The notes: generated by a model from the sequence alone, not told the origin. Shown: positions 1 to 64,000, numbered from the stretch's first letter. The stretch is 64,000 bases of DNA from Paenibacillaceae bacterium (GCA_040880185.1 JBBDIY010000083.1:1961-65960); one strand, 5' to 3'. Numbers and translations: made by a program.

Positions 1-8
1 CGCGTGGA

Positions 9-145
9 ATAACGGAAGAATTGTCCGTTATATTTGTAAACGGAAGCAATATGGGTGCGGTATAGAGTGGTTAACGGAAAAGGTTTCCGTTAATGCAGTC
101 TATAACAAGCCTACTATAGGAATTAGCAGAAAATTCTTCCGCTAG
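9..145. repeat. Array of three 23-bp inverted repeats (TAACGGA-N7-TCCGTTA type); may continue left of the window
   Basis: ataacggaagaattgtccgttat (9-31), ttaacggaaaaggtttccgttaa (71-93), ttagcagaaaattcttccgctag (123-145); unique spacers, periods 62 and 52 bp. Confidence 0.8.
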
Positions 146-240
146 AGTGCTGTATTCGGAGCAGTCAAACAGTTTGCTCTTACTAACTGAGCAAAGTGCA
201 TACTCAAATATCTGAATAATAATGGTCAGGAGGCTCACTT

Positions 241-1197
241 ATGCCCAATATATGGACACACAATTGGTTCGGAGACAAGATAGCAGAGCAATCCAAGCTT
301 TATGTATTACCGACCGATTTAGAAACACGAAATCTATATCATCTTGGTTGTCAGGGACCAGATTTTCTATTCTATCACCATTATCTCCCTTGGCATGGAA
401 CCTCGGCTATGAATAAGCTCGGCTCCAGACTACACAGAGAATTCTGCGGTCCAATTTTGCTCGACATGGCTAAGACACTGAAGGAGCAACAAGCTAAACC
501 GAATGATCCACTAACTCATTATGTACTTGGTTTTATGATGCACCATGTGTTAGACCGTAATATGCATCCATATGTATTCTGCAAATCAGGTTCAATCAAA
601 TGGAATCATCAACGTTTTGAAGTCATTATGGATACACTTGTAATGAAGCAGGTTCAAGATATCGATACTTGGGCTACACCAGTCTGGAAGCAAATCTACA
701 TCGGACTCCAGCTTCCCAACGCCATATCTACAATGATGGGGCGAATTACACAAACGTACTTCCCCGAATTTAATATGAATATTACCGCTTCGGATTGGAA
801 TGACGCTTACCGCGACATGATCCAAGCACAGAAGATCTTCCATGATCCATATGGGATCAAACGGGTCATAACATTCGGACAAATAGAGCCACTCGTCTAC
901 AAACGTCGGAATAAGCAGCTTGATTATCTGAATGAAGCGCGAGCACCATGGAGTCACCCAGCAGTACCCGAGGAAGTGTCGACGGCATCGTTCTGGGACC
1001 TATGGACACAAGCGATGACTGATGGTCTGAACGTCTGGCAGGCTGCAGAACAATATTTATTCGGCGACAATCAAGACCAAGATCAGACTATCGCCTACAA
1101 TAACCTTGTAGAAGCCATTGGTAACCTGAGCTATGAGCATGGCAAATCATGTGATGCAGGTTTAGAAATTATCCATGAAGAGCCGATATGGACTTAA
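241..1197 (+). CDS. Zinc-dependent phospholipase C family protein
   Basis: N-terminal MPxxxTH, GxQGPD, HH..D..HP motifs; RBS aggagg upstream. Confidence 0.8.
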   Translation: MPNIWTHNWFGDKIAEQSKLYVLPTDLETRNLYHLGCQGPDFLFYHHYLPWHGTSAMNKLGSRLHREFCGPILLDMAKTLKEQQAKPNDPLTHYVLGFMMHHVLDRNMHPYVFCKSGSIKWNHQRFEVIMDTLVMKQVQDIDTWATPVWKQIYIGLQLPNAISTMMGRITQTYFPEFNMNITASDWNDAYRDMIQAQKIFHDPYGIKRVITFGQIEPLVYKRRNKQLDYLNEARAPWSHPAVPEEVSTASFWDLWTQAMTDGLNVWQAAEQYLFGDNQDQDQTIAYNNLVEAIGNLSYEHGKSCDAGLEIIHEEPIWT

Positions 1198-1198
1198 A

Positions 1199-2482
1199 TC
1201 ACCTGTGAGGCTGCTCTAATTCAACAGCTTCACGTTCACCTTTTGCCAGATTCACTCTAGTCAGTAATATAATTCCACCAACGAAGAATAGTAACAATGC
1301 AAGGATACCGTACCTTGCATTCCCAGTAATCTGACCAACGATAGCGAACACGAACGGACCGAAGCTTGACGAGAATTTACTCGAAACGCTTAGAAATCCG
1401 AAGAATTCTGCAGACCGAGTCTGCGGTACGAGCTTGCTAAAGATCGAGCGTGCTACCGCCTGACTACCGCCTTGTACCATGCCAACCATGATAGCGAGCA
1501 AATAGAAGTGTGTGGCATTCTGCATGAAGTAACCGAGTAAAACAATCCCCACATAGGTAGATAAAGTTATGTATAGAGATTTCTTGGAGCCAAGCTTTAC
1601 CGCAATCTTACCGAATAATAAAGTGAATGGGATACCAACAAATTGTGTAATTAGAAGGGCAGTAATCAGATCTGATGTCCCTATCCCGATCGTCTTTCCA
1701 TATATCGTTGCCATCGCAATTACGGTATTAATACCATCAGAGAATAACCAGAAGGCGATCAAATATTTTAACAACTCCGGATAATGCTTAATGGAACGAA
1801 GTGTCCTCGCAAGTCGCTTGGCACCCGCTCCAACATATTCACCGAATGTGTACTGTACGACCGGCTTAGGCAGGAACTGACCTACTCTACGAAAGATCGG
1901 CCTGGAGAATATGTACCACCATACAGCTACACTCAAGAATGCAGCATAAGTACCCTGTAGTTCACTCTCTAGACCGAACAATTCCGGCTTCTTGATCATC
2001 AGCAAATTGACAGCTAATAGTGTACCTCCGCCCACATACCCCATCGTATATCCTTTGGACGAGACCATGTCACGTTGATCGTTTGGCACCAAGTCAGTGA
2101 GCATCGAATCATAGAACGTGTTACCTCCCGAGAAACCGATCATCCCTACAATCATCAGACACGAAGCGAGCACATAATCTCCAACACCCACGAAGACGAA
2201 TAAGGCTGAGGCAAGAATACCGAAGAAAGCAAATACACGCAGAAAGCGCAGTTTAGATCCGGACAAGTCAGCAATCGCTCCGAGCAAAGGTGCCATGATC
2301 GCCACCAGAATTAAAGCAATGGACTGTGTATATCCCCAGTAAGAGGCAGCTAAATCCTCACTCAAATTCTTACCAGCGACGTCATAATAGAATATGGGCA
2401 AGACTGCAGCTAGCATGGTTGTTGCAAATGCAGAATTAGCCCAATCGTACATCATCCATGCGCGTATCGCTTTTCTCTCCAA
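1199..2482 (-). CDS. MFS transporter, UMF1/ATG22 (YxiO-like) family
   Basis: WxxYDWANSAF N-terminal motif, about 12 hydrophobic segments; TTG start. Confidence 0.85.
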   Translation of the reverse strand: MERKAIRAWMMYDWANSAFATTMLAAVLPIFYYDVAGKNLSEDLAASYWGYTQSIALILVAIMAPLLGAIADLSGSKLRFLRVFAFFGILASALFVFVGVGDYVLASCLMIVGMIGFSGGNTFYDSMLTDLVPNDQRDMVSSKGYTMGYVGGGTLLAVNLLMIKKPELFGLESELQGTYAAFLSVAVWWYIFSRPIFRRVGQFLPKPVVQYTFGEYVGAGAKRLARTLRSIKHYPELLKYLIAFWLFSDGINTVIAMATIYGKTIGIGTSDLITALLITQFVGIPFTLLFGKIAVKLGSKKSLYITLSTYVGIVLLGYFMQNATHFYLLAIMVGMVQGGSQAVARSIFSKLVPQTRSAEFFGFLSVSSKFSSSFGPFVFAIVGQITGNARYGILALLLFFVGGIILLTRVNLAKGEREAVELEQPHR

Positions 2483-2663
2483 GATAAAACCCCTTCCAGG
2501 TTGAATGAATGAGACTTGCCCTATTAAATTTGTTACACAAATGAAACATTGCTGTTATGGTATCAACATGTTCATTAGGTATGATAATAAGCAAGACCCC
2601 CCTTTTAATAATATATACACTTGGACCTGCTCCCGTTGAGCAGGTCATTTTTTTCATGTATCC

Positions 2664-3506
2664 TTATAATGGAACCATGAACCGTTCTCTACGTCGGAAC
2701 ACAGCCCATTCCTTGAACCCAATATCAAGTAGCCGCTGCCGAACTAACTCCCACTCATCGCCTACTCGAGAAGTAATATGCGCATCCGAGCCGAAAGTCA
2801 CCTTCACACCGTAATGCAGAGCACGCACGAGAAGATCATCGGCCGGGTACCAGCCTCCACAATCTTTGGTGCTACCTGACGTATTAATTTCAATGGCCAC
2901 ATCACATTCTGCTATAACTTGTAAGGTCTGATCTACGGCATTGGTAGGAATATCTCCGAATACGGGATAATACCCCCTCATCGCATCAATGTGCCCTAAG
3001 ATATCGAACATGCCACTCTTCGCCGACAGCATAATTTGTTCATAGTAAGCTTCTTTGGTCGCAATCTTCTCTTGCAGGTCCAGTTTCTTCCAGCGATTGC
3101 GATTAAAGATACTAACACCGCCCACTGCATGGACGGAGCCTATAATGTAATCGAACGGATATTGCTCGTACACATTCCGGTATACCTCAGCATGCTTCTG
3201 GAAGAAGTCTGATTCTACACCGAGCAACACTTCGATCCGATCTTTATATTCTTGCTTCAAGCTTAATACTTCTTTGACATATGAGGGAAATTCGTTCTTA
3301 GCCATCGCAACACCGGGCTGTGGCTGGTCGATCGGATTACCAAAGTAAGGAGAATGATCCGAAATTCCGATCATCGTCAGACCCTTCTCGATCGCAGCTT
3401 CGATATAATCTCGTATATGGCCAACAGCATGACCACATCGGTCATGGTGGGTGTGAAAATCAAATTTCATTGCTTTCAACCTTTCTCTATGTTTACTCTG
3501 AACCAT
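2664..3506 (-). CDS. Histidinol-phosphatase, PHP/HisJ family
   Basis: DFHTH, SDH, GSVH, GSDAH PHP metal motifs; true start may be MKFDF a few codons in. Confidence 0.85.
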   Translation of the reverse strand: MVQSKHRERLKAMKFDFHTHHDRCGHAVGHIRDYIEAAIEKGLTMIGISDHSPYFGNPIDQPQPGVAMAKNEFPSYVKEVLSLKQEYKDRIEVLLGVESDFFQKHAEVYRNVYEQYPFDYIIGSVHAVGGVSIFNRNRWKKLDLQEKIATKEAYYEQIMLSAKSGMFDILGHIDAMRGYYPVFGDIPTNAVDQTLQVIAECDVAIEINTSGSTKDCGGWYPADDLLVRALHYGVKVTFGSDAHITSRVGDEWELVRQRLLDIGFKEWAVFRRRERFMVPL

Positions 3507-4395
3507 AAAACTGTGATTCGGGCATACCCTTTAAGTCCAACAGGAATTGTTGCATAGCTGAATTCAGGTATCGCCCCGATTTATAAATAACACCAACCGG
3601 ATGACTAATTTCCAACTCCGGAACTTGAATCATTATCAATGAACCACGCTTTAGCTCAACCGCAGCAGAAAGTTTAGATACGATAGCCGCTCCAAGATTC
3701 AGTTCAACCATTCGCTTAACCTCTTCACTGCTCGACAGCTCCATGACAATCTGCGGTGATATCCCCAGCTTGTTGAATATGAGATCGAGAAACCGCCGTC
3801 CTGCTGTTTCTGGTGATAACATGATCAGTGGAATATTCCTTAAGGATTCAATTCCCGCATGTGATAAATTCGCTAAAGGGTGCTCCGGAGAGACCACTAA
3901 TTCGAATGTATCATAGTATAAGGTAGACGTTTCAAGCGTTGTTGTCTTCTCAAATAAATAAGCGATCCCAATATCCACACTGCCATTCTCCACGCTCGCC
4001 ATAATCTGTGAGGAGGTCATGGAATGAATAGTTGTCTTAATATGCGGGAATTGGTCTTGAAAATATGATAGCACCCGCGGCAACATCTGCATCGCGATAG
4101 AAGTTGTCGTTCCTAGTGTAATATGGCCCTGAGGTGTATCATCAAGATCAGCCAGCTTCTGCTTCAATACTTCAACTGTCGCTAGCATGTGCTGCGCATG
4201 CTCTAAGAACAATAACCCTCCATCTGTCAATGTAACAGGCTGGTTACGATCAATAAGAATCGTCTTGAATTCGTCTTCCAGGCTCTTGATTTGCGCGGAT
4301 ACCGCAGGCTGTGTCAGATTAAGGAGCTCGCCCGCCTTGCGAAAGCTACTCGTCTTGGAAATCATAACGAAAGTTTCTAATTGATTGATATTCAT
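3493..4395 (-). CDS. LysR family transcriptional regulator
   Basis: N-terminal HTH SFRKAGELLNLTQPAVSAQIKSLE; 300 aa. Confidence 0.95.
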   Translation of the reverse strand: MNINQLETFVMISKTSSFRKAGELLNLTQPAVSAQIKSLEDEFKTILIDRNQPVTLTDGGLLFLEHAQHMLATVEVLKQKLADLDDTPQGHITLGTTTSIAMQMLPRVLSYFQDQFPHIKTTIHSMTSSQIMASVENGSVDIGIAYLFEKTTTLETSTLYYDTFELVVSPEHPLANLSHAGIESLRNIPLIMLSPETAGRRFLDLIFNKLGISPQIVMELSSSEEVKRMVELNLGAAIVSKLSAAVELKRGSLIMIQVPELEISHPVGVIYKSGRYLNSAMQQFLLDLKGMPESQFYGSE

Positions 4396-4589
4396 GGTTT
4401 ACCTCCTAACAACTTCACAAGCACAAACTCCTTTAACAACAAAATAATTTATCAATATTTGCAATTTGCTAAGAAACATTTATTGGATAACTTTATTATA
4501 TGACAGTCTTCGCGACACAGCAACATTGCACCTACTACAGATGAGGTTTATACTTTATTCTAGATCATAAATAAGGGAGGCGTTTCCGG

Positions 4590-5525
4590 ATGTACGACTA
4601 TCACCATTTACCTCATCAGAAACAGCAAAGTCGATCCAAGAGAACGCTCTGGATCACATTAATACTGACATTATTCTTTACCCTTGTTGAGGTCGTTGGT
4701 GGACTTCTTTCTAATTCATTAGCCTTACTATCGGACTCCGCACATATGATATCGGACGTCATCGCTCTAGGCCTGAGTATGACGGCGATTTTTCTCGCAA
4801 CTCGACCAGCGAATGCAAGATTTACGTATGGTTATCTACGATTCGAGATTATTGCATCCTTCCTGAATGGACTTGCTCTAGCCATAATCGCTATTGGGAT
4901 ATTCATTGAAGGAATACGAAGAGCGATTAACCCCGAGGAAATTGACCTATCACTTATGTTAATCATCTCTAGTATTGGTCTGATTGTGAATATTGTATTG
5001 ACCATCATCTTAAGTCGAAGTATGAAGGATGAGGAGAATCTCAACATTCAGAGTGCCTTATGGCATTTTATCGGGGATCTAATAAGCTCAGTGGGCGTTA
5101 TATTGTCAGCGATCATTATCTATTTCACTGGATTCATGATATTTGATCCTATTATAAGTATCATCATTGGCAGTATTATCTTCGCAGGCGGAGCCAGGAT
5201 TATTCATGAATCCTACCTAATCCTGATGGAATCCGTTCCACACAAATTTGATCTTGATGATGTTCGAGCGAAGATCGCCGCTGTCGAAGGGGTAGAGGAT
5301 GTACACGAATTGCATCTGTGGGCAATCTCTTCAGATCACTACTCGTTGTCCGCACATGTATTCATCGATAATAAAATTCAACCATTCTGCATCATTCTTG
5401 CTATCAACGAAACCCTGAGTGAAAATTATAGTATTACTCATTCAACGATTCAGATGGAGAACGTGGACATTCTACCGCATGGCGAATATGGCCGGGAGTT
5501 CAAGTCAAGCCATACTTTTACTTGA
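4590..5525 (+). CDS. czcD: Cation diffusion facilitator (Co/Zn/Cd efflux, CzcD-like)
   Basis: SLALLSDSAHMISD, HFIGD, DVHELHLW motifs. Confidence 0.85.
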   Translation: MYDYHHLPHQKQQSRSKRTLWITLILTLFFTLVEVVGGLLSNSLALLSDSAHMISDVIALGLSMTAIFLATRPANARFTYGYLRFEIIASFLNGLALAIIAIGIFIEGIRRAINPEEIDLSLMLIISSIGLIVNIVLTIILSRSMKDEENLNIQSALWHFIGDLISSVGVILSAIIIYFTGFMIFDPIISIIIGSIIFAGGARIIHESYLILMESVPHKFDLDDVRAKIAAVEGVEDVHELHLWAISSDHYSLSAHVFIDNKIQPFCIILAINETLSENYSITHSTIQMENVDILPHGEYGREFKSSHTFT

Positions 5526-5541
5526 AACGTGGTGCCATCGG

Positions 5542-5988
5542 TCAATATACTTGAAAGTCGTCGTCTTGAACATCGTAATGCATTTTATTATAGATTTGAT
5601 ATAATTTCTTGACATCACCATCTGTGAGAGAACGATAAAACTTTTCCATTAACTCACTTCTTCTCACATTAGCTAGGGCTAGTACTTCCCTTCCCTTATC
5701 CGTTATCTCAAAATTGATCGATCTCCGATCTCCTTCTTCATCTCTTTTTCTTAAAATAAGGCCAGCTTTGACTAGTCTATTCGTCACTCCAGTAACACCA
5801 CCGGAGGTAATGAATAGGGCTGTCACCAAATCCTTTGCCTGTTTAGAGCCTTCATTCACCAGTATGTTAAGTATGGTTACACATGTGGTTGAAATGCCTA
5901 GATCATTATTTTTACTCCACTCGAGAGACCAAATTTTATAGTGGTACGTGAACATCTCCATTAGGTCGTGCAGTTGATTACTTCGCAT
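5542..5988 (-). CDS. MarR family transcriptional regulator
   Basis: ITSGGVTGVTNRLVKAGLI..DRR..IT.KG wHTH; start moved to ATG 5988 after GGAGG RBS. Confidence 0.9.
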   Translation of the reverse strand: MRSNQLHDLMEMFTYHYKIWSLEWSKNNDLGISTTCVTILNILVNEGSKQAKDLVTALFITSGGVTGVTNRLVKAGLILRKRDEEGDRRSINFEITDKGREVLALANVRRSELMEKFYRSLTDGDVKKLYQIYNKMHYDVQDDDFQVY

Positions 5989-6023
5989 TATAAAATCCTC
6001 CATTAAGGCTTTATTTAGCATAA

Positions 6024-6039
6024 TACTTACCTATAAGTA
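6024..6039. promoter_or_regulatory. Candidate MarR operator, copy 1
   Basis: TACTTA-CCTA-TAAGTA 6-4-6 palindrome about 36 bp upstream of the MarR start; related copies at 9122 and 9252. Confidence 0.55.
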
Positions 6040-6114
6040 AATATATCCATTGTATTAAGTTTATCTGAAAATAACAAAAAGGCAACCCATAAGGTTGCCA
6101 AATATATGATCTTT

Positions 6115-7209
6115 TTATGAAGAGATTGGGATAATATGATCAGGTTCTAACGGACCGGGTTGTGGTATAAAGGTTGAAGGCACAACATCCCCTGGCTCTA
6201 GCGGCTTCAGTAAAAATTTGCTAATTTCGGTTTCAAAGAATGGAGGAGCTTGCTCCCAAATTGCTTTCGGCAAAGTAATCGAGAACGAACCGTCTTGCTT
6301 AGGTATTGTTGATGTATATGAGATATTGTCAGCTACTTTCACCCCAATAAGTGTCCCTTTGTAAAGGGCTCCAGGAGCCGTTCTAGTAACCAGTGTAGGG
6401 GGAACATCCTGAATGATGGTTCCTTCTTGAGGCAGTGTAATGTTCAATTCTATGCTAGTATCCTCTGGCAAATGATAGATCTTGTTCTCTGGTAGTTCAT
6501 ATTTGATATCACCAACATGCACCAGTAAACTCGTTTCTTCATCTTCTTCTGGCAAATAATAGATCGAATATTCCCCTTTACTATTGCTTGGTTCTGACTT
6601 AGCGTAGCCTTCAACACCGCTGCGTCTTATGTTGACTACCGCATTAGGCACAGGTTCTCCCGACGCATCCTTTACTACACCCATAATGCTGTATCTATCT
6701 ACTAAGAATGTAGGAAAGGAAGCATCTCCATTCACTATTGCACGACCACGCACTTCAACAAGATCAGGACCCTGAGCGGAAGGCTCAACCCGTGAAATTT
6801 CAATGGGATAGTATACCGTGATTTGTGTGGAAGAAGCTAATATTTGTTGTTTATCACTCTTGCTAATTCGTTCTCCAGAAATTGTCGCTTGATCTAGTTC
6901 ATTAATGCTAACTGGTAATTTCATAGGCTCACTCTGGTCCACTTGAGCTTCAAAGCTTCCGTTGATGTCAGTTTCCAAAGTCCGATTTCCAATCTGCACC
7001 GAAGCTTTGGTAACAGGGTTACCGTTCACCAGTAGCTTTCCTTGAACTGAGGTCATATGAGATCCATCAAATTTCCATGGAGTGATTGGAAAAGAAGATT
7101 GATCTAAACTAAACTCAATTACTTTTTCCTCCGCATTCCCACTACAAGCGGTAAGTACGCCTACAATGAACAAGGAAGCAATGAGGAGTAATGATGAGCG
7201 TAAACGCAT
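6115..7209 (-). CDS. Lipoprotein with carboxypeptidase-regulatory-like beta-sandwich domains, downstream of the PQQ dehydrogenase
   Basis: Lipobox LTAC; GVVKDASGEPVPNAVVNI and TDINGSF motifs; start at ATG 7209 after aaggag. Confidence 0.65.
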   Translation of the reverse strand: MRLRSSLLLIASLFIVGVLTACSGNAEEKVIEFSLDQSSFPITPWKFDGSHMTSVQGKLLVNGNPVTKASVQIGNRTLETDINGSFEAQVDQSEPMKLPVSINELDQATISGERISKSDKQQILASSTQITVYYPIEISRVEPSAQGPDLVEVRGRAIVNGDASFPTFLVDRYSIMGVVKDASGEPVPNAVVNIRRSGVEGYAKSEPSNSKGEYSIYYLPEEDEETSLLVHVGDIKYELPENKIYHLPEDTSIELNITLPQEGTIIQDVPPTLVTRTAPGALYKGTLIGVKVADNISYTSTIPKQDGSFSITLPKAIWEQAPPFFETEISKFLLKPLEPGDVVPSTFIPQPGPLEPDHIIPISS

Positions 7210-7231
7210 GGTAGCACTCCTTCTTTTTAGA

Positions 7232-7273
7232 TAGGCAATCAAGGCAGATTATATAATCTGCCTTGATTGCCTA
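7232..7273. repeat. Perfect 42-bp palindrome without spacer (intra-operon hairpin)
   Basis: taggcaatcaaggcagattat|ataatctgccttgattgccta. Confidence 0.9.
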
Positions 7274-7294
7274 CTGTATTCAAATGCTTTGAAA

Positions 7295-9007
7295 TTATTT
7301 CTTTTCGTGTGGATTCTCTGCTTTATCCGTACCTTCTGCCCCTTGCGTTTTATCTCCACCTAGTCCGAAAACCATAACCTTAGGTTTCGGTCCGCCGCTT
7401 GTAATGGCTACGTACTGTTTGCCATCCTGTACAAAGATGGAAGGTGCAGAGCCAATCGCTGTTCCGGCTGTTTGGAATTCGTGCAGGGTTTTACCTGTTG
7501 CCGTATCAATGACCATTAATTTACCATTCTGTTCACCGTAGAAAGTAATACCGGCAGCTGTGCTTGTTAATCCGCCGCGCATACCATCCACTGTTTTCGT
7601 TTGATAAGCAATTTTACCTGTATTCATATCAATAGCTGTGACTGTGCCATAAGCCTTAATGTTATCAGGTGCAGCAGAAAATGAGGTTCCCATATCCTTA
7701 GCACCGAAGAATTTCGAATACTCATTCGTGATAACTCCGTTAATATCCACCGCGGATTTGGTAATAGTCGGGCTTTCAATACCTGGAATTAAGACTAAAT
7801 TTAATGTAGGGTCATAGGTTTCCGGTGCATAGTTTTCCCCGCCTAGCACGCCAGGGTAGGTAAGCACACCCTCCGGAGTAGGATCTGGATGATCAATCTT
7901 ACCGAATGCTATACCATCATAGATGACTTCACCTGTAGCTGCATCCCATGCCCACCATTGTGCTGATTTGCCTCCTTGAACAACAACCTTGCGTTCTGCT
8001 CCATTAATTTTGGCCTTAAGAACCATTGGAGAAGCAGCTGCATCATAATCCCATAGGTCATGACTAACTTCTTGCTGCGCCCAGATTAATTTGCCAGTCT
8101 TAGTGTCAAGTGCAACTACTGAATCGGTATGCGGATTGGCACCAGGACGATCTGCCCCATAAAAGTCTGGAGCTGGGTTACCTGTACCGAAATACATGAT
8201 ATCCGTTTCAGGATCGATTGAAACTGGAGCCCAAACAGCTCCGCCGCCTGCATACTTACTGTTCTTGGCTAACCAGTCTTGACCTTTTGGCGGCACAGTC
8301 CAGAAGGGTTGATCCCATGCTGGCGTTAGGTCACTCGCTTTGTAAGCGGCAACAAAACAACGGGCACCATTATCGCCGCCACTGCTTCCGATATATAAAT
8401 TGCCTTTGTAGTAAATAGGCGCTGTTGCTTCATAATAACCGTTTTCTGCAGTCACATCAGGAATAGTATCCCATATGTTGACCATCTTTACAGTTTGCCC
8501 CGTTTTCTGATCGATGGAGACAATGCGGTTATCAGCAATTAGCATGAATACTTTACCTTCAGCAACTGCTACACCACGGTTAGTCCCAGCCATACCTGTC
8601 GCTTTAATGTGATCAATAATTTCTTGATCCGGTTTCCAATGCCATACTTGTTTCCCGCTCACAGCTTCGAAGGCAAATAGATGGTTCTGAGCTGTAGATA
8701 CATAGATCACTCCGTCTATGACTGGTGAAAAGGATTGATTTCCGTTAGGGATATCCTTATCAAGGGTTTTAAAATCAGCTTGCCAAATCACACCTAAGTC
8801 TTGAATGTTGTCTTTGTTAATTTGAGTAAACGGTACATGCCTTGTAGATTGTAGATCATAGCCCCAAGACGGGAAATTTTCATTGGCAACTTCAACCTTG
8901 CTCGGGTTCTTTGTATCTACAGCATTATTAGTTGAATTGTTACATCCCGATAATACCATACCAGCTATTACAACAGTGCTTATAGCTGCTAAAGATCTTT
9001 TTTTCAT
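7295..9007 (-). CDS. PQQ-dependent dehydrogenase (alcohol-dehydrogenase-like beta-propeller), lipoprotein
   Basis: Lipobox LSGC; TNRGVA, GGGAVW, GTGNPAPD, HDLWDYD, A.D..TG..W propeller repeats; start ATG 9007. Confidence 0.85.
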   Translation of the reverse strand: MKKRSLAAISTVVIAGMVLSGCNNSTNNAVDTKNPSKVEVANENFPSWGYDLQSTRHVPFTQINKDNIQDLGVIWQADFKTLDKDIPNGNQSFSPVIDGVIYVSTAQNHLFAFEAVSGKQVWHWKPDQEIIDHIKATGMAGTNRGVAVAEGKVFMLIADNRIVSIDQKTGQTVKMVNIWDTIPDVTAENGYYEATAPIYYKGNLYIGSSGGDNGARCFVAAYKASDLTPAWDQPFWTVPPKGQDWLAKNSKYAGGGAVWAPVSIDPETDIMYFGTGNPAPDFYGADRPGANPHTDSVVALDTKTGKLIWAQQEVSHDLWDYDAAASPMVLKAKINGAERKVVVQGGKSAQWWAWDAATGEVIYDGIAFGKIDHPDPTPEGVLTYPGVLGGENYAPETYDPTLNLVLIPGIESPTITKSAVDINGVITNEYSKFFGAKDMGTSFSAAPDNIKAYGTVTAIDMNTGKIAYQTKTVDGMRGGLTSTAAGITFYGEQNGKLMVIDTATGKTLHEFQTAGTAIGSAPSIFVQDGKQYVAITSGGPKPKVMVFGLGGDKTQGAEGTDKAENPHEKK

Positions 9008-9121
9008 TTGAAACCCCCCATTTGTAATTTTTATTCTGATTATACTCACAGCAATTACACATACTGATAAACAAGGGTGGATCAGCCCTAGGTTCCATGC
9101 ATGTAAAATATAGTTGTAGTA

Positions 9122-9137
9122 ATCTTACCGATAAGAT
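9122..9137. promoter_or_regulatory. Candidate MarR operator, copy 2
   Basis: ATCTTA-CCGA-TAAGAT, perfect 6-bp arms, in the divergent promoter region. Confidence 0.55.
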
Positions 9138-9251
9138 ACTTTACAATAAGGAATATACGCTTGATAATTATTGAAGTCAATCTTTTTCCTATTGCAAAAT
9201 CCTTCCCCTGACTGATGAAATTGTTAAGCGTAAAATTACTTACTGATCTAA

Positions 9252-9267
9252 TTCTTGCCGATAAGAA
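9252..9267. promoter_or_regulatory. Candidate MarR operator, copy 3
   Basis: TTCTTG-CCGA-TAAGAA, about 50 bp upstream of the cupredoxin start. Confidence 0.5.
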
Positions 9268-9317
9268 AGTTTGGATTGTTTCATGTTTTTCTGATACACA
9301 TAACTGAGGAGGAATAA

Positions 9318-9710
9318 ATGATGAAGAAGTATATTGTATGGTTTGCAACTATCGTTTCTTTGATTTTTGTGCTTAGCGCGTGCAGCTCCAATAATTCTGA
9401 AACGCCTGCAGCTCCAGTTACACCAGCTCCAGTTACTGAAACTGGCAATACAGAGGAAGTCACGATTACCGCCAATAACTTTGACTTTGATGTAAAAGAA
9501 ATTCGTGTTAAAGTGGGCGACAAGGTTAAATTAACATTGGTCAATGGCGGCGGTGCACACGGACTTGAGTTTCCAGATTTTGGAGTGAACCTTACAAAAC
9601 CGGGTACATCCGAATTCATTGCCGATAAGGCAGGCGAATTTGAATATAATTGCTCGGTAATGTGCGGTACAGGGCATGATATTATGGTCGGAAAATTGAT
9701 TGTAGAATAA
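9318..9710 (+). CDS. Small cupredoxin lipoprotein with CuA-type (cytochrome oxidase subunit II-like) ligand motif
   Basis: Lipobox LSAC; HG..., CSVMCGTGHDIM = C-x3-C-x3-H-x2-M. Confidence 0.85.
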   Translation: MMKKYIVWFATIVSLIFVLSACSSNNSETPAAPVTPAPVTETGNTEEVTITANNFDFDVKEIRVKVGDKVKLTLVNGGGAHGLEFPDFGVNLTKPGTSEFIADKAGEFEYNCSVMCGTGHDIMVGKLIVE

Positions 9711-9723
9711 GCCAGAGAATAAT

Positions 9724-9763
9724 ATAAGGGTAAAGCTTGGGTCTCCCCTAGCTTTACCCTTAT
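9724..9763. terminator. Intrinsic terminator
   Basis: ataagggtaaagct...agctttacccttat followed by a T-rich tract. Confidence 0.8.
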
Positions 9764-9788
9764 TTCTTTTTATTATTAATAATAGATG

Positions 9789-9965
9789 CTACTTTCTCAA
9801 TAAGTTCAGAAATTCCCTCATAAATCCAGGTAGATCGGGCCAAGCGTGACCTGTGACGATATTCCCATCAACGTGTAACGTATCTTTCGCATAAATTGCA
9901 CCTAAATTTTCTACATCTGGACGACATGCTGTGTAGGCGGTAATGAAAAGAATTTTCTTAGTCAT
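9789..9965 (-). pseudogene. Internally deleted DJ-1/PfpI family gene (58 aa, absent from ORF track)
   Basis: Translates to MTKKILFIT|AYTACRPDVENLGAIYAKDTLHVDGNIVTGHAWPDLPGFMREFLNLLRK; PfpI N-terminal strand fused to the C-terminal third; RBS aggagtg. Confidence 0.75.
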
Positions 9966-10040
9966 TCGATCACTCCTCGATTAGATTGGGTATTTATCCC
10001 ATATTCTAATTCTAGCGTAGATTGCTGCTAAAGCATACAT

Positions 10041-10742
10041 CTATTTACCTGATCGTAACGACAACCCATACTTCTTCTTAAATCGTCTCAGGATGCGAAT
10101 CCATGCGTTACCGAATACAAGCATGAACACGACATTCGAGCTTGCATGCAGCAGGTCGAAGATCACACTTGCTGCATATAAAGTTAGAATGGCTTCCCAG
10201 GATATATCCGCCATTGTCGCAATCACACTGGTCAGATTCATTACCCAACCGAACAGAATTCCCACAACAAAACTGAATATAACCTTGCCCCACATGGTCC
10301 GCATCCACCATGTATCCTTTAATAATCCTGCGAAACAGCCAATCATCCCCCAGCTGAACATTTGCCATGGGGTCCATGGCCCTTGGCCAAGGAATATGTT
10401 GGACACGATGGCCGAGAGCGCTCCAATCATAAAGCCACTCTCTGCTCCGAACACCACCGCGCTGACAATGATAATGAAGGTCATCGGGAGCACACTTGGA
10501 ATAGCAGCAAATGGCACTCGGCTGACAGCAGCAATAGCGATCAGCATGACCATCATCATGACTTCGCGTGATTGCATCTTCTTCGCTTCGTATTTCATGA
10601 AGAAGGGGAGCATCGCTAGCCCAACGAATACTAAGCTGAGCAGCCAGTATTGATGATGAGCGACTGCCGAAATCACGGCAATCCCGATGATGAATAAACC
10701 GATGACAACGGGTAGCATATACCGTCGATAAATTAGCTCCAT
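10041..10742 (-). CDS. ECF transporter S component (probably corrinoid-specific)
   Basis: Hydrophobic; GQGPWTPWQM motif; last gene of riboswitch-led operon. Confidence 0.85.
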   Translation of the reverse strand: MELIYRRYMLPVVIGLFIIGIAVISAVAHHQYWLLSLVFVGLAMLPFFMKYEAKKMQSREVMMMVMLIAIAAVSRVPFAAIPSVLPMTFIIIVSAVVFGAESGFMIGALSAIVSNIFLGQGPWTPWQMFSWGMIGCFAGLLKDTWWMRTMWGKVIFSFVVGILFGWVMNLTSVIATMADISWEAILTLYAASVIFDLLHASSNVVFMLVFGNAWIRILRRFKKKYGLSLRSGK

Positions 10743-12469
10743 AACCCCATCACATCCTCCTCCGTTAAAGCTTCCGGTAGATGATGACGTACCATACGAT
10801 TAATGGATGTCGTATAGAAGTAATTCTGGCTGAAAAATTCACGAGGTGAACCACTAGAAGCTATCTCACCGTCGAATAAGAGACTACATCGTGTTGCCGT
10901 AGCAGCGGCAAACTCAACGTCGTGGGTTACCATCAACAAGGTTAACCCTTCTTGATGTAATGTCCGTAGTATGATAGCTAGTTGAAGCTTGGCCTCGGGA
11001 TCTAACCCTTTCGTTGGCTCATCTAAGAGTAGAATGCTCGGCTGCCCTATCAACACACAGGCAAGTGCAAGTTTCTGTTGCTCACCGCCACTCAGATCAT
11101 GAGGGTGACGATTCAACAGCTTCTCCAATGAGAGCTTTAATGTCATCTGCTTCACCATTTGTACAGCATCCGCACCGTCTACTCGCTTTGCAGCCAAGTT
11201 TAATTCCTCTTGCACCGTATCACACACGAAATAGGTCATTGGATTCTGTGGCAGAAATCCGATTGTGCGATATAGCTGTTTGCTCGAGATACTACTCAGC
11301 TTTCTACCTTCCAGCCACACTTGACCTTTCAAAGGCTTAAGCAAGCCAGCAGCCATATGCAGAAGCGTTGATTTCCCTGCGGCATTGCCACCTAATAAAG
11401 CTAACCATTCATTGCTCCTTAGCTCCAAGGAGAGCCGGTTTAACACAAGAGGTTCATCCGCTGCATAACGGAAAGTGACTTCAGATAGTCGAAGTATGGG
11501 TTGCTGATCATGATCGGTTTTGAGAAGATTGCCAATATGAGAATAAGGAGTTTGAGCTGTGTGTGAGCTTGCGATTTTGTTGCTTGTACCTGACGAGTGC
11601 GTTAATAATTCTTGAGAGTGTTCACCCATCCAGTCATCAAACCAAGTTCGACCATCCTTGACATTCAGAGGAACTATGCCGTTCAAAGCATTCTTTTCCA
11701 GAGCGAAAAAGAACTTAGTGGGTGCAGGCAAATAGGTTTGAAATTGTCCCTGCTGCTCTCGCCACATATAGTTAGCCGCTTCCGTACTATCGCCATCGAA
11801 TACAATGGAACCTTCATTCATGATCAATACACGATCTGCAATCGGCATTGCATCATTCAGTCGGTGCTCACTCATAATCACCGTCATGCCTAGCTCCTGA
11901 TTCAAGCGTCGAACCGTCTGCAGGAACTGCTTCGCAGCTATGGGGTCAAGCTGTGCCGTAGGCTCATCTAACAACAGCACCTTCGGCTGTAGCACCAAAA
12001 CTGAGGCTAGATTGAGCAATTGCTTCTGGCCACCGGATAGCTCATCCGTCTGCTGGTCCATCCACGATTCCATGTCAAAATAATGCGCCATCTCCGCCAT
12101 CCTCGAACGGATCGTTTGGGTATCGAAGCCAAGATTCTCGAGACCGAATACCAGCTCCTGCCGAACGTTCTCCATAACAATCTGGCTGTCTGGGTGCTGC
12201 ATGACCATACCGATATCCCCCGGAGGAATTCTCGTGCTCTGATGGTCACCATACATCTCAATACCTTGATACAGCACCTGACCCTCTCTCACACCAACTG
12301 GCACAAGCTCAGGCTTCATGTGTCGAAGCAGCGTTGTTTTGCCACAGCCGGTCGGTCCACATATCAATACAAAGCTACCCTCGGCGATCTGCAAGGACAC
12401 ACCATTAATCGCAGGGGAAACTTCATCTGGGAATGCAAAATATAAATTTCTTACCTCTAACTTCTCCAT
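10733..12469 (-). CDS. ECF transporter double ATPase (fused A-A')
   Basis: Two Walker A motifs (GPTGCGKT, GGNAAGKS), LSGG and LLLDEP twice. Confidence 0.92.
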   Translation of the reverse strand: MEKLEVRNLYFAFPDEVSPAINGVSLQIAEGSFVLICGPTGCGKTTLLRHMKPELVPVGVREGQVLYQGIEMYGDHQSTRIPPGDIGMVMQHPDSQIVMENVRQELVFGLENLGFDTQTIRSRMAEMAHYFDMESWMDQQTDELSGGQKQLLNLASVLVLQPKVLLLDEPTAQLDPIAAKQFLQTVRRLNQELGMTVIMSEHRLNDAMPIADRVLIMNEGSIVFDGDSTEAANYMWREQQGQFQTYLPAPTKFFFALEKNALNGIVPLNVKDGRTWFDDWMGEHSQELLTHSSGTSNKIASSHTAQTPYSHIGNLLKTDHDQQPILRLSEVTFRYAADEPLVLNRLSLELRSNEWLALLGGNAAGKSTLLHMAAGLLKPLKGQVWLEGRKLSSISSKQLYRTIGFLPQNPMTYFVCDTVQEELNLAAKRVDGADAVQMVKQMTLKLSLEKLLNRHPHDLSGGEQQKLALACVLIGQPSILLLDEPTKGLDPEAKLQLAIILRTLHQEGLTLLMVTHDVEFAAATATRCSLLFDGEIASSGSPREFFSQNYFYTTSINRMVRHHLPEALTEEDVMGLWS

Positions 12470-13380
12470 CGAAACTTCTCCCTCCCCTCAATAACGAGTG
12501 GGATCAACAAGTAGCTTATAAATATGAAAAGCTGCACCCACTCCAGCCCGTTGTCCATCACATGATCGTCTAAGGATGGATAAATGTCCATCACACCATA
12601 ACCATATAACCAACCTGATGTACATAGTAGGATTAATAGGGTTAGCAGGGCAAGTGTCACTCGGTCACGCAGATCGAATCGATAGTGATCATAAGAGCTT
12701 CGAGGTCCAGTGCCATAACCTTTTGCAGCTAGTGCATCTGCCGTATGCATTGCTTCTTCAAGCGACCAGACGAGGGCAATTTGTAGCAATCGCGCTCCGT
12801 TCCTCAATCGTTCGATCAAGCTCCCTTGTCGCAAGCTAACACCTCTCGTTCGTTGCACATCGATAATTGTGGAAAGCCTTCTTCTAAGCAACGGTACAAA
12901 ACGAACAGCCATCGCGGTCATAACAGCGATTCTAGGAGATATACGTGAGAATATATAGAGGAACTTCAGAGATCCCATCAATGTGTTGTAGCTCAGGAAA
13001 ACCACAAGAACACATAACACCAATAGCATCATAGTGAAGCCATAAACAATCGATTCCAGCACAATTGGCGTATCCTTGATATAGAATAACACGCGGTCTC
13101 CCCGATGAGAGAACAGTGGATTCCATATCAGAATGGTCAATGCCATCACCGCATAAGCCCAACGCCACTCACGAAGTTGGCCCCATGCGCCGACTACTTT
13201 CACTTGTATGAGCAGGGTAACTAATGCTGTAAGCAGGAATATTGGATGGAAATGTAGCATACATAACAAACCTAAGCCACCATAATAGCTAACAATAACA
13301 ACAGGATGCATCATCTGCATCCCACTATCAGCTACTCTTACTCGACTGGTTCCTCGCTTAGCTCTATGCTGTATATCCAC
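12457..13380 (-). CDS. ECF transporter transmembrane T component (start uncertain, probably near 13320-13340)
   Basis: RFVP, QRTRG and AKGYG T-component motifs. Confidence 0.88.
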   Translation of the reverse strand: MDIQHRAKRGTSRVRVADSGMQMMHPVVIVSYYGGLGLLCMLHFHPIFLLTALVTLLIQVKVVGAWGQLREWRWAYAVMALTILIWNPLFSHRGDRVLFYIKDTPIVLESIVYGFTMMLLVLCVLVVFLSYNTLMGSLKFLYIFSRISPRIAVMTAMAVRFVPLLRRRLSTIIDVQRTRGVSLRQGSLIERLRNGARLLQIALVWSLEEAMHTADALAAKGYGTGPRSSYDHYRFDLRDRVTLALLTLLILLCTSGWLYGYGVMDIYPSLDDHVMDNGLEWVQLFIFISYLLIPLVIEGREKFRWRS

Positions 13381-13991
13381 TCCACGTTGTCCCCTTTGCT
13401 CAGCTTGACCGCACCTGCACTTTTAGTAGCCAGCTTCCCATTTACTTTGAATAACCATCCACTGCTTGCTCCCTGATCGAACTCATACAGATTCGCGATT
13501 CCTTCAACGTAACTTAGCATCCCTCTACCTCTATACTCAAGCGGAATCTTACTACTCTTGGTTACCTGCTTCAATACATCGAGGACACTATCACCATCCC
13601 GCCAGTCTATGGAAGTTGGCTCGAGGATGACTCCCTTCTTCTCATCGCCAATGATCGAAATCGTCACTGTTGATTGAGGCACTGGGTCTTCAGTAGCAGG
13701 GGGTGATAATGTAGCGGGCTCCTTAGTAGAAGGTTCTTCTGCGGGAGTTTCTGTTGTAGGAGCTTCTGTTGCAGGAGTTTCGGTAGCTTGAACTGCCCTC
13801 CGTACAATAACTGGATCATCCAGCTTCGTATTATCTCCCCGTTCACTTTCTTTCCCAAGCTGTACGGTATCTTCAGATGAGACAAAGTTAGTTACTTTTT
13901 CACCACTAGGCTGATTCCCACAACTCGAGGCCAAGAAGAGCAATAAAAGTAGAAGAGGAAGAATCAGCACCTTTTTGCTTATTCTATTCAT
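13338..13991 (-). CDS. DUF4430 (transcobalamin C-terminal-like) lipoprotein
   Basis: Lipobox ASSC, T/E/P/A linker, YVEGIANLYEFDQG..SGWLFKVNG. Confidence 0.8.
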   Translation of the reverse strand: MNRISKKVLILPLLLLLLFLASSCGNQPSGEKVTNFVSSEDTVQLGKESERGDNTKLDDPVIVRRAVQATETPATEAPTTETPAEEPSTKEPATLSPPATEDPVPQSTVTISIIGDEKKGVILEPTSIDWRDGDSVLDVLKQVTKSSKIPLEYRGRGMLSYVEGIANLYEFDQGASSGWLFKVNGKLATKSAGAVKLSKGDNVEWIYSIELSEEPVE

Positions 13992-14014
13992 ACTTCACTC
14001 CTTCCTTTCCCCAC

Positions 14015-16729
14015 TTACTTCTCGTAAATTCGCACAGCTACTGCGGCGGCCATCTCACGAGTTACGGGAGCAAGCGGCATAAATTTGCCGTCGTTGCCAT
14101 ATAGAATTCCATTGTCTGCAACAGCAGTGATATCAGGTATTGAAGTGGTTTTAGCAACACCCAAGTCAGAGAACTTAGCAACTGGGTTACCAGTCGAGAA
14201 CTGCAATGCCTTAGAAGTCATGACCGCCAGCTCCTCACGAGTAATCGCGTTATCCGGTTGGAAGTTGACAACGGTCTTATCAACAATACCAAGCTGCCTC
14301 GCTTTGGCAACCGATCCTTCATACCAAATCGAAGTGGGAACATCGTTATAGCCACTCTTCACATTCACCAGCGGTTGCTCGCCGATTAAGCGGAGCAACA
14401 GTGCAACATACTCGGCGCGAGTAATACTTCTTTGGGCATCGAAAATAACTGATTTGGTGCTCACACCATACATAAAGCCGTACATCATCACCTTCTGCAC
14501 ATCGGATGCAGCCCATGCCGAAACCTGCTGCTGATCATCTAGAATGTACATCTCGGATGTTGCTTTCGCTACAGATGGACCATTGTTCTCGCGATATCCG
14601 GTAACTGTAATCATATGCTTGCCAATCGGAAGCCCCTCTGAGAACACAGCTTTACCTGAACTATCCGTCGTAGCCTTCAAGCCCCCAGCTTCCACTTCAA
14701 CTCCAACAGCTGGTAATATCAACTCTTTATTATCGTTCATCCAATCCCATGTTATCTTCTTAATAAGAATCGAGAACGGCTCGTTCTTCTTGGGCATTAC
14801 CGGCTGTAAATCAATGGATTGTATAGGAGCCGTATCATCGCTAGCGTAACGAACTACGACATGATCACCCACTTCTAATGGGAAGGCCCCAATCCCAACA
14901 GAGGGATTAATCCATTTCCCATCCCGCTTCACGACGAAGCCCCAGCCATCATACCCACCGAATGTACCTTCACTTACATGATCGATTTCAGATACATATT
15001 TCCCGAATGAGAGTTCCTTCACAACATACTGAACATCCTTTGCAGTGAGTAACTGCTCTAATCCTTCTAAAGCATTCTCCGCCTTTACGTTGCCTATTGC
15101 TACAGTATGATCCAAACCTTCGACGGCATATGTTGCTGCCACTTTCTTAGAAGAAACGGTCAAGCTCTCAGAATTCCTAACAACAGTTGGTGCTGAAGCT
15201 ACATTATAACCCGTAACCACCAAATCAAAAGTCCCCGCACTAGATCCATCTGCAAAATGTGCAACACCCAATTCATCCGTTATCGCACTCCTCGCACCAA
15301 CTTGAACCCGAGCACCTGCAGCTGGGGTAACCATTGCAACATTGTTATCCCAATTCCAAGTAGATTGCTTCACTTGAACTGTAAAAGCTTGACCTTCTAG
15401 CGGTTTCGCTGGCTCTACTACTACCTCATCGACCATTTGAGTCGAAAAATCCGTATAGTACACTACCATGACATCACCTTGCTTCAGCTCGTACTCGGCT
15501 ACGCCCACTGCTGGGAACTGCCAACTGCCATCGCGATATACATTAAAGTTCCATTCACCATTGCCATCATATATGCCTTCAGTAATATCTCCGATTGCAT
15601 TCACATACTTACCGTAAGAAGTATCCTTAATGCCTAACTGAATACCCTCAGTCTTTGAGAAATTCATTAACGCATCAAGCGCTGTCTTCCCTGAAACCGA
15701 TCCATCAGCGATCACACCTGCGGGTCCTTCGATACGAATATCAACCGTGGATTGAAGTTGAACCGCTTGATAGAGCGTGAATGACTCACTTTTACTATAG
15801 GAATTATAGGCCACTAACGCTAGCAATGCTTGCTCTGTAGCCATTCCATTCGTTTCAAGCCCCTGCATATGCGCGAAGCCACCATCCGCTTGACGGAATG
15901 ACATAAGATGGCTTAACGCATCTTTACCCGATTTCACGAAAGTCGTCGAATCGATCTTTAGAGCGCTGAGCGCAATAATAACCTGGGCAACACTTTCACT
16001 ATTATCTCCACTATCAATAAAGCCGCCATTGGCTAGTTGCGCTATTGTCAACCATTGAACACCTTTGTTAACACTAGATTGAACACCATCCACAGAAGTG
16101 AATCCTGATAGTGCCGTTAAAGCCATGGCTGTAATATCAACCGTGCTCTTGCCACCTGCAACTAACGACCAACCACCATCCATGTTCTGCTGCTTAAGAA
16201 CAGCATCAAGTAAATTTTCCTTGTTCCATTGGTTACTTGTAGGAAGATTATAGCTACCGCTGTTTAATACCAATAATGCATATATTGATCCATTAATCCC
16301 CTGCTTCATCATATTCGGATGATCGAATATACCACCTATTGGATTTAATCCTTCAAAGTTCTGAGGATCATATCCGATTGCAGCAAGCGCAATGGCGAAT
16401 CGTTCTAAGTCCGTTACCTTAGTGAAGCCGCCATTACTCCACTCGCGGATAGCCGATTTCGCGGAAATCACATAGCTGTCGGGAATCGTATGACCTGTCT
16501 TAGCTAAACCAAGTACTGCCCAATCGGAGAGATTGTCCAAGCTTGCTAATTGCGTGGCTGCACCGTCAATCGCTTCCATTACCGAAGAAGAATTCGCGCT
16601 AGTCGGAGTTGTATGATTCTCAGCCATAGCAGCTCCCACAAGCACCTGACTGAATAATAAGATAACCGACAAGACAACAACCATCTTACGTGACAAACTA
16701 CCAAACTTAAGCTTCTGATTCCTAATCAT
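14015..16729 (-). CDS. S-layer-anchored protein: prenyltransferase/squalene-cyclase-like repeats, two DUF4430 domains, C-terminal SLH domains
   Basis: Signal peptide; QxxDGG(W/F) repeats; two YG/FG-KYV..I...GxW segments; ITRAE/ITREE/VTREM SLH motifs. Confidence 0.82.
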   Translation of the reverse strand: MIRNQKLKFGSLSRKMVVVLSVILLFSQVLVGAAMAENHTTPTSANSSSVMEAIDGAATQLASLDNLSDWAVLGLAKTGHTIPDSYVISAKSAIREWSNGGFTKVTDLERFAIALAAIGYDPQNFEGLNPIGGIFDHPNMMKQGINGSIYALLVLNSGSYNLPTSNQWNKENLLDAVLKQQNMDGGWSLVAGGKSTVDITAMALTALSGFTSVDGVQSSVNKGVQWLTIAQLANGGFIDSGDNSESVAQVIIALSALKIDSTTFVKSGKDALSHLMSFRQADGGFAHMQGLETNGMATEQALLALVAYNSYSKSESFTLYQAVQLQSTVDIRIEGPAGVIADGSVSGKTALDALMNFSKTEGIQLGIKDTSYGKYVNAIGDITEGIYDGNGEWNFNVYRDGSWQFPAVGVAEYELKQGDVMVVYYTDFSTQMVDEVVVEPAKPLEGQAFTVQVKQSTWNWDNNVAMVTPAAGARVQVGARSAITDELGVAHFADGSSAGTFDLVVTGYNVASAPTVVRNSESLTVSSKKVAATYAVEGLDHTVAIGNVKAENALEGLEQLLTAKDVQYVVKELSFGKYVSEIDHVSEGTFGGYDGWGFVVKRDGKWINPSVGIGAFPLEVGDHVVVRYASDDTAPIQSIDLQPVMPKKNEPFSILIKKITWDWMNDNKELILPAVGVEVEAGGLKATTDSSGKAVFSEGLPIGKHMITVTGYRENNGPSVAKATSEMYILDDQQQVSAWAASDVQKVMMYGFMYGVSTKSVIFDAQRSITRAEYVALLLRLIGEQPLVNVKSGYNDVPTSIWYEGSVAKARQLGIVDKTVVNFQPDNAITREELAVMTSKALQFSTGNPVAKFSDLGVAKTTSIPDITAVADNGILYGNDGKFMPLAPVTREMAAAVAVRIYEK

Positions 16730-16752
16730 TACTAATATTCCTCCCCAAATTT

Positions 16753-16782
16753 AAAAAAGCACTCTCCTCTAGGAGAATGCTT
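16753..16782 (-). terminator. Riboswitch expression-platform terminator
   Basis: Minus strand aagcattctcct-aga-ggagagtgc-tttttt just before the RBS of the S-layer gene. Confidence 0.75.
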
Positions 16783-16897
16783 AGGATGATGACGTTAAAC
16801 GAATCATAGATGAGGTCATAATTATAAATTAACCGCTCAACTAATAAAGTTTCGCCTAACACCTCCCTATTCCTCGTAGGTCTGTTACGGTGTCGAC

Positions 16898-17062
16898 AGA
16901 GCAGGCAGGTTTCCTGACTATGGTTCATCGCTTCCTCGCACCTTCCCATTCATAACGAACAGTGGTTTATACGCGGGTTAGCTCCCCATTCACAGTGGCG
17001 GGACCGTGTCGGTATTGCACCGAACTTCCCTATTAAGCCGACGAGATCGGCACCATGCTCTC
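16898..17062 (-). ncRNA. Cobalamin riboswitch
   Basis: Minus strand AATAGGGAAGTTCGGTGCAATACCGACACGGTCCCGCCACTGTG...CCACTG...GGGAAGG...AGTCAGGAAACCTGCC (B12 box). Confidence 0.95.
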
Positions 17063-17257
17063 AACAAATATGCAATTATAATTGCTTAACTACCAAAAAT
17101 ACTATCACGTAAGCGCCCAGACTGTCTACTTTTTTCCCTGATTTGCAGGCTCCATGCATCTAAAAGGCTATGATAAATTTTCATAGCCTGTGACCGGGAC
17201 GGGTCATGAATGTTTTTGTTATATGTCTGGAACCGTAAAAACCATTTTAAGTTTTTA

Positions 17258-17788
17258 CTAATCGCTCTTTTTGTTAATATCTGCAATAATCTGTTGTTGT
17301 ACATCATCCGAACCTAATGCGACTTCTTGTGGTTTCACAATACCTTGTAAGGAAAGATAGATTCCATTAATATTAGTTGCATAGTCCAGAATGTTTCCTT
17401 TCTGATACTCATCTAAATAGTTCTGTGCTTCTTGTACAATGGTTTTTAATTCCTTTTTAACAATTGAGTATATCGTTACGTAATACGGATCACTTGATAT
17501 ATGAAATTTTAATAAAAATTCTTTTAGTAACCGGAAACATTTTAAGGTAATGTAATCCATGTATTTTATTTTTCATTGTTGTATGTCGTGGAGGTAGCGC
17601 GAAATACTGCTCTTTGGTATATAGTTTGCAATATTCGATCTAAACGGAATTGCAAAGTCCTGTCTTCTGCCATTAAACATTAATTTCACAATAATTAAAT
17701 AAGGTCTTTTTTCTAGTTCATTACTCATTAGTTCGCGGTCAAACCCATGTTGATCAAAAAACTTGTCCGAAATAGAACTAAACTTCAT
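17258..17788 (-). pseudogene. Type III TA toxin, TenpN-like endoribonuclease, with two compensating frameshifts (about 176 aa reconstructed)
   Basis: MKFSSISDKFF..KRPYLIIV..FAIPFRSNI; -1 shift at 17613-17615 gives EQYFALPPRHTTMKNKIHGLHYLKMFPVTK; +1 shift at 17522-17525 rejoins EFLLKF..; RBS ggaggt; lies behind repeat array and terminator. Confidence 0.75.
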
Positions 17789-17801
17789 TTGACCTCCCAT
17801 G

Positions 17802-17830
17802 AAAAATTCCCTCATATTTCAGAGGGAATT
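17802..17830 (-). terminator. Intrinsic terminator between antitoxin array and toxin
   Basis: Minus strand aattccctc-tgaaatat-gagggaatt-ttt. Confidence 0.85.
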
Positions 17831-17833
17831 CTC

Positions 17834-18000
17834 AACTTACAAGTGAGTAATATTCTCTTATTGATCTCTCCGTTACTCTCGGGGAGTGAAAACTTACAAG
17901 TGAATGATATTCTACATATTAACATCCCCGTCATTCACGGAGGATTAACTTACAAGTGAGTAATATTCTCTTATTGATCTCTCCGTTACTCTCGGGGAGT
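17834..18000 (-). ncRNA. Type III antitoxin RNA array (TenpI-like), three pseudoknot units A-B-A
   Basis: 17834-17887 and 17947-18000 are identical 54-mers; 17891-17946 is a variant; each can fold as an H-type pseudoknot. Confidence 0.88.
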
Positions 18001-18013
18001 TATTACTAAATAT

Positions 18014-18042
18014 AGTTTAGCACTATTTTGGGGAAATGTAAA
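18014..18042 (-). promoter_or_regulatory. Sigma-A promoter of the type III TA locus
   Basis: TTTACA-17 bp-TAAACT with extended TGn, ending 13 bp before the first repeat. Confidence 0.75.
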
Positions 18043-18196
18043 CAATTTAAGCCAATAATCAGGCTCCTCACAGCCGTAACGTATCCCAACAGATACGATA
18101 AGTCTCACTAATTTGACGCCCTCCCTCCTGATAATGATACAATACGAATTAAGACTAACGATTAACCTTAACTGAAAACTTCGATCGGGGTGGACT

Positions 18197-19300
18197 ATGA
18201 TACCATTTTACAAAAGATATTGGAAAACCGCATTCGATATTGGCCTGATCGTATTGACCGTGTTCCTCATTATGTGGACGTTCAGCTTCCTCTATAGGAT
18301 TGCCACACCGATATTCCTTTCCTTCGTCATTTACTGGATGATTGAACCATTTGCCCGTTTCCTACATAAACGTAGAATGAAAAAATCACTCGCCACAGCA
18401 ATCTCCATGCTCTTGTTTATTATCGTGATCCTAAGTCTGATTGCAGGTGCTGCTCTTATCTTCATTGCACAGATTACGAATCTCGTTGATAAGCTTCCCG
18501 AGTATACCAAGATCGTTCAAGAACAGATCGTCTTACAAACCGACTACCTGACCAGTAAGTTCGATGCGCTGCCCGACGATTTATCCGCTAAAGTTACAGA
18601 ATTGGGTGGCACTATAGCTAGAAAGACAACCTTCGTTATCGGCTGGTTGCTTGCTCATCTGCTCTCCATGCTCAGCTCACTATCTACGTTCGTCGTCAAT
18701 TTTATTGCGGCGATCATCTTAGCTTATTTTCTCAGTGTAGAGATTGAAACTTGGAAGAGAATTGCCAAAGAACAGACGCCTAGCACATTCAAGAAAGCAG
18801 GTGCATTCCTTAGAGATAACGTGTTAACCGGCATTTCCGGCTATCTTAAAGCTCAGCTCAAGCTAATTACACTCACTTTTACACTCGTATTCATTTCACT
18901 TCTAGCACTCGGCATTAATAATGCCTTTTCCGTTTCTTTATTGGCCGCTGCCGTAGATGTGATTCCCTTACTGGGTGTTACGGCTATATTCATTCCTTGG
19001 ATTGTCTACTTATTTATAGTAGGCCAAACCACATTAGCAATCTGGCTAACCGTTGTGCTGGTCGTAATTTTACTCGTTAGACAAATCCTTGAGCCTAAGC
19101 TAGTCGGAGATTCACTCGGTGTTTCCGCATTTACAATGCTCTCGTTCATGATTATATCCTTATCCTTGTTCGGCGTTGCAGGACTCATTCTGTCACCCAT
19201 CCTCATTATTCTGATTAAATCGCTGAATGATCAAGGGTATTTCAAACGATGGATTCGTAGGCCAGCCGATGAATACGATTCTTCACATTCAATTAAGTAA
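18197..19300 (+). CDS. ytvI: Sporulation integral membrane protein YtvI (AI-2E family)
   Basis: GYLKAQ, D.IPLLG..FIPW, RQILEPK..G.SLG motifs. Confidence 0.85.
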   Translation: MIPFYKRYWKTAFDIGLIVLTVFLIMWTFSFLYRIATPIFLSFVIYWMIEPFARFLHKRRMKKSLATAISMLLFIIVILSLIAGAALIFIAQITNLVDKLPEYTKIVQEQIVLQTDYLTSKFDALPDDLSAKVTELGGTIARKTTFVIGWLLAHLLSMLSSLSTFVVNFIAAIILAYFLSVEIETWKRIAKEQTPSTFKKAGAFLRDNVLTGISGYLKAQLKLITLTFTLVFISLLALGINNAFSVSLLAAAVDVIPLLGVTAIFIPWIVYLFIVGQTTLAIWLTVVLVVILLVRQILEPKLVGDSLGVSAFTMLSFMIISLSLFGVAGLILSPILIILIKSLNDQGYFKRWIRRPADEYDSSHSIK

Positions 19301-19505
19301 TGAGGTCGTGCTCGGTACAGCAGCGTGCTTGAAGCTACTATGGCATGATTGCTTGGGCAGAATCGCTGCTCTCATTGCCTTTATATGCTGTCTAGCCGTT
19401 CTGCCCTTCGTTGCTGCATACATTATTATTCCTATTGTGGTGACAATCACTTGTCTTGTTTATTTGCGAATAAGCTCGCGGAAGAGTTAGGTTAGATCAG
19501 TGCTA

Positions 19506-19563
19506 TGGTTGAGTTGGTTGTGTTGCTTTGTGTTGGTTGAGTTGGTTGTGTTGGTTGTGTTGT
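19506..19563. repeat. Degenerate 9-bp G/T-rich tandem repeat (ttggttgwg)
   Basis: ggttgagttggttgtgttgctttgtgttggttgagttggttgtgttggttgtgttg. Confidence 0.75.
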
Positions 19564-19565
19564 AC

Positions 19566-19764
19566 CTAACGGTCTTTCAGTCCTTTAATAGTTAACATAA
19601 CGCCTATTTTGAGTGAAATAACGGTCTTGGAGGCCTTTACTCCCATGCTGACACTCAAATTGATCTATAATATAGAGATATTTCCTCACTTTAACGGTCT
19701 CTTAGGCCTCTATCGTGTGGAATTCCCAACAAAACTCGAGAATAAAGCCCTGGCGGACCGTTAT
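19566..19764. repeat. Array of four 23-bp imperfect inverted repeats (TAACGGYC-N-GGCCTTTA type)
   Basis: Units at 19566, 19618, 19691, 19742 (last inverted); same architecture as 48301-48499. Confidence 0.8.
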
Positions 19765-19861
19765 TGATTTGTAATGCCACCCGTACGCTTACCTAACTTA
19801 TTTAATATTATCTTACATCGGTTATCTAGCTAAGAAACGAAATTTGAAGGAGGTTAGTTGC

Positions 19862-20530
19862 ATGTGTGGACGATTTTCGTTGCGAGTTGAGATGGAGGAA
19901 TTGCTCAGCTATTATGGTCTCATACAGAGTAACTACACCTATACGCCACGCTACAACATCGCGCCGGGTCAATCGATTACAGCTCTCATAGATTCTAATA
20001 GTGGATGTAAGATGGGCCCGCTCCGCTGGGGGCTTGTACCTTCTTGGGCAACAGATGAGCGAATGGGTTATAAGATGATTAACGCGAGAGCGGAGACTTT
20101 AGCGGAGAAGCCAGCTTTCCGGCAATCCTATTCGCGAAGAAGATGTATAATTCCAGCCGACGGCTATTATGATTGGAAGAAGGACACAAAACAGCCGCAT
20201 CGAATTACGATGAATGACGAATCGATATTCTCCCTAGCCGCTCTCTATGACAATTGGGTAGCCCCAGATGGGAATAAGCTTCATTCCTGCACAATCATTA
20301 CCACCGAATCGAATGATATTTTATCGACGATTCACGATCGCATGCCAGTCATCCTGCCCAAAGAACATCATGACACCTGGTTAGATCGGAGTATTACCGA
20401 TATTACAGTGCTGCAACAGTTGTTAATTCCATTCCCGAGTAAACCGATGACCGCCTATCAGGTATCACCTATGGTCGGTAATGTGAAGAATGATGTTCCT
20501 GCATGCATAGAACCATTCATTGAACAATAA
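19862..20530 (+). CDS. SOS response-associated peptidase (SRAP/YedK/YoqW/HMCES), abasic-site cross-linking protein
   Basis: Starts MCGRF; PRYNIAP, INARAET, IHDRMP motifs. Confidence 0.93.
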   Translation: MCGRFSLRVEMEELLSYYGLIQSNYTYTPRYNIAPGQSITALIDSNSGCKMGPLRWGLVPSWATDERMGYKMINARAETLAEKPAFRQSYSRRRCIIPADGYYDWKKDTKQPHRITMNDESIFSLAALYDNWVAPDGNKLHSCTIITTESNDILSTIHDRMPVILPKEHHDTWLDRSITDITVLQQLLIPFPSKPMTAYQVSPMVGNVKNDVPACIEPFIEQ

Positions 20531-20540
20531 CCATCACTTA

Positions 20541-20667
20541 CTTTTGCTTACGATGTAGTTTTTTCGTCTGCTCGCGCATCCATCATAACCAAAAACTTAG
20601 CTTATGCTTACGATGTAGTTTTTTCGTCTGCTCGCGCATCCATCATAACCAAAAACTTTTAGGAGGA
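20541..20667 (+). repeat. Tandem 60-bp duplication of a 5'-UTR module ending in an RBS
   Basis: 20545-20598 identical to 20605-20658; ends aaaaacttttaggagga; related copy at 34596-34665. Confidence 0.9.
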
Positions 20668-20675
20668 GTTACAAT

Positions 20676-20906
20676 ATGACTAACAATTTATCCACACCCA
20701 CAGCAGAGAATATCGAGTTTATGATCGAGGATATTACAAGGAGACTGAAGATGGCCGCGGTTGCTGCACTTCGCCCAGCATCTTTCGATATCTCTCAGTA
20801 CGAGGACATTAAGGACATTTATGATTTGGTGAGCAGTAAGAATCAGTACAGTATCAATGAAATGGAAGCGATCGTAACCGAATTGGGTAAGCTGAGGAAA
20901 GCTTAA
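20676..20906 (+). CDS. DUF1128 (YfkK-like) small protein
   Basis: 76 aa; YED..DIYD.V..K...S.NEM.AI..ELGKLRK. Confidence 0.8.
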   Translation: MTNNLSTPTAENIEFMIEDITRRLKMAAVAALRPASFDISQYEDIKDIYDLVSSKNQYSINEMEAIVTELGKLRKA

Positions 20907-20988
20907 GAGCGCTGAGAGTGGAGTTACTCGATAAAATCGACTAATTACATATTACTGGGCTAAGTAGTTGGAGTTATGCCAATTGGAG

Positions 20989-21660
20989 TTACTTCCTCGG
21001 ACCGACCGCTAGAAGCATAATGAAGGAGATTATGATGATAGCACCTGCCCACAGCCAGGCCATCGTCTGGTTACCCGACTCAACCGCAATATAGATTGCG
21101 GTTGGAAGGGTTTGTGTTTGATTCGGAATATTGCCGGCAATCATCAAGGTCGCCCCGAATTCACCTAAGCCGCGCGCAAACCCGAGAATATATGCAGTCA
21201 TGATGTACCGCGATGCCAATGGGATCGTAATGAATCGCAACACCTGCCATTCACTTGCTCCCATCGACCTCCCGGCATCCTCTAGCTCTTTGCTGACCGA
21301 GGATAAACCTGTCTTGAGAATTTGGTAGACTAACGGGAAAGCCACGACAATCGAAGCGATCACCGCAGCCCCCCACGTGAATATGATCGATTGACTGAAT
21401 ATGAATTCAAACAAGCCGCCAATCCAGCTCTTCTTACCTAGAAGAACGAGTAGAATGAAACCTACAACCGTTGGAGGCAGCACGAGTGGCAACAGCATGA
21501 TCGTTTCTAATACCGTTCTCCCCCGAAACTTCCGACGTGACATCCCCCAAGCCGCCAAACCACCTATCAGAAGGACAAATAGACTAGAGAAGAAAGCAAC
21601 TTTTAATGAAATAAAAACAGGTGATAGAAATTCACTCATACCGACATGCAACTCCATCAT
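20989..21660 (-). CDS. modB: Molybdate ABC transporter permease
   Basis: LPLVLPPTVVGF, FARGLGEFGAT, GNIP..TQT. Confidence 0.93.
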   Translation of the reverse strand: MMELHVGMSEFLSPVFISLKVAFFSSLFVLLIGGLAAWGMSRRKFRGRTVLETIMLLPLVLPPTVVGFILLVLLGKKSWIGGLFEFIFSQSIIFTWGAAVIASIVVAFPLVYQILKTGLSSVSKELEDAGRSMGASEWQVLRFITIPLASRYIMTAYILGFARGLGEFGATLMIAGNIPNQTQTLPTAIYIAVESGNQTMAWLWAGAIIIISFIMLLAVGPRK

Positions 21661-22445
21661 TTAGGGACTGAAAATCCATATTTTAAGAATACATCTTGTG
21701 ATTGTTGGCTTTGAAGGTACATGTAGAAATCTAGTGCTTCATTGCTGTGTTTCGTCGCTTTTACAATTCCGACTGGGTATTCAATGGGAGTGTACGTTGT
21801 AGGATCAACATGAAAAGCTACAATAACATTCTTCGAAGCAAGTGCATCAGTTTGATAAACAAAACCCGCTTCGGCATTCCCAGACTCGACATACGTAAGT
21901 ACTTGTCGTACATCTTTCCCCAGAACGATTCTAGATTGAAGGTTGTCCCACAATTTCGCTGTAGTCAAAGCTTCCTTCGCATAACTCCCTGCAGGGACCG
22001 TCTGAGGTTCTCCCATTGCTACATGTTCAATATCTGACTTCGACAAGTCATCCATGCTATGTACAGTCAGATTTCCGTCAGCAGGTATGATTACAACAAG
22101 TTCATTCATCAGTAGGTTATGTTGTTGTGATTCATCAATGAAGTGCCTATCTACGAGGTTTCTCATATTAATAGAAGCAGCAGATAGGAAAATATCAGCG
22201 GGTGCGCCTTGCTCGATTTGCTGTTGTAGCACACCTGAAGCACCGAAGTTAAAGCTTAATCGGATGTTCTCATGCTCGCTCTCGTAATGGTTCTGAATTT
22301 CTTCTAATGCATGGCTCAGACTCGCTGCGGCGGAAATCGTAAGCTCCACTACTGATTGTTCATGATCATCTGCACACCCTGTGAAGAGTACTAGAACCAA
22401 TATCATGGGTAGCAAAAAAGAACACAATTTTATCGTTTTAAACAT
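21657..22445 (-). CDS. modA: Molybdate ABC transporter substrate-binding lipoprotein
   Basis: SAAASL, FGASG.L..QI.QGAP, VPAGSYA, GFVY.TD. Confidence 0.93.
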   Translation of the reverse strand: MFKTIKLCSFLLPMILVLVLFTGCADDHEQSVVELTISAAASLSHALEEIQNHYESEHENIRLSFNFGASGVLQQQIEQGAPADIFLSAASINMRNLVDRHFIDESQQHNLLMNELVVIIPADGNLTVHSMDDLSKSDIEHVAMGEPQTVPAGSYAKEALTTAKLWDNLQSRIVLGKDVRQVLTYVESGNAEAGFVYQTDALASKNVIVAFHVDPTTYTPIEYPVGIVKATKHSNEALDFYMYLQSQQSQDVFLKYGFSVPK

Positions 22446-22625
22446 ACGGACTCCTTCAAAGCTCTGATCTCATATATGTAGGAATAAAGCCTAATTAGAT
22501 TTAATAACTATACGAAATCATATTTCAAAAGTAAACAATAATCATGATAGAGATTAATAAGAATACCGTCAGAGTAAAAACCCCTCGGCTCACCCAAGGA
22601 GTTAGATACCCGTATAGGGATGACA

Positions 22626-23354
22626 TTAGTTTCGCTTATTAAGCGTAATCAAATAATTATACTTGCCCATATGAGTCAGTTCGTCGGTAATGATATTAAA
22701 GAGCATATCCCTATGTGGTCTAGTGGAAAGTTCACTTCGGATTACGCGGTACTTCTTTACGGCTGCTATCTCTCCGAACAGTGCTTTGCGTAAATTAGCT
22801 ATATAAGATAGGGGCTGTTCCTCCGATGTTCGCTCCGATTGCTGTTTTATTTCATTCCCCGTTAATTCGCGATAGATGAGACGGAACTGCTTGAAATGGG
22901 ACAGCTCATCATCTCGAATACCAGCGATGATATCTTTCTCTGCCGAGGTTGGAGCAAGGTCAATAAGTTGTTTGTAGAAAATTCGGTCTTCCGTCTCACC
23001 CGCAACTGCTGCTTCAAGCATTCTCAATAATTCGGGAGACGGGGCCTGTTTATCAACGGGCATTGGCATCGCTGGCGATTGATTCATGATCGGCATCTGA
23101 TTTGCAGGTTGGTTGGGTTGGTGGATGGGTTGGTATGCAGATTGATTTAAAGGTTGATTTGTGAGTTGGTATGCAGGTTGATTTCCAGATTGATATGCGG
23201 GTTGAATTCCAGAACGATACGTTGGTTGGTACATCGGTGAGTAGCTATTTGGGTAATGCATTGGTCCATATGCCGCTCCATTGCAACCACATCCGCATCC
23301 ACCTCCAGTTCCACTCCTTCTCCCTTGATATCCACTATTTGAGTAATAATTCAT
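22626..23354 (-). CDS. Ferritin-like (rubrerythrin-type, YhjR-like) protein with Q/P/Y-rich N-terminus, probably sporulation-related
   Basis: E..D..FY, IRDDE..H, ITDE..H di-iron motifs; NQP repeats. Confidence 0.75.
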   Translation of the reverse strand: MNYYSNSGYQGRRSGTGGGCGCGCNGAAYGPMHYPNSYSPMYQPTYRSGIQPAYQSGNQPAYQLTNQPLNQSAYQPIHQPNQPANQMPIMNQSPAMPMPVDKQAPSPELLRMLEAAVAGETEDRIFYKQLIDLAPTSAEKDIIAGIRDDELSHFKQFRLIYRELTGNEIKQQSERTSEEQPLSYIANLRKALFGEIAAVKKYRVIRSELSTRPHRDMLFNIITDELTHMGKYNYLITLNKRN

Positions 23355-23360
23355 ATGAAT

Positions 23361-23427
23361 CCTCCTTCTGTAAATTAAACCGTCGTGACTAACAAGTGTG
23401 TTTAATTGGAAGTCGATCCGTATCGAG
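23361..23427 (-). repeat. Dispersed 67-bp 5'-UTR module ending in AAGGAGG RBS, copy 1
   Basis: Near-identical to 55106-55171. Confidence 0.88.
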
Positions 23428-23507
23428 AATGCTCTCTAGATGTCCTGTTGAGCTCCATTCGGATATCATTCAATGTATGAGCAAATTCTCAATAGGTGAA
23501 TGTCCCC

Positions 23508-24263
23508 CTACAATTCGGCATCCACTAGCCCCCAGATGAGTACGTTTAAACGGCTAGAGTAATGAAGAAGCGGTTGTTCAGCGGGTTGAGAGATTCCAAC
23601 TGAGGTAATCATCGTATTGATCGTAATTTCAGCTTCAGCATCCTGTATGAGCCAGGGTTCATGATGGATGTCTCCTCGCAATAGGTGACCGGACGAGTCC
23701 GTCGTATATAAGCAATACCGCTCGGTTAACCACTGCGCCAGAGTGCCCTTCTCAGCATAGTACGGTGAGGATACAGGACGATAATCAGCAAGAAATTGTG
23801 CTGGATTGGCTCGTCGGTCGTGCCTCTCATTCTCATAATGAATGCTCTGACCTGCAGATACTTCCAAATTCATATGAGCATATCGATAAGGCAGATGGAA
23901 TAACGTCCGCGCCACTTCAACAGCAAGACGATTAGCCGCATCCAGGCTGAAGAAATACACGCCACTCTTATTTCCAAACTTCACATAGGTTCTCACATTC
24001 AGTTCATGGAATGCTGAAGTGAAAGGAATCTGAGGTAACCCTCGCAGACGAATGTTAGTCATAGTGAAAGGAACTACCCCAATCCAAGCTTGATTGTTGT
24101 ATGTATCCAGCTCTAAATTGGCTGGCAGGAAGGGCTTTAACAACTCTGGCGAGACAGGCCAGTGCGCGAACAATAACTCGTTCCACGTTTGCGTCATGAT
24201 CCAAGGCTTGTCTGGTAAAAGCCATGGTCGATGCTGATTAATAGATAATAGATGCGCTGCCAT
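23508..24263 (-). CDS. YqjF / DUF2071 family protein
   Basis: Q.W..LLFAHW, ELNVRTYV, GVYFFSLDA, LTERY, IHHEPW. Confidence 0.88.
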   Translation of the reverse strand: MAAHLLSINQHRPWLLPDKPWIMTQTWNELLFAHWPVSPELLKPFLPANLELDTYNNQAWIGVVPFTMTNIRLRGLPQIPFTSAFHELNVRTYVKFGNKSGVYFFSLDAANRLAVEVARTLFHLPYRYAHMNLEVSAGQSIHYENERHDRRANPAQFLADYRPVSSPYYAEKGTLAQWLTERYCLYTTDSSGHLLRGDIHHEPWLIQDAEAEITINTMITSVGISQPAEQPLLHYSSRLNVLIWGLVDAEL

Positions 24264-24343
24264 CTTCTTTGTCCCACCTTCATGATCTTTTGTGATAAGC
24301 TAGAGGCGTCAACATATATCTTCCACATTTTTAGGAGGTAACG

Positions 24344-24610
24344 ATGAAATCTGTTCTATTCTTTATAAAATTAATATTGATTATCTTCGTTACATTATTC
24401 GCTCTGCGCATACTATTCATTCTTGTTAATCGTCAGCCGGGTATTGTTGTTGCATTATCCATCATCGCTATTATGATCTTCTCCTTGGTCTATTACAAAG
24501 GGGGATTTCGCGCAATAGGTTTACGATCCCGTAAGGCCTCCGGGATTGCAATCATCGCAGCAACGCTTATTCTCATCATATCCACAGGCATTCTGATGAA
24601 TATTCATTAA
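24344..24610 (+). CDS. Small membrane protein (about 3 TM)
   Basis: Strong RBS aggagg; hydrophobic 88 aa. Confidence 0.6.
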   Translation: MKSVLFFIKLILIIFVTLFALRILFILVNRQPGIVVALSIIAIMIFSLVYYKGGFRAIGLRSRKASGIAIIAATLILIISTGILMNIH

Positions 24611-24713
24611 GAATAACGATTTGTTCTTTACCGCCCAAACCAAATATAGGCGATTGCATAGGATGAAGAAGAAGAGGCTACATGCCATCTTCAAGAATTC
24701 ATCTGGAGGTGCA

Positions 24714-25046
24714 ATGAATATGAATCCGAATCCTGCCATCGCGAATCAGCCGATATATCAAGCTGATCAAGCCATGCTGCAATCCATTCACCATGGTCGT
24801 GAGAAGATGCATGAAGCTTGCAAACATCATATGCATAAGTGTGTACGTATCCATACAACGATGGGCGAGATGCATGAGGGAGTCATCGTTGGCTTTGATG
24901 ATCATTTTCTCTATCTTGATGTATCTCAGGCTCCAATGGGAATGCGTTTCTTTCCCGGTCCAGTTATTCAGCCATACTACCCTTATTATTCGTCGCAGAT
25001 TCTCCCTCTCGTCTTATTCAATTTGTTAGCTATTTCTTTAATTTAG
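24714..25046 (+). CDS. Small sporulation/spore-coat-type hypothetical protein
   Basis: RBS ggaggt; V.I.T..G...EG.I...D....YL and ILPLVLFNLLAISL pattern. Confidence 0.65.
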   Translation: MNMNPNPAIANQPIYQADQAMLQSIHHGREKMHEACKHHMHKCVRIHTTMGEMHEGVIVGFDDHFLYLDVSQAPMGMRFFPGPVIQPYYPYYSSQILPLVLFNLLAISLI

Positions 25047-25113
25047 TAAGGCACCAAGCAGGAGTCCCCAACTCGGAAGAGTTAAGGACTCCTTCATTTT
25101 TCTGCCCTAAAAA

Positions 25114-26163
25114 TCATCGTCGTGCCAAATAAGCAGCAAAACGTAGAGGGTTCTCATAGGTGCGGTAGAAGACGTCGCGCATTCCTGCCTTCGCAAAGCT
25201 GTAGCGTTGGTCGCGACAATTCATCTCGATGAAATAGACCTTGCCGGTCTTACTGAGGCCAATATCAAAACCTATATCAGCAAGTCGATACAACCTGCGA
25301 CCGAGATAATTGGCAAGGAGAAGGGAAGCTCTGACTACCTTTGCCCGTGTTGCTTGAACAGGTAAGCGACCATGTCGGAATAACGGCTCACATCGCTTGA
25401 CCGCCCCTCCCCTAGCCACATTCGTGACATGGCTGCCACTTCTTGCTACCTTGCCAACCATCCCTGTCACTTGCCATTTCCCTCCATGAACTCGCTGTAC
25501 TGAAACACGGATATCGTAGGGTCGACCTTGGTATGTCGCCAATTGGATTCCTTTTTGTATCATATATAAACGATGCCCTACATACAGTTGTACCTTACGT
25601 AACATCGCAATCCTGCTCAAGGTTTGAACGCCTGTTGTGGTTCGAATTGACCATTGCCCACCATTAACCCGTCGTATACGTATGATGCCCCGACCAACCG
25701 AGCCCCGCTGAGGTTTAATGTATATCGTATCATGGATGCTCATCATTCTCCGAAGGTTTTCCCTACTATAAGTTAGCGAATGCGGCAGATGCCGACGTAG
25801 CCATGGATCGCTTGATAGTAAACGGTGAATGCGATATTTGGAATAACGGTTTTGTGCATTGAACACATAGCTGCGTCCACTAAGACTTCTCAAATGTCGA
25901 CGTTCTGCTTCCCCTTGAGGAAATGTTCGATTGTGGATGACCTTGGGTATCGCCTGAGTCCTTTTCACATATTGATTTCCATAACGTAAAAGTCCTAAGG
26001 TCTTACCGCTTCGCAGTTGAATACCACGTAAGGACATATACAGCAATTTCAACCCCAAACGATGTGCGGCCTTGTTATATAGCTTTACTCTTTCAGTACC
26101 CATTGTACGTATTTGTAACTTACGGTAAACACGGTGATCTAATAATATTCCAATCGTTGTCAA
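25114..26163 (-). CDS. YheC/YheD family ATP-grasp spore protein
   Basis: YIKP..GS.G.GI, PYDIRVSVQR, VTNVARGG, GFDIG..IE.N. Confidence 0.88.
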   Translation of the reverse strand: MTTIGILLDHRVYRKLQIRTMGTERVKLYNKAAHRLGLKLLYMSLRGIQLRSGKTLGLLRYGNQYVKRTQAIPKVIHNRTFPQGEAERRHLRSLSGRSYVFNAQNRYSKYRIHRLLSSDPWLRRHLPHSLTYSRENLRRMMSIHDTIYIKPQRGSVGRGIIRIRRVNGGQWSIRTTTGVQTLSRIAMLRKVQLYVGHRLYMIQKGIQLATYQGRPYDIRVSVQRVHGGKWQVTGMVGKVARSGSHVTNVARGGAVKRCEPLFRHGRLPVQATRAKVVRASLLLANYLGRRLYRLADIGFDIGLSKTGKVYFIEMNCRDQRYSFAKAGMRDVFYRTYENPLRFAAYLARR

Positions 26164-26285
26164 TGACTTGTTCCCTCCTTCATTTCACCAATATATGTGA
26201 GTAGCCCTGAAATGTTTGGGAAGTTGTGAATATAGTGAATGGACATCGTATGAGCAATCTCAATCTATTCTGGAGGGACCTTATC

Positions 26286-27431
26286 TTGAAGATTCTTGTA
26301 ATAGCACCAGAGCAATTACCTGTACCGGCCATAGTGGGTGGCTCTGTGGAAACGTGTATTGATCAGGTGTTCCGCAGATTAGCTGCGCGTGGACATCGGA
26401 TCACCATCATCAGTCGAGCACATCCCAGATTACCTCAAACCGGACGATCAAGCGGGGGTAAAATACATCATATTCGTATCTCTGCGAAGAGCAAAGCGCG
26501 ATACATTAGTCAGGCCATGCGAGCAACACATTCACAAGCGTACGATTTCATTCAAGTGGAGAATCGCCCCACCTTCATTCAGCCTGTCCGTAAACGATTC
26601 CCCAGAACGCCAATGATTCTCTCCTTGCACTCCCTAACATTCATGTCCCGATTATCCAGACATCGCGGCAATCAAGTATTACGCTTAGTGAATGGTGTAA
26701 CAACCGTTGGACATTTCGTCACCTCCACTATGAAGCGGCGCTTTCCAGCTTACAAGCATAAATTTTTCACATCTCACCAAGGTGTAAATACTACCTTGTT
26801 CCGCCCTCGAAGTCTGGCTGAACGAGCACGTCTTCGGCGCCAATGGTCAGTCTCGGGGACAACGAATATTCTGTTCGTGGGGCGAACTGTACCCACGAAA
26901 GGCTTGCATACGCTCGTGAAAGCTACGGGTAGAATACCAAAAACCAGAAAACCCTTACGACTCATAGTCGCTGGGTCATCCTGGCCTGGTAAACAATATC
27001 AATCCCCATATATTCGAACAATCAAGCATCTTGCCAAAGAGCTGCACATCCGTCTTACTTTTACTGGCTACATCCCACCTGCTCGTATTCACCACATTTA
27101 CCAGCTTGCCGACATCTTCGTCTGTCCTACAAAATACCGCGAAGGATTTGGCCTTGTCAATGTTGAAGCAATGGCATCGGGCATACCTGTTATCGCATCA
27201 AGACGTGGTGGCATTCCAGAGATCATTCAGCATGAGCATAACGGTTTGCTCGTTGCTGACTACAATAATCCCGCTGCTTTCGCAAGCGCTATCCATCGTA
27301 TACTGAGTAATCATAGCTTTGCTAAGCGGTTAGCAATCAACGGGCGTAGGTGTGTTAAGCAAAAGTTTAGCTGGGGTTCGACGGCTAAGCGTTTGGAGAA
27401 CCGCTACCGCATCATACGTAGAAACAAATAG
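26286..27431 (+). CDS. Glycosyltransferase family 4 (CotSA/YtcC-like)
   Basis: EGFGLVNVEAMASGIPVIAS..GGIPE; TTG start after ggaggg. Confidence 0.9.
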   Translation: MKILVIAPEQLPVPAIVGGSVETCIDQVFRRLAARGHRITIISRAHPRLPQTGRSSGGKIHHIRISAKSKARYISQAMRATHSQAYDFIQVENRPTFIQPVRKRFPRTPMILSLHSLTFMSRLSRHRGNQVLRLVNGVTTVGHFVTSTMKRRFPAYKHKFFTSHQGVNTTLFRPRSLAERARLRRQWSVSGTTNILFVGRTVPTKGLHTLVKATGRIPKTRKPLRLIVAGSSWPGKQYQSPYIRTIKHLAKELHIRLTFTGYIPPARIHHIYQLADIFVCPTKYREGFGLVNVEAMASGIPVIASRRGGIPEIIQHEHNGLLVADYNNPAAFASAIHRILSNHSFAKRLAINGRRCVKQKFSWGSTAKRLENRYRIIRRNK

Positions 27432-27674
27432 TTACTCGGCTTCAACAACTCATGAACCAATTTCATCACTACAGCAAGGAGCCCAATAGCAGCATTGGCT
27501 CCTTTTTCGGTTTGTTGGGTTACTTTTTTGATTGCTTTTCAGCTACTTTCGGGCTACTTTTCTTCTGGATATTTTCCGGCTCCTCTTTGCGGCATAATTC
27601 GCTATATTATGTTAAACTATTCTCTGATTGCTCGTGGCATGCTAGTATTGTAGGTAGTTTCACAACAATTTAAC

Positions 27675-27750
27675 AAACTTGCACATTTCTTGTGCAAGTT
27701 TGCCACTGGGCTGCCGCTGCTCTCGCTACTTGCACATTTCTTGTGCAGAT
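27675..27750. repeat. Pair of 23-bp inverted repeats ACTTGCACA-tttct-TGTGCA(AGT), 51 bp apart
   Basis: 27677-27699 and 27728-27750. Confidence 0.85.
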
Positions 27751-27816
27751 TGCAGGTCACTCCGAAGTAGTCTTCGGTTATTCCACTACCATATATTACT
27801 TAATAGGAGATTCCAT

Positions 27817-28404
27817 ATGTCGATTACAGTACGGACCGTATTCATTACACTTTTCGTCGTCATTATCGCGGTATTCGCGCTCTCAGCGTGGTTGGTGTTC
27901 CTCTACCCTTCAACAGGGCATATTATTATTAGCAAGCTAGAGAATAATAAGAATACAGCACGCTTCCAAGTAACCACACAGAAGGATGAGCTCGAGAAGG
28001 TTATCAATAAGTATTTGCACGAGAATGTTGATTCTGACGGCTTGTCCTACACAGTTTCCCTGGATAATGATCTGCAGTTCCATGGGGATGTACGGATATT
28101 AGGAATCAAAGTTCCCATCTCTATAGCCTTTGAACCGATACTACAAGCGAATGGTGATCTTGTATTGAAACAGCAATACTTCCAAGTGGGTGCATTAAGC
28201 TTACCGGCGAGTATTGTATTAGAATACTTGAACCGCAGCTATACATTCCCAGAATGGATCGTACTACAGCCCGTTCAGAAGAAAATATACTTATCAACTA
28301 CGAATATGAGCAGTGACAGTGGAGTTCGTATTCATGTACAGAAATTTGACCTCAACAAAGATGAGTTCAAGTTCGATGTATACTTGCCCGGAGAATCACA
28401 CTAA
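27817..28404 (+). CDS. YpmS / DUF2140 family protein
   Basis: N-terminal TM; FEP....NGDL.L, G.L.LP...VL, FPEW; start ATG 27817 after aggag. Confidence 0.8.
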   Translation: MSITVRTVFITLFVVIIAVFALSAWLVFLYPSTGHIIISKLENNKNTARFQVTTQKDELEKVINKYLHENVDSDGLSYTVSLDNDLQFHGDVRILGIKVPISIAFEPILQANGDLVLKQQYFQVGALSLPASIVLEYLNRSYTFPEWIVLQPVQKKIYLSTTNMSSDSGVRIHVQKFDLNKDEFKFDVYLPGESH

Positions 28405-29882
28405 GGTCGTAATAGAGTTAGCAAATAGGAGCTGTCTTCACTTGCAATATGTTTCAGCTTGAAGCTGGAGCCCGCCTGACCATTCGATGCGACGGTAGCC
28501 ACGATGGTTGATAATTCGGATCTCCGTTGGAACGGACTTTCCCCAAGCTTGAAGTATTGAATGCGATTTTTGGGGATATAGACGATCGTTCTTTCAACGA
28601 GCCGTGATCGCATGATGAACATGCGGTTACTCTCAACCCATGTCCATCCACTTTCCTTATATTTCACAAAACCCCATGCTGCTGACAACGGCACAAGAAG
28701 CAATGCCAGATACCCCCATGGGTCAAAAAAACAGAACGGAACCGATATCAACAATGCGATGAACGTATGTAGAGTCACATATTTGCGCATTGAACGTTGA
28801 GGTAGTCGGTTTAATATGTATTCAACTTGAAATTGCGGAATCATACTAGCAATGAAGTCCCCAAGTTCAGACTTCTTCAACAGTGGGAATAGTAGTGTCG
28901 ATTCGCCTTTACCCTTACCGTATCCTGCACTTTCCACGTACACCGACATCCATCCGAATGGTTGTCGCAAAGGGGATTCCACAACTCGGATCGCTTGGAT
29001 TCGGGTTAGTGGAATCGCAACTTGTCTCCGCTCCAATAATCCTCGGCTAATATGCAGCTTCTCCCCAGAAACACGAATCGTGAATCCATAATACTTCAGC
29101 ATCGTTCCCGCTATAGACAGCAGCCATGAGAACATGAATAAGGCTAAGATCGTGATGAAGATAGGGACATCGAACAGCCACTCCGTTATCAGACTTAGGA
29201 TGTGGTCATCTCCGAACAAATTGCCTGCTTGTGAGTAACCTGCTGCGAGGAAGGAAGCCATTACACCAATGCTGCCTGAAGTGATCGCCATAATGAACAA
29301 TCGTCCTCCGGATAGTCGATAGAAATGCCCTGCCGAGGCTGGAGTTGCCTCGACAACAGTCGTATTCACTTCTACTACACTCGGATTCACGGTCTCCCAG
29401 TCCACTTCTAAGATCTCTTCAGGCTGACCATCAGCCTGCCCCAACAATAACCACCGTAATTGTTCTGCATCCTTACGACTAACTGCCGACATAACAGCTT
29501 CTGGCCTCTGCCCGCCAGCCGTCTGCACCTGCAGCTTCACAACACCGAACAATCGTTGAAACAGTCCTTCAACCACATCGATGGTCTGAATCCGTGAATG
29601 GGCTATGTATTGTTTTCTACGGAACAAAACTCCCCGCTCGACCTTTAACACACCTTCTTCAACTACATACTGATACCGTAACCAAGATAGAATACCCCAG
29701 CCAATCGCAAGTCCGATTGCAGCAGGAATGCCTATTAACAACCAGATCAAATGCCCGAAATTTCCTTGCAAAAGGCTTGAGAAAATAAAGAGGAAAAAGG
29801 GCCATAAGGCATCTTTCAGAATTTTAAGCACATTAAAGAATATGGACAATGGATGTAGCCTCTTGCGTTCAGACATCTTCAC
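28401..29882 (-). CDS. ydbT: Bacterial PH-domain membrane protein, YdbT-like
   Basis: RLHP, repeated G..R...I...RIQ bPH_2 motifs; paired with ydbS. Confidence 0.85.
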   Translation of the reverse strand: MKMSERKRLHPLSIFFNVLKILKDALWPFFLFIFSSLLQGNFGHLIWLLIGIPAAIGLAIGWGILSWLRYQYVVEEGVLKVERGVLFRRKQYIAHSRIQTIDVVEGLFQRLFGVVKLQVQTAGGQRPEAVMSAVSRKDAEQLRWLLLGQADGQPEEILEVDWETVNPSVVEVNTTVVEATPASAGHFYRLSGGRLFIMAITSGSIGVMASFLAAGYSQAGNLFGDDHILSLITEWLFDVPIFITILALFMFSWLLSIAGTMLKYYGFTIRVSGEKLHISRGLLERRQVAIPLTRIQAIRVVESPLRQPFGWMSVYVESAGYGKGKGESTLLFPLLKKSELGDFIASMIPQFQVEYILNRLPQRSMRKYVTLHTFIALLISVPFCFFDPWGYLALLLVPLSAAWGFVKYKESGWTWVESNRMFIMRSRLVERTIVYIPKNRIQYFKLGESPFQRRSELSTIVATVASNGQAGSSFKLKHIASEDSSYLLTLLRP

Positions 29883-30348
29883 GGCTCACCCTCGCTAGTT
29901 CAGCGATCCTCTCTCTAGCCTGGTCAGCAGTATCCAGAGATAATCCCGGAATTTCATGATTACCCGCAGCCGTTGAGAATGTAATGGACGCCAAACCATA
30001 TTGTCTCAGTATGGGTCCTTGCGTCGTATCGACATGCTGAATGCGCACCATGGGAATTATTGTTCTACTTAAGAAAATAACCCCTTGCATTAATTCAATT
30101 TCGTGCTCATGAATATCATACCTCCACCGACGCCAGCGTAGCTTGGGGTACAGAAACACGAAGAATCCCGTATACGTTACTGCAAACGCGATAGCGATAA
30201 CAGACAAGTACCAAGGCAGATCAAAAATTATAGTAAGCACTGTCATTCCAATTGCAATTAAGCAGATCAGAGCTGAATGAATCATACCTACAATACTCCA
30301 TACTCTAAGTATGCGATCGTCCAATCGTTGGGAGGGTACATTTCGCAT
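29869..30348 (-). CDS. ydbS: Bacterial PH-domain membrane protein, YdbS-like
   Basis: IPMVRIQHVDTTQGPILR.YGLA, TAAG.HEIP.L. Confidence 0.88.
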   Translation of the reverse strand: MRNVPSQRLDDRILRVWSIVGMIHSALICLIAIGMTVLTIIFDLPWYLSVIAIAFAVTYTGFFVFLYPKLRWRRWRYDIHEHEIELMQGVIFLSRTIIPMVRIQHVDTTQGPILRQYGLASITFSTAAGNHEIPGLSLDTADQARERIAELARVSREDV

Positions 30349-30485
30349 GGTCTACCACCTCAATGGTTTGTCATTAGTGAATATTTTCCATTCTATCATA
30401 TACTTACTTCCGTTGTTGCAACAATACGTGGATGTACAACGTTTGATGGTGCAAGAGGGCAAAAATAGGACGGGTGACGCTGCAT

Positions 30486-30929
30486 ATGAGAAAAACGGTG
30501 TTATTGGCATTATGTATGCTTATAATAGGAACACAGATCGTGGGTTGCAGTTCGTTCGATACTAGGGTTAAGGGGAATGAGCTTTCCTATGTAAAGGATA
30601 AGCTTGAACTGGGGATGAGTAAAACGGAGGTGAAAGAGCGATTCGGTCGGTCTTATACGAATGTTGATGATGAGTTCGACGGCCATGAAATGTGGCGATT
30701 CGATTCGGTATCCGAGAAGGGATACATTGTTGTACAAGAAACAGATCATAAAGTGACCGTTCCATATGATCGTTCAGGCTTACTCTCGGGCAAGCTCATC
30801 TCACAGCTATTCATCGGTTGGACGGACGATAATCTAGTGAGGGATGTTACGGTTTATTATATCGAAGACGGTGAAATCCGCATTTATTACATCCTAAGCA
30901 GTGGACAGACTGGCGAGCTTAGTGTATAG
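30486..30929 (+). CDS. Hypothetical lipoprotein
   Basis: Signal peptide ending IVGC; L..GMSK.EV...FG motif. Confidence 0.65.
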   Translation: MRKTVLLALCMLIIGTQIVGCSSFDTRVKGNELSYVKDKLELGMSKTEVKERFGRSYTNVDDEFDGHEMWRFDSVSEKGYIVVQETDHKVTVPYDRSGLLSGKLISQLFIGWTDDNLVRDVTVYYIEDGEIRIYYILSSGQTGELSV

Positions 30930-30959
30930 CTTCAATATGCTTATGCAGCCGCATGTAAT

Positions 30960-32594
30960 CTACCATGTTGATCGTTCTACCTTATGGTTCCTTTCCTGAT
31001 ATTCACCCGGCGGTATTCCGTAGAATTGTTTAAATACATGGGAAAAATGCTTAACACTCACATACCCAACTTTATCAGATACATCGTAAATTTTCTCCTC
31101 ACTACTGGATTTAAGCAGCTTAGCTGCTTGCTCCATTCTGACCCTTGTCAAAAATTTGATATAAGATTCATTCACACTCTTATGGAATATATTACTTAAG
31201 TAGCTTACAGAAACACCAATTTGCTCTGCAATTAATCCCAAGCTGAGCGGCTCAGCATAGTGATCATAAATGTAGGCCTTCGCCCGCCTGACGATGGAAT
31301 TCTCATCCTCCCCCCCAGCTTCGTGTTGCACGAACATATGGACGATCGATATATATTGCTCGATGATCCGTTCTCTTCTCTCTTGTTGATCCCAACCTTC
31401 GTTATTCTGAAAATCACGCAGAACAAATAATGCTGTTTCATTGGCTTTCTTCGAACTATCACCAAGTGCATCAGCCAGACGAGAGACCAAACGATAACCG
31501 AACGAAACAATTCTAGAACCACAACACTCATTCAATTCCATTACGTCTAGCAAATTCTTGATACCCAGTGTATAGATGATTTCATTATTCTCCAGCACAC
31601 CGGAAGAAACCGAAGTCAGCGCATCGTCTATAGCTTGGATCTGCTTAAGCATGATGGATCGTTCATTCCATTCATATACGGAGCCGCCCCCTCCAACAAG
31701 TCGACATGGAAGCATTTGAGTCGCTTTTTGGTAAGAGTTATGCAATTGAAGTGCATCGTAGACGCAGCTGCCAACCGCACCAGTTACTGTGATTCCTGTA
31801 TTCTTGAACAGCACATTATTCACCTGTTCATGAAGCACACGACAACGAAGAAGAATTTCTTCCTCATCTTCACCTGTGATCAGAATGATTGTATACTCTT
31901 CTTCGTCGAACGACACACATTCCATGTTATCCATCTCTATAATCTCAGTGACTACCTGATAAAGAATATATTTGAACACGGATAGATCAGCGAGATATAC
32001 TGACTTTTGCAGCATTAAATCCTCATCCAATGCCAAGATCATAATAGCACCTTCAGATTCAATGAGACTTACCTTCATTCGGTATAATAACGGATACAAG
32101 GTTTTAACCTCTGCGCTGTTATCCATGGCTGCAGCACGAAAGAAATTACGAATGACTTGTTTCTTCGTATCCGCAGATAGATGCAGCATAGTAGCATGAG
32201 CTTGCTCAGCTTGTCTCTCCTTATCGAGAATCACGAACATACGTCGTAAACATTCTCTCAGTTCATCACGGACGATCGGTTTCAACAAGTACTCATTCAC
32301 ACCATATTGAATGGCTTGTTGGGCCATGGAGAATTCGTCATGGCCGGATAGAATAACTATCTTCACCGCTGGATACTGAATGGAAACTTGACGGCACAAC
32401 TCCAAACCATCCATGATCGGCATCTTAATGTCGGTGATAATCAAGTCAAAGGATAACCATTGTAAGATCTCCAAAGCTTCTTGACCATCCATAGCCTCTC
32501 CCTCAACGACCCACTGTGGATCTAACAAGGGAATTTGTACCTTCAGATAGGTTCTGGTCAACGGTTCATCGTCGATCACCATAATTCTGTACAT
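30960..32594 (-). CDS. Two-component response regulator with AraC-type output (YesN-like)
   Basis: DDE, TDIKMP, YLLKP receiver; C-terminal AraC HTH. Confidence 0.93.
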   Translation of the reverse strand: MYRIMVIDDEPLTRTYLKVQIPLLDPQWVVEGEAMDGQEALEILQWLSFDLIITDIKMPIMDGLELCRQVSIQYPAVKIVILSGHDEFSMAQQAIQYGVNEYLLKPIVRDELRECLRRMFVILDKERQAEQAHATMLHLSADTKKQVIRNFFRAAAMDNSAEVKTLYPLLYRMKVSLIESEGAIMILALDEDLMLQKSVYLADLSVFKYILYQVVTEIIEMDNMECVSFDEEEYTIILITGEDEEEILLRCRVLHEQVNNVLFKNTGITVTGAVGSCVYDALQLHNSYQKATQMLPCRLVGGGGSVYEWNERSIMLKQIQAIDDALTSVSSGVLENNEIIYTLGIKNLLDVMELNECCGSRIVSFGYRLVSRLADALGDSSKKANETALFVLRDFQNNEGWDQQERRERIIEQYISIVHMFVQHEAGGEDENSIVRRAKAYIYDHYAEPLSLGLIAEQIGVSVSYLSNIFHKSVNESYIKFLTRVRMEQAAKLLKSSSEEKIYDVSDKVGYVSVKHFSHVFKQFYGIPPGEYQERNHKVERSTW

Positions 32595-32600
32595 GATTTA

Positions 32601-34436
32601 TCACTCCTGTTCTGAATTGTAAGGTAGGGTGACAGTCACTTGGGTACCCTTACCTTGTTGGCTTTCCACTTCTATCCCATAAGGGTCTCCATACCTTAAT
32701 TGAATTCTGCGATGAACGTTAACTAGCCCAATGCCCGTACCACTACTTGAATAGGAGGTACGATCTACTATATGAATAATACTCTGATTCATGTACGCAG
32801 ACTGTTCTAATCTGTTCTGCAGCTGCTTCAATGTATGTGTATCCATGCCTTGACCATCATCTATGATTCGGAATGTTATAGCTTGATTACCAATTTGACC
32901 GATTACTTGAATGGTTGTGAGGTCTCGTTTCGTTTCGCAACCGTGTACAACTGCGTTCTCTACGATAGGCTGTAACAGCAATGCTGGGATCAGACATGAA
33001 CGTAGCTTAGGGTCAATGCTGATCACATATTCCAATCTACCTTCGTATCGGCTGCTCTGTATGCTTAAATAGGCATTCAACAATTCCAGCTCACGCTGCA
33101 ATGAAATTTCTCGATCCCAATCGGTCATGCTACGTAGAATACTACTCAGCTTCTCGATATGGTCAATCGCACGATCCTGCTTCCCAGACTGCATCGATAA
33201 GCTGATCATATTAAGTGTATTGAATATAAAATGTGGCCGAATCTGATTGAATAAGGTCCGAATTTGTGCTTCCTTCTGTAGCAATTGCGCTTCATATACT
33301 TCCTTCACTAACGAGGTATTCGTATTCAGCATATCGCTGATTTTGATTACCAATGCGTTAAAGGATGTACCCAGATAACCAATTTCATCAGAACGTTGAT
33401 TGGGAAAACGGACTTTCAGATTTCCACGTTCCACATCCTTCATCAGCTTAACAATAGCTAGAAGAGGATTCATCACTTTCTTGACGAAGAAATAAAGTAC
33501 GCCTATCGCTAGAAAGGAACAGATGATCGCCATCAGGAATGCAATATTACGCGTATGAGATGCATCCTTATTCAGTTCCTTGAAGGAATGAATCGCAACA
33601 ATGGTCCAACCGAATCGGGGTAAATCTGCACGATTGACCAGATATTCATTCTGTTCGGTCTGTGCAGTTAATCTACTTGCTAATGGATTGGTTAATTGCG
33701 CCAATGCAGCTTGGTGCTTCTTATTATTCTTGGTTGAGGAGTAGATCACTCGATCACTCTCGTCCAGAATATACAATCCTCCATCGATTCCCATATCTAC
33801 TCTGCTTGCAATATCTTCAATACCCTTATAATTGGCATCAACCTTTATCACACCAAGAATGTCTTGGGTATTCTGAGTGCTGCGAATTTGTTTGACAATC
33901 GAGAACAGTTGCACATCACGTATGCCAGACTCAGTTTGTCGATCCGTTGGGACATAGATTTGATCCTGAGTTTTCAATGCGGCCTGAAACCAATCATATT
34001 GACGGTAATCCTCAATTCCTAGCGAACCCGGATTTATTCTTCCACTATAGTAAATATCATCAGTTAGGATCATGACTCCCCATATGTCCCTCCGTGGGAT
34101 AATCATCATATCGTCGAGAAATTGTTCAACCATCCATCGTTTTTCCAGCTGTCGGATTTCCGATTCCTGCTCGGAGCGATCAAGTGCTTTCATCACTGCA
34201 TCATTCCGATATGGCGATAAAGATAATCGGAACAAATCATCCAGATAAGTATCGATATTAATAGAAACCTGATCGATGATCTGATCGATTCGGTCGGACG
34301 ATTGTTTACTGAAATCACGTGTATATTGCATATAAGATAAAACTGATACAAGAAAGACAGAGCAGAGAATTAATCCCGCAGTCATGATAAGCAGCTTTAG
34401 CTTGATGCTCCATTCAACGAATGCACGAATTTTCAT
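32601..34436 (-). CDS. Sensor histidine kinase (YesM-like, Cache/HAMP)
   Basis: QIRPHFIFNTL, LQPIVENA, DDGQG, GIGL.NV; start ATG 34436. Confidence 0.93.
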   Translation of the reverse strand: MKIRAFVEWSIKLKLLIMTAGLILCSVFLVSVLSYMQYTRDFSKQSSDRIDQIIDQVSINIDTYLDDLFRLSLSPYRNDAVMKALDRSEQESEIRQLEKRWMVEQFLDDMMIIPRRDIWGVMILTDDIYYSGRINPGSLGIEDYRQYDWFQAALKTQDQIYVPTDRQTESGIRDVQLFSIVKQIRSTQNTQDILGVIKVDANYKGIEDIASRVDMGIDGGLYILDESDRVIYSSTKNNKKHQAALAQLTNPLASRLTAQTEQNEYLVNRADLPRFGWTIVAIHSFKELNKDASHTRNIAFLMAIICSFLAIGVLYFFVKKVMNPLLAIVKLMKDVERGNLKVRFPNQRSDEIGYLGTSFNALVIKISDMLNTNTSLVKEVYEAQLLQKEAQIRTLFNQIRPHFIFNTLNMISLSMQSGKQDRAIDHIEKLSSILRSMTDWDREISLQRELELLNAYLSIQSSRYEGRLEYVISIDPKLRSCLIPALLLQPIVENAVVHGCETKRDLTTIQVIGQIGNQAITFRIIDDGQGMDTHTLKQLQNRLEQSAYMNQSIIHIVDRTSYSSSGTGIGLVNVHRRIQLRYGDPYGIEVESQQGKGTQVTVTLPYNSEQE

Positions 34437-34595
34437 AATAAGACCTCCGCCTCTCAACCCCAATATAGCAGAGCGTCCGTTCAAGGAACAGTACAAATCA
34501 GGAAAGTGTAAAAACCCGCACCAAAATCATAGAAAAGCGGTATTTCAGCTTCGTACTGACTCCAGTACGATAGAGGTGTCGACAAATTAAACTCT

Positions 34596-34665
34596 AAAAC
34601 TTAGCTTATGCTCACGAAGTAGTTTTATCGACCACTTGCGTGGTCAACAAAAACTTTTAGGAGGA
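34596..34665 (+). repeat. Dispersed 5'-UTR module related to 20592-20667, ending in RBS
   Basis: aaaacttagcttatgctcacgaagtagtttt (2 mismatches to 20592-20622) ... aaaaacttttaggagga. Confidence 0.85.
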
Positions 34666-34672
34666 ACCACAA

Positions 34673-36025
34673 GTGATCAAAAAAGGGGTAACATTGCTTT
34701 TATGCTTCATATTCATTTTAGGATTAGCTGCCGGTTGTGGGAATAATTCAGACAATAACGCAACAAACAACACCGGAGCAACGGATGTAGCAACTACAAA
34801 CAAAGAACCGAAGCCAGAACCGAACAAGGACCCTGTTAAGCTGAAGTTCTTCACAGGAAAGATAGAAACCGTAGATTTCATGAATGATCTGATCGCAAAG
34901 TTTAACGAGCAGAATCCAGGAATTATCGTGGAGCAAGAATATCAGAAGGAAGCAAGCAATGTGATCAAGGTCAAATTCGCTTCCGGTGATGTTCCAGATA
35001 TTACAACCGTATCCGAGCAAGATTATATTGATCAAGGCAAATATCTCGACCTCTCGAATGAAGCATTCTGGAGCAGGGTGCTGCCATCCATCAAGGAATT
35101 ATCTACAGATATTAAGACTGGCAAACAATTTCGAGTTGCGACGAACGTAACCACAGCGGGTATTTTCTATAATAAGAAAATATTTGCCGAACTTGGACTG
35201 AAGGAAGCACTGACGTGGGCTGATTTCCGAGCTAACCTCGATGCCATTAAAGCGCAGAAGCCTGATGTGGTACCGATGTTCTTAGCTGGTAAGGAGGCTT
35301 GGACACTCAATCACCTCATTGAATTCATGGCCCATGGCGTCATTAAGCAAGAATATGGCGTATACGATTCTCGCAAAGCGCTAATTAACAATGAGAGTGA
35401 CAAGCTGAAATTCGATGCTCCAGGCGGCAGTATGGATACATTCGCAATGAGAATACTAGAGCTGCAAAAAGCTGGCTTGTTCAACAAAGATGCAGTCACG
35501 GCTACCTACGATAATCAGAAGGAAGCATTCGCTACGGGCAAAGCAGCGATTATCAGCCAAGGGATTTGGGTGCTTGGCGACCTACTGACCATCAATCCGG
35601 ATTTGGCGAATGATATTGGTTTTAGCCCATTTCCTCCAATCATAGAAGGTACTCAGCCAACAATAATCTCTGCTGACGACTCCCGATACGCTATCACTTC
35701 CGAATCGAAGTATCCTGAGGAATCTAAGAAATTTCTAAAGTTCTTGTTCACTGTAGAGAATTTAAAAGCATACAGTGAATTCACGAAGACCGCACCGGCC
35801 TTCACGGATGTTACAGCGGATTGGGGTCCTCTAAAGGATCAGGTTACAGCAGCACTCAGCACTGGTGTGAACATTGCATTCAGCGATGTTCCATCAGGAT
35901 TCTCAGGCGATGATGCAGGACGTATGGTCCAAGAATTATTAGTTGGCAAGTACAAGGAGTCGATCGACTTTGCCAAGGCTTATCGTGAAACATGGGATAA
36001 AGCTTGGAACGCAACAAACAAATAA
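34673..36025 (+). CDS. Carbohydrate ABC transporter substrate-binding lipoprotein
   Basis: Lipobox AAGC; GIFYNK.IF, F.TGKAA. Confidence 0.9.
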   Translation: MIKKGVTLLLCFIFILGLAAGCGNNSDNNATNNTGATDVATTNKEPKPEPNKDPVKLKFFTGKIETVDFMNDLIAKFNEQNPGIIVEQEYQKEASNVIKVKFASGDVPDITTVSEQDYIDQGKYLDLSNEAFWSRVLPSIKELSTDIKTGKQFRVATNVTTAGIFYNKKIFAELGLKEALTWADFRANLDAIKAQKPDVVPMFLAGKEAWTLNHLIEFMAHGVIKQEYGVYDSRKALINNESDKLKFDAPGGSMDTFAMRILELQKAGLFNKDAVTATYDNQKEAFATGKAAIISQGIWVLGDLLTINPDLANDIGFSPFPPIIEGTQPTIISADDSRYAITSESKYPEESKKFLKFLFTVENLKAYSEFTKTAPAFTDVTADWGPLKDQVTAALSTGVNIAFSDVPSGFSGDDAGRMVQELLVGKYKESIDFAKAYRETWDKAWNATNK

Positions 36026-36127
36026 AACTTTACTGATCATATCAACGAGATAAAGGAAAGGTACATCATAAAGGGCTGTAGATTTATCTTGATCAATCTA
36101 CAGCCCTCTTATTGGGGAGAGGTCATA

Positions 36128-37009
36128 ATGTTCCTATTACACAAACTGAACACCAATCTGCATCGCGTCATGGCCATACCTGCGATTGTGCTGTTCGCGT
36201 TGTTCTTTATATATCCTCTGACTCAGGGTATTGGTATCAGTCTGACGGATTCCAATGGTGTTACAGCCCCTAGCTTCGTCGGATTTCAGAATTTTATCGA
36301 TTTCTTCCAAGATGATCGCGCCAAGACTGATGTGTACAATACGGTATTCTTCGCTTTGGGGAGTGCACCGCTTTTGAATATTCTCGGCTTAATGTACGCG
36401 TTGTTGCTCGATCGTCCATATCGAGGTAAAGGCATCGTTCGAGCTATTGTATATTTACCTGCGGTCATCAGTCCTTTGATCATGGGTTATATCTGGTATT
36501 TCATCCTCCAGCCTCAGCGAGGATTCCTCTACCATGTGTTCGATTTATTTCATCTACAAGCGATGGATGGTAATTGGTTGGGTGATAGTTCAACTGCATT
36601 GAAGGTTATTATTCTAGTCAACGTATGGCAATTCGTCGGTATGACGATGATTATTTACTTGGCTGGCTTACAATCTATTCCTCAGGAAATCTATGAAGCT
36701 AGTCGAATCGATGGGGCTGGTTATTATACCACATTAAGATATATAACGCTTCCGCTGCTCTACCCTTCCATTCAGATTAATGTGGTGACGAATATTATCG
36801 GTTCCTTATCTGTATTCGAGGTGATTATTGCTTTGACAGAAGGCGGACCGGGTTATAGTACGGAATCGTTAAGTATATATATTCTTCGAATGCTGTATGG
36901 TAGCTTTACCGGTTACTCAACCGCAGTAGCACTTATTCTGTTCGTAATGATTATCGTACCGGTTTTGCTCTTCTTAAAGCTGACCCGCAAGCATGAGATC
37001 GAGATGTGA
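36128..37009 (+). CDS. Carbohydrate ABC transporter permease
   Basis: YLAGLQSIP.EIYEA..IDGA EAA loop. Confidence 0.93.
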   Translation: MFLLHKLNTNLHRVMAIPAIVLFALFFIYPLTQGIGISLTDSNGVTAPSFVGFQNFIDFFQDDRAKTDVYNTVFFALGSAPLLNILGLMYALLLDRPYRGKGIVRAIVYLPAVISPLIMGYIWYFILQPQRGFLYHVFDLFHLQAMDGNWLGDSSTALKVIILVNVWQFVGMTMIIYLAGLQSIPQEIYEASRIDGAGYYTTLRYITLPLLYPSIQINVVTNIIGSLSVFEVIIALTEGGPGYSTESLSIYILRMLYGSFTGYSTAVALILFVMIIVPVLLFLKLTRKHEIEM

Positions 37010-37027
37010 AGAGGAGTTGAGTTAGAT

Positions 37028-37840
37028 ATGAAGAAAGTTTCCTGGTACACATTCGTAATATTGATCAGCCTAGTCTCTTTAGTACCTTTCTACGTCTTGT
37101 TATTCCTGTCATTAAAGTCACCCACACTTACATTCTTCGAGGGTTTCTCCCCACTCCCTGATTTTCGTTTTCTCAACTTCTCTGAGGCTTGGGTATCGGC
37201 CCAAATCGGTCGCGCCATTATCAATTCATTCATCATCACTATTGGGGCAGTTCTAATCATCGTCTTCTTTTCCAGCTCAGCAGGTTATGCGATTGCTAGG
37301 TTCTCCAACCGGATGAACAAGATTATCTTCTATACCTTCCTTGTCTGTATGATGATTCCCGCTATCATTATTACTGTTCCACTCTATTCCTTAATGAAGA
37401 CTATTGGTGGAATCAATACACACTGGGCTATGGTGTTGCTGACTGCATCAACTTCACTACCCTTTGCTGTATTCCTGTACACCAACTTCATCCGCACGCT
37501 CCCCAAGGAAATAGAGGAATCAGCGATTATTGATGGCTGTACGTACTTCTCTGCCTTCTGGAGAGTGACCTTCCATTTCTTGAAGCCGGTCACCTCTGCG
37601 GTCATTATCCTGACAGGACTCGGGATCTGGAACAACTATGGTCAGGCTGTATTCTTCCTGCAGAGCCAAGAGATGCAGACCGTCCCGCTCGCGGTATCGA
37701 TGTTCTTCCAGAAGTATGGTGCTCAGTGGAATCTGATGGCTGCTGCGGCTATGATCGGACTCGGACCTGCTGTAATTGCATTCCTCATTTTCCAAAGATA
37801 TTTCATTAAAGGTATAACGGCCGGCGCATTGAAAGGATGA
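37028..37840 (+). CDS. Carbohydrate ABC transporter permease
   Basis: P.EIEESA.IDG; FQRYFIKGITAGALKG. Confidence 0.93.
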   Translation: MKKVSWYTFVILISLVSLVPFYVLLFLSLKSPTLTFFEGFSPLPDFRFLNFSEAWVSAQIGRAIINSFIITIGAVLIIVFFSSSAGYAIARFSNRMNKIIFYTFLVCMMIPAIIITVPLYSLMKTIGGINTHWAMVLLTASTSLPFAVFLYTNFIRTLPKEIEESAIIDGCTYFSAFWRVTFHFLKPVTSAVIILTGLGIWNNYGQAVFFLQSQEMQTVPLAVSMFFQKYGAQWNLMAAAAMIGLGPAVIAFLIFQRYFIKGITAGALKG

Positions 37841-37847
37841 AACTCAC

Positions 37848-39578
37848 ATGCAAGCACAAATTATAGATGTATATCCAACCAAGGCACAATTTATATCCGG
37901 TGAAGAGATCAACATTATAATCGAGCTTGAGTATACATCTCAACAACCCATCGATGGCATGCGATATGAAGCTGATCTTGTATTCGGGGATCAAGTAATT
38001 GCAACGAATGGTGCTCATTTTGAGTTAGCCACTGAACTTAAGAAACAGATATTGGTCGTTTTCCCCCCATATGAAGCGATATTCGACGGTCTAGGAGTAG
38101 ATGTAAGATTGTATATCGGTGACCATTGCATCCCATTTTCCAGTGCATTAGATGTTGTATCCGATTATCGCAGATCGATGCGTTATGGCTTTCTCAGTGA
38201 CTTTTATGAAGGTGATATCGGTGATCTTAAGGATCTGGAGTCTCTGAACAAGCTTCATCTGAATATGGTCCAATTCTATGACTGGATGTATAGACATGAT
38301 GAGCTTCTTCCGCCAACTGACGAATTCACCGATCTCATGGGCCGTACCATAAGACTAGATGCCGTCAGGGAGAAGATAACCGCCTGTCACCAATTCGGGA
38401 TGAAAGCTGTGGCTTATGGTGCCGTATATGCAGCTAGTAGACAATTCTATGAGCAGCATCCTGATTGGGCCCTGTACAATAGTGCTGGAGATGTTGTGGA
38501 CTTTATTGGGATTTTCCGTATTATGAACATCGAAGAACGATCACCCTGGCATCAACACATCATCGATCAATATCGTCGTGCCATTGTACAGTTGGATTTC
38601 GACGGCATTCATATGGATACATATGGATTCCCAAAAACGGGATTTTCCCGTTTGGACGGCAACAGAGCATATATACGTCTGGAGCAACATTTCCCAAAGC
38701 TTATTAACAACACCCGGACAGCACTATCATCTGTCAAAGATGAGATAATCCTCATTTTCAACAATGTAGGTAATTGGCCCGTTGAGGCTACAGCTCCAGC
38801 CAATCAAGACGCCATCTATATAGAAGTTTGGAAGCCCTATGAACGCTACCATCATCTGAGAGAGCTGATTCGTTGGGCGAAGAATTGGGGACCAGGCAAG
38901 CCCGTTATTCTGGCAGCTTACTTAAGCCCATTCCGTGAGGAGCCTCTAGAACGGACACATCTAGCTGAAACTTCTGCATTGTTGGTTACAGCAGTAATCG
39001 TGTCCGGCGGAGGATATCATCTGTTACATGGGGAGAAAAACGGTGTGCTCACACAAGGATATTATGTCGACTATTCACAGATTAGTAACAGCTTCATGCG
39101 AGAAATCCGCAATTATTATGATTTCATGATTCGATATGCAAACTTCTTCTATGATGATACTTATCAGGATGTGAGCATGACCCATGCAGATGGAGATAAT
39201 CTGGAATATATATTTGAGGGTTATAACTATAGCATGTATGGTGAGCCGGATAAGGTATGGATTACCATCAAAGAGAACCGCGAGTTTCGCACGATAAACT
39301 TTATTAATCTGATAGGTATAACGAATGATACGTGGAATGAGGGAAAAGAAAGACCTTCAATGATCGGTCCGCTTACGATGAAGATGCAGGTCGACCAAGA
39401 GGTAACTACCGTTTATTATGCATCTCCTGATCAGAACATGGGTCGACCACAGCATCTCCCTTATTTGATTGAAAATGGTGAACGGGGGAAAGTACTTATT
39501 GTGGAGATTCCTGAAATCTTTATATGGAGCTTATTGGTTGTTCGATTGACAAGTTATGTGAAATACACACGCACCTGA
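37848..39578 (+). CDS. Glycoside hydrolase family 66 (dextranase/CITase family), no signal peptide
   Basis: RYGFLS, QFYDWMYRH, DGIHMDTYG, YIEVW motifs. Confidence 0.82.
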   Translation: MQAQIIDVYPTKAQFISGEEINIIIELEYTSQQPIDGMRYEADLVFGDQVIATNGAHFELATELKKQILVVFPPYEAIFDGLGVDVRLYIGDHCIPFSSALDVVSDYRRSMRYGFLSDFYEGDIGDLKDLESLNKLHLNMVQFYDWMYRHDELLPPTDEFTDLMGRTIRLDAVREKITACHQFGMKAVAYGAVYAASRQFYEQHPDWALYNSAGDVVDFIGIFRIMNIEERSPWHQHIIDQYRRAIVQLDFDGIHMDTYGFPKTGFSRLDGNRAYIRLEQHFPKLINNTRTALSSVKDEIILIFNNVGNWPVEATAPANQDAIYIEVWKPYERYHHLRELIRWAKNWGPGKPVILAAYLSPFREEPLERTHLAETSALLVTAVIVSGGGYHLLHGEKNGVLTQGYYVDYSQISNSFMREIRNYYDFMIRYANFFYDDTYQDVSMTHADGDNLEYIFEGYNYSMYGEPDKVWITIKENREFRTINFINLIGITNDTWNEGKERPSMIGPLTMKMQVDQEVTTVYYASPDQNMGRPQHLPYLIENGERGKVLIVEIPEIFIWSLLVVRLTSYVKYTRT

Positions 39579-40363
39579 ACCAGATCGATGATGCGGCCGT
39601 CTTTGGCGCTACGGGCATATACCCACAGCTCTCCTCCAGCTGTCGTCGGTGTTTGATCGAATGTCAGCGCTGTTGAGAAGGAGCCATAAGCAGGTGCGCC
39701 AGCGGAGGTGGTCAAATATTGTTCTTTTGTCACCACTACTCCATGATCGTCCCTAACCTGATATTCAATGCTTGCCTCGAATGCTCGTGCAATACCTTCA
39801 ATAGCTTGCCCTGAGTTTACACGAGTACCTGGAAGCGGCCTGTATACGATAATATTATGTGATAAGGGTAAAGGAACAATAAGTCGATATCCAACGAACA
39901 ATACATCAGGAGAGAATCCTGGTCTACCCTGATTGGCCATGATGAGCTGATTAAGGGGAATACCCATCCCACGAGATAGACCATACAGGGTCTGACCGGC
40001 TTCCACTTCATAGATGAATGCTGGGATGTTCAAGGGCACTCCTGGATAGATCAGATTGATATTCGTAACTTGTGGATTCAACCCTGCCATAATATCCGGT
40101 GTAGCTGAGAATCTCCGTCCGATGCTGTACAACGTATCTCCCGGACTTACGATGTACGAGATTGCCGATCTCTGACCTACCCCAATTTCGGATATAACGA
40201 TGAGTTGTCCCGGGAAAATTAAGAATGGATCCGTAAAAGGCGGGAACAGCGCATTCGTCTGCTCAATCAGCTGAATCGGACTACCAAATCGTTGTGAAAT
40301 TGTGTATAACGTGTCACCGGGTCGGATCGTATACAGATAATGGATACCTTCTATAATCGCCAT
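39554..40363 (-). CDS. LysM-repeat protein with C-terminal Gmad2 Ig-like domain
   Basis: Three Y.V..G.TLY LysM repeats; G.ARAFEA, S.KDG Gmad2 motifs. Confidence 0.85.
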   Translation of the reverse strand: MAIIEGIHYLYTIRPGDTLYTISQRFGSPIQLIEQTNALFPPFTDPFLIFPGQLIVISEIGVGQRSAISYIVSPGDTLYSIGRRFSATPDIMAGLNPQVTNINLIYPGVPLNIPAFIYEVEAGQTLYGLSRGMGIPLNQLIMANQGRPGFSPDVLFVGYRLIVPLPLSHNIIVYRPLPGTRVNSGQAIEGIARAFEASIEYQVRDDHGVVVTKEQYLTTSAGAPAYGSFSTALTFDQTPTTAGGELWVYARSAKDGRIIDLVQVRVYFT

Positions 40364-40445
40364 TCATACCACACCCCTCATATATCATTCATACTCATGA
40401 TATACAACCACGTGGGTTAATATGACTTATTCTGGATTCATTTAC

Positions 40446-40472
40446 TGAAACCTATTGTCCACATTCTTCGTC
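40446..40472 (+). promoter_or_regulatory. ECF sigma (SigM/W/X-type) promoter
   Basis: TGAAAC-N17-CGTC upstream of 40543. Confidence 0.55.
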
Positions 40473-40542
40473 AACATGTGATAGGATAGGAGAACACTAA
40501 TTACAATCTACATAAAGACCATACAGAAAGGGTAATCCAACT

Positions 40543-41016
40543 ATGACCGAAATCATCTATGAATCTGAAACGAATCTAGCTCGAAAAGATTTAACTCGTA
40601 CTCACAAAGTTATTCCTAAGTGGATCAAATGGTCTGCCATCAGCCTATGCTGGGCAGTACTCATCTATGGCACCTATAATCTTGCTCATTATTATATCGG
40701 TGATATTCGTCAGCAACTCGTCATGATCCAAGAAACCAATGATGAGAATGTTCTGACCTTGAACACCAAGCTGGAAGCTTTACAGACAAGCCTGAATGAG
40801 CACAAGGAGCAAGCCGAATTACTTCAACAGCAATTTAGTGTCGTAGAAAGTGAACTAGGAGCTGTGAAGGAAGAAATGTCCTTAGCTGGGGATACATTGA
40901 GCTCATCAGCAGAGACGAAACAAGCACTCAGCGAACGGATCACAGCGCTAAGCACTGAACTAGGGGAGCTCCGTAAATTGATCAAAAAACTGGAGGAAGC
41001 TGCCCGTGCATACTAG
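40543..41016 (+). CDS. Membrane-anchored coiled-coil protein
   Basis: One TM then heptad-rich helix; overlaps next gene. Confidence 0.7.
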   Translation: MTEIIYESETNLARKDLTRTHKVIPKWIKWSAISLCWAVLIYGTYNLAHYYIGDIRQQLVMIQETNDENVLTLNTKLEALQTSLNEHKEQAELLQQQFSVVESELGAVKEEMSLAGDTLSSSAETKQALSERITALSTELGELRKLIKKLEEAARAY

Positions 41017-42112
41017 AGCATTTCTACTCCTATCGCTAATATTCTGCACGATGATCTGTGGATTTTTCTTTGCATTCTACAAACAAGCACCTTCCCTAAC
41101 CGAACCATATAAGCTGGCGATTATTCCAACAGAACCGATAGAACAGCACGTGGATTTACTACAAACGGATCTAAATAGCACCCAACTTGCCTACGAAGGT
41201 ATTGCCGAGAAATCGAACTCTACTGAAGGGCAACTAACAACCATTCATACGGTACTTAGTGAGTTGATCAAGGATACCAAGCTGGAGAGCGCACAATATA
41301 AGGAGCAACAGAAATCCATCAATGCGATGGTCTTGGAAAGTGCCGCCCATACCAAGGAAGCAACAGGTATGTTAGACACTATATTATCGAAGGTTTTAGG
41401 CAAACCCATTGGACAAACGTTCGGGGAGCGCGCCAATATTAAGATTTTTTCACTCAAGGATGCAGGTTATCGAGGTTATATGGCAAAGGTTAAACTTCAT
41501 GATCCCACTGCAGTGAAGCTCGTGCTATCAGGTGATAAGGTCGGTCATAAGGGTGAAACAACTAAATCTGCCGCTAAGCGAACGAATGCGATACTCGCCA
41601 TTAATGGTGGAGGGTTCTCCAAGAAGAAAGGACTACTGTATCCAATGGGGATTACAGTCGTTAACAAAGTAGTTAAGACATTCTATGATACGAAATTGAG
41701 CTTCATTGGATTCAATGACCAAGGCAATTTGGTAGGCGGGAACGTAACAAGTAAGAAGCAGATTGCCGATATGAACATCCTGCAAGGAGCAACTTTCGTC
41801 CCTACTTTATTGAAAAATGGCAAGAAAATGACCATCCCTCAAGCCTATGCCCATACGAAACAGCCTCGCACATTAATCGGCCATTTCTCTAATGGCGATT
41901 TATTGTTCATCGTCATTGATGGCAGACAAAAGGGAAGCTCTGGCGTAACTTTGGAGGAAGCTCAGGATAAGCTGCTTGAATTTAATGTTCGTGATGCCTA
42001 TACGCTTGATGGTGGTGGATCTAGCACCTTTGTCTACAAAGGGAAGGTGTTAAACAATCCATCCGATGGCAACGAGCGTAAGGTCGTATCAAGCTTCGTG
42101 ATTGTCCCATAA
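41006..42112 (+). CDS. Phosphodiester glycosidase (NAGPA/DUF2233) family protein
   Basis: AINGGGF, PRT.IG, VIDGRQ, LDGGGSS, NNPSDG.ER. Confidence 0.88.
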   Translation: MHTRAFLLLSLIFCTMICGFFFAFYKQAPSLTEPYKLAIIPTEPIEQHVDLLQTDLNSTQLAYEGIAEKSNSTEGQLTTIHTVLSELIKDTKLESAQYKEQQKSINAMVLESAAHTKEATGMLDTILSKVLGKPIGQTFGERANIKIFSLKDAGYRGYMAKVKLHDPTAVKLVLSGDKVGHKGETTKSAAKRTNAILAINGGGFSKKKGLLYPMGITVVNKVVKTFYDTKLSFIGFNDQGNLVGGNVTSKKQIADMNILQGATFVPTLLKNGKKMTIPQAYAHTKQPRTLIGHFSNGDLLFIVIDGRQKGSSGVTLEEAQDKLLEFNVRDAYTLDGGGSSTFVYKGKVLNNPSDGNERKVVSSFVIVP

Positions 42113-43198
42113 TTTGATTACCTGTGTACTCGCTAACCGGTCATGGATACATCTAGCCTCTCCTGAGAATATAAACAAGACATCCACTAAACTATAAAAG
42201 GGCACAATCATGCCAATTATATAATTAGCGACCAAACGAAGTAGAACATTATGAAGGAAACCACCCTCTGCACCAGTATCCGCTCTCACAATTTTGAGCT
42301 TCATTAACCATTTGCCGATCGTCTGCCCATTGATAGAGAGATGAATGGCAAGGTAGGTTACCCAACTCAGCCATGTGATCGAGATGAATAAGATCATTTG
42401 ACCTTCGCTATCATTCATTGCACCTGGAACAATAGCAGCAATCGTTATGACGATGAAGATGGACAATTCAATCGCCTTAGCCGCTAATCGAGCCCAGATA
42501 TTAGCCTGAACAAATGGAGAATGGATCATATCAGCTGTCCACTCAGTTGCTAACGTTGGTATTGGTGCTAGTGCTGGTATTGGTGCTAGTGCTGGTATTG
42601 GTGCTAGTGCTGGTATTGGTGCTAGCACACAAATATATAGATATTGATTAATCCAATGTGTTGTAAGAAGGAATATCACGTACATAAACATATACCCTAA
42701 TAAGATTATATAAGTAACTACCGTTCCACCCCAGCCTTCATCGGCAATAAGTGTGAATGGGATCAACCCAAAGAAGAAAATATAGATGAAGACCACCATG
42801 ATCTTGATTTTTGTCGCTTTTTTTGCGATCAAGGGGTTTTTCGCAAAATAGTTACTCATCTGTTTAAAGGTTGAAGCAATTCCCCAAAACTGAACTAAAG
42901 GTAGCACCATCCGAAGTAAGTAGTCTATCTCATTAATTGGATATTGAGGCTCTATTCTTCGTAACGCACTGTGTACACGTAGTAACCATAATAAGTATGA
43001 GACAATCGCTATGATAAGAATTTCTTTCTCATATGTAATGATCACTTGGTCGAAGGCACTCAGATTATCAAAATAGAAGTCGGTATAAAAATCATAAGCG
43101 AGTTGATTTATTAGGATACATACGGTTAAGAGTAGGAAGATGGCTAGCAACAGGAAGTGAATTTTTCCGAATAAACGTGATGGATAGCTCACAGGCAA
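42089..43198 (-). CDS. Membrane protein with C-terminal RDD domain
   Basis: A.IWARLAA, GQTIGK....KIV, HDRLA.T.V. Confidence 0.8.
   Translation of the reverse strand: MPVSYPSRLFGKIHFLLLAIFLLLTVCILINQLAYDFYTDFYFDNLSAFDQVIITYEKEILIIAIVSYLLWLLRVHSALRRIEPQYPINEIDYLLRMVLPLVQFWGIASTFKQMSNYFAKNPLIAKKATKIKIMVVFIYIFFFGLIPFTLIADEGWGGTVVTYIILLGYMFMYVIFLLTTHWINQYLYICVLAPIPALAPIPALAPIPALAPIPTLATEWTADMIHSPFVQANIWARLAAKAIELSIFIVITIAAIVPGAMNDSEGQMILFISITWLSWVTYLAIHLSINGQTIGKWLMKLKIVRADTGAEGGFLHNVLLRLVANYIIGMIVPFYSLVDVLFIFSGEARCIHDRLASTQVIKLWDNHEA
42557..42625. repeat. 18-bp intragenic tandem repeat x3.8 (encodes PIPALA)
   Basis: Perfect copies of tggtattggtgctagtgc. Confidence 0.95.
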
Positions 43199-43208
43199 AT
43201 CCCCCTCT

Positions 43209-43979
43209 CTATGGCAATGTTTTTAGAACTTGAATGGCTTCATCCAGCGTAGACACCGGGATAACCTGCATGGTCAGCCCACGCTCGGCAACTACATTCC
43301 TCGCCTCTACCTCATTGCTCCACTCCCCATTCCATTCCTCATCTTTCGGAATGAAGAAGTGTGTGACATGCGCTCTCTCGGCAACAATTAATTTCTGCTC
43401 TATTCCTCCTATTGCTCCTACAGAGAAATCCTCCTCGATCGTACCTGTCCCCGCTATGATATATTGCCCACTCTGGGAGTAGTCTGCTTGTTCACTCTCT
43501 TCCATGAGCCCCACTGCAACCATCAGTCCAAGTGAATCGCCATAATAATTCGATGTGTCTGCAAGAACTTGATCCAATCGTTCATTGGTTAACCCCGAAA
43601 CTAAATCAGAATTCGATTCAGTTATGACCGCATTGAATGCATGAACAACGGTATCCACTCTATATTGAGACAACTCATCTAAATCCTCATTAAACTCTGC
43701 ATAATAAGAGCCAATTCTCGTAAATTCAATATCCTTGTCACCAATGAACATTCGCATATACCATTTCTCTATCGGATTATCGGTTGTTCCATTATAGATC
43801 CATACCATATGAGCACTACTCTGGATACCAATATCCTGCAACGATACCATCTCACCGGGTGCATAAAACTCATAATAAATTGGATATCTCACAAAGCCGA
43901 TAACACCCAATGTTATCATAACTATCGCTATTGCTACTGCCCATTCTCTTCGACTTTCATGGAGCCAACTCGACCGCAT
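43209..43979 (-). CDS. Membrane-anchored Lon-type (S16) protease domain protein, YlbL-like without PDZ
   Basis: GDSLGL (Ser), IAGTGTI, GAIGGIEQK (Lys), PV.TLDEA. Confidence 0.75.
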   Translation of the reverse strand: MRSSWLHESRREWAVAIAIVMITLGVIGFVRYPIYYEFYAPGEMVSLQDIGIQSSAHMVWIYNGTTDNPIEKWYMRMFIGDKDIEFTRIGSYYAEFNEDLDELSQYRVDTVVHAFNAVITESNSDLVSGLTNERLDQVLADTSNYYGDSLGLMVAVGLMEESEQADYSQSGQYIIAGTGTIEEDFSVGAIGGIEQKLIVAERAHVTHFFIPKDEEWNGEWSNEVEARNVVAERGLTMQVIPVSTLDEAIQVLKTLP

Positions 43980-44204
43980 AATGAACTCTCCTCTTAATAG
44001 AAGATGGGCAAAATTTCCTTAGATTAGTATAGCAACATTTGACGAATAAAGTCTATGTAAAGATGGTAGCTCTTCATATGCAGCACATCTCCCGAAAGAT
44101 AGAATCTCCACAAACCGATTCACCCAAGCTTCAAAGCAGGCATATGCTTATTAATATAGAGAGTAGTCAATAAAGTCAGATGAGGAAAGGGATGGGGGAT
44201 TATT

Positions 44205-45221
44205 ATAAACACTCGTGTTCGGCTGGGTTTCCTAATCTTCATGATATCAACATTAGTGTTAGCTGCTTGTACAGGTTCGAACAGTCCCACAACTGAAAAG
44301 ATAACCCAGAAGGTACGGTTTTCAGAGGTTATTCGATCTATCTTCTACGCTCCCCATTACGTAGCGATGGAGAAGGGATTTTTCGCGGAAGAAGGAATTG
44401 AGGTCGATATGGTCACAGCACAAGGCTCGGACAAGGGGGCTGCCGCTCTGATCGCTGGCACTGCAGACATCTCACTTATCGGTCCAGAGACAACCATATT
44501 CATATTCAATCAGAATGGTGACAAGACCCTCAAGGTTTTCCATCAACTGACCTCGACTGATGGTTCATTCTTGATGTCACACAACAAAATCGACAATTTT
44601 ACATGGAGTCAACTGGAAGGGAAAACCGTACTTGGCTGGCGTCCCGGAAGCGCACCACAGGTTGTATTCAATTCACTGCTGTTAAAGAAGAAAGTAGAAG
44701 ATGTCGAGGTTATTACCAACATTGCCGCTCCGGCTTTGGCGGGTGCATTCACAAATGGGCAAGGTGATTTCATTCAGGTGTTCGAACCCGTCGCTTCCAC
44801 TCTAGAGAAAGAAGGAATCGCATTCTTCGTCACTTCACTTGGCAAAGAAATCGGAAATTTCCCAGAAACCTCCTACGTTGCCGAAGCTGCCTACCTGAAG
44901 GACCATCCAAAGATCATACAGGGTTGGGTTAATGCGGTAAGTAAGGCTGCACAATGGATTAACGATAGCTCGTCAGAAGAAGCAGCAAAGGCTCTGTTAC
45001 CGTATTTTGATGGAGCCAGTGAAGAGAGTATTATCCAATCCGTAGAGCGGTATAAAGAACAGGATACATGGGTGACCAACCCAGAGATGACCCAAGAGCA
45101 ATTTACTACGCTACAGCAGGTTCTTCTGGAGAATGAATTACTCCAAGAAGATCAGAAGGTCAATTTGGAAGATATCGCTGATATGACCTTCGCTAAGAAA
45201 GCAGGGAAAGGAGCGAATTAA
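44205..45221 (+). CDS. ABC transporter substrate-binding lipoprotein, NMT1/SsuA (YtlA-like); start uncertain (ATA 44205 or ATG 44241)
   Basis: EV.RSIFYAP.YVA..KGFF, DG.FL, FEP.A; lipobox LAAC. Confidence 0.85.
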   Translation: MNTRVRLGFLIFMISTLVLAACTGSNSPTTEKITQKVRFSEVIRSIFYAPHYVAMEKGFFAEEGIEVDMVTAQGSDKGAAALIAGTADISLIGPETTIFIFNQNGDKTLKVFHQLTSTDGSFLMSHNKIDNFTWSQLEGKTVLGWRPGSAPQVVFNSLLLKKKVEDVEVITNIAAPALAGAFTNGQGDFIQVFEPVASTLEKEGIAFFVTSLGKEIGNFPETSYVAEAAYLKDHPKIIQGWVNAVSKAAQWINDSSSEEAAKALLPYFDGASEESIIQSVERYKEQDTWVTNPEMTQEQFTTLQQVLLENELLQEDQKVNLEDIADMTFAKKAGKGAN

Positions 45222-45225
45222 CCTC

Positions 45226-46008
45226 ATGTCACAGATTGAACTGCGCAATGTATCGTTAAGCTACTTCACTTCAAAAAGCGAAACCAAAGCACTGCGTGAC
45301 ATTCATCTGAGCGTGAAGGACGAGGAGTTTATTAGTCTGGTAGGACCGAGTGGCTGTGGTAAAAGCACGCTGCTCTCCCTCATCTCAGGTATGATCAAAC
45401 CGACTAAAGGTGAGGTGTTATTGTTCGGGGAAGCTCTCCACAGTGCTTCCCCTCGCGTTGGCTATATGCTGCAACACGATTACTTGTTCGAATGGCGAGA
45501 TATTCTCAGTAATGTGATGGTCGGTGCGGAAATTCGCAGGATGGACCTGAAACAAGCTAAACAGAGAGCAATTGATTTACTTGATCATTACGGACTTGCT
45601 GACTTTGCCTATTACAATCCGAACCAACTCTCAGGCGGCATGCGTCAGCGAGTAGCACTCATCCGCACATTGATGACGGATCCAGATATCCTCTTACTCG
45701 ATGAGCCTTTCTCCTCCATCGATTATCAGACTCGATTATCCTTGCAGGATGAATTCTCATCCATTATCCGAAGCCAAGGGAAAACTGCAATTTTAGTCAC
45801 TCATGACATATCTGAAGCTATAGCAATGGCAGATCGAGTTTGTGTCATGTCTCCAAGACCCAGTACAATTACCACCATTCACGATATCCACTTTGCAACA
45901 TTACTTCGACCTACTCCACTGCTATCACGGCAAGAGCCGGAGTACAATTCATACTTCAATACGATTTGGAAGGAGATGAAGGGAAGTGGCGCAATTCACA
46001 AAGAATAA
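45226..46008 (+). CDS. ABC transporter ATPase (YtlC/TauB-like)
   Basis: GPSGCGKST, LSGGMRQR, LLLDEPF. Confidence 0.93.
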   Translation: MSQIELRNVSLSYFTSKSETKALRDIHLSVKDEEFISLVGPSGCGKSTLLSLISGMIKPTKGEVLLFGEALHSASPRVGYMLQHDYLFEWRDILSNVMVGAEIRRMDLKQAKQRAIDLLDHYGLADFAYYNPNQLSGGMRQRVALIRTLMTDPDILLLDEPFSSIDYQTRLSLQDEFSSIIRSQGKTAILVTHDISEAIAMADRVCVMSPRPSTITTIHDIHFATLLRPTPLLSRQEPEYNSYFNTIWKEMKGSGAIHKE

Positions 46009-46843
46009 TAAGTATGAACCTAACACCTCTCCCCCACATCCAGCTTATTCACCCCACTACACTGCTTACCTTCGCATGAAACGTAACAATAAATGGTTAA
46101 TACGATTTGCGCAATTGATGGTCCTTATTGTATTCCTTGGATGTTGGGAGCTATTCGCTTTTAAAGGCTGGGTAGAACCTATGTTAACAAGTCGCCCTTC
46201 ATTAATCTTCTCCTCATTATCGGATTTATTACTAAGCGGTAATATCCTGTATCACACATGGGTTACAACTAAGGAAACGATAATAGCTATATCCATATCT
46301 ATGACGCTCGGAACAATCATCGCTATTCTGTTCTGGTGGTCTGCCTTCATCTCTAAAGTGCTCGATCCTTACATTGTTGTCATGAACGCGCTGCCCAAGG
46401 TAGCTCTTGGACCTATCTTCTACATCTGGCTTGGAGACCGCATATCGATTTATGGTATGGCTATTGCTATCTCGATCATAGTCACAATCATCATGGTGGA
46501 AAGTGGATTCAAGGAAATTGGCAAAAGTAAGCTGAAATTGATGGAATCTTTAGGAGCTACCCGTTTCCAAATGCTGATCATGGTACTTCTTCCAGCAAGC
46601 ATACCTAATTTCGTTGCTACAGTGAAGGTTAATGTAGGTTTAACGCTTGTGGGTGTCATCATGGGTGAGTTTCTTTCATCCAAGGCTGGACTCGGGTATT
46701 TAATTATCTATGGCGGACAAGTTTTTCAGATGAACCTAGTAATGACTAGCATTGTCCTGCTGGCGATATTATCTATTGTATTGTATGGTGTTGCTACTTA
46801 TCTGGGCAACAAGCTGCTTAAGAAGTATCACTTTGAATCTTAA
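45986..46843 (+). CDS. ABC transporter permease (YtlD-like)
   Basis: LPKVALGP, GEFL.SKAGLGYLIIYG.QVF. Confidence 0.9.
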   Translation: MAQFTKNNKYEPNTSPPHPAYSPHYTAYLRMKRNNKWLIRFAQLMVLIVFLGCWELFAFKGWVEPMLTSRPSLIFSSLSDLLLSGNILYHTWVTTKETIIAISISMTLGTIIAILFWWSAFISKVLDPYIVVMNALPKVALGPIFYIWLGDRISIYGMAIAISIIVTIIMVESGFKEIGKSKLKLMESLGATRFQMLIMVLLPASIPNFVATVKVNVGLTLVGVIMGEFLSSKAGLGYLIIYGGQVFQMNLVMTSIVLLAILSIVLYGVATYLGNKLLKKYHFES

Positions 46844-47020
46844 ATAGAAGGCAGAATACGATAACGTGCTGAGGTCATATTTACGTTAGACAGCTGCATG
46901 AATACATCCTGTTCAATGTCTTCTGCATCATTAATTGAACCAAGCATCCTGTATGATAACCCAAACAGCTGAGAGCGATATTGGACATATGCCTGTTCTA
47001 GATTCATGATTTTCTCCATC
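46840..47020 (-). pseudogene. Truncated ECF sigma factor (SigJ/ECF41-like region 2 fragment)
   Basis: YRSQLFGLSYRMLGSINDAEDIEQDVF then early stop; no region 4. Confidence 0.7.
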
Positions 47021-47097
47021 TGATCGACCCAATTACCACGATTTGGAAGCAACCTCATGCAATTTTTTATCGTCTGTATATCGAGGTGATTCCATAA

Positions 47098-48153
47098 ATG
47101 ATCATTAATAAAAGTATCATAAGACCAGCAGCAATCCTAATCGCTTTACTACTTCTTACCCCTGCTACTCTCTCAAATGCAATGAATACCGTAGAAACTA
47201 TAAATCCAGAGCCCCCCATTATCTATATAGATGGTCAGAGGCTACAGCCCAAAGTCGATCCTATAATCATTAATGGTAACACACTCGTTCCGATGAGAGA
47301 TATTTTTGAAGAACAAGGTGCTGAACTGGAGTGGAATGCTCCAAGTCGCAAAGTAACTGCAACCAAGGATGACATTAGCTTTACTTACATAATCGGGCAA
47401 ACAAAAGCCTACAAGAACAACCAACCATTGAGCCTTTCCGTACCCGGTCAGATCGTCGATGGATATACACTTGTACCACTTCGTCTAGTTAGTGAAACCC
47501 TTGGAAATGTAGTAAAATGGCACCCGAAATCTAGGACAATCTCTATCTCGTCAGCCAAACAGTTCGAAACCTCAGTCGACTATGGTATAAACCTACGTGA
47601 TAACCCGAGCAGTGGGTCTAATAGTCTAGTATATCGACTTATTCCTAAGGGCGAACGTGTACATGTTATTCGAGAGATCGATGCGAATTGGTTGGAAGTT
47701 CAAACCAAGGACATGGTGATCGGGTTTATCTCAGCCAAACCGATGTACACCGATTATTCAAGTCCATCCTTGGTCAATCGACAAGCGGATGAACTGATCG
47801 CCTATGGGGAAACCTTCGCTGGAACCCCATATGAATTCGGGGCATCGCCTAATCAGACCGATACTTTTGACTGCTCGTCCTTCGTGAAGCATGTGTTCAA
47901 GCATGTTCTCGGTATGGATCTGCCCCGAGTGTCTTATAATCAGGCTGGTGAAGGACAAGAAATCAGTAAGGAAGATCTTCGCAAGGGGGATTTAGTATTC
48001 TTCAGCGCTCGTGGTCTCGATATTGGGCATGTCGGTATTTATGCGGGTAACAATCAAATCCTACACACATTTTCTAAGGAAAAAGGTGTGCATTACAGTA
48101 GCTTCGATGGGCAATTAAAGGAGAGGTTTGATACCGCCCGTAGACTTTTCTAA
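47098..48153 (+). CDS. NlpC/P60 cell-wall endopeptidase with copper-amine-oxidase-N and SH3b domains
   Basis: TLVPMR/TLVPLR; G.NLR..PS; FDCSS, GHVGIY.G, LH. Confidence 0.9.
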   Translation: MIINKSIIRPAAILIALLLLTPATLSNAMNTVETINPEPPIIYIDGQRLQPKVDPIIINGNTLVPMRDIFEEQGAELEWNAPSRKVTATKDDISFTYIIGQTKAYKNNQPLSLSVPGQIVDGYTLVPLRLVSETLGNVVKWHPKSRTISISSAKQFETSVDYGINLRDNPSSGSNSLVYRLIPKGERVHVIREIDANWLEVQTKDMVIGFISAKPMYTDYSSPSLVNRQADELIAYGETFAGTPYEFGASPNQTDTFDCSSFVKHVFKHVLGMDLPRVSYNQAGEGQEISKEDLRKGDLVFFSARGLDIGHVGIYAGNNQILHTFSKEKGVHYSSFDGQLKERFDTARRLF

Positions 48154-48300
48154 ATTGTGGATTTTCCGTTTGAATTGTAATATGATCAAGTCAAGTACCA
48201 TTGCGGCTCAAGACTCAAGAGGTCGGTGGGGAAGGTTAGTTGTCGGTGGTCGGTGGTCAGTCGTCGGAGATCAGTCGTCGGACGCATGGTCCGTGGTTTG

Positions 48301-48499
48301 TTAAGGGACTTTCGGACCCTTAATAGTTAACATAACACTTACTTTTCAAGATATAACGACCTCTGAGGCCTTTATTTCAGAATCGACACCCCATTTATAG
48401 TTGATTGAGGGGATATACGTTATCTTAACGGCCCTCCAGGCCTTTAACAAGGGAAGAAATCCAGCTTTCATCGGAAATAAGGCCCTGGGAAACCGTTAT
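48301..48499. repeat. Array of four 23-bp imperfect inverted repeats, homologous to 19566-19764
   Basis: Units at 48301, 48353, 48425, 48477 (last inverted); shares ttaatagttaacataac with the 19.6 kb array. Confidence 0.8.
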
Positions 48500-48608
48500 A
48501 TAAAGGACTTGGGGCTATTTAGCCACAAAATCTTTTTATCGACCACAGTATTATTATTTTCCACTCAGTATGAGCCCGACAGGGCATCACTTTTAGGAGG
48601 TTGAATAC

Positions 48609-48995
48609 ATGGCCAAGCTATCCCCGTACATATATTCTGAGGATGCAAGACAACAAGCAGAGTTCTACGTCAAAGCACTTCGGGGCGAGATTATTAGCAT
48701 AAAAACCTATGCAGATATGCCCCATGCACCTGAGGAAATGAAGGATCAAGTCATGCATCTTGTCCTTAAAGTTGGCGAGCAGCAATTTTACTTAGCTGAC
48801 TCCAGCATGATCCAGTCAGGCAATCAGATTGATATCACACTCGAGTTCGACACCGAATCTGAAGCCATACTGACTTTCGCGGGATTGTCCGAGGGCGGAG
48901 AGGTCATTATGCCGTTCGAGAAGATGTTCCGGGGCACTATGTTCGGACGAGTTGAGGACCCATATGGCGTTCGCTGGCAGATTGCAACGGTGTAA
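48609..48995 (+). CDS. VOC/PhnB family protein
   Basis: A.EFY, VMH..L, LSEGG.V.MP, FG...DPYGV.W. Confidence 0.88.
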   Translation: MAKLSPYIYSEDARQQAEFYVKALRGEIISIKTYADMPHAPEEMKDQVMHLVLKVGEQQFYLADSSMIQSGNQIDITLEFDTESEAILTFAGLSEGGEVIMPFEKMFRGTMFGRVEDPYGVRWQIATV

Positions 48996-48999
48996 TCCT

Positions 49000-49347
49000 A
49001 TGGACCATCATCGACTCAACGATTATGCGCTGAACAAACCGGGCACATCACGACGATATCCATTTGATCCACAACTACCTGTTCTCTTCGTCGGTGAGAA
49101 GATGTTTGCACTGCTCGGCCATACTGATGGCATTGAGAGTGTTAACCTGAAGGGCGACCCTGAACAGAATTGGGTGCTACGCGAGCAATATCCTGGAGTG
49201 ATCCTACCCGGTTACCATATGAACAAAAGGCACTGGAACACCATTCTATTGAACGGGTCCGTGCCAGAAGAGATCTTATTGCAGTTAATTGACGAGTCAT
49301 ATCTATTAGTGTGGCGAGGTTTGCCGAGAACAGCGCGACAACAATAA
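49000..49347 (+). CDS. MmcQ/YjbR family DNA-binding protein
   Basis: KMFA, NLK.DP, PGYHMNKRHWN, IDESY.LV; start ATG 49000. Confidence 0.9.
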   Translation: MDHHRLNDYALNKPGTSRRYPFDPQLPVLFVGEKMFALLGHTDGIESVNLKGDPEQNWVLREQYPGVILPGYHMNKRHWNTILLNGSVPEEILLQLIDESYLLVWRGLPRTARQQ

Positions 49348-49389
49348 AACCGCCTGAAGATATTCTTTTGCTCTTCCTCTGCAATCCCT
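49345..49389 (-). repeat. 45-bp orphan fragment of the histidine kinase gene remnant at 51329-51373
   Basis: 3 mismatches in 45 bp. Confidence 0.85.
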
Positions 49390-49436
49390 GACTTAAAGGC
49401 CATCCATTGCGGGATGGCTTTTTCTACGTCGGGAAA

Positions 49437-50840
49437 TCACCTGAAATCTGGCGGTGTACGACGAGCAACACCTGTTAGAATTGCGGCTTCTATGATCGCG
49501 TACCTGACCTTAGTTACAACTAATTCATTAAATATACTTGGAATGATATATTGCTCATTCAATTCAGTTTCGGAAACTACAGAAGCAATCGCTCTGGCAG
49601 CAGCCAGCTTCATCGGTTCGTTAATTCGCCGCGCTCTGCAATCAAGAGCCCCTCTGAAGATACCGGGGAAGACCAGCACGTTATTGATCTGATTGGGATA
49701 ATCACTTCTGCCTGTGGCAAGTACACGGACGTGTGGTAATGCGAGTTCTGGGTCAATCTCGGGATCAGGATTTGCCATGGCGAATACGATGCAGTCAGGA
49801 GCCATGTTCTTAACATCTTCAACGCTCAGAACTCCAGCTCTTGATACACCAATAAACACATCAGCACCCCGAACCACATCACTTAAGCTACCTGCTACAG
49901 TTCCAATCTGTGACTGCTCAGAAAGCCATTGCCACATCGGATGAATGTACTCCCCACCTCGCACAATAGCTCCATCCCGATCAACAGGAACCAGATCATT
50001 CACCCCGGCGGCTAACAGCATCTTGCAAATAGACACACCAGCAGCACCAATTCCGTTAACGACAACTCGGACCTTTTCCATCCTCTTGCCAACAACCTTC
50101 AATGCATTCAGCAACCCTGCAATCACAACAATTGCCGTTCCATGCTGGTCATCATGAAAAACAGGGATATCCAGTTCCTCAGCAAGCCGTGTCTCAATCT
50201 CGAAACAACGGGGAGAGCTGATATCCTCCAGATTAATCCCTCCGAAGATCGGACTCATTACCTTGATCGTCCGGATGATTTCCTCCGTATCCTTCGTATC
50301 CAAACAAATGGGAAAGGCATCTACTCCCGCCAGCTGCTTAAATAACATGGCCTTTCCTTCCATTATAGGTGCAGCTGCATACGGCCCAATATCTCCTAGT
50401 CCCAATACAGCTGTTCCGTCCGTTACAACGGCTATAGTATTCCTCTTAATTGTTAGAGAATATGCCTTATCTGGATTCTCATAGATGGCTGTTGCAACAC
50501 GAGCGACTCCTGGTGTATATACACGCGACAAATCATCTCGGTTCTTAATAGGCAGACTCGGCTGAATTGAAATCTTCCCACCCAGATGCACTAGGAAGGT
50601 TCGATCCGACACGTTAATAATTGTAATTCCCTGAAGCTGGTTAAGCGAGTCTACGATCCGCGACTCACCTTGGTCTACGATGTCAACTGTAATATCACGT
50701 ACAGAAGAATGCTGTCCAGAGCGAATTACATCAATCGAAGTAATATCTCCACCTGCTTTACTAATAGCCGAGGCTACATCTCCAAAGTCGACCATAGAAT
50801 GAGTTAATTCTAATCTTAGAATAATGCTGTTATAGGCCAA
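49437..50840 (-). CDS. NAD(P)-dependent malic enzyme with N-terminal ACT domain
   Basis: YTPGV, GGINLEDI, FHDDQHGT, GAAG, ANPDPE, SDYPNQINN. Confidence 0.93.
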   Translation of the reverse strand: MAYNSIILRLELTHSMVDFGDVASAISKAGGDITSIDVIRSGQHSSVRDITVDIVDQGESRIVDSLNQLQGITIINVSDRTFLVHLGGKISIQPSLPIKNRDDLSRVYTPGVARVATAIYENPDKAYSLTIKRNTIAVVTDGTAVLGLGDIGPYAAAPIMEGKAMLFKQLAGVDAFPICLDTKDTEEIIRTIKVMSPIFGGINLEDISSPRCFEIETRLAEELDIPVFHDDQHGTAIVVIAGLLNALKVVGKRMEKVRVVVNGIGAAGVSICKMLLAAGVNDLVPVDRDGAIVRGGEYIHPMWQWLSEQSQIGTVAGSLSDVVRGADVFIGVSRAGVLSVEDVKNMAPDCIVFAMANPDPEIDPELALPHVRVLATGRSDYPNQINNVLVFPGIFRGALDCRARRINEPMKLAAARAIASVVSETELNEQYIIPSIFNELVVTKVRYAIIEAAILTGVARRTPPDFR

Positions 50841-51165
50841 TTTATATGCTCCTTTTTGTCCATTATTAGATCAATATGAATATAGTATACTTGATACTAG
50901 GATCAATGAATACCTTCACCTTCGAGGCATCAAATCAAATGCTGGCAAGACTTACATTCGTATCTCCATTGAATCTCGATTCCATTCCCGCCACTGACAC
51001 CAACACCGACAATCTTATTATTGTAAGCGGTCTCTTAATAATTTTCAAGTAATTTCTCTATATTTATAGTATACCGAATGCCAAATTATGTATCGTGCCG
51101 TTATTCATCAAGGCCAGATTGTCCTATTATGATGACAATAACAAGATGTTGGGATTTTATATTAG

Positions 51166-51684
51166 TTACGTAACATCGGAATCTCTCTTTGGAATTGTCA
51201 AAGTAAACGTTGTCCATTCATAGGGACGACTTTCCACGGTTATAGATCCGCCATGCTTTTTCATAATCTCTTCAGATATCGACAGGCCTATACCAGCACC
51301 GTTACTTTGGCGTCCTTTGTCCACTAAGTAAAACCGCCTGAAAATATTCTGTTGCTCCTCCTCTGCAATCCCTCTTCCTCTATCCGTTATAGCAATCTGC
51401 ACGGTTGCCGCCGTTTCCGATAATGTCACTCCAAGAAATCGGCCTTCTATCCCATATTGGATTGAGTTATCGATGACATTGAGGATGACTTGCCCAATGG
51501 GTTGTTCATGGACCTTCTGTATGGATATTTCCAGTTCAAGAGCTTGATCCTCCAAGAAGAACATGTATTCCGCCATTATGGTTTGGACTAAGCCATTCAT
51601 ATGGGTGCAGAGGTTGCCGTTATGGTTCAACGTTTGCTTCAGAAATCGGATCTGATTTAATAAATTTATTAATGGAGTGAACAC
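51166..51684 (-). pseudogene. Histidine kinase remnant (HATPase_c only)
   Basis: N, G1, F and G2 boxes (DRGRGI, IFRRFY, GAGIGLSI) without H-box or sensor. Confidence 0.7.
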
Positions 51685-51848
51685 GGATTTCCGTATTCAC
51701 TCCATTTTGTCGATCTTGTTTTTATTTCATATATTCACCTTAATGTTGGATTTTTTATGCAATATCGCTTTTGTTATGTGTGTCGATTGCCTGCTCTCAT
51801 CTTGAATGTTAAAGTCGATATATAAATACAAACTCATGAAAAGGAACG

Positions 51849-52847
51849 GTGAACATGGTATATCAAGCTGCTGAAACGCGTTATGACAAAATGAAATATA
51901 ATCGCACCGGCAAGTCCGGTCTGTTACTTCCTGCTATATCACTAGGACTTTGGCACAATTTCGGTGGTGTAGATACTTATTCTAATGGATTAGCAATGGT
52001 GAGAAGAGCATTCGATCTAGGCATTACCCATATCGACTTAGCGAATAATTATGGTCCTCCCGCTGGATCAGCAGAGAACACCTTTGGACTTATGATGAAA
52101 ACTGACTTTGCCCCATACCGCGATGAGATGATCATCTCCACCAAAGCTGGGTACCACATGTGGGCAGGTCCTTACGGCGAGTGGGGTTCCAGAAAATATC
52201 TCGTTGCCAGCTTGAATCAAAGCTTGAAGCGGATGGGATTAGACTACGTTGATATATTCTACCATCACCGTCCAGACCCAAATACACCGATGGAAGAAAC
52301 GATCGGCGCACTAGATTCCATCGTTCGTCAAGGAAAGGCACTGTACGTGGGAATCTCCAACTACTCTGCTGATCAGACTGCCCAAGCCGTCAAGATCGCT
52401 AATCGCTTAGGGACACCCCTGCTCATTCATCAGCCATCCTATAGCATGTTGAACCGTTGGATTGAAAACGGCTTGCAGGATGTGTTAGAAGAAAACGGCG
52501 TGGGAAGTATCGTATTCAGTCCTCTTGCCCAAGGCCTATTGTCGGACAAGTATCTGAAGGGAATTCCGAGTGACTCACGCGCTGCCAATCCAACTGGATT
52601 CCTACAGGAAAGCTCTGTAACTCCTGAAGTTGTGCAGAAGCTGACGAAGCTTAACACAATCGCTGCTGGACGTGGACAATCCTTAGCGCAATTAGCATTA
52701 GCATGGGTATTACGTGGCGGACGAGTCACATCCGCACTCATCGGAGCAAGTCGTGTAAGCCAGATCGAAGATAGCGTCGCCGCTTTGGACAATCTCGAAT
52801 TCTCCTCGGAAGAATTAGCAAGCATTGAACTTATTCTTAAAGGTTAA
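51849..52847 (+). CDS. mgrA: L-glyceraldehyde 3-phosphate reductase / aldo-keto reductase (YghZ/MgrA)
   Basis: LGLWHNFG, DLANNYGPP.GSAE, STKAGY.MW.GPYG. Confidence 0.9.
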   Translation: MNMVYQAAETRYDKMKYNRTGKSGLLLPAISLGLWHNFGGVDTYSNGLAMVRRAFDLGITHIDLANNYGPPAGSAENTFGLMMKTDFAPYRDEMIISTKAGYHMWAGPYGEWGSRKYLVASLNQSLKRMGLDYVDIFYHHRPDPNTPMEETIGALDSIVRQGKALYVGISNYSADQTAQAVKIANRLGTPLLIHQPSYSMLNRWIENGLQDVLEENGVGSIVFSPLAQGLLSDKYLKGIPSDSRAANPTGFLQESSVTPEVVQKLTKLNTIAAGRGQSLAQLALAWVLRGGRVTSALIGASRVSQIEDSVAALDNLEFSSEELASIELILKG

Positions 52848-52857
52848 GATGGTGAGT

Positions 52858-52891
52858 AGTTCCGGGGGATCATTCCCCTGGAACTTTTTTT
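52858..52891 (+). terminator. Intrinsic terminator
   Basis: agttccgggg..cccctggaact + T run. Confidence 0.85.
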
Positions 52892-52967
52892 AACTTATGC
52901 CACTGTGCCCCGCATTTCTGAGAATTAGTCGATTTTTTCGAGTAACTCTCTTATCACCTCCAATTTT

Positions 52968-53636
52968 TTATTTTCCACGGTGCATGAGGGTTATCGCCTT
53001 TTCGGTTAGCTTGAATTCATGGCATCGCGTCAATCCGCCACCCATTGCATGGACTAATCCTTTCAATTCCAAATCACGTATAACCTTTCTACATGTTTCT
53101 CTCTTAAGTAAGAGCCACTCGCTTACATCAGCAAGACTAAATGGTTGATAGTGAAACATGGCACACCGAACGATCTCCCGTTCATAAACGGGGAGATGAT
53201 ATATTCCTGCTCCCTCCACATTCCCGATGCGACCAATCATCTCATACAGATTTCTCTGGCAGAAATCCGGCTTTTTCTCTAACTCATCTCGGCTATACGG
53301 AAAGTAGGTATAACCCAGAGTTGCAACTGAACGCACTCGAGCCCTCTCGAATGAAAACCGATCCCGTGTAACTTTCTCAGCATGTGTGACAAAATGATCC
53401 TCCTCGAATACAATTCTCAGTACGGAGTGAAATACGTCACCGTATATTTTCGCACCTGACAAACTCATCATCTCATACTCAAGGATCAGACCCTTGAATG
53501 AACCGCATACCGGCAGCAATACCTTATCCAGTAACTTCTTTGTGCCAGTCAAATCGCGTTGAAGCATCTCTAGCCTCTGACCACCTGCTTCATTAACTTG
53601 TTCCTTCCAGAATACCTCATACTCCTGCTCGAACAT
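52968..53636 (-). CDS. DUF559/Vsr-like PD-(D/E)XK-fold protein with C-terminal winged HTH
   Basis: LEYE...YGD......FEED...H, FS.ER.R....LGY...YS.DE pattern; C-terminal RKVIRDLELKGLV; start ATG 53636. Confidence 0.6.
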   Translation of the reverse strand: MFEQEYEVFWKEQVNEAGGQRLEMLQRDLTGTKKLLDKVLLPVCGSFKGLILEYEMMSLSGAKIYGDVFHSVLRIVFEEDHFVTHAEKVTRDRFSFERARVRSVATLGYTYFPYSRDELEKKPDFCQRNLYEMIGRIGNVEGAGIYHLPVYEREIVRCAMFHYQPFSLADVSEWLLLKRETCRKVIRDLELKGLVHAMGGGLTRCHEFKLTEKAITLMHRGK

Positions 53637-53651
53637 ACAACCGCCCCCTAT

Positions 53652-53755
53652 AATAACAAAACGCCACCAACTCCCAGAAAAGGAGCCAGCGGCGTGTGCT
53701 TCACGACCAATCATATTTATACAATTAGAATATCAAATCCCCGTTTGATTGGCAA
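53652..53755 (-). promoter_or_regulatory. Sigma-A promoter plus short leader with terminator hairpin ahead of the nuclease-like gene
   Basis: TTGCCA-17-TATTCT (53755-53727); hairpin acgccgctggctcc/ggagttggtggcgt (53695-53661) + ttttgtt. Confidence 0.65.
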
Positions 53756-53759
53756 CCAA

Positions 53760-55097
53760 TTAACCCTCAAGCAGCCACTGCTGCATGAGCTTCGTAAACT
53801 TCTTCTCACCACTTACCGAACGGTGTATCCAATCGATGTAATCCGTTGCAGCCCATTGATCGGAAGACGAATTGAAGTCTTTAAATCGCACATTCGGATT
53901 GTCAGCAAAAAGAGCTTGAATTTGACCTATATAAGCATCGAATTGGTCTGATGTCAGCTTCGTATGCTTGTATACCTCACTCGTCAGATAAGGTGGGATA
54001 TAGAGGAAGAAGCTTTGATCCGATCTTGTTGCTATATAAGAACTAAGCTCGTTCAATCTACTGGATAATTTCAAATCTAATGGTGTCTTAGGAGTGAATA
54101 TTTGCTTGCTCCGAGCTATTGTCGCATCTTTCAATATGGCTGGTTGCGCTAGGTAATTGGCATACGGTCGACTAGTTGTAACATCATCATCACGAATGAT
54201 ATCATTACGAATATAACCAAGAGCATCTGAATAATCAGGAATAGAACCTCCTAAAACGTCCATCAATCCAGAATATTGATCAATACTTGAGTCTCCCCAG
54301 AAGTATTCGAGTTGCACAACAATGTTCGGCTCGTCTACTCCATTTAACGCATATTTCATAAAAGGCAGCATTTGATTAAGTGTAAATCCAGGTGCTCCCA
54401 GGTTGAAGCTGCTCCTCCCTGTCGCCTCAGCAATCAGATAAGGATGTGTTTCTTTCCTTCCCAGATAAGATCCCCAAGTTATCGAATCCCCGAAGAAAAC
54501 GTAAGAATCCGGAGTATGATTTTCCCGCAAATAAGATATCGCATAAGGCGCATCTTGAAGGATTGTCGTATAGGGTAAAGTCATACGATACCTTCCCAAT
54601 GAAGATGCCGTCTCATTCAATTCAAGTGATGGTTTCTTACTATTGATCGTAATCGTCTTGGCGGTGCCATCGTAATTAACCTGAGCATCCAAAGACTCAC
54701 TAACCATTCTGAGTGGTACCAAAGTACGATAATCCTTAGTCATCCCAGCAACATTGGATTTGTTATCGATCTTCGAGCCATTGATGATGGCATAGGTCGT
54801 ACCGATTGTATATATAATCTCCATCTGATTTCGCTCTGCGGTCACTGTTTGAGTAGAAGGATTCCACGTGGTAATATCCGCACCAAGCGCCTCGAATATC
54901 GCTCTCATCGGTACTAAAGTCGTACCCTGAATAATGATGGGATCTACATCGAATTTCATCATTGTACCATCTAGGATAACTTTAGGTGCCACGGGTATAG
55001 GAGCCACTATTGGTTTAGCATAAGCAGAATATGCAGTTGGATACACCGATAGCAACAACAAAAGTGCACATACAACCTTAAGCTTTAACAAGCGCAA
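53760..55097 (-). CDS. Secreted copper-amine-oxidase-N domain protein with SGNH/GDSL-like C-terminal domain
   Basis: TLVPMR/TLVPLR; FFGDSITWG, NLG..G, D..H. Confidence 0.75.
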   Translation of the reverse strand: MRLLKLKVVCALLLLLSVYPTAYSAYAKPIVAPIPVAPKVILDGTMMKFDVDPIIIQGTTLVPMRAIFEALGADITTWNPSTQTVTAERNQMEIIYTIGTTYAIINGSKIDNKSNVAGMTKDYRTLVPLRMVSESLDAQVNYDGTAKTITINSKKPSLELNETASSLGRYRMTLPYTTILQDAPYAISYLRENHTPDSYVFFGDSITWGSYLGRKETHPYLIAEATGRSSFNLGAPGFTLNQMLPFMKYALNGVDEPNIVVQLEYFWGDSSIDQYSGLMDVLGGSIPDYSDALGYIRNDIIRDDDVTTSRPYANYLAQPAILKDATIARSKQIFTPKTPLDLKLSSRLNELSSYIATRSDQSFFLYIPPYLTSEVYKHTKLTSDQFDAYIGQIQALFADNPNVRFKDFNSSSDQWAATDYIDWIHRSVSGEKKFTKLMQQWLLEG

Positions 55098-55105
55098 CTA
55101 AGTAA

Positions 55106-55171
55106 CCTCCTTCTGGAAATTAAACTGTCGTGACTAACAAGGGGTTTAATTGGAAGTCGATACGTATCGAG
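55106..55171 (-). repeat. Dispersed 66-bp 5'-UTR module ending in AAGGAGG RBS, copy 2
   Basis: Near-identical to 23361-23427. Confidence 0.88.
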
Positions 55172-55195
55172 TACTCCTTCTGAAGAATACAGCCT

Positions 55196-56971
55196 TTATT
55201 CAATATCTTTCAACGGCCAAATAATCAAATCAATTGGGAAATTAGAGCCAGCTGGTGGTGTAAACTCGATAAGAAGTTCCTTTTCCTTACCCGTTGTTCT
55301 TGCTAACAAATACACACCATCCATCGGTGTAATAACTCCTGAAGTCGGTGCCAATACCAATTCACCATTGATCATAATCGGTCCTTTGAATATCCCACCA
55401 CGTGCAGTCATAAGAATGGCCAGTTTCGGTGGATTGTTAGCATGTATGCGATACATAACCCCATAGTTACCCTTATTGACTGTTACTTCATTCGATAATG
55501 CATCTATTCCTGTTATAAAAGGATCATCAACCCCATTACCAATCGTAATCGAGGAAGGCTTAGCAAATGCTTTAGCTGGAAGCAGCCAATTGATCTCGGA
55601 TACCGGGAAGGTTCCACGGACATGTATCTCTCTAGGAAGAATACCATACTCAGAAGGTGAAGTCGGAACCCTATTGGGATCAACTACCATGAAAGAGAAA
55701 GTAACCTGACCACTGGTTTCTACATCATAGATCGCATTCATACCTTGACCTGGCAATAAATCGGGCATCTGAACGTAATTATAGGATTCTCCTGGGGCAA
55801 TGGTGATTTTCTCCTTATACGTATTCTGCATAATGAAGTCCAATGATGCTTGATGTCCGAATAAATTCGCATAAACCGATGGGTACACTTCACCCTTATT
55901 CGTCGTTGTAACGGTCAATGGCTCAGAGGTTAGATTCGTCGCCATGATAATAAATTTGACTGGAGTGGCCATCCCATTCTGATGGTTCGCATACAATCGG
56001 GCCTTCCCATTCACTGTATCCTGATAAAGAATACCAGTCTGAGTAAACGTCTCTGGGTTATCACTGACGAGTAGAGTTCGATCCTCAGTCGGTTGTTGTA
56101 TACTTCGTTCTGCTGGTAACAGTGACATGAATTTAGATTTCGCACTATAAGAAGAAGTCAGATTGAGAAAGGACCCTGTTGGTTTATATTGTACATTGTA
56201 ACCCGCTTCATCCAGGAACAGCTCGTTCTTAATTACAATATTCTTCGTAAAAATTTTACTTGTATTGCCATTTACATCCGTTACCTTTAGCGAGACATCA
56301 TAGACCCCAGGCTCGAAGAAAGCCTCTTCCTTGCCTGTCCATTCCTGCTTCGGTAAACCTTCAGCATCTGGGTCATAGCTTAGATTAATATATTTGACAG
56401 GTTCTCCGATACGGTACTCCTTCTTGCCGAATGTAAATTTCGCAACAGGTAACGAATTTCCCGTAACGGAATCAACAATCCCTTGAGCGTGAGCCCGATA
56501 AAGAATTTCGACCCTTCTTAGATCAGAGTTATACACATATTTCGTACCTGTGACGTCCCCAATCCATGCCAGCTTGACCATGAGTCGACCATTCACGATG
56601 GCACATAAATCGGAATATGGGATTGCATTTCCGTTCATTTGGACCTTATTATTCACTGGATCTATCGCGATGGGGCCCGCTGATGTTTCGATGCGAGTTC
56701 CTTTCGTTACTGGATCCCAAATAACAGGAAAACCTAGAGCATCACCCAAGAATTTCGCGGGTACGAACATTTTACCTTTAATAATGGTTGCTGGTGCATC
56801 TAAGATTACTTTCTCATCACCCACATAAGCCGTACTATTGTTTATGTATAGTAGGATTAGAGCAGTTGAACCGGACACATTGTTACTTGCAGATACATGA
56901 CTACTTACTGAGAATAGCGAAGCACAGAGTAGAGCGGTGATAAGAAGCATTACTACTGACTTTTGAACCAT
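55196..56971 (-). CDS. Secreted copper-amine-oxidase-N + PKD-like domain protein
   Basis: Signal peptide; MFVP.KF...LG; PVAKF, SYDP, PG.Y.VSL.VTD. Confidence 0.75.
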   Translation of the reverse strand: MVQKSVVMLLITALLCASLFSVSSHVSASNNVSGSTALILLYINNSTAYVGDEKVILDAPATIIKGKMFVPAKFLGDALGFPVIWDPVTKGTRIETSAGPIAIDPVNNKVQMNGNAIPYSDLCAIVNGRLMVKLAWIGDVTGTKYVYNSDLRRVEILYRAHAQGIVDSVTGNSLPVAKFTFGKKEYRIGEPVKYINLSYDPDAEGLPKQEWTGKEEAFFEPGVYDVSLKVTDVNGNTSKIFTKNIVIKNELFLDEAGYNVQYKPTGSFLNLTSSYSAKSKFMSLLPAERSIQQPTEDRTLLVSDNPETFTQTGILYQDTVNGKARLYANHQNGMATPVKFIIMATNLTSEPLTVTTTNKGEVYPSVYANLFGHQASLDFIMQNTYKEKITIAPGESYNYVQMPDLLPGQGMNAIYDVETSGQVTFSFMVVDPNRVPTSPSEYGILPREIHVRGTFPVSEINWLLPAKAFAKPSSITIGNGVDDPFITGIDALSNEVTVNKGNYGVMYRIHANNPPKLAILMTARGGIFKGPIMINGELVLAPTSGVITPMDGVYLLARTTGKEKELLIEFTPPAGSNFPIDLIIWPLKDIE

Positions 56972-57311
56972 AAGAATGATCTCTCCTAGTTGTTTTTGAT
57001 AACCATGCTGAATGGAGTTTGAAACCTCACTAGCAGAGCCTCATATTTATCTATACCTGCTTAGACGCCTACTTGTCGCGGAATGTTCTGTTATTCGATA
57101 AAATAAATTGCATACCAGTATTTTCTTAGGAGGAATATCCTATTCCTAATATAAATGTGGGTTCGATACTACAATGCTCATTCTGATCTATATGGCATTT
57201 AATTATCCCCACAAGCAAAAAAGCTAAGCGCATCTTACATCGCTAAGCTCATCTCACAGGTACAATTCATTCAATTGTTCTTCTTTCATAAATCTCGAAT
57301 CTCTTCAAGTC

Positions 57312-57611
57312 CTATCTACCATTCCGGCCATAATACCCCCACGCTCTATCCTTCCTTTTCTGGAAAACTAGAGAGATACTAAGCAAGCCAATAAGTACGA
57401 GTGTGATGATTAATGAGTTCTCAAAGTAAGATTTGAACAAAGCCGTTGACCATGAGTCACTTACAATGATTAGGTCGGCGACAAAGTTAGATATACCAAT
57501 TTCATCGTTCGCTTCGGGTATTAAGCTTTGTGTGTAATTCTGAGCCAAACCTATATTGGCGACAAAGGATAGTAAAACGGCAATGATCAATCCTAGTGAT
57601 AATCGGGACAT
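57312..57611 (-). CDS. Small two-TM membrane protein
   Basis: RBS ggagg; two hydrophobic segments. Confidence 0.6.
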   Translation of the reverse strand: MSRLSLGLIIAVLLSFVANIGLAQNYTQSLIPEANDEIGISNFVADLIIVSDSWSTALFKSYFENSLIITLVLIGLLSISLVFQKRKDRAWGYYGRNGR

Positions 57612-57866
57612 TTGATAAACCTCCATATTATATAGTAGTCTTAACCATATCATACTTGATTTAGACATCATTGCAACCATACAATATACCTAGAGTGAGG
57701 TGCCACATGAGAACAGCTAAGGGCTTCACAGAAGCCTAACAGAGATAGTAGATGTCGAATCGCAAGACAAGCTCTACTATGAATATGTAGCATCTCAGAA
57801 TAATTGGAAGCCGATGACTCTCTCAGGTGATCAACCGTATATGTTATCCCAGGGTGAGGATGCCAT

Positions 57867-58346
57867 CTATCGATCTGAATGAGTAGATAGGGCCTTATAA
57901 GCTTTAATATAACTAAAGTGCATACCTTCATGATACAAGGTGAAATTTAAAAATTCCCGAACAGTTTCAAGATAAAGACCCGCCGATGTTGTATACGGCT
58001 TCTCTACCTTCTCATTGAGTCGATGCTCCAAAGCACTACTTACTCGCGCTTGTTGTCCACTTAATAAAGTAATTAATTCGCTTATTGATGGTGGCCCTTC
58101 TGTCCAGTTCAATGGTGATGTACCATTAGCGAATAAATCTGGGTAGTTGGCTGGTAATGTTAAAGGCATTCCTAAGAAACGAAATGCAAAATTCTCCTGA
58201 ACCACATAAATATGTCCCAAATTCCATCGAATATTGTTCCTGAAGCCGGTATGTATGGCATCTGCCACATCTTCCGTAATGTCCGCAACTGCCTTTAATG
58301 TTTGTTCCCTAACAAATTCAAGCTGTCTGAGTAGATAATCGCTCAC
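57867..58346 (-). CDS. DinB family protein
   Basis: NNIRWNLGH, F..GTSP..W, HEGMH. Confidence 0.88.
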   Translation of the reverse strand: MSDYLLRQLEFVREQTLKAVADITEDVADAIHTGFRNNIRWNLGHIYVVQENFAFRFLGMPLTLPANYPDLFANGTSPLNWTEGPPSISELITLLSGQQARVSSALEHRLNEKVEKPYTTSAGLYLETVREFLNFTLYHEGMHFSYIKAYKALSTHSDR

Positions 58347-58353
58347 TGCATAA

Positions 58354-58590
58354 TCACTCCTTTGAATTGATGACTCTCCATGATTCCTTCATTGATTCCT
58401 TCTTAATGTATTGATCAATGCTCAGATTCGAACCGTTACTGAAGTTATCATTCTGGATCAGTTTCTTCATCACTTCTTGTGCTGCCTCGATCGCTAACTT
58501 CTCATCTTGTAGTAAATAATAACATATACGATAACATTTTACCTCATATTGTCTTCCTATATTAACCCGCTCCAGCAGTGTGGATTCCAT
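58354..58590 (-). CDS. Small protein resembling an isolated ECF sigma region 2
   Basis: YRICYYLLQDEKLAIEAAQEV; RBS gaggtg; 7 bp upstream of the DinB gene. Confidence 0.55.
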   Translation of the reverse strand: MESTLLERVNIGRQYEVKCYRICYYLLQDEKLAIEAAQEVMKKLIQNDNFSNGSNLSIDQYIKKESMKESWRVINSKE

Positions 58591-58667
58591 GAACAGTCAC
58601 CTCATCTACAGCTTAACAGACCCCCATGAATTTCCTAGTACTAAATTTTTCTAGTACCCCCTAACAG

Positions 58668-58705
58668 TAAGAAGGATCTCAAGTTAATTCCTGAGATCCT
58701 TCTTA
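58668..58705. terminator. Terminator-like hairpin downstream of the zinc-finger ORF
   Basis: taagaaggatctca..tgagatccttctta. Confidence 0.75.
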
Positions 58706-58715
58706 TCGTTAACCC

Positions 58716-58892
58716 TTATGACTTCTTGAAACGCTGTAGAAGGCTAATCTTCCCACGCCCATGACATGAGATACAAGCAACCCGCCCGCCACCTGAGCAA
58801 GCCTCACATTTATGGAGACCGTAATCGAAGCCAGCACCCTTACATTGACTACAATCCGATAAACCAAGCCCATTGCAATCTTTACATTTCAT
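58716..58892 (-). CDS. Stand-alone DnaJ-type zinc-finger miniprotein (58 aa, absent from ORF track)
   Basis: MKCKDCNGLGLSDCSQCKGAGFDYGLHKCEACSGGGRVACISCHGRGKISLLQRFKKS; four CxxCxGxG; RBS aaggagg. Confidence 0.88.
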   Translation of the reverse strand: MKCKDCNGLGLSDCSQCKGAGFDYGLHKCEACSGGGRVACISCHGRGKISLLQRFKKS

Positions 58893-59035
58893 TAGAGAGC
58901 CTCCTTCTAACCATACAGAGAGCTGTGAGTAATTTGTATTATTATATTGGGGTTTCTAACAAAATATATCTGTATTCTTATCCACTACAACTTTATTCTT
59001 GGTAAGACTCCACAACTATTCTAACTGTTATTCTG

Positions 59036-59533
59036 TTATATTTTGTGATTGAAGAATACATGTCTAGCTTTCAACTCCTCAGTTATCTCAAGAAGTGCGT
59101 ATGAATACTGCGGTTGTCTTCGCTTATCTGTAGGTGATCCTGGATTCAATACCAGTATACCGTTAACAGTCTTGACCAAAGGAATATGTGAATGCCCGAA
59201 AATGATACAGTCGACGTCCTCGTCCTTGAATGCACCGAGTGCATTGTCCTCCGTCGTTCCACGCATACCATGACCATGTACAATCCCAATTTTCCTGGAT
59301 TCAAACTCGATCACCTTCTGATAACCGAATCGTGTTACAATTTCGATCCCATCGGTATTGCCAGCAACCCCATCTATTGGAGCGAGTTGTCTTAGCTGTT
59401 CATACACGTCCATTGTATTCCAATCACCGGCATGCAGGATGTAATCGACTTTCTCCATGTCCCTCAGAAGATCTGTAGGCAACTGTCGAGCCATTCCTGG
59501 CATGTGGGTGTCCGAGATTATGCCTAGTAGCAC
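59036..59533 (-). CDS. Metallophosphoesterase, YfcE/YsnB family
   Basis: SDTH, HAGD, GN.D, HGH, GHSH, NPGS. Confidence 0.92.
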   Translation of the reverse strand: MLLGIISDTHMPGMARQLPTDLLRDMEKVDYILHAGDWNTMDVYEQLRQLAPIDGVAGNTDGIEIVTRFGYQKVIEFESRKIGIVHGHGMRGTTEDNALGAFKDEDVDCIIFGHSHIPLVKTVNGILVLNPGSPTDKRRQPQYSYALLEITEELKARHVFFNHKI

Positions 59534-59703
59534 CTTGGTCCCTCCTCGTCATTGTTAATTCCAATATAACGATTATAATTTAAGTGTTTATCCATCGTCA
59601 AAATCATACTTGAATAGGAACAACAGTTGATCTAAAAATCGTCTCACCGTATAATTAACTTAGCTCATATAAATGACGTATCTTCTGTCAGGAACTTGAA
59701 TAT

Positions 59704-59729
59704 TGAAACCTAATGCCTTTGATTCCGTA
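59704..59729 (+). promoter_or_regulatory. SigW-type ECF promoter of pspA
   Basis: TGAAAC-N16-CGTA exact consensus; Bacillus subtilis pspA is SigW-dependent. Confidence 0.8.
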
Positions 59730-59776
59730 TCGATACATAAGCATATTAAAACAAATACTTTGAGGAGGAACACAGG

Positions 59777-60454
59777 ATGGGATTTTTCAAGAGAATTTTT
59801 AGAATCGGTCAAGCGAACGTGAATGCGGCATTGGATCAGATGGAAGAGCCAGTGAAGATGATTGAGCAGATTCTAAGGGAATTAGAGGATGATCTAGCCA
59901 AGGTGACTGCTGCCGTTACGACACAGATGGCCGTCGAGAAACGTTTCGAGCGTGAGTTGAAGGAAGCAGTTGAGACCGTTGAGAAGCGAGATCAACAAGC
60001 GCGCAAGGCCATGGAGAAGGGCGAGGAAGATCTAGCCCGCGAAGCACTACTAGATAAGAAGAGATATACGGAGAAAAGAGATACGTTGCAAAGCAATTAC
60101 GATATTGCCAAGACCAATTCGGATAAACTTCGGAAGCAGCTACAGAACATGCGAGACAAGGTAGAGGAAATGAAAGCACAGAAAGGTACGCTAGTCGCAC
60201 AAGCACAAGCCGCTAGAGCTACTCAGAAAATTAATCAAACAATGAGTAGTGTCGGAGGTAATAATGCAGGTGCAAACTTCGCCCGTATGGAAGAGAAGAT
60301 CCAACAGATGCATGATGAAGCTAACGCAGCTCAAGAGTTAGCTGACGATGGAAAGTCATTGGATGATAAGTTTAACGATATGCTCAAAGAATCTGAACAC
60401 CAAGATGTTAATGATGAATTAGCCGCATTGAGGGCTGAAGTGAAGAAGGAATAA
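59777..60454 (+). CDS. pspA: PspA/IM30 family phage shock protein
   Basis: MGFFKRI..N..LD..E.P, G.EDLAREAL, F.RMEEKI, ELAAL. Confidence 0.92.
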   Translation: MGFFKRIFRIGQANVNAALDQMEEPVKMIEQILRELEDDLAKVTAAVTTQMAVEKRFERELKEAVETVEKRDQQARKAMEKGEEDLAREALLDKKRYTEKRDTLQSNYDIAKTNSDKLRKQLQNMRDKVEEMKAQKGTLVAQAQAARATQKINQTMSSVGGNNAGANFARMEEKIQQMHDEANAAQELADDGKSLDDKFNDMLKESEHQDVNDELAALRAEVKKE

Positions 60455-60462
60455 CCAATTAT

Positions 60463-60506
60463 CAAGAAGAGACCATTCAGTGAACGATCTGAATGGTCTC
60501 TTCTTG
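60463..60506. terminator. Terminator hairpin between convergent genes
   Basis: 18-bp perfect arms caagaagagaccattcag/ctgaatggtctcttcttg. Confidence 0.85.
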
Positions 60507-60594
60507 TGTTTGGTCAAATATTAGGAAAGTTGGAAGTGAGCAACCAGACAGCGACTAGAGTGGAACTTCCAGCATGTACTCCTAACTAGCTAAC

Positions 60595-62907
60595 TCACCA
60601 CTTCGAGCCGCCACCTCTGCTTTTTCCTCCGCCGCCCCATGAGGATCCTCCACCACTACTCTTGCCCGAGGAGCCCCAAGAAGAGCCGCCACCTCGTGAG
60701 CCACCTGATTTCCAGCCTGATCCGCCACCGCTAGAGCCTGATCCACCGCCACCACCAAATCCGCCGAATCCACCACCACTACCGCCGCCACCGAAGGTAT
60801 TATTCCTGCGACGTCTGGCTCTCTCTTGTTCCAAGGTAATTTCGGCTGCTCTCTTCGCTTCAATGGCAGCGTACACGGCTTCTTCCATCTGCTCTATGAC
60901 CAGAGATTCAGTCTGAATATCTACAGCAAGCTTCGTTAGATTACGGGGTATATCCGTTATTAGTCGGTTCATCACAGCGACCGATTGCTCTGCGCTACTT
61001 ACTAGCCCAAGTATCCGTGCATCCGTTTGAATGCCACTCTCCACCATGCTAGTTCGACATGCTGAATACTTCTGTTCCACTAACCTCATAGCTTGAACCT
61101 GCTGCTCATAAGCTTGATCGAGTTCAGTCTTCAACTTAGTGATGTGCTGGGAGATTGTATCCATCTCCACAAGCTGCTCCATCATCTGCTTTAGATTCCG
61201 TTCTGCCTCATAATAACGCTGAGCCTCAAGCTTGTTGTAGCTTATAACATCCCGCAATAATTGATTCATTGAGCCACGTATTGACCTGATCTGTACAAGT
61301 TGTTCCGGAATATGACTCCAATGCTCAGGGTGATATTCCTGCTTGATTACCTGAAGCATCTGCTCCAATTGTGCTAAATATCCATCCTCATATTGAGACA
61401 GTCGTTCATCTACGACCTCGATCGCACTCACATTCCAATCTCTTGCGCGAACCGATCCGGCGATTTGTTCCACTGCGTCATCCATCCAGCTCTGAATCCG
61501 TTGCAAGATGATTGTGGCGTCATTCGTATTCCCCGATTGAATATGTTGTAATAATTCCTTCAACTGCCCATCAACCTGATCGAAGAAAGCATATGGCTTG
61601 ATTTCCACCAATGTCAGCTTTTCTTCGTTAATCAGTTGATCCAGTTTTTTTTTGGTTGACTGTAATTGTTCGGGTAGCTGCTGAAGAGCAGACTTCTGTT
61701 TGCTAACAAGTTCTATATCCATGGAGAGCTTGGTTAACTCCTCGGGAGTGTGCTCAAGCAAATCTTTCACATGCATCGGATCAAATTCAATGGAATCACT
61801 ACTGCGCACTAGAACACCTTCAATCGCAGCACTCCTGCTCATCAATTCCTCTAGAGGATAACCAAGCGCTTCAACCTGCCCTCTTAATTGCTGATCGGCT
61901 TGATTCCAAGCATTCTTAGATTGCTCCAACACTTTAGTCGTATGAGATTCCATCTCTTGATACTCGTTCAGACTACTCAGGATTTCAGTGGATGACGCTG
62001 TAAATGCTTGTGTTTGTTGTTGAAGGGTTTGAAAGCCCCTGGTCGTTGAATTCGTCACCCACATCGGCACGACGAAAGCTTCGAGCTGATTGCTAAATTC
62101 CGTTGAAGACTGTAATAGCTCATAGAATCGATCCTTGATAGCTCGTAAATAGGTTTCGGACTCACCTTTAGAAAATTGAACCATAGGTTCGACTTCCTGC
62201 TCGATCTGATTGATCTTGCCAAGCGCAACTTCCAGCTCTTTCTTTAATATTTTCTTACCCTTTACGATGCTCGATCTCCGATACCATTGGAAGCAAGCAA
62301 CAGCAACAATAATGATCAGAAGTAGAACAACGAACACCAATGTCGAGGAAACGTTGCTCGTCTTTGTCTTCGTAATAACCGTAGATGGGTTTGTTGTTGG
62401 TGTCTTAAGTTGAGCCTTAAATACATCTAACTGTTCAATAACGGATATAATACCCTCTTGGAAATTACCCTCTGCAGCATATGGGACAAAATATTCGTCT
62501 ATAAATTGTGTGTATGTATTGGACGATCCGCGAAACTCTGGTGCCTGTCTAATTGACTTATCTAATAAGCTGTTCGTTGGTACCTCCAAATGAACTTCAC
62601 GCTCTTCCATGGAGATAACTAACAATGCATCCTGACTGCTCAAAGACCAGCTGGAGAATACAGATGAAGCCATAGAAGAGATTGAGCTCCCTTCCAAACT
62701 ATCGACCGTATATAAATAAAGATTGAAAGTAGCATCATCTATAGCTTGTTCTACGTCTGCGAATTCCGAAGCAGACAGAATCTGCGCCGTATCTTGGATG
62801 TATCCTTCCTTTGCTGGGATGTTTGCGGCAAGTGCTGCTGCTGGCATTAAACAGAGCACTAAGATCAAGAGTCCGATCAACGGTTTAATTGTAAGATTAC
62901 GATTCAT
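60595..62907 (-). CDS. TPM-domain membrane protein with long EzrA-like coiled coil and Gly/Ser-rich tail
   Basis: Signal peptide, I.D.A.ILS and LLVISM..R TPM motifs, one TM, heptads, GGGSSWGGG..GGGSKW end. Confidence 0.78.
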   Translation of the reverse strand: MNRNLTIKPLIGLLILVLCLMPAAALAANIPAKEGYIQDTAQILSASEFADVEQAIDDATFNLYLYTVDSLEGSSISSMASSVFSSWSLSSQDALLVISMEEREVHLEVPTNSLLDKSIRQAPEFRGSSNTYTQFIDEYFVPYAAEGNFQEGIISVIEQLDVFKAQLKTPTTNPSTVITKTKTSNVSSTLVFVVLLLIIIVAVACFQWYRRSSIVKGKKILKKELEVALGKINQIEQEVEPMVQFSKGESETYLRAIKDRFYELLQSSTEFSNQLEAFVVPMWVTNSTTRGFQTLQQQTQAFTASSTEILSSLNEYQEMESHTTKVLEQSKNAWNQADQQLRGQVEALGYPLEELMSRSAAIEGVLVRSSDSIEFDPMHVKDLLEHTPEELTKLSMDIELVSKQKSALQQLPEQLQSTKKKLDQLINEEKLTLVEIKPYAFFDQVDGQLKELLQHIQSGNTNDATIILQRIQSWMDDAVEQIAGSVRARDWNVSAIEVVDERLSQYEDGYLAQLEQMLQVIKQEYHPEHWSHIPEQLVQIRSIRGSMNQLLRDVISYNKLEAQRYYEAERNLKQMMEQLVEMDTISQHITKLKTELDQAYEQQVQAMRLVEQKYSACRTSMVESGIQTDARILGLVSSAEQSVAVMNRLITDIPRNLTKLAVDIQTESLVIEQMEEAVYAAIEAKRAAEITLEQERARRRRNNTFGGGGSGGGFGGFGGGGGSGSSGGGSGWKSGGSRGGGSSWGSSGKSSGGGSSWGGGGKSRGGGSKW

Positions 62908-63088
62908 TCTTTTGTCCCCTTAACATGATTAATATACATACACAAACTATAGTTCCATTATAAACGAAAGTCATCCATTTACCTATCGCTATAACTGGTA
63001 TTCAAACCCATTTCAATTTACTAGCTGCGGAGAATAATCTTGAGCATATTGTGCTATAATGCAAATATTAACCACATAGGAGGCTCTT

Positions 63089-64000
63089 ATGGATACACAC
63101 AACAATCATTTAAATAAATACGCAGCGCTTGCCGTTGAGGTAGGCGTTAACATACAACCGGGTCAAACACTTGTCGTGACAGCCCCCCTGCTTGCTGCCC
63201 CTTTCGTTAGAATAGTCGTAAGACGAGCTTATGAAATTGGAGCCAAGCATGTACATGTGGAATGGAATGACGATGAAATCATTCGGACCAAATACGAGCT
63301 TGCACCTAGCGAAGCATTCTTGGAATATCCGATGTGGAGAGCCAAGGGATGGGAAGAGATGGCCGCTAACAACGCAGCCTTCTTGTCGATCATAGCTGCT
63401 AATCCCGATTTATTGAAGGGGATTGAACCTCAGCGCATCAAGGACGCGAATATCGCCTCGAGCACAGCATTACAGCCATTCCGTAATTATGCGATGTCTG
63501 ACCAGATCAGCTGGTCTGTTATTGCGGTCCCCTCACAGGCTTGGGCGGACAAAGTATTCCCGGAGGTCAATGAAGATGACCGAATTAACACATTGTGGGA
63601 TGCCATCTTCCGAGCGACACGGGTCGATCTTGAGAACCCTGTTGAAGCATGGAGACAGCATTCAGATATCTTAGATATTAAAGCCACTCGATTAAACGAG
63701 CGCAAATATAAAGCACTGCACTACACAGCACCCGGCACAAATCTCACCATTGAACTACCTAAGTCACATCTATGGGTTAGTGCGGCTAGTCATAATGCAG
63801 CGGGTACAATTTTCATGGCTAATATGCCAACGGAAGAAGTGTTCACTGCACCACTGAAGACAGGTGCGAATGGTACGGTTACTAGCACCAAGCCACTCAG
63901 CTATGCTGGAAATCTGATTGAGAACTTCACGCTCACCTTCGAGAATGGTCGCATCGTTGATTATTCCGCAGAGCATGGTTACGAAACATTGAAGGGATTA
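63089..64000 (+). CDS. ampS: Aminopeptidase, M29 (AmpS/PepS) family, truncated by window end
   Basis: YA.LAV.VGVNIQPGQ, AY..GA, ANMPTEEVFTAP, GTV.STKPL.Y.G; RBS aggagg; absent from ORF track (no stop in window). Confidence 0.9.
   Translation, partial: MDTHNNHLNKYAALAVEVGVNIQPGQTLVVTAPLLAAPFVRIVVRRAYEIGAKHVHVEWNDDEIIRTKYELAPSEAFLEYPMWRAKGWEEMAANNAAFLSIIAANPDLLKGIEPQRIKDANIASSTALQPFRNYAMSDQISWSVIAVPSQAWADKVFPEVNEDDRINTLWDAIFRATRVDLENPVEAWRQHSDILDIKATRLNERKYKALHYTAPGTNLTIELPKSHLWVSAASHNAAGTIFMANMPTEEVFTAPLKTGANGTVTSTKPLSYAGNLIENFTLTFENGRIVDYSAEHGYETLKGL

Follow-up and report, generated by a model that had tools for sequence, protein, structure and literature searches.

The window, that is the whole 64,000-nucleotide stretch of DNA analysed here, belongs to the genome of a Paenibacillaceae bacterium (G000), a MAG whose 94 contigs add up to 3.43 Mb (42.8% G+C, ~80% complete). 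Two of its intergenic regions contain an array of four short imperfect palindromes, referred to below as copy A and copy B, the first located ahead of the gene for an SRAP peptidase and the second ahead of a VOC/glyoxalase gene. The features at these two places are the following:

19506 to 19562, plus strand: G/T-rich tandem repeat with 9-bp and 27-bp periods (TRF), directly left of copy A
19567 to 19763, plus strand: copy A, a core of ~197 bp with units at 19567, 19619, 19692 and 19743, the last inverted (nhmmer E=1.8e-50)
19764 to 19861, plus strand: copy-specific right arm of the insertion, reaching the Shine-Dalgarno site and the start of the SRAP gene (19862-20530)
48242 to 48282, plus strand: G/T-rich tandem repeat with 7-bp and 14-bp periods (TRF), left of copy B
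48302 to 48498, plus strand: copy B, core with units at 48302, 48354, 48426 and 48478, the last inverted (nhmmer E=3e-57)
48572 to 48590, plus strand: hairpin GAGCCC-N4-GGGCATCAC, a few bases 5' of the Shine-Dalgarno site of the VOC/glyoxalase gene (48609-48995)

An 87-codon ORF at 19227-19490 is the apparent tail of an amino-acid permease gene, which is full length (~1.2 kb) in the congener G002, between the AI-2E transporter and SRAP genes, and is truncated in a second congener, G003, too. Just after the SRAP gene, at 20530-20650, a 60-bp unit is repeated 2.1 times; the depth of metagenome contigs over this block is 6 to 200 times that of its flanks, and one sample lacks one unit.

The unit common to both arrays is a 21-bp core of the form TAACGGnC-N5-GnCCTTTA. 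The cores of array A occupy positions 19567-19587, 19619-19639, 19692-19712 and 19743-19763 (periods 52, 73 and 51) and those of array B positions 48302-48322, 48354-48374, 48426-48446 and 48478-48498 (periods 52, 72 and 52). Unit 4 of both arrays matches the pattern on the minus strand only and is therefore inverted. With up to three mismatches allowed, the pattern is found 16 times on the two strands of the window, against a mean of 1.03 and a largest value of 5 in 100 dinucleotide-preserving shuffles, none of which reached 16. One of the 16, at 58277, looks like a chance match. The two four-unit arrays described in the initial annotation are thus real, and their positions, periods and inverted last unit were all reproduced.

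A genome-wide scan combined with an nhmmer profile identified both arrays as copies of a single element of ~197 bp, which is present in G000 as 10 full copies and 1 partial copy. The congener G002 contains two full copies and one two-unit module, and G003 contains one two-unit module, in which unit 3 and the inverted unit 4 flank their spacer. BLAST searches with the element against 40 relatives gave a match in G002 only. Among ~185,000 species genomes the strict exact pattern had no match outside the genus, while a looser pattern recovered two true loci, both in G002, together with one unrelated match, and no further copy. An exact-pattern scan of a metagenome collection returned two matches, neither of which fits the profile of the element. 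Sequence conservation runs from the outer edge of unit 1 to that of unit 4 and stops there, so the element has sharp ends, and these two units are mutually inverted and bound the 197-bp core in the manner of MITE ends. The units follow one another in the order forward, forward, forward, reverse at 52/72/52 bp; they start with TAAC or TAAG and end with TTA, and the half-sites are TAACGG[T/C/A]C and TAA[A/G]GGCC.

Spacing and identity were compared in 12 full copies from G000 and G002, which comprise 48 units of 21 bp. Unit spacing is 52/72/52 in nine of them and is off by 1 bp in the remaining three. The corresponding spacers measure 31, 51-52 and 30-31 bp across copies (31, 52 and 30 bp in copy A) and are thus unequal within the element. 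Mean pairwise identity is distributed along the element in this way:

Units 1 to 4: 0.71, 0.71, 0.70 and 0.75
First spacer, with a conserved GTTAACATAAC block: 0.66
Third spacer: 0.48
Central 51-bp spacer: 0.42
Flanks (background): 0.36

Whole copies are old, 48-72% identical in pairs, and four recognisable units and their spacing are found in all 12. Because the copies form a single family, common descent is the first reason why both window arrays have equal periods. The initial annotation had described spacers that diverged largely while keeping their length, and had taken fully homologous spacers as a sign that equal length comes from descent only. The description is correct for the central spacer (42% against 36% in the flanks) and only in part for the outer ones, which at 66% and 48% are still homologous, in line with part of the latter condition. 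The central spacer has drifted essentially to background, with its length retained in all 12 copies.

One copy, on contig C1 of G000, is orthologous to a copy in G002. The two share 131 of 207 positions with no indels, while their flanks are unalignable and of unequal length, and in the neighbouring gene only 30 of 74 four-fold sites are identical, that is, these sites are saturated. Spacer lengths are not absolute, as shown by a strain variant of copy A in run X2, in which the central spacer is 2 bp shorter and the third 1 bp longer (52/73/51 becomes 52/71/52), indicating a tolerance of about 1-2 bp. This variant, and another from run X3 mentioned below, come from contigs of sediment metagenome DNA, the only type among the public runs listed, none of which was of RNA. 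The drift of the central spacer without change of length, the orthologous copy retained past saturation and the quantised spacings found across the order (see below) support the earlier suggestion that it is spacing that is under selection.

The conserved core sits within insertions of 0.4-0.5 kb, two to three times its own length, which always separate the stop codon of one gene from the Shine-Dalgarno site of the following gene. The upstream gene is co-directional with the element in all 10 copies that have an upstream gene on the contig; for the downstream gene the count is 9 of 11, and both full copies of G002 obey the same orientation rule. On the element strand 5 copies have a positive and 6 a negative GC skew, which means that orientation tracks transcription and not replication; the replication bias of single-strand transposons was rejected on the same counts. 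Except for a partial copy, which overlaps the end of a gene, the copies lie outside long ORFs. Scans for promoters and terminators in the two window intergenic regions gave nothing above shuffles. The neighbours are ordinary genes (lepA, a hemN-like gene, proA, proC, greA, guaA, the SRAP peptidase gene and the VOC-family gene), and a gene cassette or integron was ruled out because the first six of these are housekeeping genes.

Several of these junctions are found with and without the insertion. Between pgk and tpiA there is a junction of ~10 nt in G000 and an insert of ~520 bp with the element in G002. The junctions proA-proC and aldehyde dehydrogenase-dehydratase span 0.4-0.5 kb in G000 and 10-25 nt in G002 and/or G003, and the SRAP gene begins ~370 nt after its upstream neighbour in G000 and ~20 nt after it in G002. 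Comparison of orthologous loci, as proposed in the initial annotation, thus yielded four junctions that carry the insertion in one species and lack it in another, and one locus filled in both. The insertions were gained or lost after the species of the genus split. No target-site duplication is readable at the filled sites of G000 or G002, since a filled site and its empty counterpart have diverged too far and the inserted DNA extends beyond the core.

The arms of the insertions contain modules of their own. A tandem repeat is present in 7 of 10 element-bearing non-coding segments, as opposed to 53 of 439 other non-coding segments of at least 300 bp (TRF score at least 50; Fisher p=4.8e-5). 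These repeats are wholly different between copies; at the orthologous locus they are made of 5-mers in G000 and of a 43-bp unit in G002, and the length of the repeat beside copy A varies in the population, with a contig of run X3 skipping 37 bp (19505 to 19543). The hairpin GAGCCC-N4-GGGCATCAC lies downstream of 5 of the 11 element copies in G000. Genome-wide, it has seven instances close to a Shine-Dalgarno site, 4-10 nt before it, five of them by the element and one after a different palindrome family; its loci besides the one in the window are C1:8715, C52:30415, C68:3262, C69:65436, C77:47344 and C78:2737. The partial element copy on contig C68 is trailed by a block similar to that at window 20530-20650. 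We infer that the arms are unconstrained DNA, which collects slippage and other small modules.

The initial annotation had related the two arrays to a third one at the start of the window, which does exist with the periods given for it:

10 to 30, 72 to 92 and 124 to 144, no strand assigned: three-palindrome array of the TAnCGGAA-N5-TTCCGnTA type, with spacing 62 and 52

It is built of a different palindrome and belongs to a different repeat family, outside the 197-bp family, but has the same spacing classes. The TAnCGGAA family has a second copy on contig C30 and forms 113-bp tandem arrays on four contigs. The window-start array abuts an IS200/IS605 tnpA gene, and the repeat that it has in common with C30 ends exactly at the IS-side sequence. 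An IS110-family element has two copies in the genome (C64:27960-29763 and C68:70553-72356), both inserted in a repeated sequence, and this sequence is uninterrupted beside the palindrome array and tnpA near the window start.

Similar distances recur with other palindromes of G000. The genome contains 28 tandem-repeat loci of period 51-52 (TRF; for example C3:49613-50020, C64:53209-53828 and C46:87807-88350), plus multiples at 102, 103 and 153. Each locus combines a palindrome of 19-23 bp with locus-specific G+C-rich DNA, and several of the palindromes are unrelated. Many of these arrays are interrupted by N runs, and a GAGTAACT block is common to some families. A further dispersed family, with a 38-bp unit in 2-3 tandem copies per locus, accounts for 13 loci of period 38 and 3 of period 68 (C2:52815, C30:17204 and C67:2200 are examples from the whole set). 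In six palindrome families of G000 the neighbour distances are 50-52, 61-62 and 72-73; the odd distances 23, 57, 100 and 175 occur once each, and 101, 102, 113 and 124 are sums of two classes.

The same spacing classes are found elsewhere in the order. A pair of TAAnGGnC-N5-GnCCnTTA units at a distance of 52 bp, with at most three mismatches, is present in 13 of 401 genomes, as compared to 2 of 401 for the reversed control. An exact scan of the same 401 genomes with a variable gap of 46-76 bp returned only the distances 49, 50, 50, 51, 62, 62 and 62 in other genomes and 52 in the two matches of G000 itself. Perfect TAACGG-N9-CCGTTA palindromes number 66, 61, 38, 28, 23 and 16 per genome in the richest genomes (control 0-6), and one of the TAACGG-rich genomes has arrays of period 40/41. 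The histogram of spacings suggested in the initial annotation thus shows that like palindromes fall only at about 40, 49-52, 62 and 72 bp across the order, although spacings of 49-52 and 72-73 bp are whole helical turns only approximately. Four-unit modules occur in four other families of the order, in these genomes:

G368: 52/62/52
G027: 50/62/50
G037: 50/62/49-50
G005: 52/62/50

They share the short-long-short layout and an overall dyad symmetry, their spacers are unrelated in sequence, and the modules of G027, G037 and G005 have no conserved neighbour genes. The outer units of the relatives in other genomes are true palindromes, while the inner stems differ between species. Records of Paenibacillus chartarius contain many copies of the unit typical of G097, and on this ground the order is placed among the Paenibacillus relatives. 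The element is one branch of a TAACGG-N9-CCGTTA palindrome superfamily that extends across these relatives. All the spacing classes could descend from one ancient four-unit ancestor. With one ancestral module the number of independent changes is small (62 to 72, 50 to 40, and a jitter of 50/51/52), and the evidence for phasing rests on these and on the missing intermediates.

The module of G368 forms the interior of a 296-300-bp MITE with perfect 18-bp TIRs and 9-10-bp TSDs, present in at least six copies of 89-95% identity. Its TIRs have a different sequence and lie outside the four units. They are widespread in Firmicutes records (Cohnella, Paenibacillus, Clostridia), mostly at contig ends, and in records of Cohnella suwonensis pairs of them are 296-300 bp apart, which is the length of the G368 MITE. 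No long element with this TIR was found in G368, and the one interior locus inspected for a partner IS holds an alpha-amylase gene and no transposase.

The strongest competing explanation, unlikely but to be taken seriously, is that the element is a purely selfish MITE. In this case the units would be the transposase sites of two joined ends, each with an outer and an inner site, and the spacing would serve transposition only, with no resident role. The dyad symmetry of the modules in other genomes, the filled and empty sites next to unrelated genes and the relative with nearly identical copies, TIRs and TSDs all agree with this proposal. Against it, the TIRs of the active relative differ from the units and lie outside them, all 12 old copies retain the four units and their spacing, and the orthologous copy was kept across saturated synonymous divergence. 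In addition, no transposase with such ends was found in G000 and the relatives searched. An IS630/Tc1-type transposase, considered on account of the TA-bounded ends and the outer and inner sites, was rejected: PF13358 (DDE_3, IS630 type) is absent from G000, G073, G034 and G368, and the two loci found in G069 lack the palindrome. Among the long repeats of G000 (~80% complete) there is no autonomous IS with the ends of the element, and the search of G000 and its relatives, limited by incomplete assemblies, revealed no binding protein, transposase or autonomous partner.

A different proposal, and a rather improbable one, is that the core acts at the RNA level. It would be transcribed as part of operons, and its hairpins would act in the mRNA, for example by directing its processing, stabilising it, setting the two cistrons to different levels of expression or offering a landing site to an RNA-binding protein. 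This is in line with the strictly sense orientation, which follows transcription and not replication, with the location between cistrons of housekeeping operons and with the small conserved hairpin that 5 of 11 copies have immediately ahead of the Shine-Dalgarno site of the downstream gene. Single-sequence folds of the two window copies are also modestly better than those of shuffles (z = -2.3 and -2.5); the long-range pairings in these folds join different units in the two copies. RNAalifold, however, gives no consensus fold on either strand, with an energy of about 0. Position 4 of the stem is C·T or C·C in 37 of 48 units, and in 39 of 48 it has no standard pair, be it Watson-Crick or G·T. 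The variable positions 4 and 7 do not covary, being paired in 9 and 31 units as compared to 10.0 and 32.9 expected from shuffles. The inverted unit 4 would make a different hairpin as RNA, while in duplex DNA the site is the same in the opposite orientation, and spacing steps of 10 bp have no obvious meaning for RNA. At gathering thresholds, Rfam has no match at the arrays, and at E<=1 both arrays gave only one chance match to a plant miRNA. The only Rfam family found in the window at gathering thresholds is a cobalamin riboswitch (RF00174, 107 bits) at 16888-17072 on the minus strand, upstream of the gene for a large SLH-domain protein.

The two half-sites carry different, conserved consensus sequences. 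Together with the mismatch in the stem, the lack of covariation and the inverted unit 4, this favours recognition of the units as duplex DNA by a dimer, as far as sequence patterns can indicate, although a structure-specific reader that needs the mismatch would still be compatible. The true-palindrome outer units and species-specific inner stems of the relatives would also fit a single-stranded DNA or an RNA hairpin.

Mobilisation of a classical REP/BIME by a RAYT, a Y1 HUH transposase acting on single-stranded hairpins, is very unlikely. A RAYT gene is usually single-copy, with its own REPs on either side. The units are indeed short imperfect palindromes in regularly spaced clusters, and G000 has four PF01797 (Y1) genes, one of which lies directly next to the related array at the start of the window:

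C83:1282 to 1647, minus strand: tnpA, then a tnpB fragment of ~60 codons, about 320 bp before window position 1

The statement in the initial annotation that there is no RAYT in the window is therefore literally true, yet a Y1 transposase gene with a truncated tnpB lies just outside it. The best solved relatives of this tnpA are ISDra2, IS608 and the Sulfolobus TnpA; two of the other PF01797 genes are IS200-like with end hairpins of their own, and the last is cut by a contig end. All four genes found in this ~80% complete genome are of the IS200/IS605 type and none is flanked by units, which, together with the absence of PF01797 from four of the five genomes of the order richest in TAACGG palindromes, led to the rejection of RAYT mobilisation. 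The GTAG or CGTC tag is absent from the 48 units.

Least credible of all is the idea that the arrays are local operators, or a CRISPR-like array, tied to the genes beside them; it is suggested by palindromes upstream of genes and by regular repeats with differing spacers, and refuted by the genome-wide copies: the element adjoins unrelated genes at 11 loci, its spacers are homologous between loci and not unique as in a CRISPR, and they are unequal in length. The genome has a genuine CRISPR array, on contig C93 (866-11510), with another repeat of 32 nt and a period of 66-67 bp, unrelated to the element.

The reading preferred here, with a probability of roughly 0.6, is that the arrays are the core of a lineage-specific, non-coding and non-autonomous repeat, similar to REP/BIME or MITE elements, whose units would be phased sites for a putative protein. 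A REP/BIME-like non-autonomous family was the second proposal of the initial annotation, and it gains support from the ~197-bp family with its sharp ends and its filled and empty orthologous sites. The units would serve as duplex sites for a dimeric protein, and adjacent dimers would be placed 5 and 7 turns apart (6-7 across the order) on one face of the helix; that the protein binds on the same face, as the initial annotation proposed, is inferred from the spacings. The four sites may jointly form one wrapped or looped complex. The binder could be a transposase or recombinase that moves the element, or else a host architectural protein. The sense-only orientation might result from selection for read-through in operons, and the flanking tandem repeats would be secondary, arising in the unconstrained arms, perhaps through stalling of replication forks at the bound module. 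A point against this reading is that a strict sense orientation is commoner in elements acting at the RNA level.

The element can be compared with several known systems. The res sites of Tn3/gamma-delta resolvase and sopC-type centromeres consist of several pseudo-palindromic dimer sites at fixed whole-turn distances, but they are single-copy per replicon and located beside their own recombinase or partition genes, unlike the element, with at least 10 dispersed copies and no such gene nearby. MIRUs sit within operons, co-oriented with the flanking genes; the MIRU unit is itself tandemly repeated, with small ORFs overlapping the stop and start codons of the neighbours. MIRUs of mycobacteria are described as intergenic repeats with a unit of 40-100 bp (PMC3184786). 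The element resembles them in its position between co-directional genes, in their orientation, and in its variable-number tandem repeats, 51-bp minisatellites being abundant in G000; it differs in that its core is not a tandem unit.

REPs are short imperfect palindromes in mosaic clusters at regular distances, often reiterated in tandem with flanking DNA (PMC3733652, PMC2817692), with a conserved GTAG or CGTC tag on one side of the palindrome (PMC3733652) and a copy number above 100 (PMC2817692). The element, whose 21-bp units fall within the 20-40 bp expected of REPs, shares with the REPs and BIMEs of enterobacteria and pseudomonads the short imperfect intergenic palindromes and their regular spacing, and the two-unit module of G002 and G003 (unit 3, spacer and inverted unit 4) resembles a REPIN doublet. 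It differs from them in having neither the tag nor a RAYT, in its low copy number, about 45 units per genome, and in its fixed four-unit layout, strict sense orientation and conserved stem mismatches without covariation. Its units, also regularly spaced, are arranged as three forward and one reverse, as opposed to the alternating orientation in REP clusters.

MITEs such as Correia/NEMIS, RUP, ERIC and bcr1 are likewise small and non-coding, have inverted ends, show filled and empty sites and lie next to genes, and the relative in G368 is a textbook MITE with the same four-palindrome core. The family in the window, in contrast, has no demonstrable TSD or partner IS, its copies are old and yet keep their units and spacing, and the conserved part is the internal four-palindrome array and not the termini alone. 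BIMEs carry sites for host proteins, for example IHF, and Correia elements carry an IHF site (PMC3184786). By analogy, the element would work most like BIME/REPIN clusters and MITEs with host-factor sites, as Correia elements are (PMC3184786, PMC3733652, PMC2817692, PMC3116915). No account of TAACGG-type palindromes from Paenibacillus relatives turned up in a search of the openly accessible literature, and the ~200-base four-palindrome element is, as far as found, undescribed in the literature searched.

A bolder extension of the preferred reading, speculative and doubtful as a whole, assumes a conserved protein that binds TAACGG-N9-CCGTTA cooperatively on four sites (5, 6-7 and 5 turns) to form a wrapped particle. 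Such a module would have been carried by several unrelated vehicles, one of them the TIR/TSD MITE, and would be retained by the host in operons as an insulator, a topological barrier or an expression divider, with minisatellites arising through fork stalling.

To our knowledge, small palindromic repeats (REP, BIME, MITE) have been well studied in proteobacteria and hardly in Firmicutes. In practical terms, the element causes breaks in MAG assemblies and drives tightly coupled genes of an operon 0.4-0.5 kb apart, as at pgk-tpiA and proA-proC. It is unusually informative in that the sequence between its units is at background while the distances are kept, and the short-long-short layout of four sites recurs in five families of the order, with distances that differ by about one helical turn. 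Many or active copies are available in cultivable species (Paenibacillus chartarius and Cohnella suwonensis), and the family makes testable the old question of whether such repeats are merely selfish or are kept as protein-binding architecture.
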